64,000 nt of DNA from Thermoanaerobaculia bacterium. GTDB lineage: Bacteria; Acidobacteriota; Thermoanaerobaculia; Gp7-AA8. Made by a program: the position numbers and the translations under genes. The DNA is taken from assembly GCA_963719365.1 (NCBI GenBank), contig OY970380.1, forward strand, positions 3,506,144 to 3,570,143, given 5' to 3'. Each line of letters opens with the position of its first letter. Position 1 is the first letter of the stretch. Shown here one piece after another: positions 1 through 64,000 of this stretch. Under the pieces are notes generated by a model. That model made no database searches and had not been told where the DNA came from. It worked only from the letters and a program-made list of their open reading frames with translations.

Positions 1-2922
1 ATCGCGATCCTCTACGCGACGCTCTTCGCCATTCACGCCCTCTGGCATCTGCTGCCCGCCACAGCCGTCTTCGCACTGATGCTGCTCGTGACGGCGATCG
101 CGGTGTTGTTATCGATCCGCCGCGACTCTGTCTTCATCGCGCTGCTCGGACTGGTCGGCGGCTTCGCCACCCCGGCGCTGCTTTCGACGGGCGAGAACAA
201 GCCGATCGCACTCTTCTCGTATTTGCTGCTGCTCAACGTCGGCTTGATGTGGGTAGCGATTCGCCGGCGCTGGCCGCTGCTGACAGCACTGAGCGTGATC
301 TTCACAGTGATCTACGAATGGGGATGGATCGGTAAGTTCCTGACCGGTTCGCAGCTTCCACTTGCCGTGGCAATCTTCACGGTCTTCGCCGCGGCTGCCG
401 CAGCTTCGCTCTGGATGCGGCGACGCGCCGACGCTGCGCAAGGAAGTTTCGATCTGGCCGCCATTTCGTCAGCCGGCCTGCCGCTGCTCTTCGCGATCTA
501 CGTCGCCGCCGTGGCGAACTACGGCGTTCAATACAACGTCCTCTTCACGTTCCTCCTGTTGATCACATCAGGACTTTCGGTGATCGCCATCGTTCGCGGT
601 CCTGCCTGGCTGCATCTCCTCGGCGGAGGCACGATCGCGCTGGTTCTCCTCGTCTGGCGTGTGTCGTCGTACACGCCGCAAGCATGGCCGGCGATCCTGG
701 CGTGGGTTGCAGGATTCGTCGTCGTGCAACTTGTGCTATCCCACTTCGCGCCGAATCCGCGCAACGTTCTCGCTCCGCTGCTGCTGATGATTCTGCCAGC
801 TCTTGCAGCGACGCCGATTCCCGCGTCTGCACCGGTGCTTCTCTTCGGCACGCTCTTCGTGCTCGTCGCGCTCATCGCCGCTTACGCATTCATGCACCAC
901 GCCGGCGAGGCGTACGCGGTGGCGGCGTTCCTGGCGATCGTGACGGAAGGAGTCTGGTCAGCTCAAAGCATCACACCAGCGAACCTGACGACTGCGCTTC
1001 TCATCTACGCCGCCTTCGCACTGCTCTTCATTGCCGTTCCCGTGACCGGACGCCGGCTTGGCCGCGAGATCGTTTCGCAGCGGACGATGCTCGGTCTGAT
1101 TCTCGGCTCGATCGCGATTCTCTTCTTCCTCTCCACGGGAACCGTTGCTTCGTACGCGCTCTGGCCGCTAGCCATTCTTCTCATCGTCATCAACGCTGGC
1201 GCGATTGCCGAGGCGCGGAAGAAGCAGCATGCGGTGCTGGCGGCCGCGGCGATCGTCCTTTCGTGGATCGTCATTACCACTTGGTGCGCCTCGGCGATGA
1301 CAGCCGCGAACCTCGTCGCCGCGTTGTCGGTGATCGGCGGATTCGCGCTCCTGGCCGTCGGTGGCGGCGTCTGGCTGAGCCGCGGAGCCGATGAAGACGC
1401 AGGGACGACGTATCTCGGACTCATCGGACATCTTTTCCTGCTGGTCATCGCCGCGCAACCGCAGCTTGCCTTCCCGCCGTGGCCGTTGTTCGCGGTGCTC
1501 TTCGTGCTCGATCTCGCCATCGGCGTTGCCGCGATCTATTTGCGCCGCGGCAATCTCATGGCTGTTGCGATGGCCGCGTCGCAGATCGTATTGATGATGT
1601 GGGCTGCGAACACGAAAGCGGCGCCGTGGCCGGTTGTCGCGATCGGCGCTGGCATCGCGGTGTGCGCGATGGCGCTGGTCTGGTTCCGGATCGACCGGCG
1701 CTTCGCCGTCGCCGCGCTGATCGCGCTCTTCGTCGGCGACTTTGTCCTGATCATGGCCGGCTCCTCGGCTGGCACGCCGCTTTTTGTATCGCTCTTGGCC
1801 GCGCATCTGGCCATCGGAATCGCGATTCTTGCGGTGACGTGGCTGACCGAATGGCATGAGGTAGCCGTTGTCGCAGTGGCAGTGCTGGCGGCGGCCACCG
1901 CGCTCGCTCGCACGCAGACGCCCGGAAATCGCCTCACTTTTTCCGGCGCGATCTACGCGATTTTCATTCTCTATCCGTTGCTGCTCGGCGGCAGAGCGAA
2001 GCGCTCGCTCTATCCGTATCTCGCCGCCGTGCTCGCAAGCGTGACGTTTTTCATCGTGGCGCGTGATGCGGTTCGCGACGCCGGCTACAACTACGCGATC
2101 GGCGTGCTTCCGCTCTTCCAGGCGGCGTTGATGCTGCTGCTTTTGTGGCGATTGCTGCGCGCCGAGCCGGCAACCGAACGGCTGCTTTCACGATTGGCGA
2201 TGGTGGCCGGAGCGGCGCTTGCCTTCATCACCGTCGCCATTCCGCTGCAGCTCGCGCGGCAGTGGATCACGATCGCGTGGGCGCTCGAAGCAGCGGCGCT
2301 GATCTGGCTTTTCCGCCGCATCGCGCATCGCGGTTTGTTGATCTGGTCGGGCGCGCTCTTCGCCGCGGTCTTCATCCGACTGTTTTTCGCCGACGATGTT
2401 TTCATCCACGCCGCCAGCCGCGTTCCGATCGTCAACTGGTACCTCTATACGTACGTCGTGAGCGCAGCGGCGTTCTTCGCGGCGGCGCGTTTGTTACCGG
2501 ATTCCGAGGCAAAGCGATACGTCTTCGCGCGGCCGGTCCTGAGCTCCGGCGGCACGATCCTGTTGTTCTTCCTCGTCAATATCGAGATCGCCGATTACTA
2601 CGCCACCGGCTCCGTGCTGACGTTCAACTTTTTCTCGTCGTCGCTGGCGCAGGATCTGACTTACACGATTGTTTGGGCGGTCTTCGCCGTAGCGATGCTT
2701 ATCGCCGGCCTTCTGCTTCACAGCCGCGCAACGCGGATCGCTGCGATCGTCCTTCTTCTCGTCACCGTGTTGAAGTGCTTCCTGCACGATCTCTCCCGCC
2801 TCGGCGGCCTTTATCGCGTCGGCTCGCTCCTCGGGCTCACGATCTCGCTGCTTCTCGTCGGTGTGCTGCTGCAGAAGTTTGTGATCCGGAAAGCGGCGCC
2901 GCCGACTGAGGAGGCGGCGTGA
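1..2922 (+). CDS. large polytopic membrane protein (DUF2339-like); 5' end lies outside the window
   Basis: Reading frame is open from base 1 with no stop before the ATG at 79. The product exceeds 940 aa and is dominated by hydrophobic, helix-length W/L/A/V-rich segments. It overlaps the next gene by 4 nt (ATGA). Confidence 0.55.
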   Translation: MAILYATLFAIHALWHLLPATAVFALMLLVTAIAVLLSIRRDSVFIALLGLVGGFATPALLSTGENKPIALFSYLLLLNVGLMWVAIRRRWPLLTALSVIFTVIYEWGWIGKFLTGSQLPLAVAIFTVFAAAAAASLWMRRRADAAQGSFDLAAISSAGLPLLFAIYVAAVANYGVQYNVLFTFLLLITSGLSVIAIVRGPAWLHLLGGGTIALVLLVWRVSSYTPQAWPAILAWVAGFVVVQLVLSHFAPNPRNVLAPLLLMILPALAATPIPASAPVLLFGTLFVLVALIAAYAFMHHAGEAYAVAAFLAIVTEGVWSAQSITPANLTTALLIYAAFALLFIAVPVTGRRLGREIVSQRTMLGLILGSIAILFFLSTGTVASYALWPLAILLIVINAGAIAEARKKQHAVLAAAAIVLSWIVITTWCASAMTAANLVAALSVIGGFALLAVGGGVWLSRGADEDAGTTYLGLIGHLFLLVIAAQPQLAFPPWPLFAVLFVLDLAIGVAAIYLRRGNLMAVAMAASQIVLMMWAANTKAAPWPVVAIGAGIAVCAMALVWFRIDRRFAVAALIALFVGDFVLIMAGSSAGTPLFVSLLAAHLAIGIAILAVTWLTEWHEVAVVAVAVLAAATALARTQTPGNRLTFSGAIYAIFILYPLLLGGRAKRSLYPYLAAVLASVTFFIVARDAVRDAGYNYAIGVLPLFQAALMLLLLWRLLRAEPATERLLSRLAMVAGAALAFITVAIPLQLARQWITIAWALEAAALIWLFRRIAHRGLLIWSGALFAAVFIRLFFADDVFIHAASRVPIVNWYLYTYVVSAAAFFAAARLLPDSEAKRYVFARPVLSSGGTILLFFLVNIEIADYYATGSVLTFNFFSSSLAQDLTYTIVWAVFAVAMLIAGLLLHSRATRIAAIVLLLVTVLKCFLHDLSRLGGLYRVGSLLGLTISLLLVGVLLQKFVIRKAAPPTEEAA

Positions 2923-3743
2923 TCGTTGCGGCGTTTCTGCTTGCCGCGCTGGCGGTGCCGGAGGTTCCCGCGGGTGCAAACGTCGATCGGAGCGAGTTTC
3001 TCTACGCGCGGCCGCTCGGAACGATTCCGGCCGGCGTCGTCTCGCTCACTCTCGATGCCCACGTTCTTCTGCGAAGTCACGCGCTGCAGGACGTGCGCAT
3101 CGTCGATGCGAAGAGCAATCAAGTTCCTTATCTCGTCGTGCCGCTGCAAACTCCGGTGATCGTCACGCTTGCGGTTCCACCCGCGACTCGCGAAGGGAAG
3201 CAATCCGTCTACCGGCTGACACTTCCCTACGGCTCGGTGCCCGAAGGCTCGGTGCTCGAGCTGACGACGAGCGCCACCGTGTTCGAGCGCGATGTCGTGT
3301 TGCGCCGTCCGCTCGACGAGAGCCGGGGTCGCGAGGCCGAGGTGATCGATCGTTTCAGTTGGAAAAGCACGCCTTCGTTGCGAGCAGGTTTGACGAACGG
3401 CCGCGCGATCGAAGTTGTCGTCGATGAAGGTGACAACGCGCCGCTGCCGATCATCTCCGCGAAATTGCGGCTGCCCGGCTTCGCTCTTCGATTCGTTAGT
3501 CCCGGAACGCCGTTGACGCTGCTCTACGGCAATCCGTCGATCGGCGTGCCGCGCTATGACCTCGCGCTCATCTCATCGCAACTTGTCGGGCAACCGGCGC
3601 GATCGATCGCACTCACAGGCCAGCCAACATCAGAGCCGCCGGCGAAACATCGGGAGTCGCGCTTGTTCGGAATCGCGATCGGCGTCGCTGCCGCCGTTCT
3701 GCTGATCGTACTGGGACGGCTCGTCAGCGCGCAGCGTTCCTGA
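2919..3743 (+). CDS. hypothetical protein with a C-terminal transmembrane anchor, translationally coupled to the upstream membrane protein (DUF3999-like by context only)
   Basis: ATGA start/stop overlap with the upstream gene. Soluble beta-rich body and a C-terminal hydrophobic helix (LFGIAIGVAAAVLLIVLG). Family assignment is by gene-neighbourhood memory, not by motif. Confidence 0.4.
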   Translation: MIVAAFLLAALAVPEVPAGANVDRSEFLYARPLGTIPAGVVSLTLDAHVLLRSHALQDVRIVDAKSNQVPYLVVPLQTPVIVTLAVPPATREGKQSVYRLTLPYGSVPEGSVLELTTSATVFERDVVLRRPLDESRGREAEVIDRFSWKSTPSLRAGLTNGRAIEVVVDEGDNAPLPIISAKLRLPGFALRFVSPGTPLTLLYGNPSIGVPRYDLALISSQLVGQPARSIALTGQPTSEPPAKHRESRLFGIAIGVAAAVLLIVLGRLVSAQRS

Positions 3744-4080
3744 AGAATCGCGTGCGCTCGGCGAGACTCCACGTCGTGGCGACGCGGCGCGCCGTCCATC
3801 GCGGTATCGAGCGCGCGAGCCAGAGGTAGGCGATCAGCATCACGTTCAAACCGACTACGACCGTCAGCGAATCGCCGCGGTCGAGGAAGGGAACGTGCGC
3901 GCCCGGAAAGCGGAGGAAAAGCCCGTCGACGCAGACGAGGAGCAGGAAATCGACGGTGTCGCGAACGATCGCGCGGCGGCGTGCCCTTGCGACGACGACG
4001 CGCGAGTCGATGACGACGGGAGGGGGTACGGCGGCATCTGAAACGCCGGGTAGCAGAGTGCGTCGAACGGGCTTCTCCAT
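3724..4080 (-). CDS. small hypothetical protein with two hydrophobic segments
   Basis: ORF-track only. It overlaps the 3' end of the previous gene by 20 nt and has no recognisable motif. Confidence 0.15.
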   Translation of the reverse strand: MEKPVRRTLLPGVSDAAVPPPVVIDSRVVVARARRRAIVRDTVDFLLLVCVDGLFLRFPGAHVPFLDRGDSLTVVVGLNVMLIAYLWLARSIPRWTARRVATTWSLAERTRFFRNAAR

Positions 4081-4206
4081 CGCAATGTGTTCGACGCTTA
4101 GGGGAGGTTCATTATTCCAAATAACTGGTTGCGCGGCAGTCGTAGAGACGAGGGGGTCGGGGGTCGGAGTAAACGAAAAGAACCTACTCCGACTCCCGCA
4201 AACCGA

Positions 4207-5484
4207 CTACCGAACTCTCACCGTCTGCGCGATGTAGTTTCCATCGCCGTCGCGATAGGCCTTGATCACGACCGAGTCGCCAGCGCGGAGCCGGGCGGCG
4301 GTCGACAATGTGCCCGCTTTCGTGCGGATGGGCAGGTCGTCGAGTGCATAGACGCGGGTGATCAGCCGGTCGTTTTCCGTATCGCGCAGCACGAGTTGGC
4401 TGCTGTCCGCGAGCGTTTGCGTCACGATGCCGTAAATCGTCACGACGCCGAGGTCGGCTACGATGCGTGAGGGGACGGTGTTCACTGACGGTGCTGGCGC
4501 AACGTTGTTCTGATCAGTGAAGTGCAGAGTCGTTGCCACGAATGTTGATCCCGTGTACGAACCGCTGAGCTCGACTTGGTCGCCTGCCTGCACGTCGCGC
4601 GCGCGAACGGCCTTGCCGTCCGGATCGGTCGTCGCGCGAAGGTCGACTGCAACTGATCCTCGTCCGGCATCGACCTGGATGACGTTGTTGCCGCGATCGA
4701 CACGCGTCACGCGGCCACTCAATGCGCCGACGCCGTTCGTGCGCGAGCCTGACTCATTCGCGCTTTGCGTCACCTCGATCGAGCGTGCGCTGAGGTCGGT
4801 ACCGGCAGCGCCACCGTTGATCTCAACACGGATACGGTCGCCGACTTCGAGGTTGGAGATCCGGAACGTGTCGCCGTGATAACTGACCGGTGTTCGTTGC
4901 GGCGTGCGCACGGTCAGCACCTCACGCTGGTCCGTCACGATGACAAGCCGTCCAGCCTCGGCATTGATCTGCTGCAGAACACCTTCGACACGGCCGGGAC
5001 GATCGGGAACGGTGCTCGGCCTGGTGCCCGATGCGGTCGGTGTCGAGATGGACATTGGCGTGCGCGTTTGCCCGACACCTGTTTGCGGCGCGTCGACCGG
5101 ACGGCCGAGGAGAGTGACGCGCTCGGCACGAACGACGTTGCCTCCAGCGCCCGTTCCGCGTACGTCGATCCGGTCTCCCACGCGAACATTGTTGAATCCG
5201 TTCGACCCGACGAAGATCTCCGGCGCGCCGTTGATCGTGCCGCCGAAACCGTTGTACTGCGTCGAGACCGAGTCGGTGTCGATGATGACCTGATCGCTCA
5301 GCGCATCATCAGGCGTGACGATGATGCGGTTGCGCCCGTTGATCGTGTCCGCAACCGTCCCGCTAATGTTCCCGCGAATCCCTTCCTGCACGTCCGCGCT
5401 CGTCCGCCACACAGTACGATCCTGTCCAAAGGCGGCGACAGCAAAAAGCGCCGCGAAGATGAAGATCGCTCGTATTTGTTTCAT
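4207..5484 (-). CDS. secreted protein built from about four tandem OB-fold-like (BOF/YgiW-type) repeats
   Basis: N-terminal signal peptide (MKQIRAIFIFAALFAVAAFGQ). Recurring pattern V..V...T.....GD.I.V.G....G.......I.V (e.g. VGDRIRVEINGGAAGTDLSARSIEV, AGDQVELSGSY, AGDSVVIKAYRDGDGNYIAQTVRV). Confidence 0.5.
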   Translation of the reverse strand: MKQIRAIFIFAALFAVAAFGQDRTVWRTSADVQEGIRGNISGTVADTINGRNRIIVTPDDALSDQVIIDTDSVSTQYNGFGGTINGAPEIFVGSNGFNNVRVGDRIDVRGTGAGGNVVRAERVTLLGRPVDAPQTGVGQTRTPMSISTPTASGTRPSTVPDRPGRVEGVLQQINAEAGRLVIVTDQREVLTVRTPQRTPVSYHGDTFRISNLEVGDRIRVEINGGAAGTDLSARSIEVTQSANESGSRTNGVGALSGRVTRVDRGNNVIQVDAGRGSVAVDLRATTDPDGKAVRARDVQAGDQVELSGSYTGSTFVATTLHFTDQNNVAPAPSVNTVPSRIVADLGVVTIYGIVTQTLADSSQLVLRDTENDRLITRVYALDDLPIRTKAGTLSTAARLRAGDSVVIKAYRDGDGNYIAQTVRVR

Positions 5485-5608
5485 GGGTGCCTCCCGAAGC
5501 TGAGACGGCGCAAGAGCGTTGCCAGTAACGGGGTTGCGGAGTTTCGAGGTTGCGGAGGCATGCGAGACTTCGGGTGACGCTGCGAGACCTCGCGACCGCG
5601 CACCCTCG

Positions 5609-6892
5609 TTACCGCGATGCCACCATTTGCCCGCCGATCCAGCATTCGCGGACGACGCGGTCGTCGCCGGTGAAGATCAGGCCGGCCAGCAGGTCTTCGA
5701 CGGATGAGGCGCGCTCGCTGCGCAATTCCACCAGCGGCGTCGATTTCAAATCGAGCATGACGAAGTCGGCGGACTTGCCGGCCTCGAGACTGCCGCATTC
5801 GTCGCCGAGGGAGAGGGCGCGGGCGCCGCCGAGCGTAGCCAGGTACCAGAGTTGGATCGGGCTCAGCGAGACACCCTGAACCTGCTGCACCTTGTATGCG
5901 TCGGCCATCGTCGTGAACATCGACGGCGTCGTTCCCGCGCCGATGTCGGTTCCGAGGCCGACGACGACGCCGGCTTCGAGCGTGTGATGCAGGCGAAAAA
6001 GGCCGCTGCCGAGGAAGAGGTTGGAGTTCGGGCAGTGCGCGATGCGGGAACCACGGCGCGCCAGCAGCTCCAGCTCTTCTTCGCTGAGATAGACGCCGTG
6101 CGCGAGCACCGTCCGCTCGTCGAGGAGGCCATAGCGGTCGTAGACGTCGGCGTACTCGGCTTCGGGGAAGAGGTCGTGAACCCATTGCACTTCGTTGCGG
6201 TTCTCGGAGATGTGCGAGTGAACGTAGGCGTCCGGAAACTCGGCTTTGAGCTGGCCGGCCGCTTCGAGCAGCTCCGGCGTCGACGTCGGCGCGAAACGCG
6301 GCGTGATGGCGTAGCGAAGCAGGCCGCGGTTGTGCCATTTCTGCAGGAGCGAGCGGCTCTGCTCGTAGGAATCGCGCGGCGATTCCAGCAACGAGTCGGG
6401 CGCGTTGCGGTCCATCATCGTCTTGCCGATGATTGCGCGAAATCCGCGCCGCTCCGCCTCCGCGAAAAAGATGTCGGTGGCCTCTTCGTGAATCGTCGAA
6501 AAGATCAGCGCGCAGAGCGTTCCGTTGCGAAGCAGCTCGTCGAAGAAAACGCGCGCCACCATCGCCGCATGGCTCGGATCTTTGAACTTGGCCTCGGTCG
6601 GAAACGTGTAGCGGTTCAGCCATTCGAGCAGATCGCCGCCGTACGATCCAATCATCTCGAGCTGCGGCGCGTGAAGGTGTGTGTCGACGAATCCCGGCGC
6701 GATCACGATGTCGCGGCCGAGTTGCGTGAGGCTCGAGCTCTGCCGCGGTACGTCGCGCCAGTCGCCGATTCCGACGATGCGAGCGCCGTCGATGGCCAGA
6801 AAACCATCGTCGTAGTACGCGTACGACTTCGCCGGATCCGTTGTGAAGGGATCAGCGATGGGCGTGAAGACCCGGGCCCGAAAGACTCTCAC
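5609..6892 (-). CDS. guaD: guanine deaminase (amidohydrolase superfamily)
   Basis: Metal-binding DTHLHAPQ motif, internal HSHISE, and the PNSNLFLGSG motif typical of guanine deaminases. Product is about 427 aa. Confidence 0.65.
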   Translation of the reverse strand: MRVFRARVFTPIADPFTTDPAKSYAYYDDGFLAIDGARIVGIGDWRDVPRQSSSLTQLGRDIVIAPGFVDTHLHAPQLEMIGSYGGDLLEWLNRYTFPTEAKFKDPSHAAMVARVFFDELLRNGTLCALIFSTIHEEATDIFFAEAERRGFRAIIGKTMMDRNAPDSLLESPRDSYEQSRSLLQKWHNRGLLRYAITPRFAPTSTPELLEAAGQLKAEFPDAYVHSHISENRNEVQWVHDLFPEAEYADVYDRYGLLDERTVLAHGVYLSEEELELLARRGSRIAHCPNSNLFLGSGLFRLHHTLEAGVVVGLGTDIGAGTTPSMFTTMADAYKVQQVQGVSLSPIQLWYLATLGGARALSLGDECGSLEAGKSADFVMLDLKSTPLVELRSERASSVEDLLAGLIFTGDDRVVRECWIGGQMVASR

Positions 6893-6912
6893 GCGCGCAT
6901 TTTCTCACGCGA

Positions 6913-7830
6913 TCAGGCGCCGGACGGAATCTCTTCTTCCGGCTCGCCCGCCGAGATCAGTTTCTCGAGCACGATGGCCTGATGCGATCCGCTGACGACC
7001 GCCACGCGCTCGGGTGCGTCCAGCGACGCGGAAAGCTCGATCGACGTCTTCGTCACTGACTCGATGAACGTCATCGGCAGTGATGGCTGCGCTTCGATCT
7101 CGCGCCGTGTCCGAGCCGCGCGCTCCTCGGCGTCGCGGAACTCTTTGTTGAAGATGAGCAGCGACGGCGCGACCTTCTCGTACAACTCGGCGGTGGCGCG
7201 CACGTCGTCGAGACAGTAGTCGGCGATCTCGCGATGCCGTCCGGCGCGATACCACGTCTCGACCGAACGTCCGTCGAGTCCTTCGCCTTTCGATGTCTCC
7301 ACGCCGAACACCTTGCAGGCGAGATCGAGGTTGAATTTGAATTGCCGCGCGTTGGTGGTGCCAAAAAAGTTGAGCACTTCGCGCAGATCGCAGTTGGGAT
7401 GGTAGCCGTAGCGATATCCGACGAGATCACGCTTCGGGACGATGCCGTTGATCGCCGACCGGATCATCAGAAACGGTCCGTCGAACTGCCGGCCGTTGAA
7501 GGTGATGAAGCGCGAGTCGCTGTCGAAGAACTCCCAGAATTTCTCCAGGATCTGCTTCTCGCTGCCCGACATGTACGTCCGCGAGCCGCTTTTCTCAACC
7601 GCGAGCTGCGCCTGCCCCGGCACTTCATACATCGCGCAGGAACGACCGTCTTCGATGTTGATGACGCCGATGGCGATGATCCGCCCGCGAAACGGCGAGA
7701 GCCCGCCAGCCCTTCGCGTCTCCTCGGCATCCCCATCGTTGAGCCCCTTGATGAGGTACTCGCGAACGTAAGCGTCGAGCTCTTCCCACGGCGTTCCAAC
7801 CGTTTCGATATCGATGACGAGTTTTTTCAT
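6913..7830 (-). CDS. predicted 3'-5' exonuclease, RNase H-like DEDD fold (PolB-exonuclease-like, COG3298-type)
   Basis: Exo I-like DIETVG at the N-terminus, Exo II-like FNGRQFDGPF, and Exo III-like YCLDDVRAT (Y-x3-D). Lies 20 nt upstream of guaD on the same strand. Confidence 0.5.
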   Translation of the reverse strand: MKKLVIDIETVGTPWEELDAYVREYLIKGLNDGDAEETRRAGGLSPFRGRIIAIGVINIEDGRSCAMYEVPGQAQLAVEKSGSRTYMSGSEKQILEKFWEFFDSDSRFITFNGRQFDGPFLMIRSAINGIVPKRDLVGYRYGYHPNCDLREVLNFFGTTNARQFKFNLDLACKVFGVETSKGEGLDGRSVETWYRAGRHREIADYCLDDVRATAELYEKVAPSLLIFNKEFRDAEERAARTRREIEAQPSLPMTFIESVTKTSIELSASLDAPERVAVVSGSHQAIVLEKLISAGEPEEEIPSGA

Positions 7831-7952
7831 GGGGGGCGTGTTTCGCTGATCTTAGTCCAACCCGAACCCAGTAGTTGGCCTTTCCAGAAACCGTTGGTTG
7901 CACAGAAATAGTTGCATATAGAAAAATAGAGACCTATAGTGTTCGATCTTCA

Positions 7953-8336
7953 ATGAGTAGAGTGCCCAAGAAGCTGTTGCTCGAACTGACTCCGGCGCTT
8001 GCCGAGCGTCTTCAGGAAGTGTGCGAAGAGCGCGGCGCGACGAAGATTGGTGTGATTCGTTTGGCGCTCGAGATTTATCTGCGCCAAGTTGATCCGGCAG
8101 AGAGCGAACACTTCGTCGTGAAATTGCCAAAGGACACGGCGGAAACCTTTGCCGCGTTCCGTGAGATTCGCAAGTACCCGGACCGCGCGAAGTTGATCGA
8201 GTCGGCGCTGCTCGACCACATCAATCAGGAGTGCGAACAGGAAAAGACGCTGCGACCACACATTGAAAGAGTGAAGAACGTACAGGCTCGGAAGCGAATT
8301 CACGAAATCAAAGAGGCACGGGCGAAAGGCGAGTGA
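7953..8336 (+). CDS. small protein with two ribbon-helix-helix-like units (putative DNA-binding / antitoxin-like)
   Basis: Lies in a visibly lower-GC stretch. KKLLLELTPALAERLQEV..IGVIRLALEIYL and FVVKLPKDTAETFAAFREI..RAKLIESALLDHI each fit a beta-alpha-alpha RHH pattern. Start at the ATG at 7953 is preferred over the upstream TTG at 7875, which would translate an AT-rich leader. Confidence 0.4.
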   Translation: MSRVPKKLLLELTPALAERLQEVCEERGATKIGVIRLALEIYLRQVDPAESEHFVVKLPKDTAETFAAFREIRKYPDRAKLIESALLDHINQECEQEKTLRPHIERVKNVQARKRIHEIKEARAKGE

Positions 8337-8363
8337 AGGGCGTGATGATCCGTGGGGAGAGTC

Positions 8364-8606
8364 ATGATGCAACAAAAGAAACACATCGAAGTGACCGAAG
8401 AAGAGGCCCAGGACTATGTTTCCACCCTTGAGCAGGCAGGGATTCGAGTCCACACGACCACCGAGCTTGGCGAGAAGGCAATCGTGGATATCTACGAGAA
8501 CGACCGATTGCACAGCGAAGTGTGGCGCGTGCTAAAGATGGACGGAACGCCTCGCATCTCGCTCACAATTCGTGGCCGGCGTGGAAACGGGAGCAGCGAT
8601 TCGTAG
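8364..8606 (+). CDS. small hypothetical protein (about 80 aa), co-oriented partner of the RHH gene
   Basis: GGGGAGAG Shine-Dalgarno immediately upstream of the tandem ATGs at 8364 and 8367. Lies 27 nt after the previous stop and has no recognisable motif. Confidence 0.35.
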   Translation: MMQQKKHIEVTEEEAQDYVSTLEQAGIRVHTTTELGEKAIVDIYENDRLHSEVWRVLKMDGTPRISLTIRGRRGNGSSDS

Positions 8607-8609
8607 CTA

Positions 8610-9539
8610 CTACGCCTGCGTCTTCAGCGTGTCGAACAGTTCCTTCACCGCATCCGCCGACTTCTGCAACGCCGTCTTTTCGTCCGGCGTCAGCGTGATC
8701 TCGATGATCTGCTCGATTCCGTTGCGGCCGAGTTTCACCGGCACGCCGACGTAGAGGTTGTTGAAGCCGTACTCGCCGGTGAGATACGCGGCGCACGGAA
8801 GGATCTTGCGTTTGTCCTTGAGGATCGCTTCGACCATCTCCACCGTCGCGGCGCCGGGCGCGTACCAGGCGGACGTCTTCAGCAGGTTGACGATCTCGGC
8901 GCCGCCGGTGCGAGTACGCTCGACGATTGCGTCGATGCGTTCCTTCGAGATCAGCTCGGTGATCGGGATGCCGGCAACCGTCGAGTAGCGCGGCAGCGGA
9001 ACCATCGTGTCGCCGTGGCCGCCGAGGACGAAGGCGTGAGTGTTTTCAACGGAGACGTTCAGCTCCATGGCGATGAACGCGCGCATGCGGGCGGAATCGA
9101 GGACGCCGGCCATGCCGATCACGCGCTCGCGCGGGAAGCCGGATACGCGGCGCGCTACTTCGCACATCGCATCGAGCGGATTGGAAACGATGATCAGGAT
9201 CGCATCGGGTGAACGCTTCGCGATCTCGCGGGTGACGCCGGCCACGATCTCTTCGTTCTTCCAGAGCAGGTCGTCGCGCGACATCCCCGGCTTGCGCGGC
9301 AGCCCGGCCGTGATCACGACGACATCGGAGCCGGCGGTCTCGTCATAGCTGTTCGAGCCGCGAAGGATGGAGTCGTAGTTCTCGACGGGCGCGGTCTCCA
9401 TCAGGTCGAGCGTCTTTCCCTGCGGCACGCCTTCGACGATGTCGACGACAATGACGTCGGCGAGCTCTTTGAGTGCGATTCCCTGCGCAACCGTGGAACC
9501 GACGTTGCCGCCGCCGACCACTGTAACTTTCGTTTTCAT
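8610..9539 (-). CDS. mdh: malate dehydrogenase (LDH-like MDH family)
   Basis: [16 protein letters not shown] Rossmann N-terminus, catalytic-loop region [13 protein letters not shown], and [10 protein letters not shown]. Start is taken at the MKTKV ATG at 9539. Confidence 0.9.
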
Positions 9540-9707
9540 CTCATACCTCGGGGGTGCGATATTTGCGGCGCGGATCATATATCGGAGGCGTTTGGGCGTT
9601 CGTGTGATGGCAGTCGCGGTTGAGTGGGTGCTATGTCACGTGATCTCGCGGTTTCGCGGGATACTCGCGATCTGATCTCTGGTCTCTGATTCCTCACGAA
9701 CAAACAC

Positions 9708-11336
9708 ATGCTCTACGACTTTTGCCGCACCGCAAACGCCATCGCTGCGACGACGAAGAAGTCGGAGAAGGAGCGCCTTCTTGCTGATTACTTCGTCTCG
9801 CTCGATGACGCATCGCTGGAGCGCGCCGCCGTCTTCTTTTCCGGTTCACCGTTTCCGCGCAAGGATCAGCGAGCGGCGGGAGTGGGCGGCGCGGCCCTGA
9901 GCGACGCGCTCGTCGAAGTTACCGGGCGTCCGGCGGACGAGGTCTGGAGCGCGTGGTCGCAATATGGCGATGCAGGCGACACGGCAGCGGCGTTGTTTCC
10001 GATCGATCCGAGCCGCTCGGTGACTCTGTCGGAAGCGGGCGAGACCTTCGAGTTGCTGGCGGCGACGCCGGGCGCGATCGACAAGAAGAATCTGCTCGTC
10101 GGACTGCTTCGGAAGCTCGATCGTGAAGGCGTTCGCTATGTCGTGAAGATTCTTCTTCGCGAGTTTCGCATCGGGCTGCAGGAGGGACTCGTGGAGGCCG
10201 CGATCGCGAAGGCGTTCCATCGTCCGCTTGTCGCGGTCCGTCGCGCCAACATGCTCACCGGCGACATCGGCGCGGCCGCGCTTCTCGCTCGGTCCGATGC
10301 ACTCGACAGCGCGACGATGAATCTCTTCCATCCGTTTGCGTTCATGCTCGCGCAGCCCGAGGAAGATCCGGAAGAGATCGTAGCGATGCTCGGTGCGGGC
10401 GCGTTCGCGGACGACAAATACGACGGCGTGCGCGCGCAAATTCACGCCAGCGCCGGCGAGGTTCATATCTACTCGCGGACGCTCGACGATGTCACGCATC
10501 GCTTCCCGGAGATCGAGTCGGCCGGTCGCGCTCTCGGCCGCGAGGCCGTTCTCGATGGCGAGATCGTCGCGTTCAGCGATCGCGTTCTTCCATTCGCGAC
10601 GATTCAGAAGCGGCTCGGGCGTCGCAAGGTTTCGGAAGCATTGCTGCGCGACGCGCCCGTCGTGTTTTTTGCGTTCGACCTGCTCTTTATCGACGGCGAG
10701 GTTCTTCTCGAGATTCCGTTGCGCGATCGGCTCGCGAGTTTGCGCGAGCTCCTGGGCGCCGCGCCGGAATCGATCCGTTTCACTACGCAGACCGAGGTTC
10801 GCGACGCCGCTCATGTTGATGAGTTGTTCGATGCGGCGCGCGCTCGAGCCAACGAAGGACTCGTCATCAAAGCGCCCGATTCCGTTTACACGCCGGGCCG
10901 GCGCGGCAAGTCGTGGCTCAAATACAAGAAGGCGCTGGCCACGCTCGATTGCGTAGTCACTGCGGCCGAGTACGGACATGGAAAGCGCCGGTCGGTGCTC
11001 TCCGACGTCACGTTCGCAGTGCGCCGCGACGATGAGCTCGTCAACATCGGCAAGGCGTATTCGGGACTCACCGACGCGGAGATCGAGACGCTGACGAAGC
11101 ACTTCCAGGCTACGACCACTTCGCGGCATGGACCGGTGCATGTCGTCGAGCCAACGATCGTTCTCGAGATCGCGTTTGATCGCATCCAGGAATCCGCGCG
11201 TCACAAATCCGGATACGCACTTCGTTTCCCGCGCATCGCGCACCTTCGCGAGGACAAAACTGTGGATGAGATCTCCACGATCGACGAGGTGCGGCGCATT
11301 TACGAAGGACAGTTGAAGCGCGAGCGGCAGGAGTGA
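9708..11336 (+). CDS. ATP-dependent DNA ligase
   Basis: Adenylation motif I KYDGVRAQIH (KxDG). Nucleotidyltransferase and OB-fold regions follow. Product is 542 aa. Confidence 0.85.
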   Translation: MLYDFCRTANAIAATTKKSEKERLLADYFVSLDDASLERAAVFFSGSPFPRKDQRAAGVGGAALSDALVEVTGRPADEVWSAWSQYGDAGDTAAALFPIDPSRSVTLSEAGETFELLAATPGAIDKKNLLVGLLRKLDREGVRYVVKILLREFRIGLQEGLVEAAIAKAFHRPLVAVRRANMLTGDIGAAALLARSDALDSATMNLFHPFAFMLAQPEEDPEEIVAMLGAGAFADDKYDGVRAQIHASAGEVHIYSRTLDDVTHRFPEIESAGRALGREAVLDGEIVAFSDRVLPFATIQKRLGRRKVSEALLRDAPVVFFAFDLLFIDGEVLLEIPLRDRLASLRELLGAAPESIRFTTQTEVRDAAHVDELFDAARARANEGLVIKAPDSVYTPGRRGKSWLKYKKALATLDCVVTAAEYGHGKRRSVLSDVTFAVRRDDELVNIGKAYSGLTDAEIETLTKHFQATTTSRHGPVHVVEPTIVLEIAFDRIQESARHKSGYALRFPRIAHLREDKTVDEISTIDEVRRIYEGQLKRERQE

Positions 11337-12451
11337 CATCCTTCGCGGTCCCGATGCCCGACTCGTTCATTGCCGCGCCGCCGAAGGATCTCGTCCTGGA
11401 TGAAGGCTTCCGTTTCGTCCACGGCCAGACCATCGCACCCTTCACGATCCGCTATGAAACGTTCGGCGAGCTGAATGCCGATCGCTCGAACGCCATTCTG
11501 GTCTGCCACGCTCTTTCCGCCAGCGCGCACGCCGCAGGCAAATACCGCGACGATCCCGACGAGAAGCCTGGCTGGTGGGATGGCCTCATCGGATACGGCA
11601 AGGGCATCGACCTGCAAAAGTACTTCGTCATCTGCGCGAACCTTCCTGGCTCCTGTTTCGGGACGACGGCGCCCTCATCGATCGATCCCGCGAACGGGCG
11701 GCACTACGGATCGCGTTTTCCCTGGCCCACGATCGAAGACATGGTGCATTCGCAGAGAGTTCTCCTCGACCGGCTCGGCATCACGCGCCTTCGCGCCGTC
11801 GCCGGCGGATCGCTCGGCGGGATGCAGGTTCTGATGTGGGCGGCGCTGTATCCGGATTTCATGGATTCGATCATCACGATGGCTGCAGGCGCGGCGGTGC
11901 CGGTTCAGGGAGTGGCGTGGCATGTGATCGGGCGCAAGATGATCGAGAGCGACGCGCGCTTCAACGGCGGCGATTACTACGACCATCCCGAACCGCTGCG
12001 CGGATTGCAGGTCGCGCGCATGGTCGGTCACATGACCTATCTCTCCGCGCAGGCGCTGCAATCGAAATTCGGGAGGCGCCGCCGCGGCAACACGCGGCAG
12101 TTCGAGATCGACTCCTACTTCGAGCACCAAGGGCGGAAGTTCGCAGCGCAGTACGACGCCAACTCGTACATCCGCGTGCAGGCGGCGATGGACGAAATGG
12201 ATCTCGAAGAAAAGTACGGCTCATTGCAGGAAGCCTTCGCGAAGTGGCGCGGCCGCACGCTGCTCATTTCGTTCGACACCGACTGGCTCTTTCCGGTCAG
12301 CGACGTCGAGCGGGTCGAATCAGCGATCGTGGCCAACGGCAACGAGGTGCAACACGAACGGATCGCGTCGGCGAACGGCCACGACACCTTTCTCATCGAC
12401 TACGCTCTGATCACGCCGCCGGTGACCAGCTTTCTGGCATCACTTCCATGA
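11333..12451 (+). CDS. metX: homoserine O-acetyltransferase
   Basis: Alpha/beta hydrolase with nucleophile elbow GGSLGGMQVLMWAALYPD and a typical MetX N-terminus. The GTG start overlaps the ligase stop (GTGA). Confidence 0.8.
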   Translation: MTSFAVPMPDSFIAAPPKDLVLDEGFRFVHGQTIAPFTIRYETFGELNADRSNAILVCHALSASAHAAGKYRDDPDEKPGWWDGLIGYGKGIDLQKYFVICANLPGSCFGTTAPSSIDPANGRHYGSRFPWPTIEDMVHSQRVLLDRLGITRLRAVAGGSLGGMQVLMWAALYPDFMDSIITMAAGAAVPVQGVAWHVIGRKMIESDARFNGGDYYDHPEPLRGLQVARMVGHMTYLSAQALQSKFGRRRRGNTRQFEIDSYFEHQGRKFAAQYDANSYIRVQAAMDEMDLEEKYGSLQEAFAKWRGRTLLISFDTDWLFPVSDVERVESAIVANGNEVQHERIASANGHDTFLIDYALITPPVTSFLASLP

Positions 12452-13960
12452 CGCTTCGAACTGACGAAGCCGGTGTTCCAGCCGCCACTCGATCCGCGCT
12501 TTCGTGTTCTTCGCGAGAAAATCGGTGCAGGCGTCGGATGTTTTCGCCGATCCGCGGTCATTCGCGCACGCAGCACTCATCGCTTTGTAGTCGTGCTTCA
12601 CCCACAGCGAGTCGCCCTCGGCAAACGAGTACTCGAGGCTGTTGCGCGAAAGTTGTTTGAGCGTCGCATAGTCCAGTCCCTGATCCTGCACCGCGCGCAT
12701 GTATTGATTCGTCATGTCGTCGCGTGACACGCCGGGATCGTCCGTGGCGAGAGCGACCGGCACACCCGCCGCGAGGTAGAGATGCAACGGATGCGCTTTG
12801 CCGGAAACGCCCAGGATTACGTCGTTGCTGGTGAGGCAGACTTCGACGGCGACGTGGCGCGTGGCCATGATCGAAAGCAGGCCGGCGGCGTCGTCCTCGT
12901 ACGAAACGTCAACGCCGTGGCCGATGCGTTGCGCGCCAGCGATCACGACGGAGTCGCGGATGTGATTGCGAAGTCCCTCCGGCGGTACCAGACCCGGCGT
13001 CAACTCGCCCGCATGCGTCGTGAGGTGAATGGCCGGATAGAGCTGGTGGAAAAACGCGAACATGCGCATCTGTTCATCGAAATCGTGCATCGAGATGTAG
13101 CTGTCCTCGGGCATGACGGGATTGAGTCCGACGACGCGCGAATCGGCGCTGGCCAGTTCGTAGCCGACGACCATTTCGACGAAGAGTTGCTGCAGCGGCA
13201 CGCCGCGGTGCAGCTCGTAAAGGTAGCGGACGGTCGATTCGCATCCGGGCAACGCTTTCGTCGTACCACAGTGGAGACTCGTGCGCATGCGCGCCTCGGC
13301 GTCGTCAATCACGGCGCGGGAGGCGGCGATGATCGGCGGAACCTGTCCGCTGGCCATGATCGCGGCGCGCGCGTCCCCCATGCTCTGACCCGGCGTAACG
13401 ACCTTCATCAGATCGCGTGCTTTGCCGAAATCGGGCGCAATGATCGTCTCTACGTAATCGACGTTTTCGGTGGCCAGCCGCCAGACATCCTCGGTCAGCA
13501 TCTCCGGCACATGTGCGCGCGAGACCGCGCTGAACTTGCCGAAGGTGTTGAAGAAGTGATCGTGTCCCGACTCGATGCCGGACCGGAATTGGCGCATCGA
13601 AAGAGCGTCGAGCATCTGGCCGTAGAGCGATGAGTAGGGAGCGAACAGCGTCGCTGCGGGCACAATGGCCGCGGCTTGACTCGGATTTGCAGCGGTCTGC
13701 TCGGATGTCGCGCACTGCGCGATGGTGAGCTTCGCGGAATCAACGCAGATCCCGTCGGCGGCTGCGAAGCGAAGATACGACTCGGCGTAAACGGAACCCG
13801 ACAAGTGGTTGTGGAGATCGCCGCCCTTGGGCATGGCCTGGAGAACCTGACGCAGGATGACGCGATCGGAGACCAGCGCCGGTTGAGCGAGCGCAGTTGT
13901 AGCGATGAACAGCAACAGCGCGCCGATGAGCCGGCGTGCCCGCGAGGAAAAGGGCGTCAT
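12440..13960 (-). CDS. secreted adenosine deaminase-family protein (ADGF/ADA2-like)
   Basis: Signal peptide (LLLFIATTALAQP), PKGGDLHNHLSGS metal-binding motif, HAGE motif (LTTHAGELTPG) and ATDDPGVS. Confidence 0.65.
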   Translation of the reverse strand: MTPFSSRARRLIGALLLFIATTALAQPALVSDRVILRQVLQAMPKGGDLHNHLSGSVYAESYLRFAAADGICVDSAKLTIAQCATSEQTAANPSQAAAIVPAATLFAPYSSLYGQMLDALSMRQFRSGIESGHDHFFNTFGKFSAVSRAHVPEMLTEDVWRLATENVDYVETIIAPDFGKARDLMKVVTPGQSMGDARAAIMASGQVPPIIAASRAVIDDAEARMRTSLHCGTTKALPGCESTVRYLYELHRGVPLQQLFVEMVVGYELASADSRVVGLNPVMPEDSYISMHDFDEQMRMFAFFHQLYPAIHLTTHAGELTPGLVPPEGLRNHIRDSVVIAGAQRIGHGVDVSYEDDAAGLLSIMATRHVAVEVCLTSNDVILGVSGKAHPLHLYLAAGVPVALATDDPGVSRDDMTNQYMRAVQDQGLDYATLKQLSRNSLEYSFAEGDSLWVKHDYKAMSAACANDRGSAKTSDACTDFLAKNTKARIEWRLEHRLRQFEASWK

Positions 13961-14072
13961 GGGATGGACCTCCGTGGGATGAGTGTAGCGCGGCGGCCCG
14001 GCGCGTTAATAGGTGTTTGTTACGCGGAGCGAATGTTCACGACATCGGACACGATAACGCAGATCAAATGCC

Positions 14073-14098
14073 GAGCGATAATATCGCTCAAACGTTTG
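14073..14098. promoter_or_regulatory. two abutting perfect palindromes (GAGCGATAaTATCGCTC and CAAACGTTTG) upstream of the adenosine deaminase-like gene; candidate operator
   Basis: Read directly from the sequence. They sit about 115-140 nt upstream of the minus-strand start at 13960. The AAACGTTT core resembles LacI/PurR-family operators. Confidence 0.3.
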
Positions 14099-14138
14099 CC
14101 GCTAAAGCGCCGCAAATGCGTGCCGATTAAGCTTGCTG

Positions 14139-16574
14139 CTATTCGTTCGCCGCGTTTGGCATTGCCGCGATCGCTGCCCGGTAGTCGCACTCGGGGTTGT
14201 TGCAGTACTCGATGTGGCCCTCGCGCTTGGTCTCCTTCTCGAGAAGATAGGGAGTGGCGCATTTCGGGCAGGGGCGAGGGACCGGGCGATTGTTGAGAGC
14301 GAAGTCGCACTTCGGATAGCGCGAGCAGGAGAAGAAGATCCCGCGGCGCGAGCGGCGCTCGACCAGCTCGCCTTCCTTGCAGGTGGGGCAGGAAACGCCG
14401 GTCGGCTTCGGAGGCGTGCCTTTGCCGCCGCCGATTTTGCGAATGGTTTTGCATTCGGGATAGCCGGAGCAGGAGTAGAACGGGCCGTAGCGGCCGCTCT
14501 TGAGCACCATCTCCTTGCCGCAGTTCTCGCAGGGAGGCTGGGGCTCGTTCGGAATGTTCGCTTTGAGCAAGCGCGGGTCTTTGGTGTTCTTGCAATCGGG
14601 GTAGCCGGTGCAGGCGTAAAACTGGCCGAAGCGCGAGCGCTTGAGCTGCATCGGCTTGCCGCACTTGTCGCAGACGATCGCCTCGCCGTCGGGTGTCTCG
14701 GCCGCATCGCCGCGCGCCGTTTCCTTGGTGTTTTTGCACTCGGGGTAATTCGAGCAAGCCAGGAACTCGCCGAAGCGTCCGAACTTGATGGCCATCGGCG
14801 AACCGCACTTTTCGCAGATCTCGTCCGTCTCGACGCCGGTGCGTTTGACCTCGATCATCTCTTTGCCGGCGCGCGCTAAGTCCTTGTTGAACTTGAGCGA
14901 AAAGTCCTTCATGGCCTCGTGCCACTCGACTTTGCCCTCTTCGATCTCGTCGAGTTTTCCTTCGAGCTCCGCCGTGTAGCCTTCGTCGATGATGTCGCCA
15001 AACGACGCTTTGAGAAGTTTGGTGACGAGCATACCGAGCTGCGTCGGAAAGAACTTTCCGTCGTCTTTGTAGGTGTAGTCGCGCGTCTGGATCGTGGTCA
15101 TGATCGAGCCGTAGGTCGACGGACGTCCGATGCCGTTCTCTTCCAGCGCCTTCACGAGCGTTGCTTCCGTGTAGCGCGCTGGTGGCTGCGTGAAGTTCTG
15201 TTTCGTGTCGAGATTGATGAGCGAGAGAACCTCGCCCTCGTTCATCGCCGGAAGGGCTTTGGAGTTCTCGGGCTTCTCGTCGTCGTCATCTGCGCCATCG
15301 ACCGACGCATCCTGGAAGACCGCCAGAAAGCCGGCGAACTTCTGCACCTCGCCCGAAGCGCGAAGCGTGTACGCACCGTTGCGGATGTCGACATCGGTGA
15401 CGTCGAACAACGCCGGCTTCATCTGCGACGCCACGAAGCGGTCCCAGATCAGCTTGTAGAGGTTGTATTCCTCGCGGGTGAGGTGATCCTTGATCGCGTC
15501 AGGCTCGTGTTCGAGCGAGGTCGGCCGAACGGCCTCGTGGGCTTCCTGCGCTTGTGCAGCTTTTTTGACACGATAAACGTTTGGCTTTTCGGGAAGGATA
15601 TCGGCGCCATATTTCGTGCCGATATATTGTCTCACTTCCGTGATGGCGTCGTCGCTGATGCGAACCGAGTCCGTACGCATGTAAGTGATCAGACCAACAT
15701 GCCCGAACGCTCCGAGCTCTTTGCCTTCGTAGAGCTTCTGCGCGATCTGCATCGTGCGCTTCACGGGATACTTGAAGCGGTTGTACGCGGTGCGCTGAAG
15801 CGTCGACGTGATGAACGGTGCCGCCGCGGTCTGTTTCTTTTCTTTCCGCGCAATCGCTTCGACTGCAAAGGTGCCCGACTTGAGCGCCGTTTCGATTGTG
15901 CGCGCCTGAGCCTCGTTATCGACGTCTGCTTTCTTCCCGTCGATCTTCGACAGCTTGGCGATGAACTGCGGCGGCACGCCGGCAGCCAGCTTCGCCGCGA
16001 AGCTCCAATACTCCTCGGGGACGAACGCTTTGATCGACTCCTCGCGGTCGACGATCATCTTCAGCGCGACCGATTGGACCCGTCCGGCGGAGAGTCCGCG
16101 CCGCACTTTGTCCCAGAGCAGGGGAGAGAGCTTGTAACCGACGAGGCGGTCGAGAACGCGCCGGGCCTGCTGCGCGTTGACCTTGTTCATGTCGATCTCG
16201 CCGGGCTGATCGATTGCCTTGCGGACCGCGTTCTTGGTGATTTCGTGGAAGAGGATGCGCCGGACTTTCGTGGCGTCGCCGCCGAGAAGCTTCATTACGT
16301 GCCAGCCGATCGCTTCTCCTTCGCGATCAGGGTCCGACGCGATGAAGACCGTCGTGGCTTTCTTGGCGGCGGCCCGCAGCTCGCTGACGACCTTCTCTTT
16401 TCCTTCGAGAACTTCGTAGGTCGGCTCGAACGTCTCTTCATCGACGCCGAGCTCGCTCTTGGGGAGATCGCGAACGTGACCGACCGAGGCTTTGACGATG
16501 TAGTCGCTACCGATGAACTTGTTGATCGTCTTCGCTTTTGCGGGAGACTCGACGATGACGAGGTTTTTGGCCAT
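14139..16574 (-). CDS. topA: DNA topoisomerase I with C-terminal zinc-ribbon repeats
   Basis: MAKNLVIVESPAKAKTI...GHVRDLP Toprim N-terminus and multiple C-x2-C...C-x2-C C-terminal repeats. Start is taken at the ATG at 16574 with the RBS, not at the upstream ORF-track start. Confidence 0.9.
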   Translation of the reverse strand: MAKNLVIVESPAKAKTINKFIGSDYIVKASVGHVRDLPKSELGVDEETFEPTYEVLEGKEKVVSELRAAAKKATTVFIASDPDREGEAIGWHVMKLLGGDATKVRRILFHEITKNAVRKAIDQPGEIDMNKVNAQQARRVLDRLVGYKLSPLLWDKVRRGLSAGRVQSVALKMIVDREESIKAFVPEEYWSFAAKLAAGVPPQFIAKLSKIDGKKADVDNEAQARTIETALKSGTFAVEAIARKEKKQTAAAPFITSTLQRTAYNRFKYPVKRTMQIAQKLYEGKELGAFGHVGLITYMRTDSVRISDDAITEVRQYIGTKYGADILPEKPNVYRVKKAAQAQEAHEAVRPTSLEHEPDAIKDHLTREEYNLYKLIWDRFVASQMKPALFDVTDVDIRNGAYTLRASGEVQKFAGFLAVFQDASVDGADDDDEKPENSKALPAMNEGEVLSLINLDTKQNFTQPPARYTEATLVKALEENGIGRPSTYGSIMTTIQTRDYTYKDDGKFFPTQLGMLVTKLLKASFGDIIDEGYTAELEGKLDEIEEGKVEWHEAMKDFSLKFNKDLARAGKEMIEVKRTGVETDEICEKCGSPMAIKFGRFGEFLACSNYPECKNTKETARGDAAETPDGEAIVCDKCGKPMQLKRSRFGQFYACTGYPDCKNTKDPRLLKANIPNEPQPPCENCGKEMVLKSGRYGPFYSCSGYPECKTIRKIGGGKGTPPKPTGVSCPTCKEGELVERRSRRGIFFSCSRYPKCDFALNNRPVPRPCPKCATPYLLEKETKREGHIEYCNNPECDYRAAIAAMPNAANE

Positions 16575-16829
16575 TGCGGAACGCCCCAAACTTCCACGCC
16601 GGCGCCGGAATTCCTCGCGCGCGCACCATGCGCACGCGTACGCGAGGCGGCGGAGTGGTCTGAGGCGCGGACGATAGCACTGCAGGTCAAGAAGGCCAAA
16701 AAACGCTACGAGAGGTGGAGTTTGGCGCTTCGTGTGGCCACGCCTGCGACAAAAAACGACCCGAAATGTTGAGTGTTGGATGTTGAGTGTTGAATGCAAC
16801 ACCACAGCAAGAAGACGATACCCGCGCGC

Positions 16830-18205
<1,376 letters not shown>

Positions 18206-18209
<4 letters not shown>

Positions 18210-18868
18210 GGTTTACCCGGAAAGGACAGCCGGATCACGACCTTATCACGTTCCTCCGTCCCATTCAGCTCACCGCCATAGGTCTCCACGATGAGTCTGG
18301 CGGCTGCCAACGAGAGGTCGGGGTTGCCGAGCGCGTCGGTGTAGTAGAACTTAAAGATCTTCGTCATTTCGAAGTCGTCTGCTGCGGGATTGCCGGCGAT
18401 GGCCAGAGAAAACGATTCTGCATTCATCTCGACCGACGCGTGCCGGTCTTCCTCGCGAAAGACTCGCGCAGCGCCTTCGAAAAACAGGCTGAAGGCTTGA
18501 CGTATTCTGGATTCGTGAGCGGATACCAGGAACGAACCCTCAAGCGACGCGAGCTCGAATGACGCGTCCGCCGCCGCCTCAGCGGAGAGAGCACAGACGT
18601 CGATGTTCGTCAGCGCCTCGTCGCCTTTTGGAGGCGTGGAGAGAACGAAGAAGGCGTCGAAGATCCGCGCCATGCGACGCAGTTCCTGCTCGATCGATCG
18701 GGCGTAGGCGTTGATCTTCTCGTCGTCGGTGCCAGCCAGCTTCGACACGCGCATGCGCAGCAACTCGAGGTTGAGCACAGCAACGTTCAACGGCGTCTTG
18801 AGATCGTGCGCCGTGTCGCTGCTACGTCGAAAGTTCGTTTTGGCGAAGCTCTCGAGCCAGGGTTCCAT
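18206..18868 (-). CDS. small cytoplasmic histidine kinase lacking a sensor or TM domain
   Basis: H-box SDTAHDLKTPLNV and G-box-like GNPDLSLAAARLIVETYGGEL. Only 220 aa, and overlaps the response regulator start by 4 nt. Confidence 0.6.
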
Positions 18869-18869
18869 G

Positions 18870-19292
18870 TCAGTGTGGTTCGCGGCCGATACCGATCATT
18901 GCAATGGATTCTTCGAGCCGTCCCGCAACAAGATCGAACTCCGGATCCTGCGACGACAGATACTGCATCTCTTTTTCTGCGGCGATGCGATCGGCTTCCG
19001 CCGCTGAGGGGTCAATCTCCGAGGCAAGTATCCCGCGCTCGGCCAGCACAATCACGCGCGCCGGAAGAACTTCGGCGAAACCCCACGACAGCACCATCCG
19101 ATGCGTGACGGTTCCGGTGCGGTAACGCATCACGCCGATCTTCAGCGCTGTCAGCAGCGGGGTGTGGCCGGGAAGCACACCGATCTCGCCATCACTCGCG
19201 GGAAGAACGACCTCGTCGACCTCGACCTCGACGATCTTCCGTTCGCGCGAAACGACGGTGAGCGTGATGCTGGTTGGGAGCGCGTCTGCCAT
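18870..19292 (-). CDS. atpC: ATP synthase F1 epsilon subunit
   Basis: Typical N-terminal beta-sandwich sequence (LTVVSRERKIVEVEVDEVVLPASDGEIGVLPGHTPLL). Confidence 0.85.
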   Translation of the reverse strand: MADALPTSITLTVVSRERKIVEVEVDEVVLPASDGEIGVLPGHTPLLTALKIGVMRYRTGTVTHRMVLSWGFAEVLPARVIVLAERGILASEIDPSAAEADRIAAEKEMQYLSSQDPEFDLVAGRLEESIAMIGIGREPH

Positions 19293-19301
19293 TCGATTCC
19301 T

Positions 19302-21643
<2,342 letters not shown>

Positions 21644-21658
21644 TGAATGGTTGTTTCG

Positions 21659-23197
<1,539 letters not shown>

Positions 23198-23240
23198 AAA
23201 GTCTCCCGAAAATGCTTCGCGCTAAAACGCGATCAATACG

Positions 23241-23774
23241 TCACGCTAATGATGCGCGGAATTTCTCGATCTTGCCCGACACGGAAGCGTCGTAAACCTC
23301 GCTGCCGATCTTTGCTACGAATCCGCCGATGAGGTCAGGATCGACCGTGACATCGATGTCGACGTTCGCGCCAACCTTGCGCTCGAGCATCGCCCGCAGT
23401 TCGTTTTGTTCTTTCGCCGACAGCTCGCTGGCCGAGCGCACCTCGGCAGCCACGGTTCCTGTTGCCTCGCGGATCATCGTCGCCAGCCCAGCCACGATCG
23501 CGGCGAGGTCGTTGATGCGGCGGTTCTGAATGAGGACGTCGAGCAGGCGCACGGCCAGCTCGGACAGGCCGAGGTGAGTGGCGATGGCCGCTGTCACTTT
23601 GTGCTTCGAGTCGAAGTCGATGCCCGGATTGGCGTACATCGCTTGCAAGTCGGCCGACGACTGGCGAACCTTTTCGAACGCGGTCATTTCGTCGCGAAGG
23701 GCGCCCGCTTTTTCCGGCGACTTCACCGTGTCCATGATGGCGCGAGCGTACGGTCGGGCGAATCGCCGGATCAT
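23241..23774 (-). CDS. atpH: ATP synthase F1 delta (OSCP) subunit
   Basis: OSCP-like N-terminus (RRFARPYARAIMD) and its position between the b and alpha subunit genes. Confidence 0.8.
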   Translation of the reverse strand: MIRRFARPYARAIMDTVKSPEKAGALRDEMTAFEKVRQSSADLQAMYANPGIDFDSKHKVTAAIATHLGLSELAVRLLDVLIQNRRINDLAAIVAGLATMIREATGTVAAEVRSASELSAKEQNELRAMLERKVGANVDIDVTVDPDLIGGFVAKIGSEVYDASVSGKIEKFRASLA

Positions 23775-24427
23775 GTGCGTGCTCCTTCGACTTCGCGGAC
23801 GCTCTCTTCGAAGAGCCGCTCACGATCCTGGTCGGTTACTTTTTCGCGGAGGATTTGCTCGGCGCGCTGCGTTGCGAGCTCGCCAGCGAACTCGGTCAGT
23901 TCATGACGCGCGTGTTTGAGCCGGCTGTCAACTTCGTTGCGAGCCGACTGCAGGATCTTCTGCGCTTCGGCTTCGGCCGCGGCGATGAGCTCGCGTTTCT
24001 GGCGCTCGCCTTCGACCTGCGCACGCTCCTGAATGCCGCGGACATCGGCCTCGATCTGCGTCAGCCTGGCCTGAATGTCGCTGGCCAGTTGATCGGCTTT
24101 CGCTCGTCGGGCGCGAGCCTCTTCCGCATCGGTCTGAATCTGGATGCGTCGGGCGGCGAGTGCGTTCTTGACCGGACCGCCGATCAGCCAGCCAAGGACG
24201 CCGAAGAAGAGGAGCATGTTGACGAGCTTCAGGATCCATCCTGGAATCCCGAAGTACGTTTTCGGCGGTCCAAGCTCGCCGCCGTGCGCTTCGTTCGGAT
24301 GCGTCTCTTCGTGAGAGACCTTCTCCGCACCTTGCGCGACATTGCCGGCGTCGTTGCCATGCTTCTGCGCGAAAAGAACTGCCGGAACGAGTAGCAGCGT
24401 GATGATCAGGATCAGACGCCGCATCAA
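23771..24427 (-). CDS. atpF: ATP synthase F0 b subunit
   Basis: Single N-terminal TM followed by a long charged coiled-coil (AARRIQIQTDAEEARARRAKADQLASD...). Overlaps both neighbouring genes by 4 nt. Confidence 0.75.
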   Translation of the reverse strand: MMRRLILIITLLLVPAVLFAQKHGNDAGNVAQGAEKVSHEETHPNEAHGGELGPPKTYFGIPGWILKLVNMLLFFGVLGWLIGGPVKNALAARRIQIQTDAEEARARRAKADQLASDIQARLTQIEADVRGIQERAQVEGERQKRELIAAAEAEAQKILQSARNEVDSRLKHARHELTEFAGELATQRAEQILREKVTDQDRERLFEESVREVEGART

Positions 24428-24858
24428 ACAGGTCTCCCCAGAATCCGTTCCGCGGCCAGTTGCGCCAGCGCTTCGGATTCACGAACGATCTTCGCGCGCG
24501 CTTCGACGACATCCTGTTTGAGCCGTTCGTCGGCTTCGCTGACGATGGCATTGGCGTCGTTGTGCGTTTTTTCGACGATGGAGGTGCGATACGCGGCCGC
24601 GTCGCGGCGGAAGTGATCGCGCACGTCGGCGGCGGCGTGCCGCGCGGCGTGAAGCTGATTCTCCATCAGCGACGTTGCTTCGCTGAATCGCATCATCGAC
24701 TGTTCGTAGAGGTCGTTCGCGGAGCGCACTTCTTCCTCGCGCGCCTCAATCACGTGATTGATGGGCCGGAGAAAGAATCTGCTGACGATCAGGTAGTTCA
24801 GGATGAAAATCACCATGATCGCGAGCAGAGAGTAATCGGGCGTCAGATTGATTTGCAT
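24424..24858 (-). CDS. ATP synthase F0 b' subunit
   Basis: MQINLTPDYSLLAIMVIFILNYLIV TM segment followed by a coiled-coil. Start is taken at the MQINL ATG at 24858. Confidence 0.65.
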   Translation of the reverse strand: MQINLTPDYSLLAIMVIFILNYLIVSRFFLRPINHVIEAREEEVRSANDLYEQSMMRFSEATSLMENQLHAARHAAADVRDHFRRDAAAYRTSIVEKTHNDANAIVSEADERLKQDVVEARAKIVRESEALAQLAAERILGRPV

Positions 24859-24960
24859 AGACTGTTTTGGAGCCGGAAAAACCGGCGCGTGAGAACCGCG
24901 CCGAACCCCGAGGCGGCGGTTGTATACCACAAGGGAAAGAACGTTGTCACCTCGCCGGTT

Positions 24961-25542
24961 GTGCGCGCTGTGCCGGATAAAAGCTCAACGGAAACGTATA
25001 TCAGCGTCCTCGAGCGCGCTGACGAATTCTTTCGAGACGTTGCCACGTCGCAGCCGCAAAGCCTGCAATGCGGGCGGGGATGTTCGCTCTGTTGCTACGG
25101 CATCTTTGAGATCGGCTCGGGCGATGTGCCACTTCTCGCGGAAGGGCTGGAGAAGCTTCATCACAAACGACGCTCGATGATCATTCGCCGAGCCCGCGAG
25201 ATCGTGTCGTCGTTCGCGCACCCCGATCTTCGCGATTGCACGCCGGCCGAAAAGGATGCGTTCTTCGAGCGCACGAAAGCGACGCCCTGTCCCAACCTGA
25301 ATGAGCGCGGCGAGTGTCTGATGTACGAGCACCGGCCGCTGGTCTGCCGCACGTTCGGTCTTCCGCTTCGCGATGGTGATCGCTACATCGGCGACATCTG
25401 CGAGCTGAATTTCCGCGATGCCTCGCAACCGCAGCGCGAGAAAGCCGCCTGGGACCTTCAATGGGAAGACGTTCTCGGCGCCGAGGACGAATACACGATT
25501 CCCGAGGCCATCGTGTTGATTGCGCGGATGCGCGGCTGGTGA
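24961..25542 (+). CDS. YkgJ-family zinc/iron-chelating Cys-cluster protein (UPF0153)
   Basis: CGRGCSLCC motif plus downstream Cys (CPNL, CRTFGLP). Only the part of ORF 24460..25542 downstream of atpF2 is taken as real. The GTG start at 24961 is a guess. Confidence 0.45.
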   Translation: MRAVPDKSSTETYISVLERADEFFRDVATSQPQSLQCGRGCSLCCYGIFEIGSGDVPLLAEGLEKLHHKRRSMIIRRAREIVSSFAHPDLRDCTPAEKDAFFERTKATPCPNLNERGECLMYEHRPLVCRTFGLPLRDGDRYIGDICELNFRDASQPQREKAAWDLQWEDVLGAEDEYTIPEAIVLIARMRGW

Positions 25543-25662
25543 GGTATTGCGCGGAGCGCGTTGTCGGTTGTCGGTTGGTTGCGCTACGCGCGTTGTGAGA
25601 ACGGTTTTGACAACGCGGCGGAGCCGCAATCAACCGACAACTGAGAACGCGCGGAGCGCCAC
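25543..25662. repeat. composite hairpin built from CGCGTTGTCGG/CCGACAACGCG units between convergent genes (repeat family 2, copy A)
   Basis: CGCGTTGTCGGTTGTCGGTTGGTTGCG pairs imperfectly with CGCAATCAACCGACAACTGAGAACGCG. Both are flanked by direct GCGCGGAGCGC(G/C) repeats. Confidence 0.5.
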
Positions 25663-26034
25663 CTACGCCTTTGACGCGATGTTCGTCACCGTCGCAGGCT
25701 TCTTGTCGCCCATCACGCAATTGCCTTGGAAGATGGCGCCTTCTTCGATGATCAGCGCGGGTGTGTCGATGTCGCTGTAGACCTTGCCGTTGCGGTGGAT
25801 CTCCACGCGCTGGGCGGCCACGATCTTGCCGACGATCGTGCCGCTGATGGCGATGCGTCCGACGTGGACGTCGCCTTCGATATGCGCGCTCTCGCCGACG
25901 ATCAGCTCATTCTTCGACACGATCTTGCCGTTGAAGCGGCCGTCGATGCGCATCGTGTCTTCGAACTCCAGCTCTCCGTGAAACGACGAGCCGCGGTCGA
26001 GAAAGCCATTCAGTTCACCACTCTTGTTTTTCAT
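25663..26034 (-). CDS. bactofilin-family cytoskeletal protein
   Basis: Repetitive beta-helix pattern (IDGRFNGKIVSKNELIVGESAHIEGDVHVGRIAISGTIVGKIVAAQRVEI). Confidence 0.7.
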   Translation of the reverse strand: MKNKSGELNGFLDRGSSFHGELEFEDTMRIDGRFNGKIVSKNELIVGESAHIEGDVHVGRIAISGTIVGKIVAAQRVEIHRNGKVYSDIDTPALIIEEGAIFQGNCVMGDKKPATVTNIASKA

Positions 26035-26140
26035 TTCTGTCCCCATGCCTTTCTCTTTTCCCGGTATCCGGAGCCCGCGCAGGATCAGCAGGAATCCGAA
26101 GGCGGCAACCATCACCGCTGCGGCGACCAGGAGCGTAACG

Positions 26141-27016
26141 CTAACGGCGCCTTCCCATCAGCTCATCGACGACGCGAATGAGCTCGTCTTCGCTGCCATA
26201 ACGAATGTGGATCACGCCCCCGCGGCGCCGCCGATCGATTTCTACTTTTGTACGTAAAGTCCTTTGCAACTTGTCTTCCGCGTCGCGCGTGAAGACATCC
26301 TTTTCTTTTTCTTTCTTCTCCACAGCTTTCGGAGAGCTCTCCGACGCCAGCATTTCCGTCTGGCGGACGTTGAGATTCTTCCGGACGACGCGGTCGGCGA
26401 GCTGCTCCTGTTTCTTCGGCGACTCGATCGCCAGCAGGGCACGTGCGTGGCCCATCGAAAGCTGCCCGGCGGCGAGCAGTTTCTTCACCGAATCGGGCAG
26501 CTTGAGCAGGCGCAGGAAGTTGGCGACGGTCGATCGCTCCTTGCCGACGCGCTTCGAGATCTCTTCCTGCGTCAACTGGAACTCGTCGTGGAGCTGGTGG
26601 TATGCAAGCGCCTCTTCGATCGGGTTGAGGTCCTCGCGCTGGATGTTTTCGATGAGCGCGATTTGAAGAGCATCGCCTTCCTGCATCATCTCTTTGATGA
26701 GCGCAGGAACGGTCGTCAGGCCGGCCTTCTGCGCCGCGCGGAAACGGCGCTCGCCGGCGATGAGCTTGTACTTGTCGCCGGCGCGCGTGACGACGAGCGG
26801 CTGAACAATCCCGTGCTCGCGTACGCTCCGCGCAAGCTCTTCGATCGAGGCTTCGTTGAACGTCTTTCGCGGTTGGTAAGGATTCGGTTGAATCTGCGAG
26901 ATGGGAATCTCGGCCAGTCCCTGCGTGGCGTGCGCCTCGGCAGGCGCCGGTGGCTGCTCCTGACGCTGAGGGATCAGCGCGCCGAGACCGCGTCCGAGGA
27001 CTTTTTTCGGTTGCAT
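26141..27016 (-). CDS. parB: chromosome partitioning protein ParB/Spo0J
   Basis: ParB box GLTTVPALIKE...IENIQREDLNPIEEA and HTH region. Confidence 0.9.
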   Translation of the reverse strand: MQPKKVLGRGLGALIPQRQEQPPAPAEAHATQGLAEIPISQIQPNPYQPRKTFNEASIEELARSVREHGIVQPLVVTRAGDKYKLIAGERRFRAAQKAGLTTVPALIKEMMQEGDALQIALIENIQREDLNPIEEALAYHQLHDEFQLTQEEISKRVGKERSTVANFLRLLKLPDSVKKLLAAGQLSMGHARALLAIESPKKQEQLADRVVRKNLNVRQTEMLASESSPKAVEKKEKEKDVFTRDAEDKLQRTLRTKVEIDRRRRGGVIHIRYGSEDELIRVVDELMGRRR

Positions 27017-27783
27017 CAGATTACGTTCTCCGCACGCTGAATGAACTCGCGAGCCAGGCTGACGTACGCCTCGCTGCCGCGCGAACGGATGTCGTAAAGG
27101 ATAATCGGTTTGCCAAACGATGGCGCTTCGCTGAGCCGGACGTTGCGCGGGATGACCGTGCGGTAGACCTTGTCGCCGAAGTGTGTGCGGACCTCTTCCG
27201 CGACCTGGCGTGTCAGGTTCATCCGGTCGTCATACATCGTGAGGACGATGCCCTCGACCTCGAGACCGGGGTTGACCGCTCCCTGCACGCGCTCGATCGT
27301 GGCGAGCAGTTGCGAGACGCCTTCGAGCGCGAAGTACTCGGTCTGGAGCGGAACGAGGACGGAATGGGCGGCGGTGAGTCCGTTGACGGTGAGCAAACCC
27401 AACGATGGCGGGAGATCAATGAAGACGTAGTCGTAGTCGGCGGCGACGGGATCGAGGACGCGTTTGAGGTAGTACTCGCGGCCGATGGCCTCGCGAAGCT
27501 CGACTTCCGCGGCGACGAGATCGACCGATCCGGGCGCCACAAACAATGTTGGGATCTCGGTCGGACGGACGATGTCTGCAAGCGGCATCTTCTCGATCAG
27601 AACGTCGTACATCGATCGTTCGGCGTCAAGGATTCCGACGCCCGAGGTGGCGTTGGCCTGCGGGTCGAGATCAACCAAAAGCACGCGCCGCTCGCATGCG
27701 GCGACGGAGGCGCCGAGGTTGATCGCGGTCGTCGTTTTGCCGACACCCCCCTTTTGGTTCGCGAGCGCGATGATCTTTGTCAT
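27016..27783 (-). CDS. parA: chromosome partitioning ATPase ParA/Soj
   Basis: Deviant Walker [20 protein letters not shown]. Start is taken at the ATG at 27783. Confidence 0.9.
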
Positions 27784-28388
27784 GAGTGTTCCACGTGGAA
27801 CGCAAGCGTAACCAAATAATTCGAGGTGCCACGAGGAAGTGTGAAAACGTTCGCTTTCCGGAAGCCGCGGATGATCGGAACATCCGCAGAGCCCTGAAAA
27901 AGCGCCACCTGCCCATCGGCCGCCATCCATTTCCCGAGTGACGGCACCCACTCTTCGGGATTTCCAACGGCGCGCGATGTCACGAGGGAGAATTGAAGGT
28001 GGGGAGGAAACTGCGTCACAGCGCGCGCCAATCTATCACCGTAAACCACAGCGTTCAATTCGCAGGCCCGCACGATGTGTTTCAGAAAAGCCCACTTCTT
28101 CTTGTCCGATTCGACCAGATGAAAACGCGCCGCGGGCGAAACGATGGCCATTGGAATCGCGGGCAATCCCCCGCCGCTACCGAAGTCTAGGACATCGCCT
28201 TGGGGCTTCAGAATGCTGGCCGCGGCGACCGCTTCGGTGATGTGGTCGTCGATATTTGCGACCGCTTCCGGGCCGATCAAGTTGATCCGCTCGTTCCAGC
28301 GAAGGAGCTCACGTTTGTACGTTTCCAGCCGTGACGTTTGCTCCGAGGTGTCGTCGGGAACGCTCGGATCACTGCTTGTGCGCCGCAT
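27780..28388 (-). CDS. rsmG: 16S rRNA (guanine527-N7)-methyltransferase RsmG (GidB)
   Basis: SAM-binding [17 protein letters not shown] and conserved gene order with mnmG. Confidence 0.85.
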
Positions 28389-28409
28389 TCTGAGATCCTT
28401 CGCTGATGC

Positions 28410-30317
28410 TCAGGATGACACGGCGGCAGGTTCGGCCTGCGAGGCAACGACGTTCCCGCGCCGCACATGCATGCGAACAATCGAGATCGCCGCGGGTGTC
28501 ACGCCCGGGATCCTGCTGGCCTGGCCGATGGAGATTGGGCGAACGGCGCTTAGTTTCTCGGTCATCTCGCGCGAGAGTCCGGGAAGCCGGTACGACATCT
28601 CCGCCGGAATCTTCATCCCCTCTTCTTCTGCCGATCGCGCCGCTTCGCGCTGCTGGCGATCGATGTAACCGGCATAGCGAAGCTGCGAGACGACGCCATC
28701 CAGCTCTTCATCGCTGAGCTGACCGAACAGATTCGCGAGCGCCGGAAACGTCTCTTCCGCCGCGGTCACGAAGCGCGCGATATCGAAATCGGCGCGCTGC
28801 ATCAAGCGCGCAATCGTCGCTTTTTCGTTCAGCGTCACGCCGGCCGCGTTGAGCCACGCCAGTGTTTCGCGATCTGGAGTGACTGCCACCGACTCCGCCA
28901 CTTCCCTCGCCTGCCGCATCCTTTCCACGCGGGCATCGACACGCTTCCGGCGCTCGTCGTCGAGGATGCCGAGGCGTGCTGCGATCGGCGAAAGACGCTC
29001 GTAGACGGAGTCGCATCCGAGCAGAAGACGATGCTCCGCGCGCGACGTGAACATGCGATACGGCTCCTCGGTGCCCTGCGTGACGAGGTCATCGATCATC
29101 ACGGCCGTATAGGCCTGATCGCGGCGCAGAACCACCGGCTCGCTACCGCGAATCTGCTGGAGCGCGTTGATGCCGGCGAGCAGCCCTTGCGCCGCCGCCT
29201 CTTCGTATCCCGAGGTGCCGTTGATCTGGCCGGCGAGGAAAAGGCCTTCGACACCACGCACCTGCAGCGTCGGGTCGAGCTGTTTCGGATTCACGAAGTC
29301 GTACTCGACCGCGTAGCCATAGCGCGCGATGACCGCGTTTTCGAATCCAGGCAGCGATCGCACGACGGCGTCCTGGACGTCCGCGGGCAGCGAGGTGGAG
29401 ATGCCGTTCATGTAGAGCCAGGGATGCTGAAGACCTTCCGGCTCGACGAACACCTGGTGCCGCTCTTTGTCCGCAAAACGCACGACCTTGTCTTCAATCG
29501 ACGGACAGTACCGAGGTCCCGTGGCGTGGATCTGTCCGGAGTACATCGGCGCGCGATGAAGGTTCGCGCGAATCAGGTCGTGGGCAAACGCGCTGGTGTA
29601 GGTCAAATGACAAAGGATCTGCGGCAACGGCAGCCGATCGGTCAGTATCGAAAACGGACGCGGACGATCATCGCCCGGCGCCTCCTCCAGCTTCGAAAAA
29701 TCGACGGAGTTGCGATCGACGCGCGGCGGGGTGCCGGTCTTGAGCCGTCCGAGGTCGAGACCGAGATCTCGCAAGGAATCGGACAAAGTCTCCGCTGCCG
29801 GCTCGCCGAAGCGGCCGCCGGCGGTTTGCATTTCGCCCGAGTGCATCAGCGCGCGAAGGAAGGTGCCGGTCGTCACGATCACGGCGCGGGCATCGAGCTT
29901 CGAGCCATCGCGAAACAAGACGCCGCGTACGGTTCGGTCATCAAACAGAAGCGCCGAAACGGAGCCTTCGACGATCGTGACGTTCGGCTCGGCAGCCAGA
30001 ATCTGCTGCACGGCAGCGGCGTAAAGATCGCGGTCGCACTGCGCGCGCGGCCCCTGAACGGCGGGCCCTTTGGAACGGTTGAGCACCTTGAATTGGATGC
30101 CGGCCTGATCCGTCGCCTCCCCCATCAGTCCGCCGAGGGCGTCGATTTCTTTGACGAGGTTGCCTTTGGCGAGGCCACCGATTGCGGGGTTGCACGACAT
30201 GCGTCCGATGGCATCGCGCAGCATGGTCACGAGCGCGACGCGCGCACCGCCACGTGCGCAAACGCGAGCTGCTTCCGCGCCGGCATGGCCACCACCGATA
30301 ACGATCACATCAAACAT
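28410..30317 (-). CDS. mnmG: tRNA uridine 5-carboxymethylaminomethyl modification enzyme MnmG (GidA)
   Basis: FAD-binding MFDVIVIGGGHAGAEAA, 635 aa, typical GidA length and context. Confidence 0.95.
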   Translation of the reverse strand: MFDVIVIGGGHAGAEAARVCARGGARVALVTMLRDAIGRMSCNPAIGGLAKGNLVKEIDALGGLMGEATDQAGIQFKVLNRSKGPAVQGPRAQCDRDLYAAAVQQILAAEPNVTIVEGSVSALLFDDRTVRGVLFRDGSKLDARAVIVTTGTFLRALMHSGEMQTAGGRFGEPAAETLSDSLRDLGLDLGRLKTGTPPRVDRNSVDFSKLEEAPGDDRPRPFSILTDRLPLPQILCHLTYTSAFAHDLIRANLHRAPMYSGQIHATGPRYCPSIEDKVVRFADKERHQVFVEPEGLQHPWLYMNGISTSLPADVQDAVVRSLPGFENAVIARYGYAVEYDFVNPKQLDPTLQVRGVEGLFLAGQINGTSGYEEAAAQGLLAGINALQQIRGSEPVVLRRDQAYTAVMIDDLVTQGTEEPYRMFTSRAEHRLLLGCDSVYERLSPIAARLGILDDERRKRVDARVERMRQAREVAESVAVTPDRETLAWLNAAGVTLNEKATIARLMQRADFDIARFVTAAEETFPALANLFGQLSDEELDGVVSQLRYAGYIDRQQREAARSAEEEGMKIPAEMSYRLPGLSREMTEKLSAVRPISIGQASRIPGVTPAAISIVRMHVRRGNVVASQAEPAAVSS

Positions 30318-30360
30318 GTTTCACGTGGAACAGCACCTCGTCCGGAGGCATTCTGCGTCG

Positions 30361-31680
30361 CTATTTCCCAATGCAGAATTTGGTGAAGATCTCCGTAAAG
30401 ATGTCACTTATCGTGATCGCGCCGGTCAGAAGCGCGAGCGCCGTAGCGGCGCGGTAGAGGTCGACGACGATGATCTGCTCGTCGAGGCCGGCGTCGATCG
30501 CGCCAAGCGCAACCGTCAGCGCCTCGGTGCATTGCGTCACCGCGCTCAACTGCCGCTCGTTGACGAGGCTGCCCTCGGGCGCAGCGAACTCGTCGCGCAC
30601 AAGTCCGTCGAGTCTCGCCAGGAGTTGTTCGATTCCGATACCGGCAGTCACGCTGATGCCGAACGTGCCAACCGGCGGCGCCGCTTTGTCGATCTTCGTG
30701 TAGATGAGGATGGCATTCGGAAACGCGGCCATCTCATCCTCAGCTTCCAGACCTTCGGACGCATCGACCAGATAGAGAATGATGTCCGCTTGGCCGGCGG
30801 CCTCGCGCGCGCGGGCGACGCCGATCTCTTCGACGACGTCGCCACTCGCTCGCAAGCCGGCCGTGTCCGCGATCGTCACCGGCAAACCACCTATCTCGAT
30901 TGTTTCGCTGACGATGTCGCGCGTCGTTCCTGGAATCGGCGTGACGATGGCGCGCTCGCTACCGACCAAGCGATTCAGCAGCGTCGATTTTCCGGCGTTC
31001 GGCCGCCCGAGGATGACGGCGTTCAATCCCGAGGTCGTGGCGCGGCCGCGGCGATACGTCTCGCCCATCGCTCGCGTCTCGGCGATCGCATCAACGATCC
31101 GGGCACGGGCATCTTCGCGCGTGATGAACTCGTAGCCCTCCTCCGAAAAATCGAGCGCGGCCTCGAGTCGGGAGATGACGTGGAGGAGCGTGTCGCGGAT
31201 CGACGTCGCGCGGCGGCTTAGCACTCCATCGAGATTGCCGAGCGAGAGTTTGGCCTGCAGCGCGGTTCGGGAGTTGATCAGATCCGCGATTGACTCGGCC
31301 TGCACGAGATCGAGCTTTCCGTTCAACACCGCGCGCTCGGTGAACTCGCCGGGTTGGGCGATCCGCGCGCCCAGCTCGACGACCGCTGCGATCACGCGCT
31401 GCACGAGCAGCGGACTGCCGTGAAGCGTCAGCTCGACAAGATCGTTGCCGGTAAACGAATGCGGCGCGGCGTAGCGAACGGCCACGCAATCGTCGAGCAC
31501 GTCACCATTATTGTGTAAGGTGATATGGGTCGCTTGCCGTATCTCTGGTAAGCCGCCACCGAGCGTTTGCAGAATGGCCGCGCTGCCCGACCCATCGATC
31601 CGGACGATGGCCAGCGCTCCCCTGCCGAGCGGCGTGGCGGGAGCGACGATCGTGTCGAGGACTGGTGGTTCGGTTGACAA
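30361..31680 (-). CDS. mnmE: tRNA modification GTPase MnmE (TrmE)
   Basis: G1 GRPNAGKSTLLN, G3 DTAG, and the C-terminal CIGK tetrapeptide. Confidence 0.9.
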   Translation of the reverse strand: MSTEPPVLDTIVAPATPLGRGALAIVRIDGSGSAAILQTLGGGLPEIRQATHITLHNNGDVLDDCVAVRYAAPHSFTGNDLVELTLHGSPLLVQRVIAAVVELGARIAQPGEFTERAVLNGKLDLVQAESIADLINSRTALQAKLSLGNLDGVLSRRATSIRDTLLHVISRLEAALDFSEEGYEFITREDARARIVDAIAETRAMGETYRRGRATTSGLNAVILGRPNAGKSTLLNRLVGSERAIVTPIPGTTRDIVSETIEIGGLPVTIADTAGLRASGDVVEEIGVARAREAAGQADIILYLVDASEGLEAEDEMAAFPNAILIYTKIDKAAPPVGTFGISVTAGIGIEQLLARLDGLVRDEFAAPEGSLVNERQLSAVTQCTEALTVALGAIDAGLDEQIIVVDLYRAATALALLTGAITISDIFTEIFTKFCIGK

Positions 31681-31692
31681 GTTGAGTAGCTC

Positions 31693-31805
31693 GGTTACTG
31701 GGTTGCCCAGTTACTGGGTTGCCCGGTCGCTGCGTTTGCTCAACATGTCCTAACTGAGCAACTGAGCAACCTGGTAACCCAGCAACCCGCAAACAACCCG
31801 GCAAC
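31693..31805. repeat. intergenic hairpin element made of GGTTGC/GGTTAC units on one arm and GCAACC units on the other (repeat family 1, copy 1)
   Basis: GGTTACTGGGTTGCCCAGTTACTGGGTTGCCC ... GAGCAACCTGGTAACCCAGCAACCCGCAAACAACCCGGCAAC. Lies between mnmE and jag. Confidence 0.5.
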
Positions 31806-32695
31806 TACTCTGCTTGTTTTTGCCGGCGAAGAATCGCCACGCGTTTGTAAAAGCCATCGCCGCGCGATTCGGTCGTCACGTCGGCGTCTTCCTGCAACGT
31901 GAGATGCACGATGCGGCGTTCGATCGGCGTCATCGCCGGCAGGAGCTGCTCGCGCCCGTTCGTGCGAACCTCGTCCGCAAGATCGCGCGCCTTCTCTGCA
32001 AGTTGTTCCGTGCGACGCTCTTTGAACGCTTCGCAATTCAGCTCGATCTCTTTTTCGACAGTGTTGCCAACGAGCGCTTTGTTGCTCAGAACCTGGATCG
32101 CGTCGAGCAGCTCGCCGTGTTGCTCGGTGAGCAGGCGCGCATCGGCGCCAAACAGCCGCACGATGATCTGCGTCTCATTCTCCTCGGTGCGAATCACGAG
32201 CTGCAGATTCGCGAGCTCGATCACGCGCGCGAGCCACGTGCGCGCGACGCCGGCCTGCTCCGACTCCGGTCCCTGCTCGGGAATCTCGCCTGCGAAGCGC
32301 TCGAAATCGCCGGTCTGAAAATCGTCACCATGCTCGCGGCGCGGTCCTCGGCCACGATCGCCGCCGGAGCGTCCGCTTCCACCGCGTCCATCGCCACCTC
32401 GTCCTCGGCCGCGATCCCTGCCGCCTCGACCGCGGCCACCACCACCGCCGCCCGGGCGGCGCGACGGCGCGCCCTGCGAAGACTGACCGTACGCAGCGCT
32501 GGGCGACGATTCCGCCGGACGCGATACCGCGGCGTCGTTCACCTCGGCTTCGACGACGATGCGCTTGAACCCGCCGAGGAAGCCGCGCTTCTCGAGGACG
32601 ACGTGGTAGGTGAGTTGATCGCGGGACACACCGAACGCTTCGGTGGCCATCGTCAACGCTTCGTCGAGACTCTTACCTTCAAATCGCTGAGCCAT
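31805..32695 (-). CDS. jag: Jag/KhpB-like RNA-binding protein (Jag_N, KH and R3H) with an inserted Gly/Arg-rich RGG segment
   Basis: N-terminal Jag-like domain, KH-like region, and the C-terminal R3H signature (IERRIVHLTL...GDGFYKRVAI). Conserved position downstream of yidC. Gly/Arg low-complexity insert at about residues 80-125. Confidence 0.75.
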   Translation of the reverse strand: MAQRFEGKSLDEALTMATEAFGVSRDQLTYHVVLEKRGFLGGFKRIVVEAEVNDAAVSRPAESSPSAAYGQSSQGAPSRRPGGGGGGRGRGGRDRGRGRGGDGRGGSGRSGGDRGRGPRREHGDDFQTGDFERFAGEIPEQGPESEQAGVARTWLARVIELANLQLVIRTEENETQIIVRLFGADARLLTEQHGELLDAIQVLSNKALVGNTVEKEIELNCEAFKERRTEQLAEKARDLADEVRTNGREQLLPAMTPIERRIVHLTLQEDADVTTESRGDGFYKRVAILRRQKQAE

Positions 32696-32710
32696 TGCTG
32701 TTCCGCTCGA

Positions 32711-34414
32711 TCACGCGGCCTGCACTTCGGCCGGATGATCCTTCCAGTACTTGTTCATGATGACCTGCTGCACGATCGTCAATACATTCTGCATCAACCA
32801 GTAGAGCACGACGCCGGTCGGAAACTCCTTGAAAATCCATCCCATGATCAACGGCATGATCATGAACATCTTCTTCTGCGCCGGGTCCGCGGTCGAGGGC
32901 GTGATGGCCTGCTGGATGAACATCGTCACCGTCATCAGGATCGGCGTGATGTAGTACGGATCCTTCATCGAGAGGTCCTGAATCCACAACATGAAGGGCG
33001 CGCCGCGAAGCTCGATGGCGTGGGTCAGCAGACCGTAGAAGCCCCACAGAATCGGCACCTGCAGCACGAACGGGAGACAGCCGCCGGCAGGATTGATGCC
33101 TTCCTGCTGGTAGAGCTTCATCGTCTCCGTGTTCATTTTCTGGCGCTGCTCGGGATCGGTCTTGGCCTTCTTGTACTTGGCCTTGATCGCCTCCATCTTC
33201 GGCTGCAGCTTCTGCATCTTCTTCATCGAGACGATCCACTTGTGCTGCAGCGGATAGAGCACGAGTTTGATGATGAGCGTCAGGAGGATGATGGCGAAGC
33301 CGTAGTTCTTCGTGAACTTGTTCAGCCACAGAAGTGCAGCCAGGAAGAAGCGGGCGATGATGCCGAAGACGCCGAGTTGGAGAGTCTTTTCGAAGCCGTA
33401 GAGATCGACGACCTTCGCTTCTTTCGGGCCGAAGAATGATTGGCCGGTGACGACGCCATCGGGCGCGGCATTGACGCCGGCGAAGATCTCGCGGCGCTTC
33501 TCGTTCTTCGCGCCGGCGGGAACGTCGATCGCCCGCAGCAACGCACCGTTCGATTTCTCCGGACGCAGCGCGCTGAGGAAGTAGTTGTCCTCGATGCCGA
33601 CGTACTGCACGGAAGGAAACGCCGTGAGCGAGCCGGCCTTCTCGCGAGCGATGACTTTCAGGCTGTCATCGCGCTGATAAACGCCGTTGCCCGTGGTGAT
33701 GAACTGATTGTCCTTCTCCTCGGGACCGAGCGTTCGGATCCCGGGGCCGATGACGACGCGGTACGGAATCGGAGGTACAACCGACACCGCGAAGTTGAAG
33801 AGATACTCCCGCGTGAGCCGGAAGGTCTTCGTGACCGCGTGGACGCCGTCGGACCAGCGGTATTCGATGACGTGAGCGCCTTTGTCGTCGAATTCGCGAA
33901 CCGCGTAGAGAGCGCTGTTCGCGCGCTTGGTGAAACCGGGATCCGTTGCCTCGATCGCGAAGGGATAGTCGGTGCGACCGGACTCGCGCTCCTTGACCAG
34001 ATCGACGTTCTTCGTGTCGGTCTTCGAGCTCGGCTTCGCTTTGTAGTGCTTGAGCTCAAAGGAGACCAGCTCGCCGCCGCGGTTGGAGAAGCGGGCGGTG
34101 AAGTTCTCCCTGTCGAAGGTCGTCGTCTTCTGCGCGGAGTCTTCGACTGGTTGCACAACCGGAGCGGCGGCAGGCGTGTTGGCTGCCGTCGTGGTGGTGG
34201 TCGTCGTTGTGACCGCGGTCGTCGTTGGAGGATTTGACGAAGTCGCAGCAGGAGCTGGCGCCGAACCGGAAGTCGCAGTCGATGCAGTTGTCGTCTGCTC
34301 CACCGCCGGAACCGGCTTCTTCATCAGATCGGGAAACAGCTTCGGAGCCACAGCGGCCCAGAGCCAGAGAAATCCGATCGAGATCAATACAGCAGCAAAG
34401 ATTCTTTTTTCCAT
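32711..34414 (-). CDS. yidC: membrane protein insertase YidC
   Basis: N-terminal TM, large periplasmic domain, and a conserved C-terminal 5-TM core (KNYGFAIILLTLIIKLVLYPL...MPLIMGWIF). Confidence 0.9.
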   Translation of the reverse strand: MEKRIFAAVLISIGFLWLWAAVAPKLFPDLMKKPVPAVEQTTTASTATSGSAPAPAATSSNPPTTTAVTTTTTTTTAANTPAAAPVVQPVEDSAQKTTTFDRENFTARFSNRGGELVSFELKHYKAKPSSKTDTKNVDLVKERESGRTDYPFAIEATDPGFTKRANSALYAVREFDDKGAHVIEYRWSDGVHAVTKTFRLTREYLFNFAVSVVPPIPYRVVIGPGIRTLGPEEKDNQFITTGNGVYQRDDSLKVIAREKAGSLTAFPSVQYVGIEDNYFLSALRPEKSNGALLRAIDVPAGAKNEKRREIFAGVNAAPDGVVTGQSFFGPKEAKVVDLYGFEKTLQLGVFGIIARFFLAALLWLNKFTKNYGFAIILLTLIIKLVLYPLQHKWIVSMKKMQKLQPKMEAIKAKYKKAKTDPEQRQKMNTETMKLYQQEGINPAGGCLPFVLQVPILWGFYGLLTHAIELRGAPFMLWIQDLSMKDPYYITPILMTVTMFIQQAITPSTADPAQKKMFMIMPLIMGWIFKEFPTGVVLYWLMQNVLTIVQQVIMNKYWKDHPAEVQAA

Positions 34415-34415
34415 C

Positions 34416-34625
34416 TCAAGGGACGGGGTCCCAACCTCCAGGATTGAACGGGTGGCAGCGGGCCAGTCGGCGCAGGCCGAGCCAGACGCCGCGCAGTGTG
34501 CCGTGCTTTTCGATTGCCTGCATCATGAAAATGGAGCAGGTGGGGTCGAAGCGGCACATCGGCGGCAGCAGCGGCGAGAGAAATCGCTTGTAGAAACGGA
34601 GCGGAAGAATGGCGATGGCACGCAT
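34416..34625 (-). CDS. yidD: membrane protein insertion efficiency factor YidD
   Basis: [22 protein letters not shown]...[11 protein letters not shown] signature. Product is 69 aa. Confidence 0.85.
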
Positions 34626-34628
34626 GAC

Positions 34629-35036
34629 TCATCGCGCCGCGCTTTCGGCAGCAACGCGCTGCAGGATGCGTTGAAGGTCGGGGCTGAATTCGCCCCAGGA
34701 CGTTTGCGCGGCATTCGGTTTCACGTTGACGACGATGTCGATCGCGCGCGCGTCGAGACTCAGCGGGCCGCGTTGACGGCGATAGGTTTCGCGCGTCCAC
34801 CGTTTCAATCGATTGCGCACGTTTGCTTTGCCGCTCTTCTTCGTCACGGTGACGCCGGCCCGCGAGTACGTCAGGCCGTTTGCTGCAAAAAAGACTACGC
34901 AATAGCGGGAGAAGAGTTTGCGGCCAGTCTCATAAACGCGAAGAAACTCGCGCCGTTTGGCCAACCTCTTCTCTTTGGGCAGCGCCTGCGATTCGGAGGC
35001 GCCAGCACCGGCTGCCAAAGGCCCCTTCACCGGCAT
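34629..35036 (-). CDS. rnpA: ribonuclease P protein component
   Basis: LPKEKRLAKRREFLRVYETGRK...RNRLKRWTRE basic RnpA motifs. Start is uncertain (35036 or 35063). Confidence 0.8.
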   Translation of the reverse strand: MPVKGPLAAGAGASESQALPKEKRLAKRREFLRVYETGRKLFSRYCVVFFAANGLTYSRAGVTVTKKSGKANVRNRLKRWTRETYRRQRGPLSLDARAIDIVVNVKPNAAQTSWGEFSPDLQRILQRVAAESAAR

Positions 35037-35070
35037 GATGCCTCCGGAACCTTCTGGACACACCGGCTGA

Positions 35071-35205
35071 TTAGACCGAAAGGCGCTTACGGCCCTTGCG
35101 GCGGCGGCGCGAGAGCACTGCCTGCCCGTCTTTGGTCTGCATGCGGACCAGAAAGCCGTGGGTGCGCTTGCGGCGGCGGTTGTTCGGTTGAAAAGTACGC
35201 TTCAT
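35071..35205 (-). CDS. rpmH: 50S ribosomal protein L34
   Basis: The minus strand translates to [44 protein letters not shown] (44 aa), the canonical L34. Absent from the ORF track because it is under 60 aa. Confidence 0.9.
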
Positions 35206-35483
35206 GATTTCGTTAACCCTCTGAAAAGAAAGCGGCGAGTATAGCGGCGGGTCGGAAAGTCGTCAAACCAGCCAGCGACCGGGCGGAACGTGGGGTGGTG
35301 ATGGGCTATTCCGTGACGCGGTTTCGGGGTCGCGCGGTTGCGCGAGGTCGCGCGGCGGCACGGTCTCCGCGTGAGGATCGGTCTTGTTTTCTACCGGCCT
35401 TCGAGACCGCGAGACCTCAAAAACCGCGCGACCGCACACAAACAATCCTGTGCTATATTCGCCCACCCTTTCCAGTCTCCGGA

Positions 35484-35514
35484 TTTTCCACAGTTGTGGA
35501 AAAGTTGTGGATTC
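35484..35514. promoter_or_regulatory. cluster of three DnaA-box-like 9-mers (TTTTCCACA, TGTGGAAAA, TGTGGATTC) upstream of dnaA
   Basis: Read directly from the sequence. Each is a one-mismatch variant of TTATCCACA. They lie 27-57 nt upstream of the dnaA ATG. Confidence 0.6.
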
Positions 35515-35540
35515 TCATAAAGATAGGCCGCGCCCCTCCG

Positions 35541-36848
35541 ATGAATCTATGGCAGCAAGTGCTCGACCGGCTGGAGCAAACCATCGAACGGACGCAGTAC
35601 AAAACGTGGTTTGTTCCGACCCGCTTTCTGGCCCAGAAGGGTGACACGATCGATGTCAGCGTACCGTCGCAGCGTTTCGTAAGCGAGATCCGCCAAAACT
35701 ACGCGCAACAGATCCGGTCGATCCTCGACGAGCTCTCGACCGATCACATCAATCTCCACCTCGTCGCGGACACAGAACTTGGTGGCGAGCCGGTTCTCCC
35801 GACGGGACCGGTGCCGTCCGTCGAGATGCCCGCCTCCATCTTCAATCCCCGCTACCGGTTCGAGACGTTCGTTGTCGGCAAATCTAACGAGCTTGCCTTC
35901 GCCGCCTCGAAATCGGTCGCTGAAAATCCGGCCGGCTCTTTCAACCCGCTCTTCATCTACGGCGGCGCCGGCCTCGGCAAAACCCATCTCATCCAGGCCA
36001 TCGCGCAACAGCTTCGCGACACGACCCCGGGCGCGAAGATCGTCTACACATCGGCGGATTCTTTCGTCACGGACTTCATCACCTCGATCCGCTACGACCG
36101 GATGCAGCAGTTCCGCGATCGTTATCGAAAAGTTGACGCTCTCCTCCTCGACGACATCCAGTTCATGGCCAACAAAGAACAGACGCAGGAGGAGTTCTTC
36201 CACACTTTCAATGCCCTTTACGAGACACAGCGACAGATCGTCTTCACCTCCGACGCGCCGCCGAAAGAGATCCCCACACTCGAGGACCGCCTTCGCTCCC
36301 GTTTTGAATGGGGATTGATCGCCGACATCCAGCCACCTGACCTCGAGACGAAGGTAGCAATCCTCCGCAAGAAGGCCGATGAGAAGAAGCTCGACCTTCC
36401 GCACGATGCCGCACTTTTTGTTGCGGAGCGCGTGCGAACGAACATCCGCGAGCTGGAAGGATTGCTCAACCGCATCGAAGTCTTCGCCTCGATGGCGGGG
36501 AAGAAACTCTCGCTGGAGCTGGTGAAGGAAGCACTCAAGGAGTTGCTGTCGAAAGACAACAAACCGATCACCGCGTCCGAAATCTCTCGCGTCGTCGCAG
36601 CACACTACGGAACGACGGTCACGAATCTCAAATCAAAGTCGAACGCAAAGACGGTCGCCTTCCCGCGCCAGGTGGCGATGTACATCTGCAAACATCTGAC
36701 GGATCTTTCCTATCCTGAGATCGGACGCTTCTTCAACGACAAGCATCACTCCACCGTCATGTACTCCGTCGAAAAGATCGACGAGAAAATGCAGAACGAT
36801 CCCCAGTTCGCGCGCGTGCTCGACGGCTTGATGAAGCAGTTCCGATGA
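35541..36848 (+). CDS. dnaA: chromosomal replication initiator protein DnaA
   Basis: Walker A GGAGLGKTHL, sensor/arginine finger region, and C-terminal DNA-binding helix (VAMYICKHLTDLSYPEIGRFFN..DHSTV). Start is taken at the ATG at 35541. Confidence 0.95.
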   Translation: MNLWQQVLDRLEQTIERTQYKTWFVPTRFLAQKGDTIDVSVPSQRFVSEIRQNYAQQIRSILDELSTDHINLHLVADTELGGEPVLPTGPVPSVEMPASIFNPRYRFETFVVGKSNELAFAASKSVAENPAGSFNPLFIYGGAGLGKTHLIQAIAQQLRDTTPGAKIVYTSADSFVTDFITSIRYDRMQQFRDRYRKVDALLLDDIQFMANKEQTQEEFFHTFNALYETQRQIVFTSDAPPKEIPTLEDRLRSRFEWGLIADIQPPDLETKVAILRKKADEKKLDLPHDAALFVAERVRTNIRELEGLLNRIEVFASMAGKKLSLELVKEALKELLSKDNKPITASEISRVVAAHYGTTVTNLKSKSNAKTVAFPRQVAMYICKHLTDLSYPEIGRFFNDKHHSTVMYSVEKIDEKMQNDPQFARVLDGLMKQFR

Positions 36849-37118
36849 ACAGTTGGCACTCTCACGAAGCACTTTCCACAGCACCTGCGGAAACGTCCAT
36901 CCAAAACCTGCGGAGAAAAACGACCGAGGATCACTTGCTCGCAACGACTGCGGAAAACGCGAACGTTCTCCTTCGTTTTTCCGCATCGAAACCCGCAGTT
37001 TTGAACTGGAAGGAACTGCTATACTTTCGAAACCTTTGCAGTGTGATGCCGGGTTTTTCCGCACGCATCCACTGCTTCCACTACTAAGAATAAAGAATTG
37101 GTTTTGAAGGAAGAAGAC
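36849..37118. promoter_or_regulatory. candidate oriC: dnaA-dnaN intergenic region with repeated TGCGGAAAA/TTTTCCGCA 9-mers and an AT-rich stretch
   Basis: Exact 9-mers at 36949-36957, 36977-36985 and 37055-37063. Near-variants at 36872-36880 (CTTTCCACA) and 36886-36894. AT-rich CTACTAAGAATAAAGAATTGGTTTTGAAGG at 37081-37110. Confidence 0.45.
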
Positions 37119-38249
37119 ATGGAGCTGACCGTCGCAAAGGCTGATCTTCAGAAAGAGCTGCAACTTTGCCAGGGAGTCGTCGAAAAGCGCTCGACGATTC
37201 CGATTCTGTCGAACGTGCTGCTCCGCGCGGCTGACGGCCGCCTGCAGATGGCCGCCACCGATCTGGACGTGACGATCCTCAGCTCCTGCGCGGCGCGCGT
37301 CACCACGCCTGGCGGCGTCACGATCGAAGCGAAACGATTGTTCGATATCGTTCGCTCGCTTCCCGACGACGACGTCCACATCACGCTGCAGGAAAACAAC
37401 TCGCTGCTTCTCGATTGCGGCACCGCGAAGTTCCGGCTCCTCGGATTGCCCGCCGAGGATTACCCGACACTGCCGACGGTGAATGCGACCGAGGCGTATG
37501 ACATCCCGCTCGACGAATTGAAGACGATGGTCGCAAAAGTGAAGTTTGCGATCACGCATGAAGAGACACGTTTCCAGTTGAACGGTGCGCTGCTGAAGAT
37601 CCAGCCTACGAAGATGGAGATGGTGGCCACCGATGGTCACCGCATGGCGCTCATCAACTTCCCGCAAGGCAACAACGGCGCGAAAAAAGGGACCGATCTC
37701 ACGATCCTGATTCCTCGCAAGGCGCTGGAAGAAATCATGCGTCTGGAGGCAGGCGAAAACGGGATCGTTCGTTTCGGCGTCTCCGAGAATCACCTTTTCT
37801 TCGAGGCTGCCGAGCGCCGCCTGCTCGCACGCATGATCGACGTCAACTTCCCGAACTACATGGAAGTCATCTCGCGCGACAACGACCGCAAAGTGCTCGT
37901 CGACCGCGAGCGTTTGCTCTCGACCATCCGCCGCATCTCGCTCGTCGCCAACGAACGGACACGTGCCGTGCGCTTCGATTTCGCGCCTGGAAAACTGACG
38001 GTCTCGTCGACGAACCCCGAGCTTGGTGATGCGCGCGAGACAGTTCCCATCGATTACGCCGGCAACCCGTTCTTCGTCGGCCTCAACGCGGCCTACGTCA
38101 CCGACTTTTTGAGCGCGGTCGACACGCAGCAGGTCTCGCTCGATCTCAAAGACGAGAACAGCCAGTGCATCGGCCGTCCCTCGGCAAACGACGCGGACAT
38201 CGCGTACGAATACCTGTACGTCGTGATGCCGATGCGTTTGACGGCGTGA
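37119..38249 (+). CDS. dnaN: DNA polymerase III beta sliding clamp
   Basis: MELTVAKADL N-terminus and three-domain clamp length. The AAGGAAG RBS is correctly spaced for the ATG at 37119; the upstream TTG at 37098 is less likely. Confidence 0.9.
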   Translation: MELTVAKADLQKELQLCQGVVEKRSTIPILSNVLLRAADGRLQMAATDLDVTILSSCAARVTTPGGVTIEAKRLFDIVRSLPDDDVHITLQENNSLLLDCGTAKFRLLGLPAEDYPTLPTVNATEAYDIPLDELKTMVAKVKFAITHEETRFQLNGALLKIQPTKMEMVATDGHRMALINFPQGNNGAKKGTDLTILIPRKALEEIMRLEAGENGIVRFGVSENHLFFEAAERRLLARMIDVNFPNYMEVISRDNDRKVLVDRERLLSTIRRISLVANERTRAVRFDFAPGKLTVSSTNPELGDARETVPIDYAGNPFFVGLNAAYVTDFLSAVDTQQVSLDLKDENSQCIGRPSANDADIAYEYLYVVMPMRLTA

Positions 38250-39316
38250 TCCTCCGCTCGATCGCGACCCAGGCGTTTCGGAACCTCGCCGCCGAAGAGG
38301 TTGCGTTTCACGAGCACGTCAACATCGTCGTCGGACGCAATGGGCAGGGGAAGACCAACCTGCTCGAGGCGATCTACTTTCTGGCGACGACGAAATCGTT
38401 TCGCACGTCGCGCGTGGCCAGCCTTTTCGCGTTTGGCTCGCCGAGCGTTTTCGTCTCCGGTCAGATGCATCGCTTCGGCGTGGACAAGACTCTTTCCGTC
38501 GGTCTGGAAACGGGCGAGACCAGGCGGCGCGCGCTGCTGATCAACGGGGAGCGCGTGCCGTTGGCGGTTTACGTCAATGCCATGAGTGTCTTCGCCTACT
38601 CGTCCGCGCGGCTCGACATTCTGCGCGGCGCGCCGGAAGAGCGGCGCCGTTTTCTCGATCGCGGTATCGCCAGCATCGACCCTGGCTATCTCGAAGCCGT
38701 GAGCCGCTACGGACGTGTTCTTCGTCAACGTAACGCCCTTCTGGCGAGCGGCAGCGCCTCTTCGCTCGCTGCCTGGGACGCGGAGCTCATCGTCTCGGCA
38801 GCGCCCATGCAGCATGGGCGTGCCGCCTACGCAGAAGCGTTGGCGTCGTCGTTCGCAGCGATCGTCGCAGAGCATGGCTATCACATCGACAAGTTGTCGA
38901 TCGCGTACAAGCCGAGCTCTGTCGACGATCTGCCCCGCATTCGCCGCGAGGAGCTTCGCGCGCGCATGTCGCTCGTCGGGCCGCAGCGCGATGTTCTTGA
39001 GTTTTCGGTCGACGGCAGGCCGGCAGTGGAGGTATTGTCGGGGGGCGAGCAGAAGATGGTGGTGCTCTTCCTGAAATTCGCCAAACTCGATCTTTTCCGG
39101 CGCCGTTTTGATGAGCCGGCGGTCTTCCTGCTCGACGACGTCGACGCCGAGCTCGACCTTGAAATCCTCGAGCAACTGCTGGTCAAACTCCCCTCTCGGA
39201 CGCAGGTTTTTGCGACCTCTGCCAAGGAGCGTTTTCTGCGAACGCTGGAGGCTGGTCCGCACCGGCGCTTACTCATTGAAAATGGGCGAGTTGCGGCGAC
39301 GAGCGATTTGCCGTGA
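38246..39316 (+). CDS. recF: DNA replication and repair protein RecF
   Basis: Walker A GRNGQGKTNLLEAI and SMC-like signature LSGGEQKMVVL. GTG start overlaps the dnaN stop (GTGA). Confidence 0.85.
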   Translation: MILRSIATQAFRNLAAEEVAFHEHVNIVVGRNGQGKTNLLEAIYFLATTKSFRTSRVASLFAFGSPSVFVSGQMHRFGVDKTLSVGLETGETRRRALLINGERVPLAVYVNAMSVFAYSSARLDILRGAPEERRRFLDRGIASIDPGYLEAVSRYGRVLRQRNALLASGSASSLAAWDAELIVSAAPMQHGRAAYAEALASSFAAIVAEHGYHIDKLSIAYKPSSVDDLPRIRREELRARMSLVGPQRDVLEFSVDGRPAVEVLSGGEQKMVVLFLKFAKLDLFRRRFDEPAVFLLDDVDAELDLEILEQLLVKLPSRTQVFATSAKERFLRTLEAGPHRRLLIENGRVAATSDLP

Positions 39317-39361
39317 AACGTTCCGTGGAACGCAATATTCGCGGTACAATTCGGGTTCTGA

Positions 39362-41911
<2,550 letters not shown>

Positions 41912-41913
41912 AG

Positions 41914-42005
41914 GGTTGCTGGGTTAGCAGGTTGCCAGGTTGCCTTACTAGCGACGCTCCTGTTCAGCCCTTGGCAACCTAGCAACGCAGCAACCCGGTA
42001 CCAAC
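41914..42005. repeat. intergenic hairpin element of GGTTGC and GCAACC units between gyrB and gyrA (repeat family 1, copy 2)
   Basis: GGTTGCTGGGTTAGCAGGTTGCCAGGTTGCC ... GGCAACCTAGCAACGCAGCAACCCGGTACCAAC. Confidence 0.5.
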
Positions 42006-42008
42006 TAC

Positions 42009-44654
<2,646 letters not shown>

Positions 44655-44687
44655 GTGGGCGTTGCATTCGCCGACGTACAATCAGTC

Positions 44688-44972
44688 ATGCACAAAATCT
44701 CGCGCGAGCGCGTGACGCAGCTCGCGCGCGACCTCCTGGAGGCGATGACGCGCACGAAAGCCGTCATGCTGCTGAAGGAGCGCGAAGTCGTCCGCCAGTC
44801 CATCGCCCACGCCCTGGCCGATGAGCTCAAACGCGAAGAAGAGCGCGAAGAGAACGTGCGCCGCCGCATCGCCACGATGAAGAAGCCGCCCGCGCTGCGT
44901 TCCCGCGACTACGACACACTCTTTCATCAGTTGATGGAGGAGGAGTATCTGCGCGAAGGACTGGATACTTAG
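44688..44972 (+). CDS. small charged coiled-coil hypothetical protein (DUF507-like, tentative)
   Basis: MHKISRERVTQLARDLLEAM... highly charged helical sequence. Family assignment is tentative. Confidence 0.35.
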   Translation: MHKISRERVTQLARDLLEAMTRTKAVMLLKEREVVRQSIAHALADELKREEEREENVRRRIATMKKPPALRSRDYDTLFHQLMEEEYLREGLDT

Positions 44973-45070
44973 GCGCTGGCGCGCGTTGTCAGAAGAACCA
45001 TCGAGCTATCGAGATCAAACGCGCGAAGCGCGACTAACCGACAACCGACAACGCGCCGAAGGCGCAAAAT
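44973..45070. repeat. hairpin built from CGCGTTGTC / CCGACAACCGACAACGCG units between convergent genes (repeat family 2, copy B)
   Basis: GGCGCGCGTTGTCAGAAGAACC ... CTAACCGACAACCGACAACGCGCCG. Its right arm is the reverse complement of the CGCGTTGTCGGTTGTCGGTT motif at 25557-25576. Confidence 0.5.
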
Positions 45071-45367
45071 TCAAGCGTCTGGCCGCGCCTCGGCCGCCTC
45101 AATTCCTGCCGGCTCATCGTCATCGTCCGACCGCATCTCAGTCCGCCAGCGTTGCGCTTTCATCTGTTCGAAAATCCCGCCCGTGTGTCCGGCAGGAATC
45201 CAAGAGTTGCCGCCGCACTTGGGGCAGCGTCCGCGGAAGGCGATGTTCTTTCCGCAATCGGGGCAGATGATCACGAACGAATGCGATAGCTCGAACTTCT
45301 GCTCACCCTCGGTGTCGAGGTTGTTCAGAAACGACGCCAGATTGCTGAAGGTATCTTCGAGTGACAT
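45071..45367 (-). CDS. zinc-ribbon domain protein
   Basis: CPDCGKNIAF...CPKCGG (two C-x2-C pairs) and an acidic C-terminus. Confidence 0.45.
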   Translation of the reverse strand: MSLEDTFSNLASFLNNLDTEGEQKFELSHSFVIICPDCGKNIAFRGRCPKCGGNSWIPAGHTGGIFEQMKAQRWRTEMRSDDDDEPAGIEAAEARPDA

Positions 45368-45385
45368 TGCCTGCTGCTCGGGCGG

Positions 45386-46663
45386 TCAAACTGCACGCGG
45401 CGTGCCGGGGTGTTTGCGCTCGTCTGGGGAAATGGTGCATTCGTCCACGAGCGCACGAACGCAGATCGTTGCCAGGATCGCCGCGCCCACGAAGGGAATG
45501 CCAAGTGACAGGTACGCAGAAAAAATCTTCAACCCTGTGACGCGGCTCAGCAGGGACAGTGGCATCACCGTTCCGGTCAGAATGAACGAGATCGCGAGCC
45601 ACCAGCGCCGGACTTGATGCGCGGGCGCTCCGGGCCGCAACTCGCGAGCGAGCAGCGCGAGATATGGAAACAGCAGCAGCATGAAGTAGTACTGCTGGTT
45701 GTGCGGCGGCAGCAGAACCATGGCTACGAGCAGCGTGCTCCACTCGAGATCTTCGGCCGCAGTGCAATTGCGTACTCGGAGAAAAAGCCAGCAGACTCCG
45801 GCGAGAGCAATGACGATCGCGCAACGGCTGAGAAGAGCCGGCGAAAGCGATGATCGCGTCCACTTCAGCAGCCGGATGATCATTCCGGACAGACTCTGAT
45901 TGAGGGCGGTGTCGATGAAACTTCCGTGGCGCAGTTGAACGACGGTCCCGCTGTGGCGCCAGCCGAAGACCAGTTCGGTGGCGATCGCAATCGGAACGAT
46001 CGCCAACATCGAAGCAACCAGCGCCCGATACTTCTTCTTCAAAAGAAAGTACGGCAGGAAAATCAACGGCAGGAACTTGGTCATCGCTGCAATGCCGATC
46101 GTGAATCCGCTTCCTGCCTCACGAACACGCCGCGTCATTGCATAAGCCGCGAAAATCAGGAGCAATTCGAAAATCTCGATCGTGCGCTGCGTGATCGCTT
46201 CGTACATCGGTCCGTAGTTGAGAATGGCCATCGCGCTCACCGACCACCAGATCCATGACTGACGGCCGCTCTCGAACACCCTTGCCGCCAGAATCAAAAT
46301 GGCGGTTAGAAACACGTAATTGACCAACAGCCAGGCGATGTAGGCAGCGCGAAGGTTGGGAAACGCTAACAATGGAAGGGTGATCAGATGTTCGACGGGG
46401 CCGTAATGCCACAGCGGATGGCCGGCGGGGCCGTAATACCAGGGAGGAGGGGCGACGCCGAACCCCACCGCCCACTTCGCGGCGAGACTGCCCTGGTATA
46501 GGTCCAGTCGACCTAGCAAAACGCTCAGGCGCCACGACGGAAAACTGGCCAGGAAGTCGCCGGAGAAATTGGTGAGCGGCTGCCGGATTCCCGAGGCAGC
46601 AAAATGCGCGGCGGTGTAGAGCCACGCCAACATTACGACGAAGACGCGCCAGACTTTTCTCAA
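45386..46663 (-). CDS. polytopic membrane protein, GT-C-like glycosyltransferase (DUF2029/GT87-like)
   Basis: About 11 predicted TM helices with an aromatic-rich profile. Overlaps the RNase G gene by 4 nt. Family assignment is tentative. Confidence 0.4.
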   Translation of the reverse strand: MRKVWRVFVVMLAWLYTAAHFAASGIRQPLTNFSGDFLASFPSWRLSVLLGRLDLYQGSLAAKWAVGFGVAPPPWYYGPAGHPLWHYGPVEHLITLPLLAFPNLRAAYIAWLLVNYVFLTAILILAARVFESGRQSWIWWSVSAMAILNYGPMYEAITQRTIEIFELLLIFAAYAMTRRVREAGSGFTIGIAAMTKFLPLIFLPYFLLKKKYRALVASMLAIVPIAIATELVFGWRHSGTVVQLRHGSFIDTALNQSLSGMIIRLLKWTRSSLSPALLSRCAIVIALAGVCWLFLRVRNCTAAEDLEWSTLLVAMVLLPPHNQQYYFMLLLFPYLALLARELRPGAPAHQVRRWWLAISFILTGTVMPLSLLSRVTGLKIFSAYLSLGIPFVGAAILATICVRALVDECTISPDERKHPGTPRAV

Positions 46664-48162
46664 AACCTCATCACATCAAACTGCTCGTGATGCAGCGAGT
46701 CGTCAGGCTTGAAGACGAGGTGAATGCCGAGGTTGCGCTCGATCTCTTCGAAGATGGGATCGTTCGTGTTGTGAACCGACCCGTAGACGACCGGATTGAG
46801 CCGCACGATCACGTCCTGGCCTTCGTGCAGGTCGCGGAGTTTCATCAGCTCGCGCCAGATCTCGAACGCGATCGTCGTGTTCGATTTGATCCTGCCGCTG
46901 CCGCCGCAGTACGGACAGGCCTGCGTCAGCGAACGCTCCAGGCTCTGACGCACTCGCTTCCGCGTCATTTCGATCAAGCCGAACTCGGAGATCTGCAGGA
47001 TCTTCGTCTTCGAACGGTCCTTGCGAATCTCGATCTCGAGCGCTTCGAACAAGCGCGTGCGATTGGCTAGATCCTCCATGTCGATGAAGTCGAGCACGAT
47101 GATTCCGCCGAGGTCGCGCAGGCGGATCTGGCGGACGATCTCGCGCGCTGCCTCGAGATTCGTTTTGAAGACGGTCTCCTCGAGATTTTTCTTGCCGACG
47201 TATTTCCCCGTGTTCACATCAATCGCCACCAGCGCCTCGGTCTGATTGATTACGATGTAGCCGCCCGACTTGAGCCACACCTTCGATTTCAGCGCCTTCG
47301 CGATCTCCGCTTCGATGCTGAAGTCGTCGAAGATCGGCTCCTCGCGGCGATAAAGACGGACGCGCGAAACGAGGTTGGGCTGGATCTGATCGAGGAACTC
47401 GACGATGCGCTGGTATTGATCGACCGAGTCGATCCAGACGCTCTTGAACTCAGGCGAGAGAACGTCGCGGATCGTGCGCAGAACGAGATCGAGATCGTGA
47501 TGAATCGCCGTCGGCGCCGACGCTTTCTCACCCCTCCGCCGGATCTGTTCCCAAAGGTCGGTGAGGTATTTGAGGTCTGCGCGAAACTCGTCTTCTTCGC
47601 GCTCTTCGCCCGCGGTTCGGACGATGAAGCCGCCCGAACCGGGCGGTCGAATGCGATCGAGAATCTCCTTCAGCCGCGCGCGCTCCGCCTCGTTTTCGAT
47701 GCGCCGCGAGACGCCGATGTGGTTGACCGTCGGCATGTAGACGAGAAAGCGTCCCGGCAGCGTGATGTGGCTGGTGATGCGCGCGCCCTTGCCGGCGATC
47801 GTGTCTTTCGACACCTGCACGACGATCTCCTGCCCTTCGCGCAGCAAATCCGCAATCGACGCCTCGGCGCGCTGCTGCGGAACGTCATCGAGCGTCAGAT
47901 CATCGGTTGGATCGCTGTTGTCGAACTCTTCGAGATCCTCGATGACGTCGGAAACGTAGAGAAACGCATCGCGCTCGAGCCCGAGGTCGACGAAGGCCGA
48001 CTGCATGCCGGGTAGGACCTTGGTGACGCGGCCTTTGTAGATGTTGCCAACGATGGTTCGATGCCGCGTCCGCTCAACCCACAGCTCGACGACCTGCCCC
48101 TCGTCGAGCACAGCGATGCGCGACTCGTGCTTCGCGGCGTTGATGACGATCTCGCGTGACAT
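46660..48162 (-). CDS. rng: ribonuclease G/E family endoribonuclease
   Basis: N-terminal S1 domain (GNIYKGRVTKVLPGMQSAFVDLG), DNase I-like region, Zn-link CPYCGGSG. The 500-aa length fits RNase G. Confidence 0.8.
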   Translation of the reverse strand: MSREIVINAAKHESRIAVLDEGQVVELWVERTRHRTIVGNIYKGRVTKVLPGMQSAFVDLGLERDAFLYVSDVIEDLEEFDNSDPTDDLTLDDVPQQRAEASIADLLREGQEIVVQVSKDTIAGKGARITSHITLPGRFLVYMPTVNHIGVSRRIENEAERARLKEILDRIRPPGSGGFIVRTAGEEREEDEFRADLKYLTDLWEQIRRRGEKASAPTAIHHDLDLVLRTIRDVLSPEFKSVWIDSVDQYQRIVEFLDQIQPNLVSRVRLYRREEPIFDDFSIEAEIAKALKSKVWLKSGGYIVINQTEALVAIDVNTGKYVGKKNLEETVFKTNLEAAREIVRQIRLRDLGGIIVLDFIDMEDLANRTRLFEALEIEIRKDRSKTKILQISEFGLIEMTRKRVRQSLERSLTQACPYCGGSGRIKSNTTIAFEIWRELMKLRDLHEGQDVIVRLNPVVYGSVHNTNDPIFEEIERNLGIHLVFKPDDSLHHEQFDVMRF

Positions 48163-48212
48163 GGTTCTGATGCGCAGTCTATCCTGACCGTCACGATAGA
48201 CTCGCGAGAACG

Positions 48213-48665
48213 ATGCTCACCCTTTACTTCGCCGGAGCGATCAGCGGCGGCCGCGACGACGTCGCGTTCTATCGCGAGATCATCGCCGCGCTCGAAGCGG
48301 ACGGTCACCGCGTCCTGGCCGGTGCCGTCGCCGCCGAGGACGTTACTGCCTCGGGCGAGACGCTCGACTCCCGCGCGATCTTCGACCGCGACCTCGGCTG
48401 GATCGGGGAGTGCGACATCCTCGTCGCCGAGGTTTCGAAGCCGTCGACCGGCGTGGGATACGAGATCGCCACGGCTCGATACCAGCGCGGCATCCCGGTC
48501 ATTTGTCTCTACCGTCCCGCTCACACATCGCGATGCACGGCCATGGTCTCCGGCGACCGTGTCATCGACCTGATCGAGTACACAGATCTTCCCGATTTGC
48601 TGCCGCGTCTCTCGGCCACGCTCGCGAAATACACCGCCGCCCGCCCCGGTTTGCCCCCACGTTGA
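48213..48665 (+). CDS. DNPH1/Rcl-like 2'-deoxynucleoside 5'-phosphate N-hydrolase (nucleoside 2-deoxyribosyltransferase fold)
   Basis: YFAGAISGGRDD...DILVAEVSKPSTGVGYEIATA closely parallels the DNPH1 pattern (YFCGSIRGGRED...VVAEVTQPSLGVGYELG). Confidence 0.7.
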   Translation: MLTLYFAGAISGGRDDVAFYREIIAALEADGHRVLAGAVAAEDVTASGETLDSRAIFDRDLGWIGECDILVAEVSKPSTGVGYEIATARYQRGIPVICLYRPAHTSRCTAMVSGDRVIDLIEYTDLPDLLPRLSATLAKYTAARPGLPPR

Positions 48666-48713
48666 CGGCGTGGCCGCCCTTTGCTATCGTCCGCCGCCCG
48701 CCGCGCCAAGTGT

Positions 48714-48789
48714 TCCGGCATAGCTCAGTTGGTAGAGCAACGGACTGTTAATCCGTGGGTCGTAGGTTCGAGTCCTACTGCCGGAGCCA
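48714..48789 (+). tRNA. tRNA-Asn (anticodon GTT)
   Basis: Cloverleaf folds by hand: acceptor TCCGGCA/TGCCGGA, D arm GCTC-AGTTGGTA-GAGC, anticodon arm ACGGA-CTGTTAA-TCCGT, T arm GTAGG-TTCGAGT-CCTAC, discriminator G and encoded CCA. Confidence 0.9.
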
Positions 48790-49003
48790 ATCTTTACTTT
48801 CGCCGTGAGTTTTCGGTGACTCCTCCGCCTGGTTTGCCGCCACGTGTGACTGCGGTTATCACGGGAGAGGCTTTCGAAGCCTGCCTCAGCGCGGAACGAA
48901 ATGGTGTCGGAAGCCGTCCAACCGACGACCGCACGCATTCCGGAATCTCGCCTCGTGCTACCATCGCTGGTCGGTCCTAATAATTATTCGTTCTGGAGAT
49001 TTC

Positions 49004-52000
49004 ATGCACCTCGCTCATCGGTTGCGCGTTCTCGCGTTGACGGCAGTTTCGGCGTTTGTAGCTACTTCGATCTTCGCGGCGGATCCGTGGGATGCGCCCG
49101 CGTTTTCGTCGGATCCGAAAGAGCTTGTCGCGGCGGCTGAGAAGGTCTCGTCGGGCGGCGTTGGGTTCGTCGTTCTCCTCGACGAAGCGAGCTACTCGTT
49201 CGAGGCGAACGGCAAGGCGCATACGACGCAGCGTCACATTTATCGCATCGTCGACGAGTTGGCGATCGATGAGTTGGGCACGCTCGAAGTTCCGTGGGCG
49301 CCCTGGTACTACGACCGGCCGACGGTCGCGGCGCGCATCGTCTCGAAGGACGGCACGGTGCATACACTCGACTCCAAGGCGATCATGGAGTCACCGGCGC
49401 GCGAGGACCTCGACATCTTCAGCGACAACCGCGTGTTGCGCGCGCCGCTGCCGGGCGTCGCCGTCGGCTCTGTCATCGAGTACGTCATCGAGTTCAACGG
49501 CAACAATCCGATTCAGGAAGCCGGCGCATCTGACATCGTCGTTTTCGGCGGGTATGCGCCGACGCAGCGGACGCGCGTGACGATCGACGGTCCCACGTCG
49601 ATTCAGCCGCGCATCGTCAACAAGACCGACGTGCAAGCGAAGATCGAGGAAAAAGACGGCCGCCGCATCATGACGTTCGAAACGGGACGCATCGAAGGCC
49701 GCAAGGACTTCGAGAACTTTCTCCCCTTCGACGAGATCTCGTTGCCGTACATCGCCTTCTCGACCGGCTCGTCGTGGGGAACCCTGGCCAAGCGTTACAG
49801 CGAGATCGTCGACAAGCAGATGGCCGGCGACGACCTCAAGAAATTCACGCACGATGCGATTGGCAACGCCACGGCGCGGCGTGAAGTGATCGCACGAGCG
49901 CTGGCGGCAGTCGAGAAAAACGTTCGTTACGCAGGCGTTGAAGTCGGCGAGTCCTCGATCATCCCGCGTCCGCCGCACACAGTCCTCGGCAACAAGTACG
50001 GCGACTGCAAAGACAAAGCGACGCTGCTCGTGGCCATGTTGCGTCAGGCCGGAATCGTTGCGCATGTTGCGCTGCTTCGCGCCGGTGGCGACTTCGATGT
50101 CCACCCCGATCTTCCCGGGCTCGGGCGCTTCAACCACGCCATCGTTCGCGTCGACGCGACGGGCAGCGAGCCGGCGATGTGGGTCGATCCGACCGACGAC
50201 TTCGCGCACGCGGGCGACCTGCCGGCGCAGGATCAGGGACGGCTTGCACTCGTCGCCTCAACCGACACGTCGTCACTCACGAAGACTCCCGAAACGCCGT
50301 CGGCTGAGAACCGCTATTCGGAAACGCGGACGTACACGTTGCCGGAAGACGGCAAAGCGCACGTCACCGAGGTCACGGAGACCGTCAGTGGTCCCGAGGA
50401 CTCGTTCCAGCGCCACTTCTACGCAGAGAGCGACCGCACGAAGTACAAAGAGCAGATCGAGTCGTACGTCAAGACCTACTACTCGGCGAAGAAACTGGAG
50501 AAGGTCGAAGCGACCGATCCGCACGATCTCACCAAACCATTTCGCGTCACCATCGAGGCCTCGGACGCAGACACCGGCGTCGCACGCGACGGCGATGCCG
50601 CGGTCGCGTTCCATCCCGCGAATCTCGTCAACTGGCTGCCGTTTCCGCTGCGCAACTTCGGCGACGATCACGCCGAAGAGGCGCGCAGGAAGCGAGTGGG
50701 CGACTTCATTTTTCCCGCCGCGGAAGTGCGCGAGTGGACGTATCAAATCGTTCCGCCGGCCGGCTACAACGCGCGGACCCTTCCGCCGAACGAGACGATC
50801 AAAATCGGTACGACGACGCTGACCAAAGAGTTCGCATCGAAGCCCGACGGAGCCGTCACCGCGGTCCTTCGTTTCGACAGCGGCAAGCGACGGATCAGCG
50901 CGGCGGAGTTCGAAGAAACGCGTGCGGCACTGAAGAAGATCGTCGAAGGTAAACCGACGATCATCGGATTCGATCTCGCAGGTCAGGCCAAGCTGAACGC
51001 AGGCGACGTCGCTGGCGCGCTGACCGAGTTCCGCAAACTGGCGGCGCTGCATCCGAAGGAAGCGCAGCACCACATGGAGATCGCCCGTGCGCTACTCGTC
51101 GGCGGACTTGGCGATGCGGCGCGTGAAGAAATCGCCCGCGCCGTCGCGCTCGAGCCTGCGAATGCGCACGTCCAGGCCGGACTGGCGGGCATCCTCGAGT
51201 ACGACCTCCTCGGGCGCCTGATGCGCAAAGGCTTCGACCTCGACGGTTCGATCGCAGCGCTGCGCAAAGCAAAGGAGCTCGATCCGAAGAACGCTGAATA
51301 TCGCGGCGCGCTGGCCAAGGTGCTCACGTTCAACAGCGAAGGAACGGAGTACGGACCCGGCGCGAAAGTCGATGAAGCGATCGCCGAATATCGCGCCATC
51401 AAGAAGGACATCGGCGAGAAAGAAGCGAAGCAGTTCGACGGCGATCTGATGCTCGCGCTCGCGCATGCCGGACGGTTTGCGGAGATGAAGGATCTCGCTG
51501 CAAGCGTGCAGGATACGCAGCTTCGCGAAACGGGACGCATCGCCGCGATTGCCGCGGTGGACGGCGCCGCACCCGCGTTGCACGAGCTCGGTGCGTTCGA
51601 TGCGAACACGCGCCGCACCTACGCGCAGGCGATCGCGCAGACGCTGCTCAATCTCCGGCTTTATCCGCAAGCGACGGAGATGTTCGACGCCGCCACGCAG
51701 GGCGCTCCTAACGCGTCGAGCGCGCGGCCGTTCATCGAGCAGTTGAAGAAAACAAAGCGCATCGAAGAAATCCCGATCGACGAAAAAGAGCCGGGCTCCG
51801 TCGTGCAGAAGATGATCATCGCGATGACGCACGACGACATCACAGGACTGAAAAAGCTTTTTGCATTCGACCTGAAACTCGACGATGAGGACGAAGACGA
51901 TCTTCAGCGTTCCATGCGCTCGATCACGTTCGGCACTGGAATGGCGCCCGCCGTCGTCGGCGACGTCTCGTTCGCCGCGCTGCGAATCCAGACTGACGGC

Positions 52001-53071
52001 GACGAGAAGACCGGCTACCGCCTACGCATCCGCGGCGAGAACGGCATGTCGATTCCGACGCTCTTCGTCGTTCGAAAGAACGGCGGCTTCTTGATCCGCG
52101 CCAGCCGCGCCATGTCCGACACAATCGGTGCCGCGGTCCTCGCCCTTGCCGATGACGGTCAATTGGACGCCGCGCGCACGTGGCTCAATTGGCTGCGCGA
52201 AGATGTGCCCGCGGGCGGCGGCGATGATCCGCTGTCCGGAGCGCCGTTCGCGTCGCTCTGGCCGAAAGACAACACCGCCGCGAACGCTGACGAGATCCGT
52301 ATCGCCGCCGCGTCGACCATGGGTCACAAAGGTACCGACAAGAGCGTCCCCATCCTTCTGGCAGCGCGCGAGAAAGCGACGAACGACAAGACCAAAACGT
52401 GGATCGACCTCGCGCTCTCGTACTCGTACGCAAACAAGAAAGAATGGAAGAACGTCGTTCCCATCACCGAGCGTCTTCGCGCGGCCTATCCCGATTCGGA
52501 GAGCGCGTTCACATCGAACGTCTACGCGTTGTCGCTGAGCGGTCGGACTGCGGATGCCGAGGCGCTGGCGAAGAGCCGTCTGGCCAAGAAGCCGAAGGAC
52601 GATGAGCTTCTGCGCGCGCTGTCGACCAACGCCGCCCAGGCAAAGGACTATGCCTCCGCCGCGAAGTACGCGGAGCAAATCGTCGACGAGCTTTCGCCGA
52701 CGCAGAACGATTACAACAACGCCGCCTGGTTCGAGCTGTTCGTCGGCAACGTCACACACGCGATGGAAAACGCGCGCCGCGCAACCGCCGAGGAGTCGCA
52801 GACGTCGCCCGCGGCACTGCACACGCTGGCGACGTTGTATGCGGAGACCGGCAAGAACATCGAAGCGCGCGATGCATTGCTGCGCACGCTCGACAAGAGC
52901 CGCCGCGATACCCCCGACAGCAGCGACTGGTACGTCCTCGGCCGCATGGCCGAGAACTACGGCGTACGCGAAGCAGCGCTGGCAGCGTACAAACGCGTGG
53001 ATAAGAAAGAAGCCGACGGCGCGTCCGTCTGGGAGCTCGCGCAACGGCGGCTGACGGCGATGGCGAAGTAG
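49004..53071 (+). CDS. very large secreted protein: N-terminal DUF3857/transglutaminase-like cysteine-protease core plus C-terminal TPR repeats
   Basis: Signal peptide (LRVLALTAVSAFVATSIFA). Transglutaminase core Cys motif NKYGDCKDKATLLVAMLRQAGI. TPR-like helical repeats in the C-terminal half. Product is 1355 aa. Confidence 0.65.
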   Translation: MHLAHRLRVLALTAVSAFVATSIFAADPWDAPAFSSDPKELVAAAEKVSSGGVGFVVLLDEASYSFEANGKAHTTQRHIYRIVDELAIDELGTLEVPWAPWYYDRPTVAARIVSKDGTVHTLDSKAIMESPAREDLDIFSDNRVLRAPLPGVAVGSVIEYVIEFNGNNPIQEAGASDIVVFGGYAPTQRTRVTIDGPTSIQPRIVNKTDVQAKIEEKDGRRIMTFETGRIEGRKDFENFLPFDEISLPYIAFSTGSSWGTLAKRYSEIVDKQMAGDDLKKFTHDAIGNATARREVIARALAAVEKNVRYAGVEVGESSIIPRPPHTVLGNKYGDCKDKATLLVAMLRQAGIVAHVALLRAGGDFDVHPDLPGLGRFNHAIVRVDATGSEPAMWVDPTDDFAHAGDLPAQDQGRLALVASTDTSSLTKTPETPSAENRYSETRTYTLPEDGKAHVTEVTETVSGPEDSFQRHFYAESDRTKYKEQIESYVKTYYSAKKLEKVEATDPHDLTKPFRVTIEASDADTGVARDGDAAVAFHPANLVNWLPFPLRNFGDDHAEEARRKRVGDFIFPAAEVREWTYQIVPPAGYNARTLPPNETIKIGTTTLTKEFASKPDGAVTAVLRFDSGKRRISAAEFEETRAALKKIVEGKPTIIGFDLAGQAKLNAGDVAGALTEFRKLAALHPKEAQHHMEIARALLVGGLGDAAREEIARAVALEPANAHVQAGLAGILEYDLLGRLMRKGFDLDGSIAALRKAKELDPKNAEYRGALAKVLTFNSEGTEYGPGAKVDEAIAEYRAIKKDIGEKEAKQFDGDLMLALAHAGRFAEMKDLAASVQDTQLRETGRIAAIAAVDGAAPALHELGAFDANTRRTYAQAIAQTLLNLRLYPQATEMFDAATQGAPNASSARPFIEQLKKTKRIEEIPIDEKEPGSVVQKMIIAMTHDDITGLKKLFAFDLKLDDEDEDDLQRSMRSITFGTGMAPAVVGDVSFAALRIQTDGDEKTGYRLRIRGENGMSIPTLFVVRKNGGFLIRASRAMSDTIGAAVLALADDGQLDAARTWLNWLREDVPAGGGDDPLSGAPFASLWPKDNTAANADEIRIAAASTMGHKGTDKSVPILLAAREKATNDKTKTWIDLALSYSYANKKEWKNVVPITERLRAAYPDSESAFTSNVYALSLSGRTADAEALAKSRLAKKPKDDELLRALSTNAAQAKDYASAAKYAEQIVDELSPTQNDYNNAAWFELFVGNVTHAMENARRATAEESQTSPAALHTLATLYAETGKNIEARDALLRTLDKSRRDTPDSSDWYVLGRMAENYGVREAALAAYKRVDKKEADGASVWELAQRRLTAMAK

Positions 53072-53082
53072 ACGTTTTCGAG

Positions 53083-53125
53083 CGGAGGCGCGCAGATGCG
53101 GAGTAGGTTTTCTCTGCGCCCTCCG
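53083..53125 (+). terminator. GC-rich hairpin just after the large secreted-protein gene (weak terminator candidate)
   Basis: CGGAGGCGCGCAGA pairs with TCTGCGCCCTCCG, stem about 13 bp, with no clear U-tract. Confidence 0.25.
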
Positions 53126-53171
53126 CGTCTCCGCGTGAAACGGTTCTAACGTTATTCTGTCGCGCCCACCC

Positions 53172-53870
53172 ATGTTTCCCACAACGCGACGCAGTGTGAT
53201 CGTTGCCCTCGCCAGCGACGACGATGAGCAGCGCCGCCGTGCTTTCGACACGTTCGTCGCCATCTACTGGAAGACGCTCTACAAATATCTGCGCGTCACC
53301 GATCGCCGCAACGAAACAGACGCCGAGGATCTGACGCAGGCGTTCCTGGCGAAGTGCTTCGAGAGCGGATCGCTCGCAAATTACGACGCGACGAAAGCGT
53401 CGTTCCGGACGTTTCTGAGAGTGCTCTTCGATCGTTTCGCCGCGAACGAATTCAAAGCATCGCAACGGCAGAAGCGTGGCGGCGGAGCGATTCCGCTCGA
53501 TTTCGAAAACGCGGAACAGGAGATCGCGCGCGAGCACGATCGCGGCGGATCGCCCGAAGACTACTTTCAGCGAGAGTGGGTGCGCAGCGTCTTCGCGCTC
53601 GCGGTCGAGCGGCTGCGCGACGAATGCGCCGGCGCCGGCAGGCAGACGCATTTCGCGATCTTCGAAGCCTACGATCTCGATGAGACATCGCGCTTGTCCT
53701 ATCGAGAAACCGGCGATCGCTTCGGCCTCAGCGAGTCGATGGTGACGAACTGGCTCGCGGCAACGCGCCATCGTTTCCGTGCGATCGTGCTCGACGTGCT
53801 TCGCGAAGCAACCGCCTCGGACGCCGAGTACCGCAACGAAGTGCGCGCACTTCTCGGAGTCGATGCATGA
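53172..53870 (+). CDS. ECF-type RNA polymerase sigma factor
   Basis: Region 2-like DAEDLTQAFLAKCF and region 4 HTH SYRETGDRFGLSESMVTNWLAATRHRF. Confidence 0.65.
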   Translation: MFPTTRRSVIVALASDDDEQRRRAFDTFVAIYWKTLYKYLRVTDRRNETDAEDLTQAFLAKCFESGSLANYDATKASFRTFLRVLFDRFAANEFKASQRQKRGGGAIPLDFENAEQEIAREHDRGGSPEDYFQREWVRSVFALAVERLRDECAGAGRQTHFAIFEAYDLDETSRLSYRETGDRFGLSESMVTNWLAATRHRFRAIVLDVLREATASDAEYRNEVRALLGVDA

Positions 53871-54751
53871 CCTGGCTTTCGGACAACGCCGTCGCGCATC
53901 TCCGCGCGGTTGCCGAGCAGCCTGATTTCAGCGCCACGCGCTACCGTATCGAGCGCGAGCTGGCTCGCGGCGGAATGGGCGTCGTCTACGAAGCGGAAGA
54001 CACGGAGCTGCATCGCCGCGTCGCCATCAAAGTCCTCGCCAGCGAGCTCGCCTCGGCTGACTCTGTCGAACGCATGCGCGCCGAGGCGCGGACGATCGCG
54101 CGGCTGGAACACCCAGGCATCGTGCCGCTCCACGACCTCGGCATCCTTCCCGACGGCCGCATCTGGTACGCGATGAAGCTCGTGCGCGGACGGAGACTCG
54201 ATGAGCTGGACGCGCAGCCGCTCGAGTTGCTGCGCGTTTTCCAGCGCATCTGTGAAAGCGTCGCCTTCGCGCACGCAAATGGCGTCGTCCACTGCGACCT
54301 CAAGCCCGAGAACGTAATGCTCGGCGACTTCGGCGAAGTGCTGGTGATGGATTGGGGAGTCGCGCGCGAGATCGGCAGCGCCGCGGGAGTCATCGCCGGA
54401 ACGCGAGGCTTCATGGCGCCGGAACAGGAGAACGGAATCGCAATCGATGCCGCAGCCGACGTTTTCGCCCTCGGCGCGATGTTGCGCGCGTTGCTCCCCG
54501 TAAAGTTGCCGAAGCCGCTGTCTGCGATCTGCGCGAAGGCGACGGCTCCAAATCCGCGCGATCGGTACCCGTCGGCGCGCGATCTCGCAGCCGACGTGAC
54601 GCTCTGGCTCGACAACAAGCCGGTCAGCGCGTATCGCGAGAACGTCATCGAGCGAATCAACCGCTGGCTCATCCGCAACCGCGCCCTCGTCATGATCGTC
54701 GCCGCCTATCTTCTGATGCGCGTCATCATCGTGATCTGGTTTGGACGATGA
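53867..54751 (+). CDS. Hanks-type serine/threonine protein kinase with C-terminal TM anchor
   Basis: VAIK lysine, HCDLKPEN catalytic loop, DWG (DFG-equivalent), APE, and a C-terminal hydrophobic helix (LVMIVAAYLLMRVIIVIWF). ATGA overlap with the sigma factor gene. Confidence 0.85.
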   Translation: MTWLSDNAVAHLRAVAEQPDFSATRYRIERELARGGMGVVYEAEDTELHRRVAIKVLASELASADSVERMRAEARTIARLEHPGIVPLHDLGILPDGRIWYAMKLVRGRRLDELDAQPLELLRVFQRICESVAFAHANGVVHCDLKPENVMLGDFGEVLVMDWGVAREIGSAAGVIAGTRGFMAPEQENGIAIDAAADVFALGAMLRALLPVKLPKPLSAICAKATAPNPRDRYPSARDLAADVTLWLDNKPVSAYRENVIERINRWLIRNRALVMIVAAYLLMRVIIVIWFGR

Positions 54752-54808
54752 CGTACGTTAAAGGATTTTCGGAAGACGTTGAATAGACTCACTGGAGGAA
54801 CAAACGAC

Positions 54809-55666
54809 ATGAACAAAATCCTGGTAGGACTTCTCCTCGGCGCCGGATTGGGCGCGATCGACGGCCTGACGGCGTGGTTCACACCTGCGGTGCGCGCGGA
54901 CATCATCGGCATCGTCATCGGCTCGACGTTCAAAGGGATGATCGCCGGTATGGCCGCCGGATGGTTTGCGCGCAAAGTGAAATCCGTCGCCTGGGGTATC
55001 GCCTTCGGTCTGCTCGTCGGCGCGCTGCTCGCGTACGGCGTCGCCGCGATGCAGCACGGCTACTACTTCGAGATCATGTTGCCAGGATCGATCGTCGGCG
55101 CCATCGTCGGCTGGGCCACCCAGCGATACGGACGTCCCGTTGGCGGCAGCGCAACGGCGTCAACACTCGCGGCGATGTTCGTCGTGTTCATCACCGTCAA
55201 CGCCCACGCCGCCGAGCCGGTGAAAGCCGCCGATGCCTTCGCGCATCTGAAGTTGCTGGCGGGAACGTGGAACGGACACGCGATGACGCCGGACGGTCCG
55301 GCCACGAGCGTCAGTTACCGGCTCACCGCCGGTGGCACGACAGTGATGGAGACGCTTTTCGGCGGCACACCGCACGAGATGCTCACGCTCTACACGCTCA
55401 ACGGCAACGACGTCGTAGCCACACATTTCTGCGGCGCGGACAATCAGCCGGTGATGAAACTCGACAAGTCGAAGTCGTCGCCGGACCGCCTCGTCTTCTC
55501 CTTCGTCAGCGTCGATGGCGAGCACGCCAAAGACCATCCGCACGTTCACGACGGCTTCATCCACTTCGCCGGCGACGATCAGATCGACGCATCGTGGGCC
55601 ATGCAAAATCCCGACGGCGCCGCGTTCGAGCACAGCCCGAAGTTCTTCTTGACGAGGGCGAAGTAG
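54809..55666 (+). CDS. membrane protein: five Gly-rich TM helices plus a C-terminal extracytoplasmic beta-rich domain
   Basis: GGAGGA RBS 7 nt before the ATG at 54809. N-terminal 120 aa are hydrophobic (GAGLGAIDG, GIVIGSTFKGMIAGMAAGWF). The C-terminal 165 aa are soluble (LAGTWNGHAMTPDG...). An internal ATG at 55175 followed by a signal-peptide-like segment leaves open a two-protein reading. Confidence 0.45.
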   Translation: MNKILVGLLLGAGLGAIDGLTAWFTPAVRADIIGIVIGSTFKGMIAGMAAGWFARKVKSVAWGIAFGLLVGALLAYGVAAMQHGYYFEIMLPGSIVGAIVGWATQRYGRPVGGSATASTLAAMFVVFITVNAHAAEPVKAADAFAHLKLLAGTWNGHAMTPDGPATSVSYRLTAGGTTVMETLFGGTPHEMLTLYTLNGNDVVATHFCGADNQPVMKLDKSKSSPDRLVFSFVSVDGEHAKDHPHVHDGFIHFAGDDQIDASWAMQNPDGAAFEHSPKFFLTRAK

Positions 55667-55724
55667 TCAATCCCCAGATCCATGAAGGCCCTTCTTAGCT
55701 CGCCTGAATCTACCAGGCGTGGAA

Positions 55725-55812
55725 GGGGTCAGACCGAAAGTGAAAGTGACGAAAGATGGCATTGGCCGGAAGCGCAGACAATTTTCGTCACTTTCACTTT
55801 CGGTCTGACCCC
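55725..55812. repeat. perfect 30-bp inverted repeat (GGGGTCAGACCGAAAGTGAAAGTGACGAAA / TTTCGTCACTTTCACTTTCGGTCTGACCCC) with a 28-nt loop
   Basis: Read directly from the sequence. The arms at 55725-55754 and 55783-55812 are exact reverse complements. No U-tract follows. Confidence 0.7.
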
Positions 55813-55865
55813 TCCAGCCAAAGTAATCCATGGGTACAAAACTACAACCGTACTAGCATTGCGGC

Positions 55866-56492
55866 ATGAGACAAATACCTCTGATTCTCTCGCTGCTCTT
55901 CGTCGCTACATCCGCGGTGAGTGCGGAGAAACACTGGGTTCACGAGGATCCCGCGAAGCTGTGTGCCTCGGTGAAAGACAAAGACCTTTGTGCCGATCTG
56001 CTTGCGATTCGGGACCGCGACCAGTTCGCCCGATACGACGCTCTGAATCACCCCGACGACAAGAATCTGGACGAAGTGATTCGGAAGGTCGACCGGGAGA
56101 ATCTCGAACAAGTCGACGCGATCATTCAGAAACATGGCTGGCCCGGAACGTCTCTGGTCGGTGAGAAGGGGAGTGGCAGCGCATGGACCGTGATTCAGCA
56201 CGCCGATCTGGTCACACAGAAAAGGTATCTGCCGGTGATGGTGAAGGCGGCCGACGCGGGCGAGCTCTCGTGGGCGCTCCTGGCAACGACGATCGATCGA
56301 ATTCAGGTGCGGGAGGGCAAGCCCCAAACCTACGGAACGCAGTTCCATCAGGTGAACGGCGAGCTGGTACCCGAACGGATCGAAGATGAAGCGCACGTCG
56401 ACGAACGCCGCAAGAAGGCCGGCTTGCAGCCGCTCGCTGAGTACGCTGCGCTGATGAAGGAGATGTACGCGCGGCCCTCAAAACCGAAGTAG
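55866..56492 (+). CDS. secreted hypothetical protein
   Basis: Signal peptide (MRQIPLILSLLFVATSAVSA). Two Cys (CASVKDKDLCADL). No recognisable catalytic motif. Confidence 0.45.
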   Translation: MRQIPLILSLLFVATSAVSAEKHWVHEDPAKLCASVKDKDLCADLLAIRDRDQFARYDALNHPDDKNLDEVIRKVDRENLEQVDAIIQKHGWPGTSLVGEKGSGSAWTVIQHADLVTQKRYLPVMVKAADAGELSWALLATTIDRIQVREGKPQTYGTQFHQVNGELVPERIEDEAHVDERRKKAGLQPLAEYAALMKEMYARPSKPK

Positions 56493-56526
56493 TGTCGAGC
56501 GCAGTCAACGATTTACAACCCGGCAC

Positions 56527-57315
56527 TTGACAATCCCCCGATCGGACTTCAATGTTTCCCTCTGGCTTTCCGCGCACCGATGCGGCGGCCAGAGGAGCCA
56601 ACCCATCATCACCGTCGACCAGCTTCCTGACAGCCGCCGCGCCATCCTGCTCGCTCTCAAACGGCAGGGCCCTTCCACGATCGCGCAGCTTGCCCATCCG
56701 CTGCAATTGACGGGCGAGGCGGTGCGCCAGCAGTTGCTGCAGCTCCAGCGCGAAGGATGGATCGAGTCACGCGTCGCGCGCGGGGACGAGCGCGGACGCA
56801 CGGGACGTCCGGCCACGCGCTACAACCTCACCGAGGCTGGTGATCATCTCTTTCCGAAGAGCTATGACCTGCTCAACGTCGCCGTGATCGACGCCGTGGC
56901 GCAGGAGTTGGGACCCGACGCGGCGGTGCGCGTGCTCAAACGCGTCTGCGATGACCGCGTGGCCATCGAAGAGAAAACACTCCAGGGGATGCCGCTGGAG
57001 TCGCGCGTCGAAGCGCTCAAAGGACTGTACGCCCCCGCCGATCCGTACATGACCAGTGAGCGCGTCGACGACGGCTTCCTCCTCATCGAGCGCAACTGCC
57101 CCTTCTTCAACACCGCTATGCGCCGCCCCACCCTCTGCAGCGTCTCCGTCAACGCCCTCACCCGCCTCCTCGGCGTCCGCGTCGAGCGTGACGAAACATT
57201 CCAATCCGGCGCCGGCCGCTGCGTCTTCCACATCTACGCGAACGAGCCGATCGACGCGAAGGAATGGGATTTCACGCTGGAGGACGAGCTGCCGAAGCAT
57301 GGAGTTCGGACGTAG
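56527..57315 (+). CDS. winged-helix transcriptional regulator (ArsR-like N-terminus with a C-terminal domain, COG2345-like)
   Basis: HTH region RRAILLALKRQGPSTIAQLAHPLQLTGEAVRQQLLQLQREGWIE, then RGRTGRPATRYNLT wing. TTG start is uncertain. Confidence 0.5.
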   Translation: MTIPRSDFNVSLWLSAHRCGGQRSQPIITVDQLPDSRRAILLALKRQGPSTIAQLAHPLQLTGEAVRQQLLQLQREGWIESRVARGDERGRTGRPATRYNLTEAGDHLFPKSYDLLNVAVIDAVAQELGPDAAVRVLKRVCDDRVAIEEKTLQGMPLESRVEALKGLYAPADPYMTSERVDDGFLLIERNCPFFNTAMRRPTLCSVSVNALTRLLGVRVERDETFQSGAGRCVFHIYANEPIDAKEWDFTLEDELPKHGVRT

Positions 57316-57319
57316 GTCC

Positions 57320-58771
57320 TTAGTCCTCGCTATTTGTCCATCGCAGGCCTTGATCGTACCAGCGCCAAATTTTATCGTCAGGCCATGCGAGTAGTCTTAG
57401 AACGATGCGTTCTGTAAGCACACGCAATCGCACAAGGTCGCTGTTAATTTCGTCGGGAGCGTCGCAAGTGGCGGCATGAAACAAGGCGTTCCGGGCAGCT
57501 GTGGCGCGCGTGAATCCGGAATCGAAGCCCACTGAGGCCGGCCACAAGTCGGCGGTCTTTACCGCAAACTTCTCACAGAGCGCGAGCACTCTTCGCCGTA
57601 TAGAAATACGACGCACTTCGGGCAGCTTCTCTGCTAGAAGTTTGCGCGTCTCTTCACGTTCGGTTGCGTCAACAACTTCGGTTTCCAAGTAGTCCGCGAT
57701 TGCCTGAGTGAGCTGCTTCTTCAGGCGGCCCCACCTCGCCTCGCCAAGGGCGTGAGAATTCTTGCCTTCCCCAGCGCTCACGACACATTCAAGCGCGGAG
57801 AATGCAAGGAAGTACGATCCCTCCAGAGAATCACTGGAGTACGCGCTCGCCAAGAAGCCGATCCCTCGCGATAACTCCTCTTTGCACTCCGTTTTGCTGT
57901 ATGCGCTAAAGAGCTTATGGAGACCGCCGTCTATCAGGTCGCGGAAATTGATTAGGTCGTCCGGCCCACTCCGTTTGGGGGCGCCAAGTATCTTGCGACG
58001 TACGATCGATTGAACCGCTGGCGCATCCTCAGGTGCGTATACATAACTGATCTCATAGAAAGTAACCCTTACGCGGTAGCAGAGGCTGAGAATAGTGCAA
58101 ATGTCAAACACCGTCTGTTGCACTGTTGCGTTCAGCGTCGCGAGCGTTTCACCGGCATGAGCCAGGACATTGCCGAAAATGACGGCTCGCTGCACCAATT
58201 TAGTTACCTTGTTACCAAACTCTTCCTCGCTACCACTGTCGTAAAAATCCCGAACACTCCACGTGCCATGCGCAGTCTCGAGGGTGATCTCGCCTTCCTC
58301 GACATGCTCTCGCTCAATCTCGCCGTTTCCTTTGAACGAAATAACCGCTGGCTGCTGAACAATCCCACTCGGAGTGAGCTGGACGCCCATCCCGTATGTC
58401 CTATCCGTATCAAGGACCTCATCAGTTATTCCGATTTGCACGGCTTCTGCCTCGGGTATTACCACGCGTATTTCACCGCTACCGCCCTCAGAGGCGATCC
58501 CTCGAATTCCCATCAGCTCGACATTTTGGGTTTCTGGTGCCTTCGCGTAGAGTGACAAGTAGTCCCACTCGGGATGGCTAAGTTGCGAATAAACCAGAAT
58601 TCGGTGGTCGCGGTCATCACCGAGTACGTTCAGTCGTATGCTAAGCGATGAAACGTCGTGCTTACGAAATCTGATATCCGCAAAAACCTCGGCAGGAACG
58701 TCGGGCGCTGTAACGGCGGCCGACAATTCATAGATTACTTCGCCAGTTACCGAATCATGACGCATAGTCAC
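57320..58771 (-). CDS. 483-aa protein with a beta-rich N-terminal domain and a C-terminal HEPN-type domain (R-x4-H motif ARNALFH); ApeA-like defence candidate
   Basis: Visibly lower GC than the flanks. C-terminal helical region ends with ...GFTRATAARNALFHAATCD, which matches the HEPN Rx4-6H RNase motif. Convergent with the regulator gene, 4-nt gap. Confidence 0.55.
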   Translation of the reverse strand: MTMRHDSVTGEVIYELSAAVTAPDVPAEVFADIRFRKHDVSSLSIRLNVLGDDRDHRILVYSQLSHPEWDYLSLYAKAPETQNVELMGIRGIASEGGSGEIRVVIPEAEAVQIGITDEVLDTDRTYGMGVQLTPSGIVQQPAVISFKGNGEIEREHVEEGEITLETAHGTWSVRDFYDSGSEEEFGNKVTKLVQRAVIFGNVLAHAGETLATLNATVQQTVFDICTILSLCYRVRVTFYEISYVYAPEDAPAVQSIVRRKILGAPKRSGPDDLINFRDLIDGGLHKLFSAYSKTECKEELSRGIGFLASAYSSDSLEGSYFLAFSALECVVSAGEGKNSHALGEARWGRLKKQLTQAIADYLETEVVDATEREETRKLLAEKLPEVRRISIRRRVLALCEKFAVKTADLWPASVGFDSGFTRATAARNALFHAATCDAPDEINSDLVRLRVLTERIVLRLLAWPDDKIWRWYDQGLRWTNSED

Positions 58772-58849
58772 ACACTACACGAATTAGCAAGCGCAGTGGT
58801 CTAGCTGGGTGGGCGGAATGCGGAGGTGGCGCCCCAGCGAAACGCCGAT

Positions 58850-60214
58850 CTAACCCACCCAAACCGTCTTCACATTCACAAACTCACGAATGCCATAAAC
58901 GCCCAACTCGCGGCCGAAGCCGGAGTGTTTGGTGCCGCCGAAGGGGACTCGAGGGTCGGAGGCGACCATTGCGTTGATGAAGACCTGGCCGGTGTCGATT
59001 GCGGTGATGAAGCCGTTCATTTCGGAGCGGTCGTTGGTCCAGACCGAGGCGCCGAGGCCGAAGGGGGTGTCGTTGGCGATGCGGATGGCGTCGTCAACAT
59101 CCTTGGCGCGGAAGAGCGAGGCGACGGGGCCGAACGTTTCTTCGCGGGCCGCGGGGGCATCGTCTGGGATTCTCGCGAGGACCGTGGGCGCATAAAAGTT
59201 GCCGCGGGCGCCGAGGCGGTGGCCGCCGGTGAGGAGGTGGGCGCCGGCGGCGATTGATTGATTCACTTGCGACTCGATGTCGTCGACGATCTGCGGTGTG
59301 GCCAGCGGACCGACGTCGGTTGACTCGTCGAGCGGATCGCCGACATTCAATGCTTCCATCGCGGCGACAAAGCGCTTCTCGAATTCATCGGCGATCGATT
59401 CGTGGATGATGAAGCGTTTCGCGGCGATGCAGGACTGGCCGTTGTTGATGACGCGCGCTTTCACGGCGGTGGACACCGCGTCTTCGAGATTCGCGGACGG
59501 CATCACGATGAACGGATCGCTGCCGCCGAGCTCGAGGACGGCTTTTTTGATGTGCTTCGCGGCGATCGAGGCGACGCTTGCTCCGGCCGGCTCGCTGCCT
59601 GTCAGCGTCACTGCCCGAACGCGCTCGTCGGCGATGATCGACTCGACCTGTTCCGAGCCGATCAGCAGCGTTTGAAACTCGTGATCGGTGAATCCGGCAT
59701 CGCGAAACGTCTCCTCGATCGCGAGCGCGCACTGCGGCACATTCGACGCGTGTTTGAGCAGCGCCACGTTGCCGGCCATCAGCGCCGGAGCGGCGAAGCG
59801 GAAGACCTGCCAGAAGGGAAAGTTCCACGGCATCACCGCCAGGACGGGACCGAGCGACTCGTAGCGGATGAACGACTCCTTCGCATCCGTCTCAACCTTC
59901 TCATCGGCGAGAAATCCCTCGGCGTGGTCCGCATAAAAGCGGCACGTTGTCGCGCACTTCACCGCCTCGGCCACCGCGGCTTTGAGCGGCTTGCCCATCT
60001 CCGTCGTCATGAGGCGCCCGAGGTCGTTCTTGCGCTCTTCGAGCAACGCGGCGGTGCGGCGCATGCGCGTCGCGCGCTCGGCAAAACTTCGCTCGCGATT
60101 GACACGAAATGCGCTCGATGCCCGAGCGAGCGACGCCTCGATCGCGGCATCATCGAGCGCTTCGAAGGTGCGGATCGTTTCCCCAGTTGCCGGATTGATC
60201 GATGCGATGGCCAT
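58850..60214 (-). CDS. NAD(P)-dependent aldehyde dehydrogenase (succinate-semialdehyde dehydrogenase-like)
   Basis: ALDH motifs: catalytic Cys region ([12 protein letters not shown]), Glu region (LELGGSDP), GxGxxG-like FTGSEPAG. Product is 454 aa. Confidence 0.85.
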
Positions 60215-60293
60215 CAGTCAAAAAACCTCTGCTATTCTGCCGCGTAATCCAACTTCGAGTCGTTCAAATTCAAACTTCATACAAGGAGTCTTC

Positions 60294-63292
60294 ATGCGTC
60301 AGACGAAGCATATTCGCTTCCTGTTTGCGATAGCTCTGCTCGCCGCGATCGTGCCGTTTTCGGCCTTCGCGCAGAGCAGCAATGGTTCCATCTCCGGCAA
60401 CGTCAGCGATGCCAGCGGCGGGGCGCTTCCGGGCGTCACGATCACCGCGCTCAACAGCGGCACGGGCCTTACGCGCACTTCGGTTTCGAACAACACCGGC
60501 CACTACGAGATCCAACTGCTGCCGCCCGGAACCTACTCGGTCTCCAGTGAGCTTTCGGGATTTGCGCCGGTGAAGTACGGCAAGATCGTCGTCAACGTCG
60601 GCACCGATTCGGCCGTGAACTTCAGCATGAAGCAAGGCGTGTCGGAGAGCGTGACCGTCACGGCATCGGCGCCGCTGGTCGACACCACGCGTTCCGAGGT
60701 GAGCTCGGTGGTGAATGAGAAAGCGATTGAGAATCTGCCGACGAACGGCCGGAACTTCATCGACTTCGTTCTCACCACGCCCGGCGTCGTCCGCGACGTC
60801 CGTCTCGGCGACATCAGCTTCGCCGGCCAGCGCGGCACGCTCAATTCGCTCGTCATCGACGGCGCGAACAACGACAATACGTTCTTCGGCCAGGCCCTCG
60901 GGCGCACCGGTTCCGGCCGCGCGCCGTACCAGTTCTCGCAGGACGCGGTGAAAGAGTTCCAGGTCAACACGAATGCGTACTCGGCGGAGTACGGCCGCGC
61001 CGGCGGCGCCGTCATCAACGTCGTGACGAAGTCGGGCACGAACGAATTCAGCGGCACGGCGTTCGACTTCCTGCGCGACCGCCGCTACAACGCCAACGAT
61101 TACATCAACACGATTCAGACGCCGCCGCGCGTGAAGGGTCCGTATCATTTCGATCAGTACGGCTTCAGCCTCGGCGGCCCGATCGTGAAGGAGAAGCACT
61201 TCTTCTTCGCCAACTACGACGCCCAGCGCAACTCGATCGACAATCCGATCCTCCTCGGCGTCTCCGCATCCGCGGTTCCTGCTGACGCCGCGTCGCAGGC
61301 GGCTACGCGAAGATCGTCGCCCTCGCGGACACGTACCAGAAGACGCAGAACCAGGATGTCTTCCTTCTCAAGACCGACAGCGAACTGCTGACCAACGATC
61401 ACCTGTCGCTGCGCTACAACCGGCAGAAATTCACTGGCGGCAATTTCGAAAACGGCAACTCGTCGAACGCGCTGCAACATACGGGCGACTCGCTCGTGAA
61501 GACCGACACATTCTCGTTCGTCAACTCGACCGTCATCACCAACTCGCTCTTCAACGAACTGCGCGGCCAGTATGCGAAAGACAGCGAGCCGGGTCTGGCC
61601 AACAGCGCGCTCCCGGAAGCGCAGGTCAATCAGGGTTCCGTGCGCGTGCTGAACATCGGCAGCAACACTTTCAGCCCGCGCGAGACGACCATCACGCGCC
61701 ATCAGATCGCCAACACGCTGACGAACGTCTTTGGTAGCCACACCGTCAAGGGCGGCTTCGACGTCAATCAGGACAAGATCCTCAACTACTTCCCGGGCAA
61801 TTTCTTCGGCTCGTACAGCTTCAGCAGCCTCGCGAATTTCCAGAATGGAATCGCCGCGAGCTACCTGCAGGCGTTTGCCGGTCCCGGCACCACGGGTCCG
61901 GTCACGCATCCGGACATGACCGAGTACGCGGCCTTCGTGCAGGATCAGTGGCAGGTCAACCCGACGCTGACGGTCAACGCCGGACTGCGTTACGACTTCC
62001 AGAAGATCGCGCAGCCAACTGTGAAGAATCCCGACGCGCAGCTTCTCGCCGCGGGACTCGACACCAGCAACGTTCCCGAAGATCACAACAACTACAGTCC
62101 GCGCGTTGGTTTCGCATGGACGCCGAACGCGGCCAACCGCACGGTCGTTCGCGGCGGCTACGGCATCTTCTACGGCCGCACGCCGGCGATCATGATCGGC
62201 ACCGCGCATTCGAACAACGGCATCAACGTGCAGACGCTCAGCTTCACCGGCGCGCTGATTCCGACCTATCCGAACATCCACAGCTCGATTCCAACCGGCG
62301 TCACGCTTCCGAAGCCGACGATCTTCGTCTTCGCTCCGAATTTCCAGAATCCGAAAGTGCAGCAGGGCAGCCTCGGCATCGAGCGCGGTCTCACGAACGA
62401 CATCGCCGTTTCGGTGACCTATCAGTATGTGAAGGGCTCGGATCTTCCGCGCTCGATCGACATCAATGTTTCGAATCCGACCACGGTCACTGCTCCGATC
62501 GTCAGCGCTGCCACGGGCGCATCGCTCGGCACCGCGTCGTTCACGCGCTACACAGGCCGCCCGTTCGCGAACTTCGCGCGCATCATCGAGTTCCAGTCGA
62601 GCGCGAATTCGCAATACAACGGCCTGACGTTCGACATTCAGAAGCGCTTCTCGAACAACTGGCAGATGCGCCTCGCCTACACCTATTCGAAAGTGAAAGA
62701 CGACCGGCCGGATGCGACCGCGGTCGTGCCGGGAACGGACGATCCGAAATACGCGCAGGATCCGCTCAACCTGCACGGCGATTGGGCGCCCGGCGACAAC
62801 GACGTGCCGCACCGCGTCGTGCTCAGCGGCGTGTGGAGTCTCGATTCGTACGCCGAGCACACGAGCGGATTCGCCCGCGGCATTTTCGGCGGATGGACGA
62901 TCAGCGGTATTGCGAGCTGGCAGTCGGGCCAGCCGTACACGGCGTTCACCAGCGTCGATCTCAACAACGATGGCAATGCGCGTAACGACCGCGCTCCCGG
63001 TTTCGCCCGCAATACGTTCCGTCTCCCGCATCAGTTCTCGGTCGATCCGCGCGTGACGAAGGAGATCGGCATCTTCGCCGGCGCGCGTCTCCAGCTCATC
63101 GCTGAGGCGTTCAATCTGTTCAACGAGAGCAACGTCACGGTCGTCCGCAACACGTACTACGCCGTTGCGACCACAGGTGGTATCCCGACGAAGTTCACGT
63201 TGCAGGACATCCCGACGTCGAACCCGTTCGGACTTCCGACCACATCGTTTGGTCCGCGCATCCTGCAGTTCGCGGCGAAGATCGTGTTCTAA
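60294..63292 (+). pseudogene. Oar-like TonB-dependent receptor (carboxypeptidase-regulatory-like N-domain plus beta-barrel) interrupted by a frameshift near 61286-61306
   Basis: AAGGAG RBS before the ATG at 60294. Signal peptide and CarbopepD-like/plug-like region continue in frame 0 to about 61290. The barrel continues in another frame, open from 61286 after a TGA at 61283-61285, through to the terminal ...FAAKIVF at 63292. The frame-0 tail after about 61290 is Arg/Ser/Thr-rich nonsense. Confidence 0.55.
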
Positions 63293-63315
63293 AGATTCAC
63301 TAGTGCAATTGCATC

Positions 63316-63349
63316 AGGCCGCCGGGTCGTTTTCTGGCGGCCTTTTTCC
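63316..63349 (+). terminator. rho-independent terminator (AGGCCGCC-loop-GGCGGCCT followed by TTTTT)
   Basis: GC stem of 8 bp followed immediately by a T5 run, 24 nt after the receptor gene stop. Confidence 0.55.
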
Positions 63350-63389
63350 GGCTGCTGGAAAGCTTGAAACCGGCGAGCCGGCTACCGAA

Positions 63390-64000
63390 TCAAAACGGCC
63401 AGAACTTTTTCCACCACGGCTGCTTCTCGACGGCGGTTTGCGCGACCGCGGGCGCACGGCCGATCTGCTGGCCGGCTTGCGTCACGATGATGACGCCGGC
63501 CTGCTGGCCGGCGCGGACCGGAGCCGTGAGATTGCTCGGAACGAACTTCACGCTGATCGTCCCTTCCTGGCCGCGTTGGACGAGCGATGACACATCGCCC
63601 GCGGCAACCGCAGCGACCGTCTTCGCCTGTCCCTCGGCAACCGGAGCTTGTCCGACTACGGTTCCTTTGTGCAGCGGCGTCAACTGGCGCCAGTGCACGA
63701 AGGTCTCGTTGAACAGGCGCGCGGCGATTCCGAATGAACTGTCCGGACCTGACGCCGCACGCGCGCCCATGACGACCGCGATCAGTTCCATGTCGCCGCG
63801 TTTCGCCGCGGCGGTGATGCAGTAGCCGGCAGGGCCGGAGTAGCCCGTTTTGATGCCGATGGCGTCGCCGTAATAGTCGCGGCTCTTTGGGTTGATCATG
63901 TGATTCGGATTCGTGAGCCCCGAGGTGTAGCTGGCGTTCGTGAAGGGCATCCAGGCCGTCTTCGCGTACTCGCGCATCAGCGGGTACTTCATCAACTCCA
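63390..64000 (-). CDS. D-alanyl-D-alanine carboxypeptidase (PBP5/DacC family), C-terminal part; the 5' end lies beyond the window
   Basis: KTG motif (GIKTGYSGPAGYC) and a PBP5-like C-terminal domain. The ORF runs off the window end. Confidence 0.7.
   Translation of the reverse strand, partial: ELMKYPLMREYAKTAWMPFTNASYTSGLTNPNHMINPKSRDYYGDAIGIKTGYSGPAGYCITAAAKRGDMELIAVVMGARAASGPDSSFGIAARLFNETFVHWRQLTPLHKGTVVGQAPVAEGQAKTVAAVAAGDVSSLVQRGQEGTISVKFVPSNLTAPVRAGQQAGVIIVTQAGQQIGRAPAVAQTAVEKQPWWKKFWPF

Follow-up and report, generated by a model that had tools for sequence, protein, structure and literature searches.

What kind of system is a small two-gene operon, set between a malate dehydrogenase gene (mdh) and an exonuclease gene in a soil Thermoanaerobaculia (Acidobacteriota) bacterium, whose first product (ORF1) looks like a ribbon-helix-helix (RHH) protein and whose second product (ORF2) matches no family? 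Small operons led by an RHH gene abound, as do RHH antitoxins (PMC2701414), and the original prediction for this locus was an inserted cassette, such as a type II toxin-antitoxin (TA) pair. We analyzed the locus within a 64-kb stretch of DNA (hereafter, the window) and in related genomes. The reading we favor, which we hold tentatively and at a little below an even chance, is an RHH repressor that regulates its own operon and gates the expression of a small, exchangeable cargo gene, the whole behaving like a horizontally exchanged accessory cassette.

The source class is poorly studied and consists mostly of uncultured soil Acidobacteriota. Three things are new here: the partner family, a possible single-chain double RHH protein, and the dynamics of a hot spot and its cargo swaps, well resolved for an uncultured class of acidobacteria. 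If ORF2 is an RHH-controlled effector, it would bring to the RHH-led modules a family of small proteins that is new and whose fold is without a clear relative; otherwise the locus is one more "RHH plus hypothetical protein" pair, and genomes hold many such pairs.

Layout and composition of the locus

Two genes on the minus strand form the borders and lie outside the insert: a PolB-like 3'-5' exonuclease gene on the left (6913..7830; PF10108, E 1.4e-17) and mdh on the right (8610..9578; TIGR01763, E 1e-141). The insert begins with a divergent intergenic region of 122 nt (7831..7952, GC 0.46; read directly), which separates the exonuclease gene from ORF1 (7953..8336, plus strand). ORF1 encodes the 127-aa RHH protein, a match to Pfam RHH_1, between an ATG at 7953 and a TGA at 8336. 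An intercistronic spacer of 27 nt (8337..8363, plus strand) carries the motif GATCCGTGGGGAG with the Shine-Dalgarno (SD) site of ORF2. ORF2 itself (8364..8606, plus strand; ATG at 8364, TAG at 8606) encodes the 80-aa protein that we call type A cargo, or 79 aa if translation starts at the ATG at 8367. ORF2 is convergent with mdh, and 3 nt separate the two stops. The predicted placement of ORF1, a 27-nt gap, an SD-led 80-aa ORF2, and convergent mdh held when we rechecked the coordinates.

A stretch at about 7840-8600 had been described as visibly AT-rich, and computation bears this out. The GC content of 7831-8606 is 0.541 versus a window mean of 0.613 (z = -2.96), a value as low as which occurs in 1.6% of equal-sized windows. 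Third-position GC is 0.66 and 0.68 in ORF1 and ORF2 versus 0.80-0.85 in three neighboring genes. Every copy of the module that we found is AT-richer than its own flanks (0.52-0.58 versus 0.61-0.67). We rejected recent acquisition as the sole cause of the low GC content, because long-resident copies are AT-richer than their flanks too. An Rfam search of 7600-8800 returned no match, a terminator scan found no terminator, and the 64-kb window holds no second copy of the module.

The junction between mdh and the exonuclease gene is an insertion hot spot

We scanned GTDB species representatives with the exonuclease protein and obtained 80 loci, all from Thermoanaerobaculia or Acidobacteriota metagenome-assembled genomes (MAGs), 75 of which hold both flanking genes. 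In most relatives mdh is followed directly, on its own strand, by the exonuclease gene; the two genes are co-directional and at most 150 nt apart in 50 of the 75 loci, often by 14-50 nt, and we therefore regard the pair as an insert at a hot spot. Unrelated inserts of more than 450 nt separate the genes in 11 loci. Inserts found at the hot spot include an IS200-like Y1 transposase, an FRG-domain protein, a weakly PIN-like protein, membrane proteins, and a 306-aa methyltransferase-like protein, the last assigned by eye from its sequence. One unrelated pair is recurrent: a 75-80-aa ORF followed by a 172-206-aa ORF occurs in loci L045 and L056, and the larger ORF alone was seen in L047. The RHH gene with type A cargo is no phylum-wide syntenic neighbor of mdh, as it was present in only 1 of the 80 species-representative loci (L080).

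Close relatives of the window locate the insert borders. The exonucleases of L020 and L021 are 98-99% identical to that of the window, and neither locus has an RHH gene. L021 has only 261 nt between the flanking genes, and L020 (flank pS 0.19-0.25) has a 133-aa membrane ORF. DNA homology between the window and these two loci ends precisely at two points, the ATG of the exonuclease gene and the stop of mdh. The junction sequences show no evident target-site duplications or terminal inverted repeats at either border of the insert. On the exonuclease tree, carriers and non-carriers of the module interleave at three separate places. These homology breaks, the adjacency of the flanking genes elsewhere, and a second genomic context (see below) all agree with the predicted insertion of a two-gene cassette.

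ORF1 is an RHH protein with a degenerate second unit

ORF1 is a basic protein with a pI of 8.9. Pfam RHH_1 aligns to aa 11-44 (E 2.9e-5, 24.3 bits; cutoff 20.5), and the best PDB sequence match in a profile search is CopG, in register, at E 0.012. With a score above the curated threshold, we assign the N-terminal unit of ORF1 to the Arc/MetJ/CopG RHH superfamily. The sole source annotation for the pair agrees: IMG names ORF1 a "CopG/Arc/MetJ family transcriptional regulator" and gives ORF2 no annotation. We found 12 homologues of ORF1, at 48-93% identity and with a dN/dS of approximately 0.1.

Alignment divides ORF1 into three parts: a canonical CopG-like RHH unit (aa 7-45) with an invariant turn, G28-A-T30-K; a degenerate beta-alpha-alpha unit (aa 54-98) whose turn, YPDR, is invariant but non-canonical for RHH; and a basic C-terminal helix (aa 100-124). 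The original prediction saw two RHH units in the protein. The first is significant by Pfam, as described above; for the second we obtained weak matches (E 0.023-0.15). RHH_1 aligns with unit 2 in register in 2 of 10 family members (E 0.07-0.15), hhalign places it in register with CopG (E 0.023), and NCBIfam CdrS matches it weakly (E 0.033). A comparison of the N-terminal with the C-terminal unit showed no significant similarity. The AlphaFold monomer model of ORF1 is poor, with a pLDDT of 49 and no strands formed. With unit 2 weakly RHH-like and the model poor, a tandem RHH is no more than plausible.

The analogy behind this proposal is TraY of the F plasmid, a monomer that holds a whole RHH dimer fold in one polypeptide (PMC12117103). 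The size of ORF1 and its doubled beta-alpha-alpha pattern are those expected of a single-chain RHH. Unlike TraY, ORF1 has a second unit that is only weakly RHH-like and has no plasmid homologue, and no relaxase, oriT, or conjugation gene lies near it; its neighbors are the exonuclease and mdh genes.

ORF2 represents a new family of small proteins

The SD site of ORF2 is GGGGAG at 8354-8359. The second ATG, at 8367, has the better SD spacing, and both the homologues and the public gene call P0001 (79 aa) start there. ORF2 is acidic, with a pI of approximately 5.5. Sixteen residues are invariant among homologues of 41-80% identity: the polar residues E9, E12, T21, Q24, R28, H30, Y44, D47, H50, and R64, together with A25, G26, G36, L49, G61, and L67. 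AlphaFold, run on 4 sequences, predicts a beta-alpha-beta4 fold with a pLDDT of 80.9.

We considered whether ORF2 might be a chance ORF in a fast-evolving spacer, with ORF1 the sole gene. Such ORFs are frequent in GC-rich DNA, a word-index database search returned only 2 matches for ORF2, and the ORFs in this slot vary from 52 to 112 aa. Selection argues the other way. Against its 80%-identical homologue in L013, ORF2 shows a pN of 0.10 and a pS of 0.79 (saturated), a pattern of purifying selection from which we conclude that ORF2 is a real gene; a second type A comparison, L016 versus L017, gives a pN of 0.07 and a pS of 0.56. With the invariant residues shared even by homologues of 41-47% identity, a conserved SD, and a confident structural model, the chance-ORF explanation is effectively refuted.

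By sequence, ORF2 matched nothing in Pfam, NCBIfam, PADLOC, PHROGs, or PDB, and a search for relatives of its predicted fold also returned no match. It is neither a member of nor similar in fold to the known toxin superfamilies with which we compared it (RelE/ParE, MazF/CcdB, PIN, HicA, Doc, GNAT, Zeta, HipA, BrnT, and others). The defense models of PADLOC-DB 2.0 assigned no family to ORF1, ORF2, or their homologues at E <= 1. An exhaustive profile search of 1.84 billion representative proteins added only two further small homologues of ORF2, P0012 and P0013; three long proteins (P0011, P0014, and P0015) were rejected as repetitive-sequence artifacts of that search. The suspicion that the second protein belongs to no assignable toxin family, and may be novel, thus stands, and the database searches indicate that these acidic alpha+beta proteins of 72-80 aa are a new family.

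The RHH gene and type A cargo form a conserved pair

Type A genes are consistently found behind an RHH gene. The ORF2 homologues P0002, P0012, P0013, L017, and L019 (41-80% identity) are each preceded by an ORF1 homologue at a distance of 16-33 nt, and an RHH gene is directly upstream in all 7 type A lineages found. The pairing is kept over RHH identities of 48-100%, the type A SD motif (GA)TCCGTGGGGAG is conserved, and the spacer motif GATCCGTGGGGAG is kept in type A loci down to 58% RHH identity. With every homologue at this distance and the SD kept, the sequences thus point to the RHH gene and type A gene as a unit conserved over deep divergence. We note that this coupling would fit a TA-like protein partnership equally well and in that respect counts against reading ORF1 as a repressor of exchangeable cargo.

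All of the ORF1 homologues that we found are in soil metagenome contigs or MAGs. Wherever a contig extends far enough upstream, the same exonuclease gene lies there in divergent orientation, except in L017 and L018; in contigs that reach far enough downstream, the homologues lie upstream of mdh. In L017 and L018 the pair is instead approximately 290 nt from a tRNA-Pro gene, and neither the exonuclease gene nor mdh was detected on the 8.6 kb of this context, which includes 201 nt upstream of the RHH gene. Homologous pairs, which the original prediction had proposed to look for in other genomes, occur in two contexts, the mdh-exonuclease junction and the tRNA-Pro site. We found no homologues of the module in IMG/VR viral contigs, phages, or plasmids, and tblastn against 72,556 plasmids gave no match. 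A GTDB genome scan with the RHH alignment returned nothing, as its degenerate peptide patterns were too narrow; the exonuclease-based scan recovered the RHH-bearing L080.

Cargo is replaced downstream of a conserved RHH gene

In the clade of the window, the slot downstream of the RHH gene is occupied by one of four ORF types of 52-112 aa (A, B, C, and D) that are unrelated to one another. Type A is present in the window, L013, and L100; type B (52-64 aa, dN/dS 0.35-0.42) in L003, L009, and L012; type C (80 aa) in L004 to L006 and L008; and type D, a 112-aa membrane protein, in L002. L007, which has an identical RHH gene and a downstream ORF cut by the contig end, is outside the type C count. 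An hhalign comparison of type A with type C gave a probability of 6%, limited to a helix and an "AGI" motif, and one of type A with type B gave nothing. No relationship was found between the membrane ORFs of L002 and L020, and no type A coding remnants were found in type B, C, or D loci.

Where type B, C, or D is present, it has taken the place of type A over the stretch between the SD and the 3' end. The breakpoints are at approximately 8354 on the left, just before the ORF2 start, and approximately 8595 on the right, and a relic SD, TCCGTGAGAG, is kept in type B and type C loci. A gap of 90-214 nt separates the RHH stop from the replacing ORFs, which may therefore be transcribed apart from the RHH gene; we note this possible lack of co-transcription as an observation against control of the cargo by the RHH protein. 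Through these replacements the RHH protein, including its C-terminal helix, is conserved (dN/dS 0.07-0.13), and it shows no co-variation with cargo types B, C, and D. The cargo is replaced without a change in the RHH protein, which means that this protein has a role that does not depend on type A.

RHH alleles also move. Cargo type is not congruent with RHH clade. The flanks of L009 and L100 are near-identical (pS 0.20-0.23, pN at most 0.004), whereas a comparison of their RHH genes gives a pS of 0.70 and a pN of 0.196, and the downstream genes are different too. Such comparisons indicate that RHH alleles have been exchanged horizontally, against the tree of the flanking genes. A single chromosomal junction in this class shows presence/absence polymorphism, flank-discordant allele exchange, and cargo-only replacement, which makes the locus useful for the study of small accessory cassette turnover.

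Repeats upstream of ORF1 overlap a putative promoter

The original prediction described spaced TTGCA(C/T) direct repeats in the AT-rich divergent region, and we find them there as a single instance in the window. GTTGCA repeats directly at 7897-7902 and 7911-7916, within TTGCACAGAAATAGTTGCAT at 7898-7917, which has the form TTGCAC-N8-TTGCAT. The pattern TTGCAY-N8-11-TTGCAY occurs once in 64 kb versus 0.04 times expected by chance. We infer a sigma70-like promoter for ORF1 that would use the downstream repeat as its -35 element (TTGCAT, 7912-7917), followed by a 17-nt spacer and TATAGT (7935-7940) as its -10 element. The TATAGT ends 12 nt before the ATG of ORF1, a start that has no SD; the ORF1 mRNA is therefore predicted to be near-leaderless. 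The block GTTGCATAT..TATAG(T) and its distance of 12-13 nt to the start codon are kept in all related loci. This promoter was missed by a consensus scanner, as its -35 hexamer agrees with the consensus at only 3 of 6 positions.

The upstream copy of the GTTGCA repeat is absent in the more distant loci. This absence, the missed promoter call, and the poor ORF1 model are all points against a repressor-cargo interpretation. The half of the intergenic region next to the exonuclease gene (GCTGATnTTAnnC...TTCCAnAAAC) is kept in every contig that reaches it; the separate tRNA-Pro context, in which the upstream side is cut, is the exception.

A candidate repressor gating exchangeable cargo

In the reading that we favor, 7831-8609 would be a self-contained accessory operon at a recombination hot spot, with its own promoter overlapping short repeats. 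The basic RHH protein would be translated from a near-leaderless mRNA, with an SD-led cargo gene downstream, and the ancestral cargo would be the new acidic alpha+beta protein. The RHH protein would bind to the GTTGCA/TATAG repeats lying across the -35 and -10 elements of its own promoter, and this binding would repress its own operon and probably affect the divergent exonuclease promoter too. The cargo would then be expressed solely in a controlled or transient manner. Its position is an exchangeable slot, and recombination in the conserved flanks shuffles RHH and cargo alleles among related genomes. The sequences establish the anatomy, the insertion, the constraint on both coding regions, the conserved pairing, the mosaic exchange, and the lack of known ORF2 relatives; DNA binding at the repeats, autoregulation, and any activity of ORF2 are proposals.

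Controlled expression of a downstream gene through an RHH or other repressor gate is the logic of P22 Arc-Ant, of pMV158 CopG-RepB, and of the C-proteins of restriction-modification systems. The module resembles arc-ant and copG-repB in having a small RHH repressor gene first, a promoter that overlaps repeats, a downstream gene under control (here presumptive), and an association with mobile DNA. In contrast, CopG and Arc are 45-53 aa long, whereas ORF1 has 127 aa with a degenerate second unit and a C-terminal helix; their cargo is an antirepressor or a replication initiator, whereas here it is a new 80-aa protein; and the module is located on the chromosome, searches of plasmids and phages having returned no homologues.

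Alternatives to a repressor with exchangeable cargo

We weighed other interpretations of the pair. In a type II TA system, ORF2 would be a new small toxin (e.g., a ribonuclease), and ORF1 would be an antitoxin that neutralizes it through the C-terminal helix and autoregulates the operon. We hold this to be less likely than not, but a serious rival. The small, adjacent, co-directional genes have the canonical type II layout in their order, sizes, and 27-nt spacing, and the module shares with RHH-containing type II systems (RelBE, ParDE, CcdAB, VapBC/FitAB, AtaRT, and DinJ-YafQ) an RHH gene in first position, a small and tightly spaced partner, a patchy, mobile distribution, and a GC content below that of the host. 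RHH is one of the two hub families of antitoxins (PMC2701414). Horizontal exchange, an insertion hot spot, and a tRNA-gene neighborhood are also in keeping with a TA system, as are retention of the pair at 41-80% ORF2 identity and a weak NCBIfam match to a RelB-like antitoxin (E 0.047). Among the invariant His, Arg, Tyr, and Asp residues of ORF2, the set R28/H30/Y44/D47/H50 would fit a small nuclease. However, an acidic ORF2 and a basic ORF1 reverse the usual charge pattern of TA pairs, and ORF2 has no match to a toxin family in Pfam, NCBIfam, or PADLOC and no known toxin fold. Moreover, the presumed toxin has been replaced by at least three unrelated ORFs, whereas the presumed antitoxin remained unchanged under strong purifying selection and shows no co-variation with these ORFs. 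The predicted TA pair, which draws on gene order, size, and mobility, is not supported. We therefore favor an RHH repressor with exchangeable cargo over a TA pair on three grounds: the partner is acidic, it has no toxin family or fold, and it is freely replaced.

A quite improbable explanation is that ORF1 is a host transcription factor, acquired by domestication, whose actual target is the exonuclease gene (separated by the insertion from the promoter of mdh), and that the downstream ORFs are functionally unlinked passengers. The divergent arrangement, the conserved exonuclease-proximal half of the intergenic region (the tRNA-Pro context excepted), and purifying selection on the RHH gene whatever lies downstream would agree with such a role. 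Against it, the RHH gene and type A cargo occur side by side in L017, on a contig where we detected neither mdh nor an exonuclease gene (coverage upstream of the RHH gene is only 201 nt), and L020 and L021 manage without an RHH gene even though their exonucleases are 98-99% identical to that of the window. Type A has kept its SD and its spacing of 16-33 nt to the RHH gene across deep divergence, which is not expected of an unlinked passenger, and RHH alleles have been exchanged horizontally but the exonuclease gene has not. Less improbable, though still unlikely in our view, is that ORF2 founds a new family of small effectors (toxins or conflict proteins) and that the RHH gene anchors a hot-swappable slot, with balancing or diversifying selection keeping its alternative alleles (types A to D) and shuffling them through the Thermoanaerobaculia. 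If so, the junction would be a miniature, regulator-anchored variable conflict locus and not a fixed two-gene system.

Allele exchange and insertion at the mdh|exonuclease junction

We compared two related loci, L009 and L100, which provide direct evidence that alleles are exchanged at the site of the ribbon-helix-helix (RHH) gene. The flanking genes that we compared, encoding the PolB-like exonuclease and a guanine deaminase-like protein, are near-identical (pN at most 0.004), whereas the RHH alleles are deeply divergent (pN 0.196) and the genes downstream of them differ. Near-identical flanks around a divergent RHH gene and different downstream genes therefore indicate allele exchange at this site. 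The final four codons and stop (..SDS*), at 8595-8606 in the window and 925-939 in L012, are common to the type-A ORF of the window, which encodes the 80-aa cargo protein, and to the unrelated type-B ORF that takes its slot in L012. The right recombination breakpoint falls within the ORF, at its 3' end, and the two reading frames run on into shared flank.

To survey the junction, we took the gap from the mdh stop to the exonuclease start in the mdh/exonuclease loci of GTDB species representatives (L020-L099). Across Thermoanaerobaculia, this junction is an insertion hot spot. Among the long gaps, that of L048 contains an IS200-like transposase, that of L053 an FRG-domain protein, and that of L060 a methyltransferase-like ORF of 306 aa; L085 has a weakly PIN-like ORF together with one of 118 aa, and L066 has a 169-aa unknown protein. 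A 456-nt gap in L027 holds a 106-aa ORF (4554-4874, minus strand) built of repeats (QKVCLTTQRVCL...), which is probably a tandem DNA repeat and not a gene. REP-like palindromes are frequent in short gaps (CATCCTGAG..GAAGGATCT / AGATCCTTC..CTCAGGATG).

Another two-gene insert recurs at this junction, in L045 (2163-3017), L056 (4050-4899), and L047 (4372-4959). The product of its first gene (ITTPFPTPEEVAAELGVSPERHAEIKQM...) is 75-80 aa long and weakly matches sigma70 region 3, and the 172-206-aa protein encoded downstream had no match in Pfam. This insert looks like a further small regulator-plus-effector cassette.

A second genomic context and the neighboring exonuclease

The L017 locus is a second genomic context of the RHH and type-A module (202-832), with neither the exonuclease nor the mdh gene nearby. 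A tRNA-Pro(GGG) gene (1122-1198, minus strand) lies approximately 290 nt from the pair.

Comparison of the PolB-like exonuclease gene of the window (6913-7830, minus strand) with those of L002, a related locus, and L020-L099 revealed extreme conservation: 99% amino-acid identity at a pS of 0.25-0.31, and an invariant N-terminus (MKKLVIDIETVG). Next to the exonuclease gene lie mdh, with which it appears to share a transcript in most genomes, and a gene for an ATP-dependent DNA ligase.

Other low-GC regions of the window

Because dnaA (35295-36848, plus strand) is followed downstream by dnaN (37098-38249, plus strand), the window covers the chromosomal replication-origin region (35295-38249), approximately 28 kb from the RHH and type-A insert. 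The dnaA area is among the three lowest-GC spots in the window. Another of the lowest-GC stretches contains a 483-aa ORF (57320-58771, minus strand), for which inspection by eye suggested no obvious family, and which may be another accessory insert.

Follow-up and report, generated by a model that had tools for sequence, protein, structure and literature searches.

REPINs consist of two conserved inverted sequences separated by a less conserved spacer, and together these parts form a hairpin of ~100 nt (Bertels & Rainey 2011, PMC3116915). The spacing is 71 bp in the GI REPINs of P. fluorescens (PMC3116915), and the RAYT transposases associated with REPINs are described as single-copy, non-jumping genes with vertical inheritance (Group 2 or 3) (PMC3116915; Bertels et al. 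2017, PMC5581495; bioRxiv 10.1101/2021.07.10.451892). The genes for TIR-associated tyrosine transposases (TIRYT), as presented by Di Nocera et al. [quoted passage not shown] According to PMC3733652, TIRs make up moderately abundant families that occur as singles, dimers or clusters and sometimes overlap the end of the gene, and one sharply defined TIRYT group is specific to Acidobacteria (T. saanensis, K. versatilis, A. capsulatum and G. mallensis). The mechanistic paradigms for IS200/IS605 elements and TnpA-REP are summarised in PMC3116915, PMC3733652 and bioRxiv 10.1101/2021.07.10.451892.

The hairpin analysed here is best explained, with a probability of roughly 80%, as one copy of a dispersed, non-coding and non-autonomous REPIN-like repeat family of Thermoanaerobaculia (Acidobacteriota) that is tied to a transposase of the RAYT/TIRYT type. 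It is not a dedicated regulatory RNA. The copy lies in a stretch of 64,000 nt of Thermoanaerobaculia DNA, hereafter the window, between two plus-strand ORFs, 58 nt after the upstream stop codon (counted to 55725) and 53 nt before the next ORF. The features of the locus are as follows:

54779-55666, plus strand: upstream gene, a 295-aa predicted membrane protein with no Pfam match (context, outside the element)
55671-55830, no strand: 160-nt block with the hairpin inside, shared by the window and the orthologous locus L026, missing from the orthologous loci L024 and L025
55710-55713, plus strand: CTAC, outside GGGG and exactly 15 nt from its first G, a position-specific flank motif found in a subset of copies
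55720-55817, no strand: whole repeat unit (TGGAA, arm, spacer, inverted arm, TCCA(G)), a near-palindromic hairpin, REPIN-like or a TIR dimer
55724-55754, plus strand: left arm, AGGGGTCAGACCGAAAGTGAAAGTGACGAAA, columns 6-31 of which are invariant or nearly so in 26 copies
55755-55782, plus strand: spacer or loop, GATGGCATTGGCCGGAAGCGCAGACAAT, the variable part of the family
55783-55813, plus strand: right arm, the exact reverse complement of the left arm
55866-56492, plus strand: downstream gene, 208 aa, DUF6624 (context, anchor for the comparison of orthologous loci)

A repeat finder returned a perfect inverted repeat with 31-nt arms, 100% complementary, and a 28-nt loop, which is the longest and the only perfect one among the 25 longest local inverted repeats listed for the window. 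An earlier note on this DNA, made from the sequence alone, had reported an intergenic perfect repeat with the same loop and a 30-bp stem (55725-55754, GGGGTCAGACCGAAAGTGAAAGTGACGAAA, with its exact reverse complement at 55783-55812). The repeat is real, and an additional A/T pair extends the stem by 1 bp. The distances given for the flanking genes (59 and 54 nt) were each off by one. With one bulged A the stem continues to TGGA/TCCA, which gives the element 55720-55817, and homology was confined to ~55718-55820 when window positions 55640-55870 were compared by BLAST with all fetched loci. The first 8 nt of the left arm after its A read GGGGTCAG, and the tandem that the earlier note had noticed in the arms, GAAAGTGAAAGTGA, is present. 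Its remark that no other copy was seen in the window was borne out by searches with the 30-mer and with a 16-mer, neither of which found a second copy in the 64 kb at up to 3 mismatches; the number of chance matches to the 30-mer expected from shuffles was 0.00. An exact look-up of the upstream membrane protein gave no match, probably because the called start differs.

The proposed folding check showed a stem far beyond chance. RNA folding in a 204-nt context gave -89.6 and -99 kcal/mol with z = -8.0 and -8.5, and DNA folding gave z = -12 for either strand. When one arm was folded as DNA, alone or together with its flank, its stability did not exceed that of shuffled sequences (-0.7 and -2.2 kcal/mol; z = +0.4 and +0.5), and the halves of the unit are thus not classical REP palindromes. 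The high stability (z ~-8) and the position between two same-strand genes, 58 nt past a stop codon, would suit an RNA structure selected by the host, that is, a small RNA, a terminator that lacks a U-tract or a hairpin that stabilises or processes mRNA; effects of REP and MITE hairpins on mRNA stability are reported for other bacteria (PMC3733652). This explanation, which covers the small RNA and the regulatory hairpin offered in the earlier note as reasons for the stem, is nevertheless unlikely. A permissive Rfam scan of 55400-56100 found no family at threshold, the best match being mir-335 with 40.1 bits vs 64, and the sub-threshold matches were generic miRNA-hairpin look-alikes on both strands, as any long perfect hairpin gives. 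Terminator-like sites numbered 0 in 55500-56000, and no promoter-like sites were found there. The sequence 3' of the stem, CCAGCCAAAG, has no T-run, in agreement with the missing U-tract reported before, and the hairpin differs from an intrinsic terminator both in this respect and in not being of the short stem-loop type.

The search for further copies, which the earlier note had put forward as a test for a MITE, was strongly positive in Thermoanaerobaculia genomes and soil metagenomes, where the arm GGGGTCAGACCGAAAGTGAAAGTGACG recurs as hairpins of 88-90 nt at 74 distinct sites. Scanning one genome per species with the outer 18 nt of the arm (GGGGTCAGACCGAAAGTG) gave matches on 22 genome-contig stretches, 18 of which come from two Thermoanaerobaculia MAGs, Chersky.9_17 (JADGNZ01) and SMAG_U6997 (DATAMS01). 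These contain the exact 18-mer 27 and 13 times, respectively, mostly as +/- pairs spaced 69-71 nt apart, corresponding to hairpins of 87-90 nt. The remaining four stretches carry single matches and belong to unrelated taxa, namely Alistipes, Pseudonocardiaceae, Lacunisphaera and a gammaproteobacterium. A scan of metagenomes with a degenerate 26-mer covering two arm variants added 57 more stretches, and the density of hairpins on the matching metagenome contigs is ~1 per 85 kb, vs 1 per 64 kb in the window. The pooled loci hold 188 arms, forming 76 paired units (74 unique) and leaving 36 solo arms; 64 of the paired units are 88-90 nt long, and clusters of repeats occur in L006, L017 and L022. 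Counted from the first G, the typical perfect repeat in the pooled loci measures 26-30 nt. Consequently, the perfection of the window copy is ordinary for the family, and the conclusion drawn from such perfection in the earlier note, recent origin or selection, holds only in part.

With genes predicted by a crude GC3-based model, 72 of the 74 unique units fall between ORFs. The same sequence is found in every gene-orientation context (++ in 17 cases, -- in 13, divergent -+ in 10 and convergent +- in 8) and also flanks a transposase gene, which further argues against an RNA role as the reason for the hairpin. The distribution also bears on a palindromic operator for a local DNA-binding protein. 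Candidate binders would be the product of the winged-helix gene at 56527-57315 or the sigma/kinase pair encoded upstream of the hairpin. The palindrome does lie near regulator genes. However, dozens of unrelated loci have identical arms but lack those neighbours, tblastn with the neighbouring proteins of the window detected no synteny at the first 22 repeat-bearing loci, and half-sites of 31 nt set 28 nt apart are far beyond the geometry of an operator. Since orthologous loci, moreover, keep the downstream gene without the hairpin, an operator is scarcely credible. An integron attC site and a CRISPR-like repeat-spacer array were considered and set aside as improbable, since the units are scattered one by one, their arms are inverted repeats and not direct ones, and the spacers have diverged from a few ancestors.

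Individual loci depart from the common form. At L058 (5268-5331) 26-nt arm matches are only 12 nt apart, a short-spacer variant that possibly arose by spacer deletion. At L016 (4827-5168), in one of the MAGs, a hairpin and ~150 nt of flank are tandemly duplicated with a period of 243 nt and identical spacers, and a single copy occupies a related site in the other MAG (L019, 6766-6864), with a similar spacer and flank in opposite orientation as fetched.

The window also contains hairpin repeats of other kinds. A second long intergenic inverted repeat, built of GTTGTCGG units (GCGCGTTGTCGGTTGTCGGTTGG...), is found at 25549-25659 and 44985-45065; the two sites share the 15-mer GTTGTCGGTTGTCGG, on opposite strands, and the repeat may constitute a further family of this genome. 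Intergenic hairpins of a third kind, at 31690-31810 and 41913-41996, have heptad-like GGTTGCY/GGGTTGC units (GGGTTGCTGGGTTAGCAGGTTGCCAGGTTGCC...), and GGGTTGCTGGGTT recurs in the window on both strands as well as at ~4890-4920 of L025, a related metagenome contig, where it immediately precedes the DUF6624 ortholog. The genome seems rich in low-complexity hairpin repeats.

The anatomy of the family became apparent when 26 copies were aligned. With few exceptions, columns 6-31 and the right-arm positions that pair with them do not vary at all or are conserved to 90% or more, and over ~10 columns in the centre of the spacer no base reaches a majority. Pairing is kept in 93.5% of the cells. Two-sided changes are found at columns 17/88, 18/87 and 24/81, and mark a variant arm, CCGAAGTGGAAGTG, that is present on both sides of some copies and on one side of the hybrid copy L010. 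The spacers are non-random and fall into diverged subfamilies, that is, diverged versions of a few ancestral spacers. The type found in the window, GAAGATGGCAYTGGC..GGAAGC.CAGACAATTTT, recurs in diverged form at the unrelated loci L010, L062, L056 and L068, and in reverse orientation at L028, L070, L071 and L083. L010 was considered as an orthologous locus on account of its similar spacer, yet tblastn with the neighbouring proteins of the window revealed no synteny, and the likeness is explained by the shared spacer subfamily. Relative to the flanks and the transposase gene, homologous spacers can point either way (e.g. L006 7180-7278 vs L017 5764-5862), which suggests that the spacer is flipped by recombination between the arms. 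As the same spacer is found both ways round, its orientation is uninformative with respect to an RNA role.

Beyond GGGG most copies continue with YGGAA...TTCCR, those of a minority subfamily with GGTAT...ATACC, and the ends of the unit are (Y)GGAAGGGG and CCCCTTCC(R). The check for target-site duplications was negative across the family, no direct repeats at the unit termini being visible by eye in >60 copies with readable flanks; such a lack is as expected for Y1 transposition. GTAG abutting the stem was absent. CTAC, which is GTAG on the other strand, is located ~10 nt outside the TGGAA end, at -15 from the first G, in 16/142 flanks, where ~0.6 would be expected by chance. This motif may be part of a recognition or cleavage signal.

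The history of the window copy was followed through homologs of the DUF6624 protein, which led to three usable loci (L024, L025 and L026). At L026 (93% protein identity) a hairpin with an identical spacer is present, carrying two uncompensated arm substitutions and one extra C at its outer end, in surroundings that are 92.7% identical to the window over 234 nt. The 160-nt block that contains the hairpin is missing from L024 (83%) and L025 (76%), where the last codons of the upstream gene still align, as do 45 nt before the start of DUF6624. A hairpin that is absent from an otherwise aligned intergenic region at two orthologous loci, and whose arms have changed without compensation in the closest ortholog, is not readily reconciled with selection for an RNA structure. 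From the aligned sequences, the most parsimonious history would be a single insertion on the shared branch of the window and L026. Such an insertion would predate the split from the relative with the 93%-identical neighbouring protein, which qualifies the recent origin proposed in the earlier note.

Still, the edges of the block do not make a simple picture. They carry an imperfect direct repeat of ~9 nt (AAGTAGTCAATCC at 55661-55673 and AAGTAATCC at 55821-55829, with the pattern AAGTA[GTCA]ATCC / AAGTAATCC), which lies 47-52 nt outside the shared unit on the left, and the indel of 160 nt exceeds the ~98 nt of the repeat unit. An indel of this size with a repeat at its edges is not what a clean Y1 insertion predicts. 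The difference could instead be a microhomology deletion in the lineages of L024 and L025, as both the excess of the block over the shared unit and the imperfect direct repeat would allow, along with the further rearrangement of L024 and L025 upstream; a single insertion remains the more parsimonious reading. As a separate observation, the genes for the sigma-factor-like protein, the Ser/Thr kinase and the membrane protein (53172-55666) are missing from L024 (4315-5000) and L025 (4877-5000), and only the last ~13-27 codons of the membrane protein are kept there; this is therefore a variable region. The DUF6624 gene is kept at both loci and the hairpin is absent.

These comparisons also touch on the conservation of the arms. 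Inserted arms change about as fast as their surroundings. The family-wide conservation is therefore probably better accounted for by repair that uses the partner arm as its template, or by selection acting between units as they replicate, than by selection at each site.

In two related genomes the repeats are physically linked to a transposase gene. In L006 the sequence ...GHLFQGRFKGHLVDSEAYLLSLSRYIVLNPVRA... is encoded just upstream of a hairpin, and L017 contains a complete gene (4658-5635, minus strand, GTG start, 325 aa). The L017 protein matches Pfam Y1_Tnp above threshold (8.8e-10, 39.2 bits, cut-off 23) and NCBIfam REP_Tyr_transpos with 71.5 bits (6.4e-20), which is below the equivalog cut-off of 80. 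Its sole PDB match is E. coli TnpA-REP (4ER8), and the alignment takes in both the HUH motif (NHYHL) and the tyrosine motif (RYIVLNPV; Y-x-x-x-NPV). Homologs are labelled by their sources as 'REP element-mobilizing transposase RayT' (JGI) or 'REP-associated tyrosine transposase', and those with named hosts are from Thermoanaerobaculia. The ~150 aa that the protein has in addition at its C-terminus match no Pfam family; a DnaA-C-like helix-turn-helix in the C-terminal ~90 residues was considered and dropped as unsupported, no Pfam family being found at E <= 10. In L017 the gene is flanked by a hairpin at 5764-5862 and an extra arm on the 5' side and by a hairpin at 4545-4641 on the 3' side, and it is bracketed in the same manner in L006 and L014. 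In Chersky.9_17 the gene or fragments of it occur at at least four loci (L006 twice, L014 and L011), each adjoining hairpins, and one pair shares ~93% amino-acid identity. This multicopy pattern is IS-like, unlike the single-copy RAYTs of classical REPIN systems.

Further peculiarities were observed in the transposase gene. Its stop codon is the TGA inside GAAAGTGAAAG, in the left arm of the downstream hairpin (L027 1086-1114; L006 767-789), so that the C-terminus reads ...KGSDRK*. The downstream hairpin could influence the translation or stability of the transposase mRNA. In addition, the genes contain a degenerate in-frame copy of the repeat (...FVEGVKSKVKVT... in the protein) between the catalytic domain and the C-terminal region, at 413-510 of L006, 4991-5020 of L017 and ~745-830 of L027. 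The paralog P0147 (63% identical) has an unrelated linker of similar length. Judged from these reading frames, the repeat appears to be built into the transposase protein.

The Y1/HUH transposase gene is the only gene found bracketed by the arms, and this is of importance for the MITE-like option raised in the earlier note. MITEs originate from insertion sequences of the DDE type and show target-site duplications. The present repeat shares with the bacterial elements of this type (Correia/NEMIS, RUP, ERIC) that it is small, non-coding, intergenic, hairpin-forming and multicopy. A classical MITE, that is, an internally deleted derivative of a DDE insertion sequence moved by cut-and-paste with target-site duplication, would account for the long terminal inverted repeats, the small size and the imperfect ~9-nt direct repeat that edges the extra block at the window locus. 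The GGGG at the start of the arm would fit as well, since the ends of the Tn3 family start with GGGG. However, neither a DDE parent nor a target-site duplication was seen, terminal direct repeats being absent across >60 copies with readable flanks; the direct repeat of the window locus lies well outside the unit on the left and not at its ends; and a plasmid collection rich in Tn3-family elements gave no match to the repeat. A classical MITE is thus very unlikely. An end of a Tn3-family element was considered and dropped, as there are no 5-bp duplications, no plasmid match and a linked gene that encodes a Y1 transposase. The MITE-like proposal was essentially right, as the further copies show; with an associated enzyme that is HUH/Y1 and not DDE, and no family-wide target-site duplication seen, REPIN-like repeat or TIR dimer is the more precise name.

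In the 64-kb window itself no copy of the transposase was found by tblastn. The homolog P0123, however, is 89% identical to the L017 protein, and P0123 and the DUF6624 protein of the window are each recorded on a 5,889,301-bp contig from the same three sources, and both are found in the Logan run ERR11594404. Both ends of the 1114-bp Logan contig of P0123 (L027) fall within arms of the repeat, a right arm at its start (TTTTCGTCACTTTCACTTTCGGTCTGACCC...) and a left arm at its end (...GGAAGGGGTCAGACCGAAAGTGAAAGTGA). On the strength of the shared contig record, the shared run and the arm-ended P0123 contig, the organism of the window very probably carries a transposase bracketed by the same repeat. 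In that run a second contig, L001 (3.7 kb), starts at window position 55785, inside the right arm, and encodes exactly the DUF6624 protein of the window and its two downstream neighbours. These two contigs of ERR11594404 (L001 at its start, L027 at both ends) terminate in arms, and the repeat therefore fragments assemblies of this organism.

With the linked gene at hand, the family can be set against the described systems. IS200/IS605 elements have short, imperfect, sub-terminal hairpins at their ends, the left one differing from the right. The present system shares with them an HUH/Y1 transposase, DNA hairpins at the element ends and the lack of a target-site duplication; it differs in carrying the same near-perfect palindrome of 88-90 nt on both sides, and in that its only PDB match is TnpA-REP and not the TnpA of IS608 or ISDra2. 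The likeness to REPINs extends to the conserved inverted halves, the variable spacer, the hairpin, the almost exclusively extragenic location and the doublets that flank a transposase gene, and the distance between the starts of the conserved cores is 69-71 nt, vs 71 bp in the GI REPINs of P. fluorescens. Conversely, the halves are not short palindromes of ~14 bp and no GTAG abuts the stem; the transposase has 325 aa, vs 165 aa for E. coli TnpA-REP, and scores below the NCBIfam equivalog cut-off; it is present at several loci in at least one genome, in contrast to the single-copy RAYT; and the copies look like tens per genome, not hundreds.

A closer match than the REPIN, as judged from the description in PMC3733652, is the TIRYT/TIRtron class. 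As in the systems described there, a RAYT-like Y1 gene is flanked by long inverted repeats, these form dimers and clusters, the repeat overlaps the 3' end of the gene, and the start of the arm, GGGGTCAG, fits GGGGWSAS. Two differences were noted: neither a Thermoanaerobaculia host nor the present repeat sequence appears in the text of PMC3733652 that was consulted, and the gene is flanked here by complete doublets, i.e. hairpins, where single repeats are described. A text search combining Acidobacteria and RAYT surfaced no description of the present family in Thermoanaerobaculia.

In combination, the unit is a doublet of a conserved sequence of ~27-35 nt, inverted around a variable spacer of ~30 nt, and we infer that it is mobilised by the linked transposase. 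By analogy with the TnpA of IS200/IS605 and with E. coli TnpA-REP, the transposase would recognise the arm or the hairpin on single-stranded DNA, and the tyrosine would cleave at a nearby short motif, for which the positioned CTAC is a candidate. The unit would then be moved or copied without target-site duplication. Only lineages with intact arms would keep replicating, which is proposed as the reason why the arms are near-invariant across species while the spacers diverge. At the present locus (55720-55817) the element most likely arrived by insertion before the split from the closest relative. If the flanking same-strand genes share an mRNA, the hairpin would be transcribed, and the strong stem could possibly alter the stability of that mRNA as a side effect.

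A more far-reaching reading holds that the repeats represent a so far undescribed REPIN-like system in Acidobacteriota, driven by a distinct clade of two-domain RAYT-type transposases; this is put forward tentatively, and we regard it as rather doubtful. The stop codon inside an arm hints that transposase expression is under the control of the hairpin, and the degenerate in-frame copy in the linker hints that the protein has incorporated the repeat.

As one copy of a dispersed repeat family, the striking hairpin of the window is explained without a new RNA or regulator, and annotators can therefore mask it as such. The main curiosities sit in the transposase gene rather than in the window copy, namely the stop codon in an arm, the in-frame repeat and the multicopy state in one genome. 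The hairpins break short-read assemblies, and awareness of them is useful for interpreting fragmented metagenome bins. The family could also serve strain typing and the study of how repeats persist. With its 74 unique copies, conserved arms, drifting spacers and presence or absence between relatives, it adds a case from Thermoanaerobaculia, known here only from metagenomes, to the partnerships between hairpin repeats and tyrosine transposases that have been studied mostly in Proteobacteria.

Follow-up and report, generated by a model that had tools for sequence, protein, structure and literature searches.

HEPN ribonucleases carry the signature R-x4-6-H, usually in the form R-N/polar-x3-H, on the third of their core helices and cleave RNA without a metal at a composite site formed by two protomers. 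Single-protein enzymes of this kind (ApeA, DARNA, DS-11) are becoming models for how sensing is coupled to RNA cleavage in one polypeptide, and each newly solved sensor domain has shown a different trigger. ApeA was reportedly described by Gao et al. in 2020 as a single-gene HEPN system. Both ApeA and DARNA are tRNA anticodon nucleases that are activated by a ligand or by single-stranded DNA on their non-catalytic domains (10.64898/2026.01.26.701840; 10.64898/2026.02.22.705581). The ApeA proteins examined by cryo-EM (Ec1-Ec4ApeA and Thr1ApeA; e.g. PDB 9hxn) are mainly alpha-helical chains of about 600 residues, composed of a catenin-like N-terminal domain, a PafA-like Mid domain and a split HEPN_ApeA domain, with HEPN spanning residues 335-583 in Ec2ApeA. 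Their infection cues are deoxydinucleotides or phage RNA structure. The single-protein nuclease DARNA is triggered by ssDNA that is bound by phage SSB (10.64898/2026.02.22.705581).

Here we describe a gene on contig OY970380.1 of a Thermoanaerobaculia bacterium (GCA_963719365.1), located in a stretch of 64,000 nucleotides that we refer to as the window. Its product is probably a HEPN ribonuclease that stands alone, was spread by horizontal transfer and serves as a one-protein system against phages or mobile elements. Its open reading frame (Table 1) is the same as that proposed in an earlier interpretation of the nucleotide letters (the sequence-only reading). The public annotation starts the protein at an ATG at 58765, two codons downstream of the GTG, and gives an otherwise identical product of 481 aa (P0001). 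Since 91% of 97 relatives also have M3, this ATG is likely the real start of the gene.

Table 1. Coordinates of the HEPN gene, its predicted parts and its neighbours in the window
Feature	Position	Strand	Remarks
Whole ORF	57320..58771	(-)	483 aa from GTG; stop codon 57320-57322
N-terminal beta-rich domain	58157..58771	(-)	residues 1-205; ~16 strands, one helix (54-65), long terminal beta-hairpin (169-204); AF2 model
Middle region	57827..58156	(-)	residues 206-315; helix 210-232, beta-hairpin 238-259, helices 276-312
C-terminal HEPN domain	57323..57826	(-)	residues 316-483; core helices assigned from AF2 model
Predicted catalytic motif RNALFH (R427, N428, H432)	57476..57493	(-)	residues 427-432; translation verified
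Convergent wHTH (ArsR/COG2345-like) gene	56527..57315	(+)	262 aa; 4-nt gap to HEPN gene
Spacer between ALDH gene and HEPN gene	58772..58849	(-)	78 nt; both genes on same strand
Aldehyde dehydrogenase (ALDH) gene	58850-60214	(-)	Aldedh E = 3.8e-140; 78 nt upstream of HEPN gene

The nucleotide composition of this gene sets it apart from its surroundings. A lower GC content than in the flanking genes had been noted by eye, and computation bore this impression out. Its GC content of 0.540 lies about 3 sd under the average over the 47 ORFs of the window (mean 0.614, sd 0.025) and ranks lowest among them. Its GC3 is 0.58 versus a window ORF mean of 0.75, and sliding-window GC amounts to 0.53-0.57 over the gene versus 0.61-0.66 in the flanks, so that both measures differ clearly from those of the neighbours. 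Between 57000 and 59100 we found neither sigma-70-like promoter sites nor terminator-like sites. Because no sigma-70-like promoter was found, the gene may be expressed by read-through from the ALDH gene or from a non-canonical promoter.

The sequence-only reading had called attention to an exact R-x4-H in a helical region near the C-terminus. We could identify this motif as RNALFH; it is the sole R-x4-H in the protein and sits within helix 416-433 of an AF2 model. Because a protein of this composition would contain 0.74 such motifs by chance, one R-x4-H alone is no evidence for a HEPN active site; the evidence is the invariance of its arginine and histidine. R427 is kept in 142/142 top representatives of the family, H432 in 141/142 and N428 in 131/142. 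Among 97 full-length relatives, with identities down to 14-20%, R427 and H432 are the sole invariant columns. Other positions are also strongly conserved: R448, E454 and W410 are each kept in more than 92% of these representatives, G150 in 120/122 and R233 in 133/136.

These relatives were revealed by an exhaustive HMMER search; a word-indexed search yielded no more than 5 proteins, also when it used the 97-sequence profile. At E <= 1e-10 the family amounts to about 400 clusters (50% identity) across phyla. Its taxonomic spread is patchy, with members in Acidobacteriota, Binatia, Gallionella, a deltaproteobacterial MAG and Xanthomonas, on chromosomes as well as plasmids. No members were found in phage genomes or in IMG/VR viral contigs. 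Every naming source lists the members as "hypothetical protein", save for a truncated member to which JGI gives an odd label, and the family is without annotation in Pfam, NCBIfam and PADLOC.

With the alignment of the 97 sequences as input, AF2 produced a model with a pLDDT of 96.2 and a pTM of 0.93, as compared to a pLDDT of 57.9 with 5 sequences. The resulting architecture (Table 1) of about 470 aa is conserved across the family. The C-terminal four-helix up-down bundle is recognisable as HEPN by structure comparison, and this fold is predicted with high confidence. In the model its core helices comprise residues 316-335 (with E317 and ALE 326-328), 344-365, 416-433 (the R-N-x3-H helix) and 439-460 (with R448 and E454), and helices 369-401 form an insertion within the domain. 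The middle region carries the conserved motif DxC..LSLCYR and the nearly invariant R233. The family varies most in its first ~100 residues, and distant matches align from about position 100-140 onwards. That the beta-rich N-terminal domain resembles nothing on record, as had been suspected, was upheld by broader searches: the family consensus has no Pfam match in this domain at E <= 10, the full-length family profile gave no PDB match for it, and Foldseek comparison of the model with PDB and BFVD returned nothing full-length or N-terminal at E <= 1e-3. We also found no internal duplication within this domain. It is the candidate sensor domain.

The layout of the locus is as previously reported: a single gene that converges with a wHTH gene across a 4-nt gap and has an ALDH gene on its other side. 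The wHTH protein shows weak MarR_2/HTH_24 matches, and its JGI cluster bears the name "predicted ArsR family transcriptional regulator". At 90% identity this neighbour belongs to a cluster of 211 members versus 1 member for the HEPN protein. On a related contig (L013) the sigma-kinase-orf295-wHTH synteny is kept and the HEPN gene is absent. The wHTH gene is a resident neighbour, outside the HEPN system. We rejected it as a candidate partner or antitoxin on two grounds: the convergent neighbour of another homologue (P0002) bears no relation to it, and it is conserved in relatives without the HEPN gene. Neither ALDH nor wHTH genes are linked to HEPN homologues in any other locus examined. Around the HEPN gene in the window we found no integrase, IS, flanking att-like or terminal repeats, only short repeats at chance level, and no tRNA gene nearby. 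With a regulator and an aldehyde dehydrogenase as flanks, the window locus lies outside any defence island.

The surroundings of the homologues were surveyed gene by gene at 9 loci and by pooled scans, in which families are counted over loci, at 11 more. Across these about 20 loci there is no recurrent neighbour family, and the gene stands alone with no conserved partner. The homologue from Gallionella has a GC content of 0.35 versus ~0.55 in its flanks; the homologue from the deltaproteobacterial MAG has 0.36 and others have 0.34-0.35. Two loci (L006 and L016) share the gene alone as common DNA, 1.44 kb at 81% identity. Copies on Xanthomonas plasmids sit among IS3, IS5, Mu and Tn3 transposase genes, and other members adjoin an rve integrase or a tyrosine integrase. 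At one locus (L007) a type I restriction-modification (R-M) system, hsdRSM, adjoins the HEPN gene; at another (L001) the neighbourhood contains a NucC-like DUF6602 protein, HEPN_Cthe2314 and DUF3800. The pooled neighbours include type IIG R-M, AbiEi/AbiEii, Hhe, MkoA/MkoC, PDC-M54A, PDC-S37, Mrr_cat, SIR2_2, nSTAND1 and ParE. Members of the family thus move as a gene-sized unit, and by the families present their neighbourhoods are rich in defence and mobile-element genes, with no conserved housekeeping settings. The foreign GC content, the related contig without the gene and the mobile homologues agree with the sequence-only reading that the gene was horizontally acquired. The computational checks by which that reading could have been overturned, on the HEPN fold, the conservation of R and H, the GC and GC3 values and the context of the homologues, all turned out in its favour.

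Another reading is that the protein is a true ApeA (Gao_Ape/ApeA) that has diverged beyond the reach of existing models; such an enzyme would form doughnut-shaped oligomers, bind its ligand in a pocket that lies between its N-terminal domain and HEPN, and cleave tRNA anticodons. By sequence, the nearest HEPN family is indeed of the Apea type. Among Pfam families HEPN_Apea ranks first for the family consensus and for 6/97 members (E <= 0.01, best 7.1e-5), and the family profile matches the structure of Ec1ApeA (PDB 9hxn) with E = 0.0011 and the RN..H residues aligned. Both families are encoded by one gene and carry HEPN at the C-terminus, and the layout described by Anantharaman et al. resembles the one found here, where ~315 residues precede the HEPN core. 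Against membership, the window protein alone has no significant match in Pfam, NCBIfam or PADLOC; HEPN_Apea is absent at E <= 10, and so is every PADLOC family. A single-sequence PDB scan gave nothing meaningful, and matches to Terpene_syn_C_2 (E = 0.14) and spore_II_R (18 bits versus a cut-off of 151.9) were dismissed as noise. The family consensus aligns to positions 3-135 of the 136 in HEPN_Apea (PF18739), but with 14.2-15.9 bits (E = 0.018-0.062) it does not reach the gathering threshold of 24.4. ApeA N-terminal Pfam models match 0/97 members at E <= 0.01 and leave the consensus without a match at E <= 10. Of the PADLOC models, members of the 97 hit those of Cas13-ApeA (3/97 and 2/97, best 3.4e-5), a further sign of kinship, as well as Csx1 and Cas3d, and no others. 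The almost all-beta residues 1-205 and the length of 483 aa also differ from the mainly alpha-helical ApeA of the published descriptions, and Foldseek found no full-length match in PDB at E <= 1e-3. We therefore consider it unlikely that the protein is a true ApeA. The designation "ApeA-like" from the sequence-only reading holds for the nearest Pfam family, the single gene and the C-terminal HEPN domain, but not for the strength of the match, which stays below the Pfam threshold, nor for the N-terminal architecture.

Quite unlikely, too, is a selfish HEPN RNase, be it a toxin that inhibits itself and stabilises mobile elements by addiction or a polymorphic or secreted toxin against competitors. 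HEPN domains are common as toxins in toxin-antitoxin and polymorphic toxin systems (PMC3710099), the family shows a strong link to IS elements, integrases and plasmids, and ParE and AbiE toxin-antitoxin modules occur in its neighbourhoods. However, at no locus examined is an antitoxin, MNT or immunity gene conserved next to the HEPN gene, and we detected no domain for secretion or trafficking. The conserved two-part architecture of ~470 aa is like that of sensor-effector defence proteins, and defence islands typically show such a mixture of R-M, Abi, Mokosh and Hhe genes. A toxin-antitoxin pair of the HepT/MntA type was rejected: the protein has 483 aa, its neighbours are the wHTH and ALDH genes, and homologous loci show neither MNT nor a recurrent partner. 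A further alternative is an enzyme for RNA processing in a housekeeping or regulatory role, or a non-catalytic ligand-binder with HEPN fold, tied to the neighbouring ALDH or wHTH gene. This explanation is highly improbable, given the invariant R and H, the foreign composition, the patchy taxa, the 90% cluster of one member and the related contig without the gene. ALDH and wHTH are unlinked to the HEPN gene in every other locus, and neither a conserved operon partnership nor a core-genome distribution is apparent.

For the stand-alone defence ribonuclease that we favour, we infer RNase activity, dimerisation, an RNA target, a trigger and phage protection. By analogy to known HEPN enzymes, the C-terminal HEPN domains of two protomers would pair and bring their R427-N428-x3-H432 helices together in a composite RNase site. 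In an uninfected cell the enzyme would be kept inactive. Upon infection, the beta-rich N-terminal domain together with the middle region (R233, G150) may sense an infection-derived ligand or macromolecule, which would open or order the active site and allow the HEPN domain to cleave RNA. Possible targets are tRNA anticodon loops, as with ApeA, DARNA and PrrC, or phage RNA, and cleavage would halt translation or phage replication. Since the confident model supplies the predicted catalytic residues R427 and H432 and the candidate regulatory residues G150, R233, E317, W410, R448 and E454, this hypothesis is directly testable.

A bolder proposition is that the family constitutes a phylum-spanning, previously unrecognised class of one-protein immune sensors, in which the beta-rich N-terminal domain, as a new fold or class of sensor, controls a diverged HEPN RNase in response to an infection cue other than those of ApeA or DARNA. 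We regard this as possible, with the odds somewhat against it. If true, the HEPN defence repertoire would gain a new sensing module, and a compact, ligand-switchable RNase would become available. On the reading that we favour, the advance for the field is incremental: one more HEPN defence architecture, without a new principle.

Among known systems, HEPN proteins of the minimal toxin and Abi kinds (HepT/MntA, AbiV, the HEPN domain of AbiA, Csm6/Csx1) are toxins of ~130-150 aa that a partner (MNT) neutralises, or fusions to CARF or RT domains. Unlike these, the present family has no partner gene and an unmatched N-terminal domain of its own. To DARNA we detected no sequence match. DARNA carries its HEPN domain at the N-terminus (1-159), followed by an alpha-helical Pds5-like sensor, whereas here the order is reversed and the candidate sensor is beta-rich. 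ApeA is the closest relative in design: it shares the single gene, the C-terminal HEPN domain with its R-N-x3-H helix and, ahead of this domain, a large part without catalytic function, and insertions around the four core helices occur in our model as they are described for HEPN_ApeA. The expected logic, that of a ligand-gated RNase, would also be common to both. Going by the published description, ApeA differs in its length of about 600 aa versus 483 aa, and here residues 1-205 are almost entirely beta and the middle consists of a short helix/hairpin region. All sequence matches to ApeA lie below family thresholds. In our view the protein is probably a variant of the single-protein HEPN defence systems, ApeA-like in its logic and not a member of ApeA.

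The open reading frame to which the sequence-only reading had assigned 483 residues and an exact R-x4-H motif is real, and RNALFH is the sole such motif in the protein (table). The public annotation of this genome starts the gene at an ATG two codons downstream of the GTG, giving 481 residues (P0001); the methionine of this ATG is kept in 91% of relatives in the 97-member alignment. Residue numbers follow the GTG form. Since 0.74 R-x4-H motifs are expected by chance from the composition of the protein, the presence of one alone proves nothing. The gene is indeed poorer in GC than its flanks: sliding windows give 0.53–0.57 over the gene vs 0.61–0.66 in the flanks. Its GC of 0.540 is the lowest among the 47 ORFs of the window (mean 0.614, sd 0.025), with a GC3 of 0.58 vs a mean of 0.75.

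By itself, the window protein has no significant match in Pfam, PADLOC, NCBIfam or PDB; it is unannotated and goes undetected by current defence-finding models. A word-indexed search of 5.8 billion proteins returned only four relatives besides the protein itself (38–54% identity). With the resulting alignment as query, an exhaustive HMMER search of 1.84 billion cluster representatives gave 843 matches at E ≤ 1e-3, 400 at ≤ 1e-10 and 100 at ≤ 1e-30. The majority are 465–490 aa long and align over their whole length; in more remote members the alignment begins only at about position 100–140, which makes the first ~100 residues the most variable part. Across 97 full-length members with identities to the query down to 14–20%, R427 and H432 are the only invariant columns. 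Among the top representatives covering each position, R427 is kept in 142 of 142 and H432 in 141 of 142, followed by E454 (140/142), R448 (137/142), W410 (136/142), N428 (131/142), R233 (133/136) and G150 (120/122). Named members are called "hypothetical protein" (e.g., Xanthomonas arboricola WP_184378824.1). The sole exception is a truncated member of 320 aa (P0005), whose JGI name, "lambda repressor-like predicted transcriptional regulator", looks mis-annotated because the alignment gives nothing in its support.

Features of the window and of the HEPN protein (nucleotide positions in the window; residues as marked)
Feature	Position	Strand	Description
HEPN gene	57320–58771	-	483 aa from GTG
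RNALFH motif	57476–57493	-	sole R-x4-H
N-terminal domain	residues 1–205		predicted (AF2) almost all beta: ~16 strands, one helix; long hairpin 169–204 at end
Middle region	residues 206–315		predicted (AF2) long helix, beta-hairpin, two helices; conserved D-x-C..LSLCYR motif
C-terminal region	residues 316–483		predicted (AF2) all helical
Putative ECF sigma factor	53172–53870		start of syntenic block 53172–57315
Ser/Thr kinase	53867–54751		same syntenic block
DUF6624 gene	55866–56492		GC 0.59
wHTH gene	56527–57315	+	convergent with HEPN gene, 4-nt gap; weak MarR_2/HTH_24 matches
Aldehyde dehydrogenase (ALDH)	58850–60214	-	E = 3.8e-140; 78 nt upstream of HEPN gene
Low-GC ORF	7950–8513	-	GC 0.548, GC3 0.62
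Low-GC ORF	36633–37793	-	GC 0.556, GC3 0.56; partly overlaps another ORF; may be spurious

An AF2 model from the 97-sequence alignment is very confident (pLDDT 96.2, pTM 0.93). It places the motif on a helix (416–433) within the helical C-terminal region, where the sequence-only reading had located it. In the model, this helix, bearing R427-N428-x3-H432, appears to correspond to the third core HEPN helix; the remaining core helices would be 316–335, 344–365 and 439–460, with helices 369–401 as a putative insertion. A Foldseek search of PDB and BFVD with the whole model returned nothing at E ≤ 1e-3, so both the protein and its N-terminal domain lack close counterparts among these solved and viral structures. 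The only notable match was a 222-aa viral protein (BFVD A0A3S6HCY2; prob 1.00, E = 1.2e-3, target-normalised TM-score 0.55); it probably represents an HEPN-like phage protein similar to the C-terminal half of the window protein. The beta-rich N-terminal domain, described earlier as matching nothing nameable, also gave no Pfam match even for the family consensus at E ≤ 10 and no PDB sequence match from the full-length family profile; a search for internal duplication found none.

The neighbours are those described earlier. The stop codons of the HEPN and wHTH genes lie 4 nt apart, and the two transcripts could overlap; the JGI name for the wHTH protein cluster is "predicted ArsR family transcriptional regulator". 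Since a scan around the HEPN gene (including 58772–58849 and 57316–57319) showed neither a sigma-70-like promoter nor an intrinsic terminator, and the gene follows closely behind ALDH, its transcription may need ALDH read-through. In the window, its insertion lacks any accompanying integrase, IS, tRNA or flanking repeat. The sigma–kinase–orf295–wHTH block, in which orf295 encodes a 295-aa protein, is syntenic with metagenome contigs (75–92% protein identity), and the wHTH protein is 86–92% identical in contigs of the window lineage that keep this order. In one of them, L013, other genes follow the wHTH gene and the HEPN gene is absent, which makes the region 3' of the wHTH gene an apparent variable spot; another, L015, stops ~300 nt past the wHTH gene. 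The DUF6624 gene has no tblastn match in either contig.

The family has no conserved partner gene: each locus examined has its own immediate neighbours, and among 73 neighbours pooled from 11 further loci no family was seen twice. This agrees with the single-gene status proposed earlier. The gene behaves as mobile cargo. It adjoins an rve integrase/transposase (L004), directly follows a tyrosine integrase (L006), and lies between IS3, IS5, Mu and Tn3 transposase genes on Xanthomonas campestris plasmids (L011). One island (L001) contains an integrase, a NucC-like DUF6602 protein, HEPN_Cthe2314 and DUF3800; elsewhere the gene directly borders a type I R-M hsdR-S-M cluster (L007) or adjoins a TRADD-N-associated TM protein (L008) or a REase_MTES_1575 protein (L009). 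Also among the pooled neighbours are type IIG R-M, AbiEi/AbiEii, Hhe, MkoA/MkoC, PDC-M54A, PDC-S37, Mrr_cat, SIR2_2, nSTAND1 and ParE. The family gene is foreign in composition elsewhere too, with a GC of 0.35 in Gallionella (flanks ~0.55), 0.36 in a deltaproteobacterial MAG and 0.34–0.35 in other members. Two loci (L006:9884–11324 and L016:9881–11324) have the family gene alone in common (1.44 kb, 81% DNA identity), which suggests that the transfer unit can be a single gene; the low-GC patch in the window is likewise gene-sized. Composition, mobile contexts and the L013 contig bear out the claim of horizontal acquisition. A 6.2-kb block common to L006:9838–16075 and L020:9838–16026 (90.75% DNA identity, unrelated flanks; GC 0.46–0.49 vs 0.65–0.69 in the L020 flanks) encodes the HEPN-family protein, a 225-aa Guanylate_cyc-domain protein and a ~1330-aa protein matching nothing in Pfam or PADLOC. 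The latter two may make up a defence-like pair of their own, as yet undescribed, that moves together with the HEPN gene.

The earlier interpretation is thus supported overall: the family is one of candidate single-protein HEPN defence RNases with a new architecture variant. We hold the HEPN RNase reading of the window protein with more confidence than its role as a horizontally spread, one-protein anti-phage system, which we nevertheless consider reasonably probable. HEPN domains would dimerise to form a composite R/H site; the N-terminal domain and conserved middle region may sense an infection cue, and sensing would free the RNase to act on tRNA or phage RNA. A selfish or competitive toxin without immune role could also travel as mobile cargo; given the defence-rich neighbourhoods, we regard this as improbable. 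A housekeeping or non-catalytic protein is very unlikely beside the invariant residues and the mobility of the gene. New HEPN architectures are validated regularly, and the four new HEPN-containing systems of DefensePredictor (PMC13092281) could overlap with this family.

That the protein is a diverged bona fide ApeA is also unlikely, if slightly less so than the toxin reading. By sequence, Apea-type HEPN is the nearest family. Pfam HEPN_Apea is matched by 6 of 97 members (best 7.1e-5), HEPN_RiboL-PSP by 5 and PADLOC "Cas13-ApeA" models by 3; the only other PADLOC models matched are Csx1 and Cas3d, by one member each. The family consensus aligns to positions 3–135 of the 136 in HEPN_Apea at 15.9 bits vs a gathering score of 24.4, and the family profile matches Ec1ApeA (PDB 9hxn; E = 0.0011) in two stretches, one aligning RN..H. 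[quoted passage not shown] In a second study, Ec1ApeA cleaved ssRNA phage genomes. The description by Anantharaman et al. resembles the layout of the window protein, but no Pfam N-terminal model matched. [quoted passage not shown]
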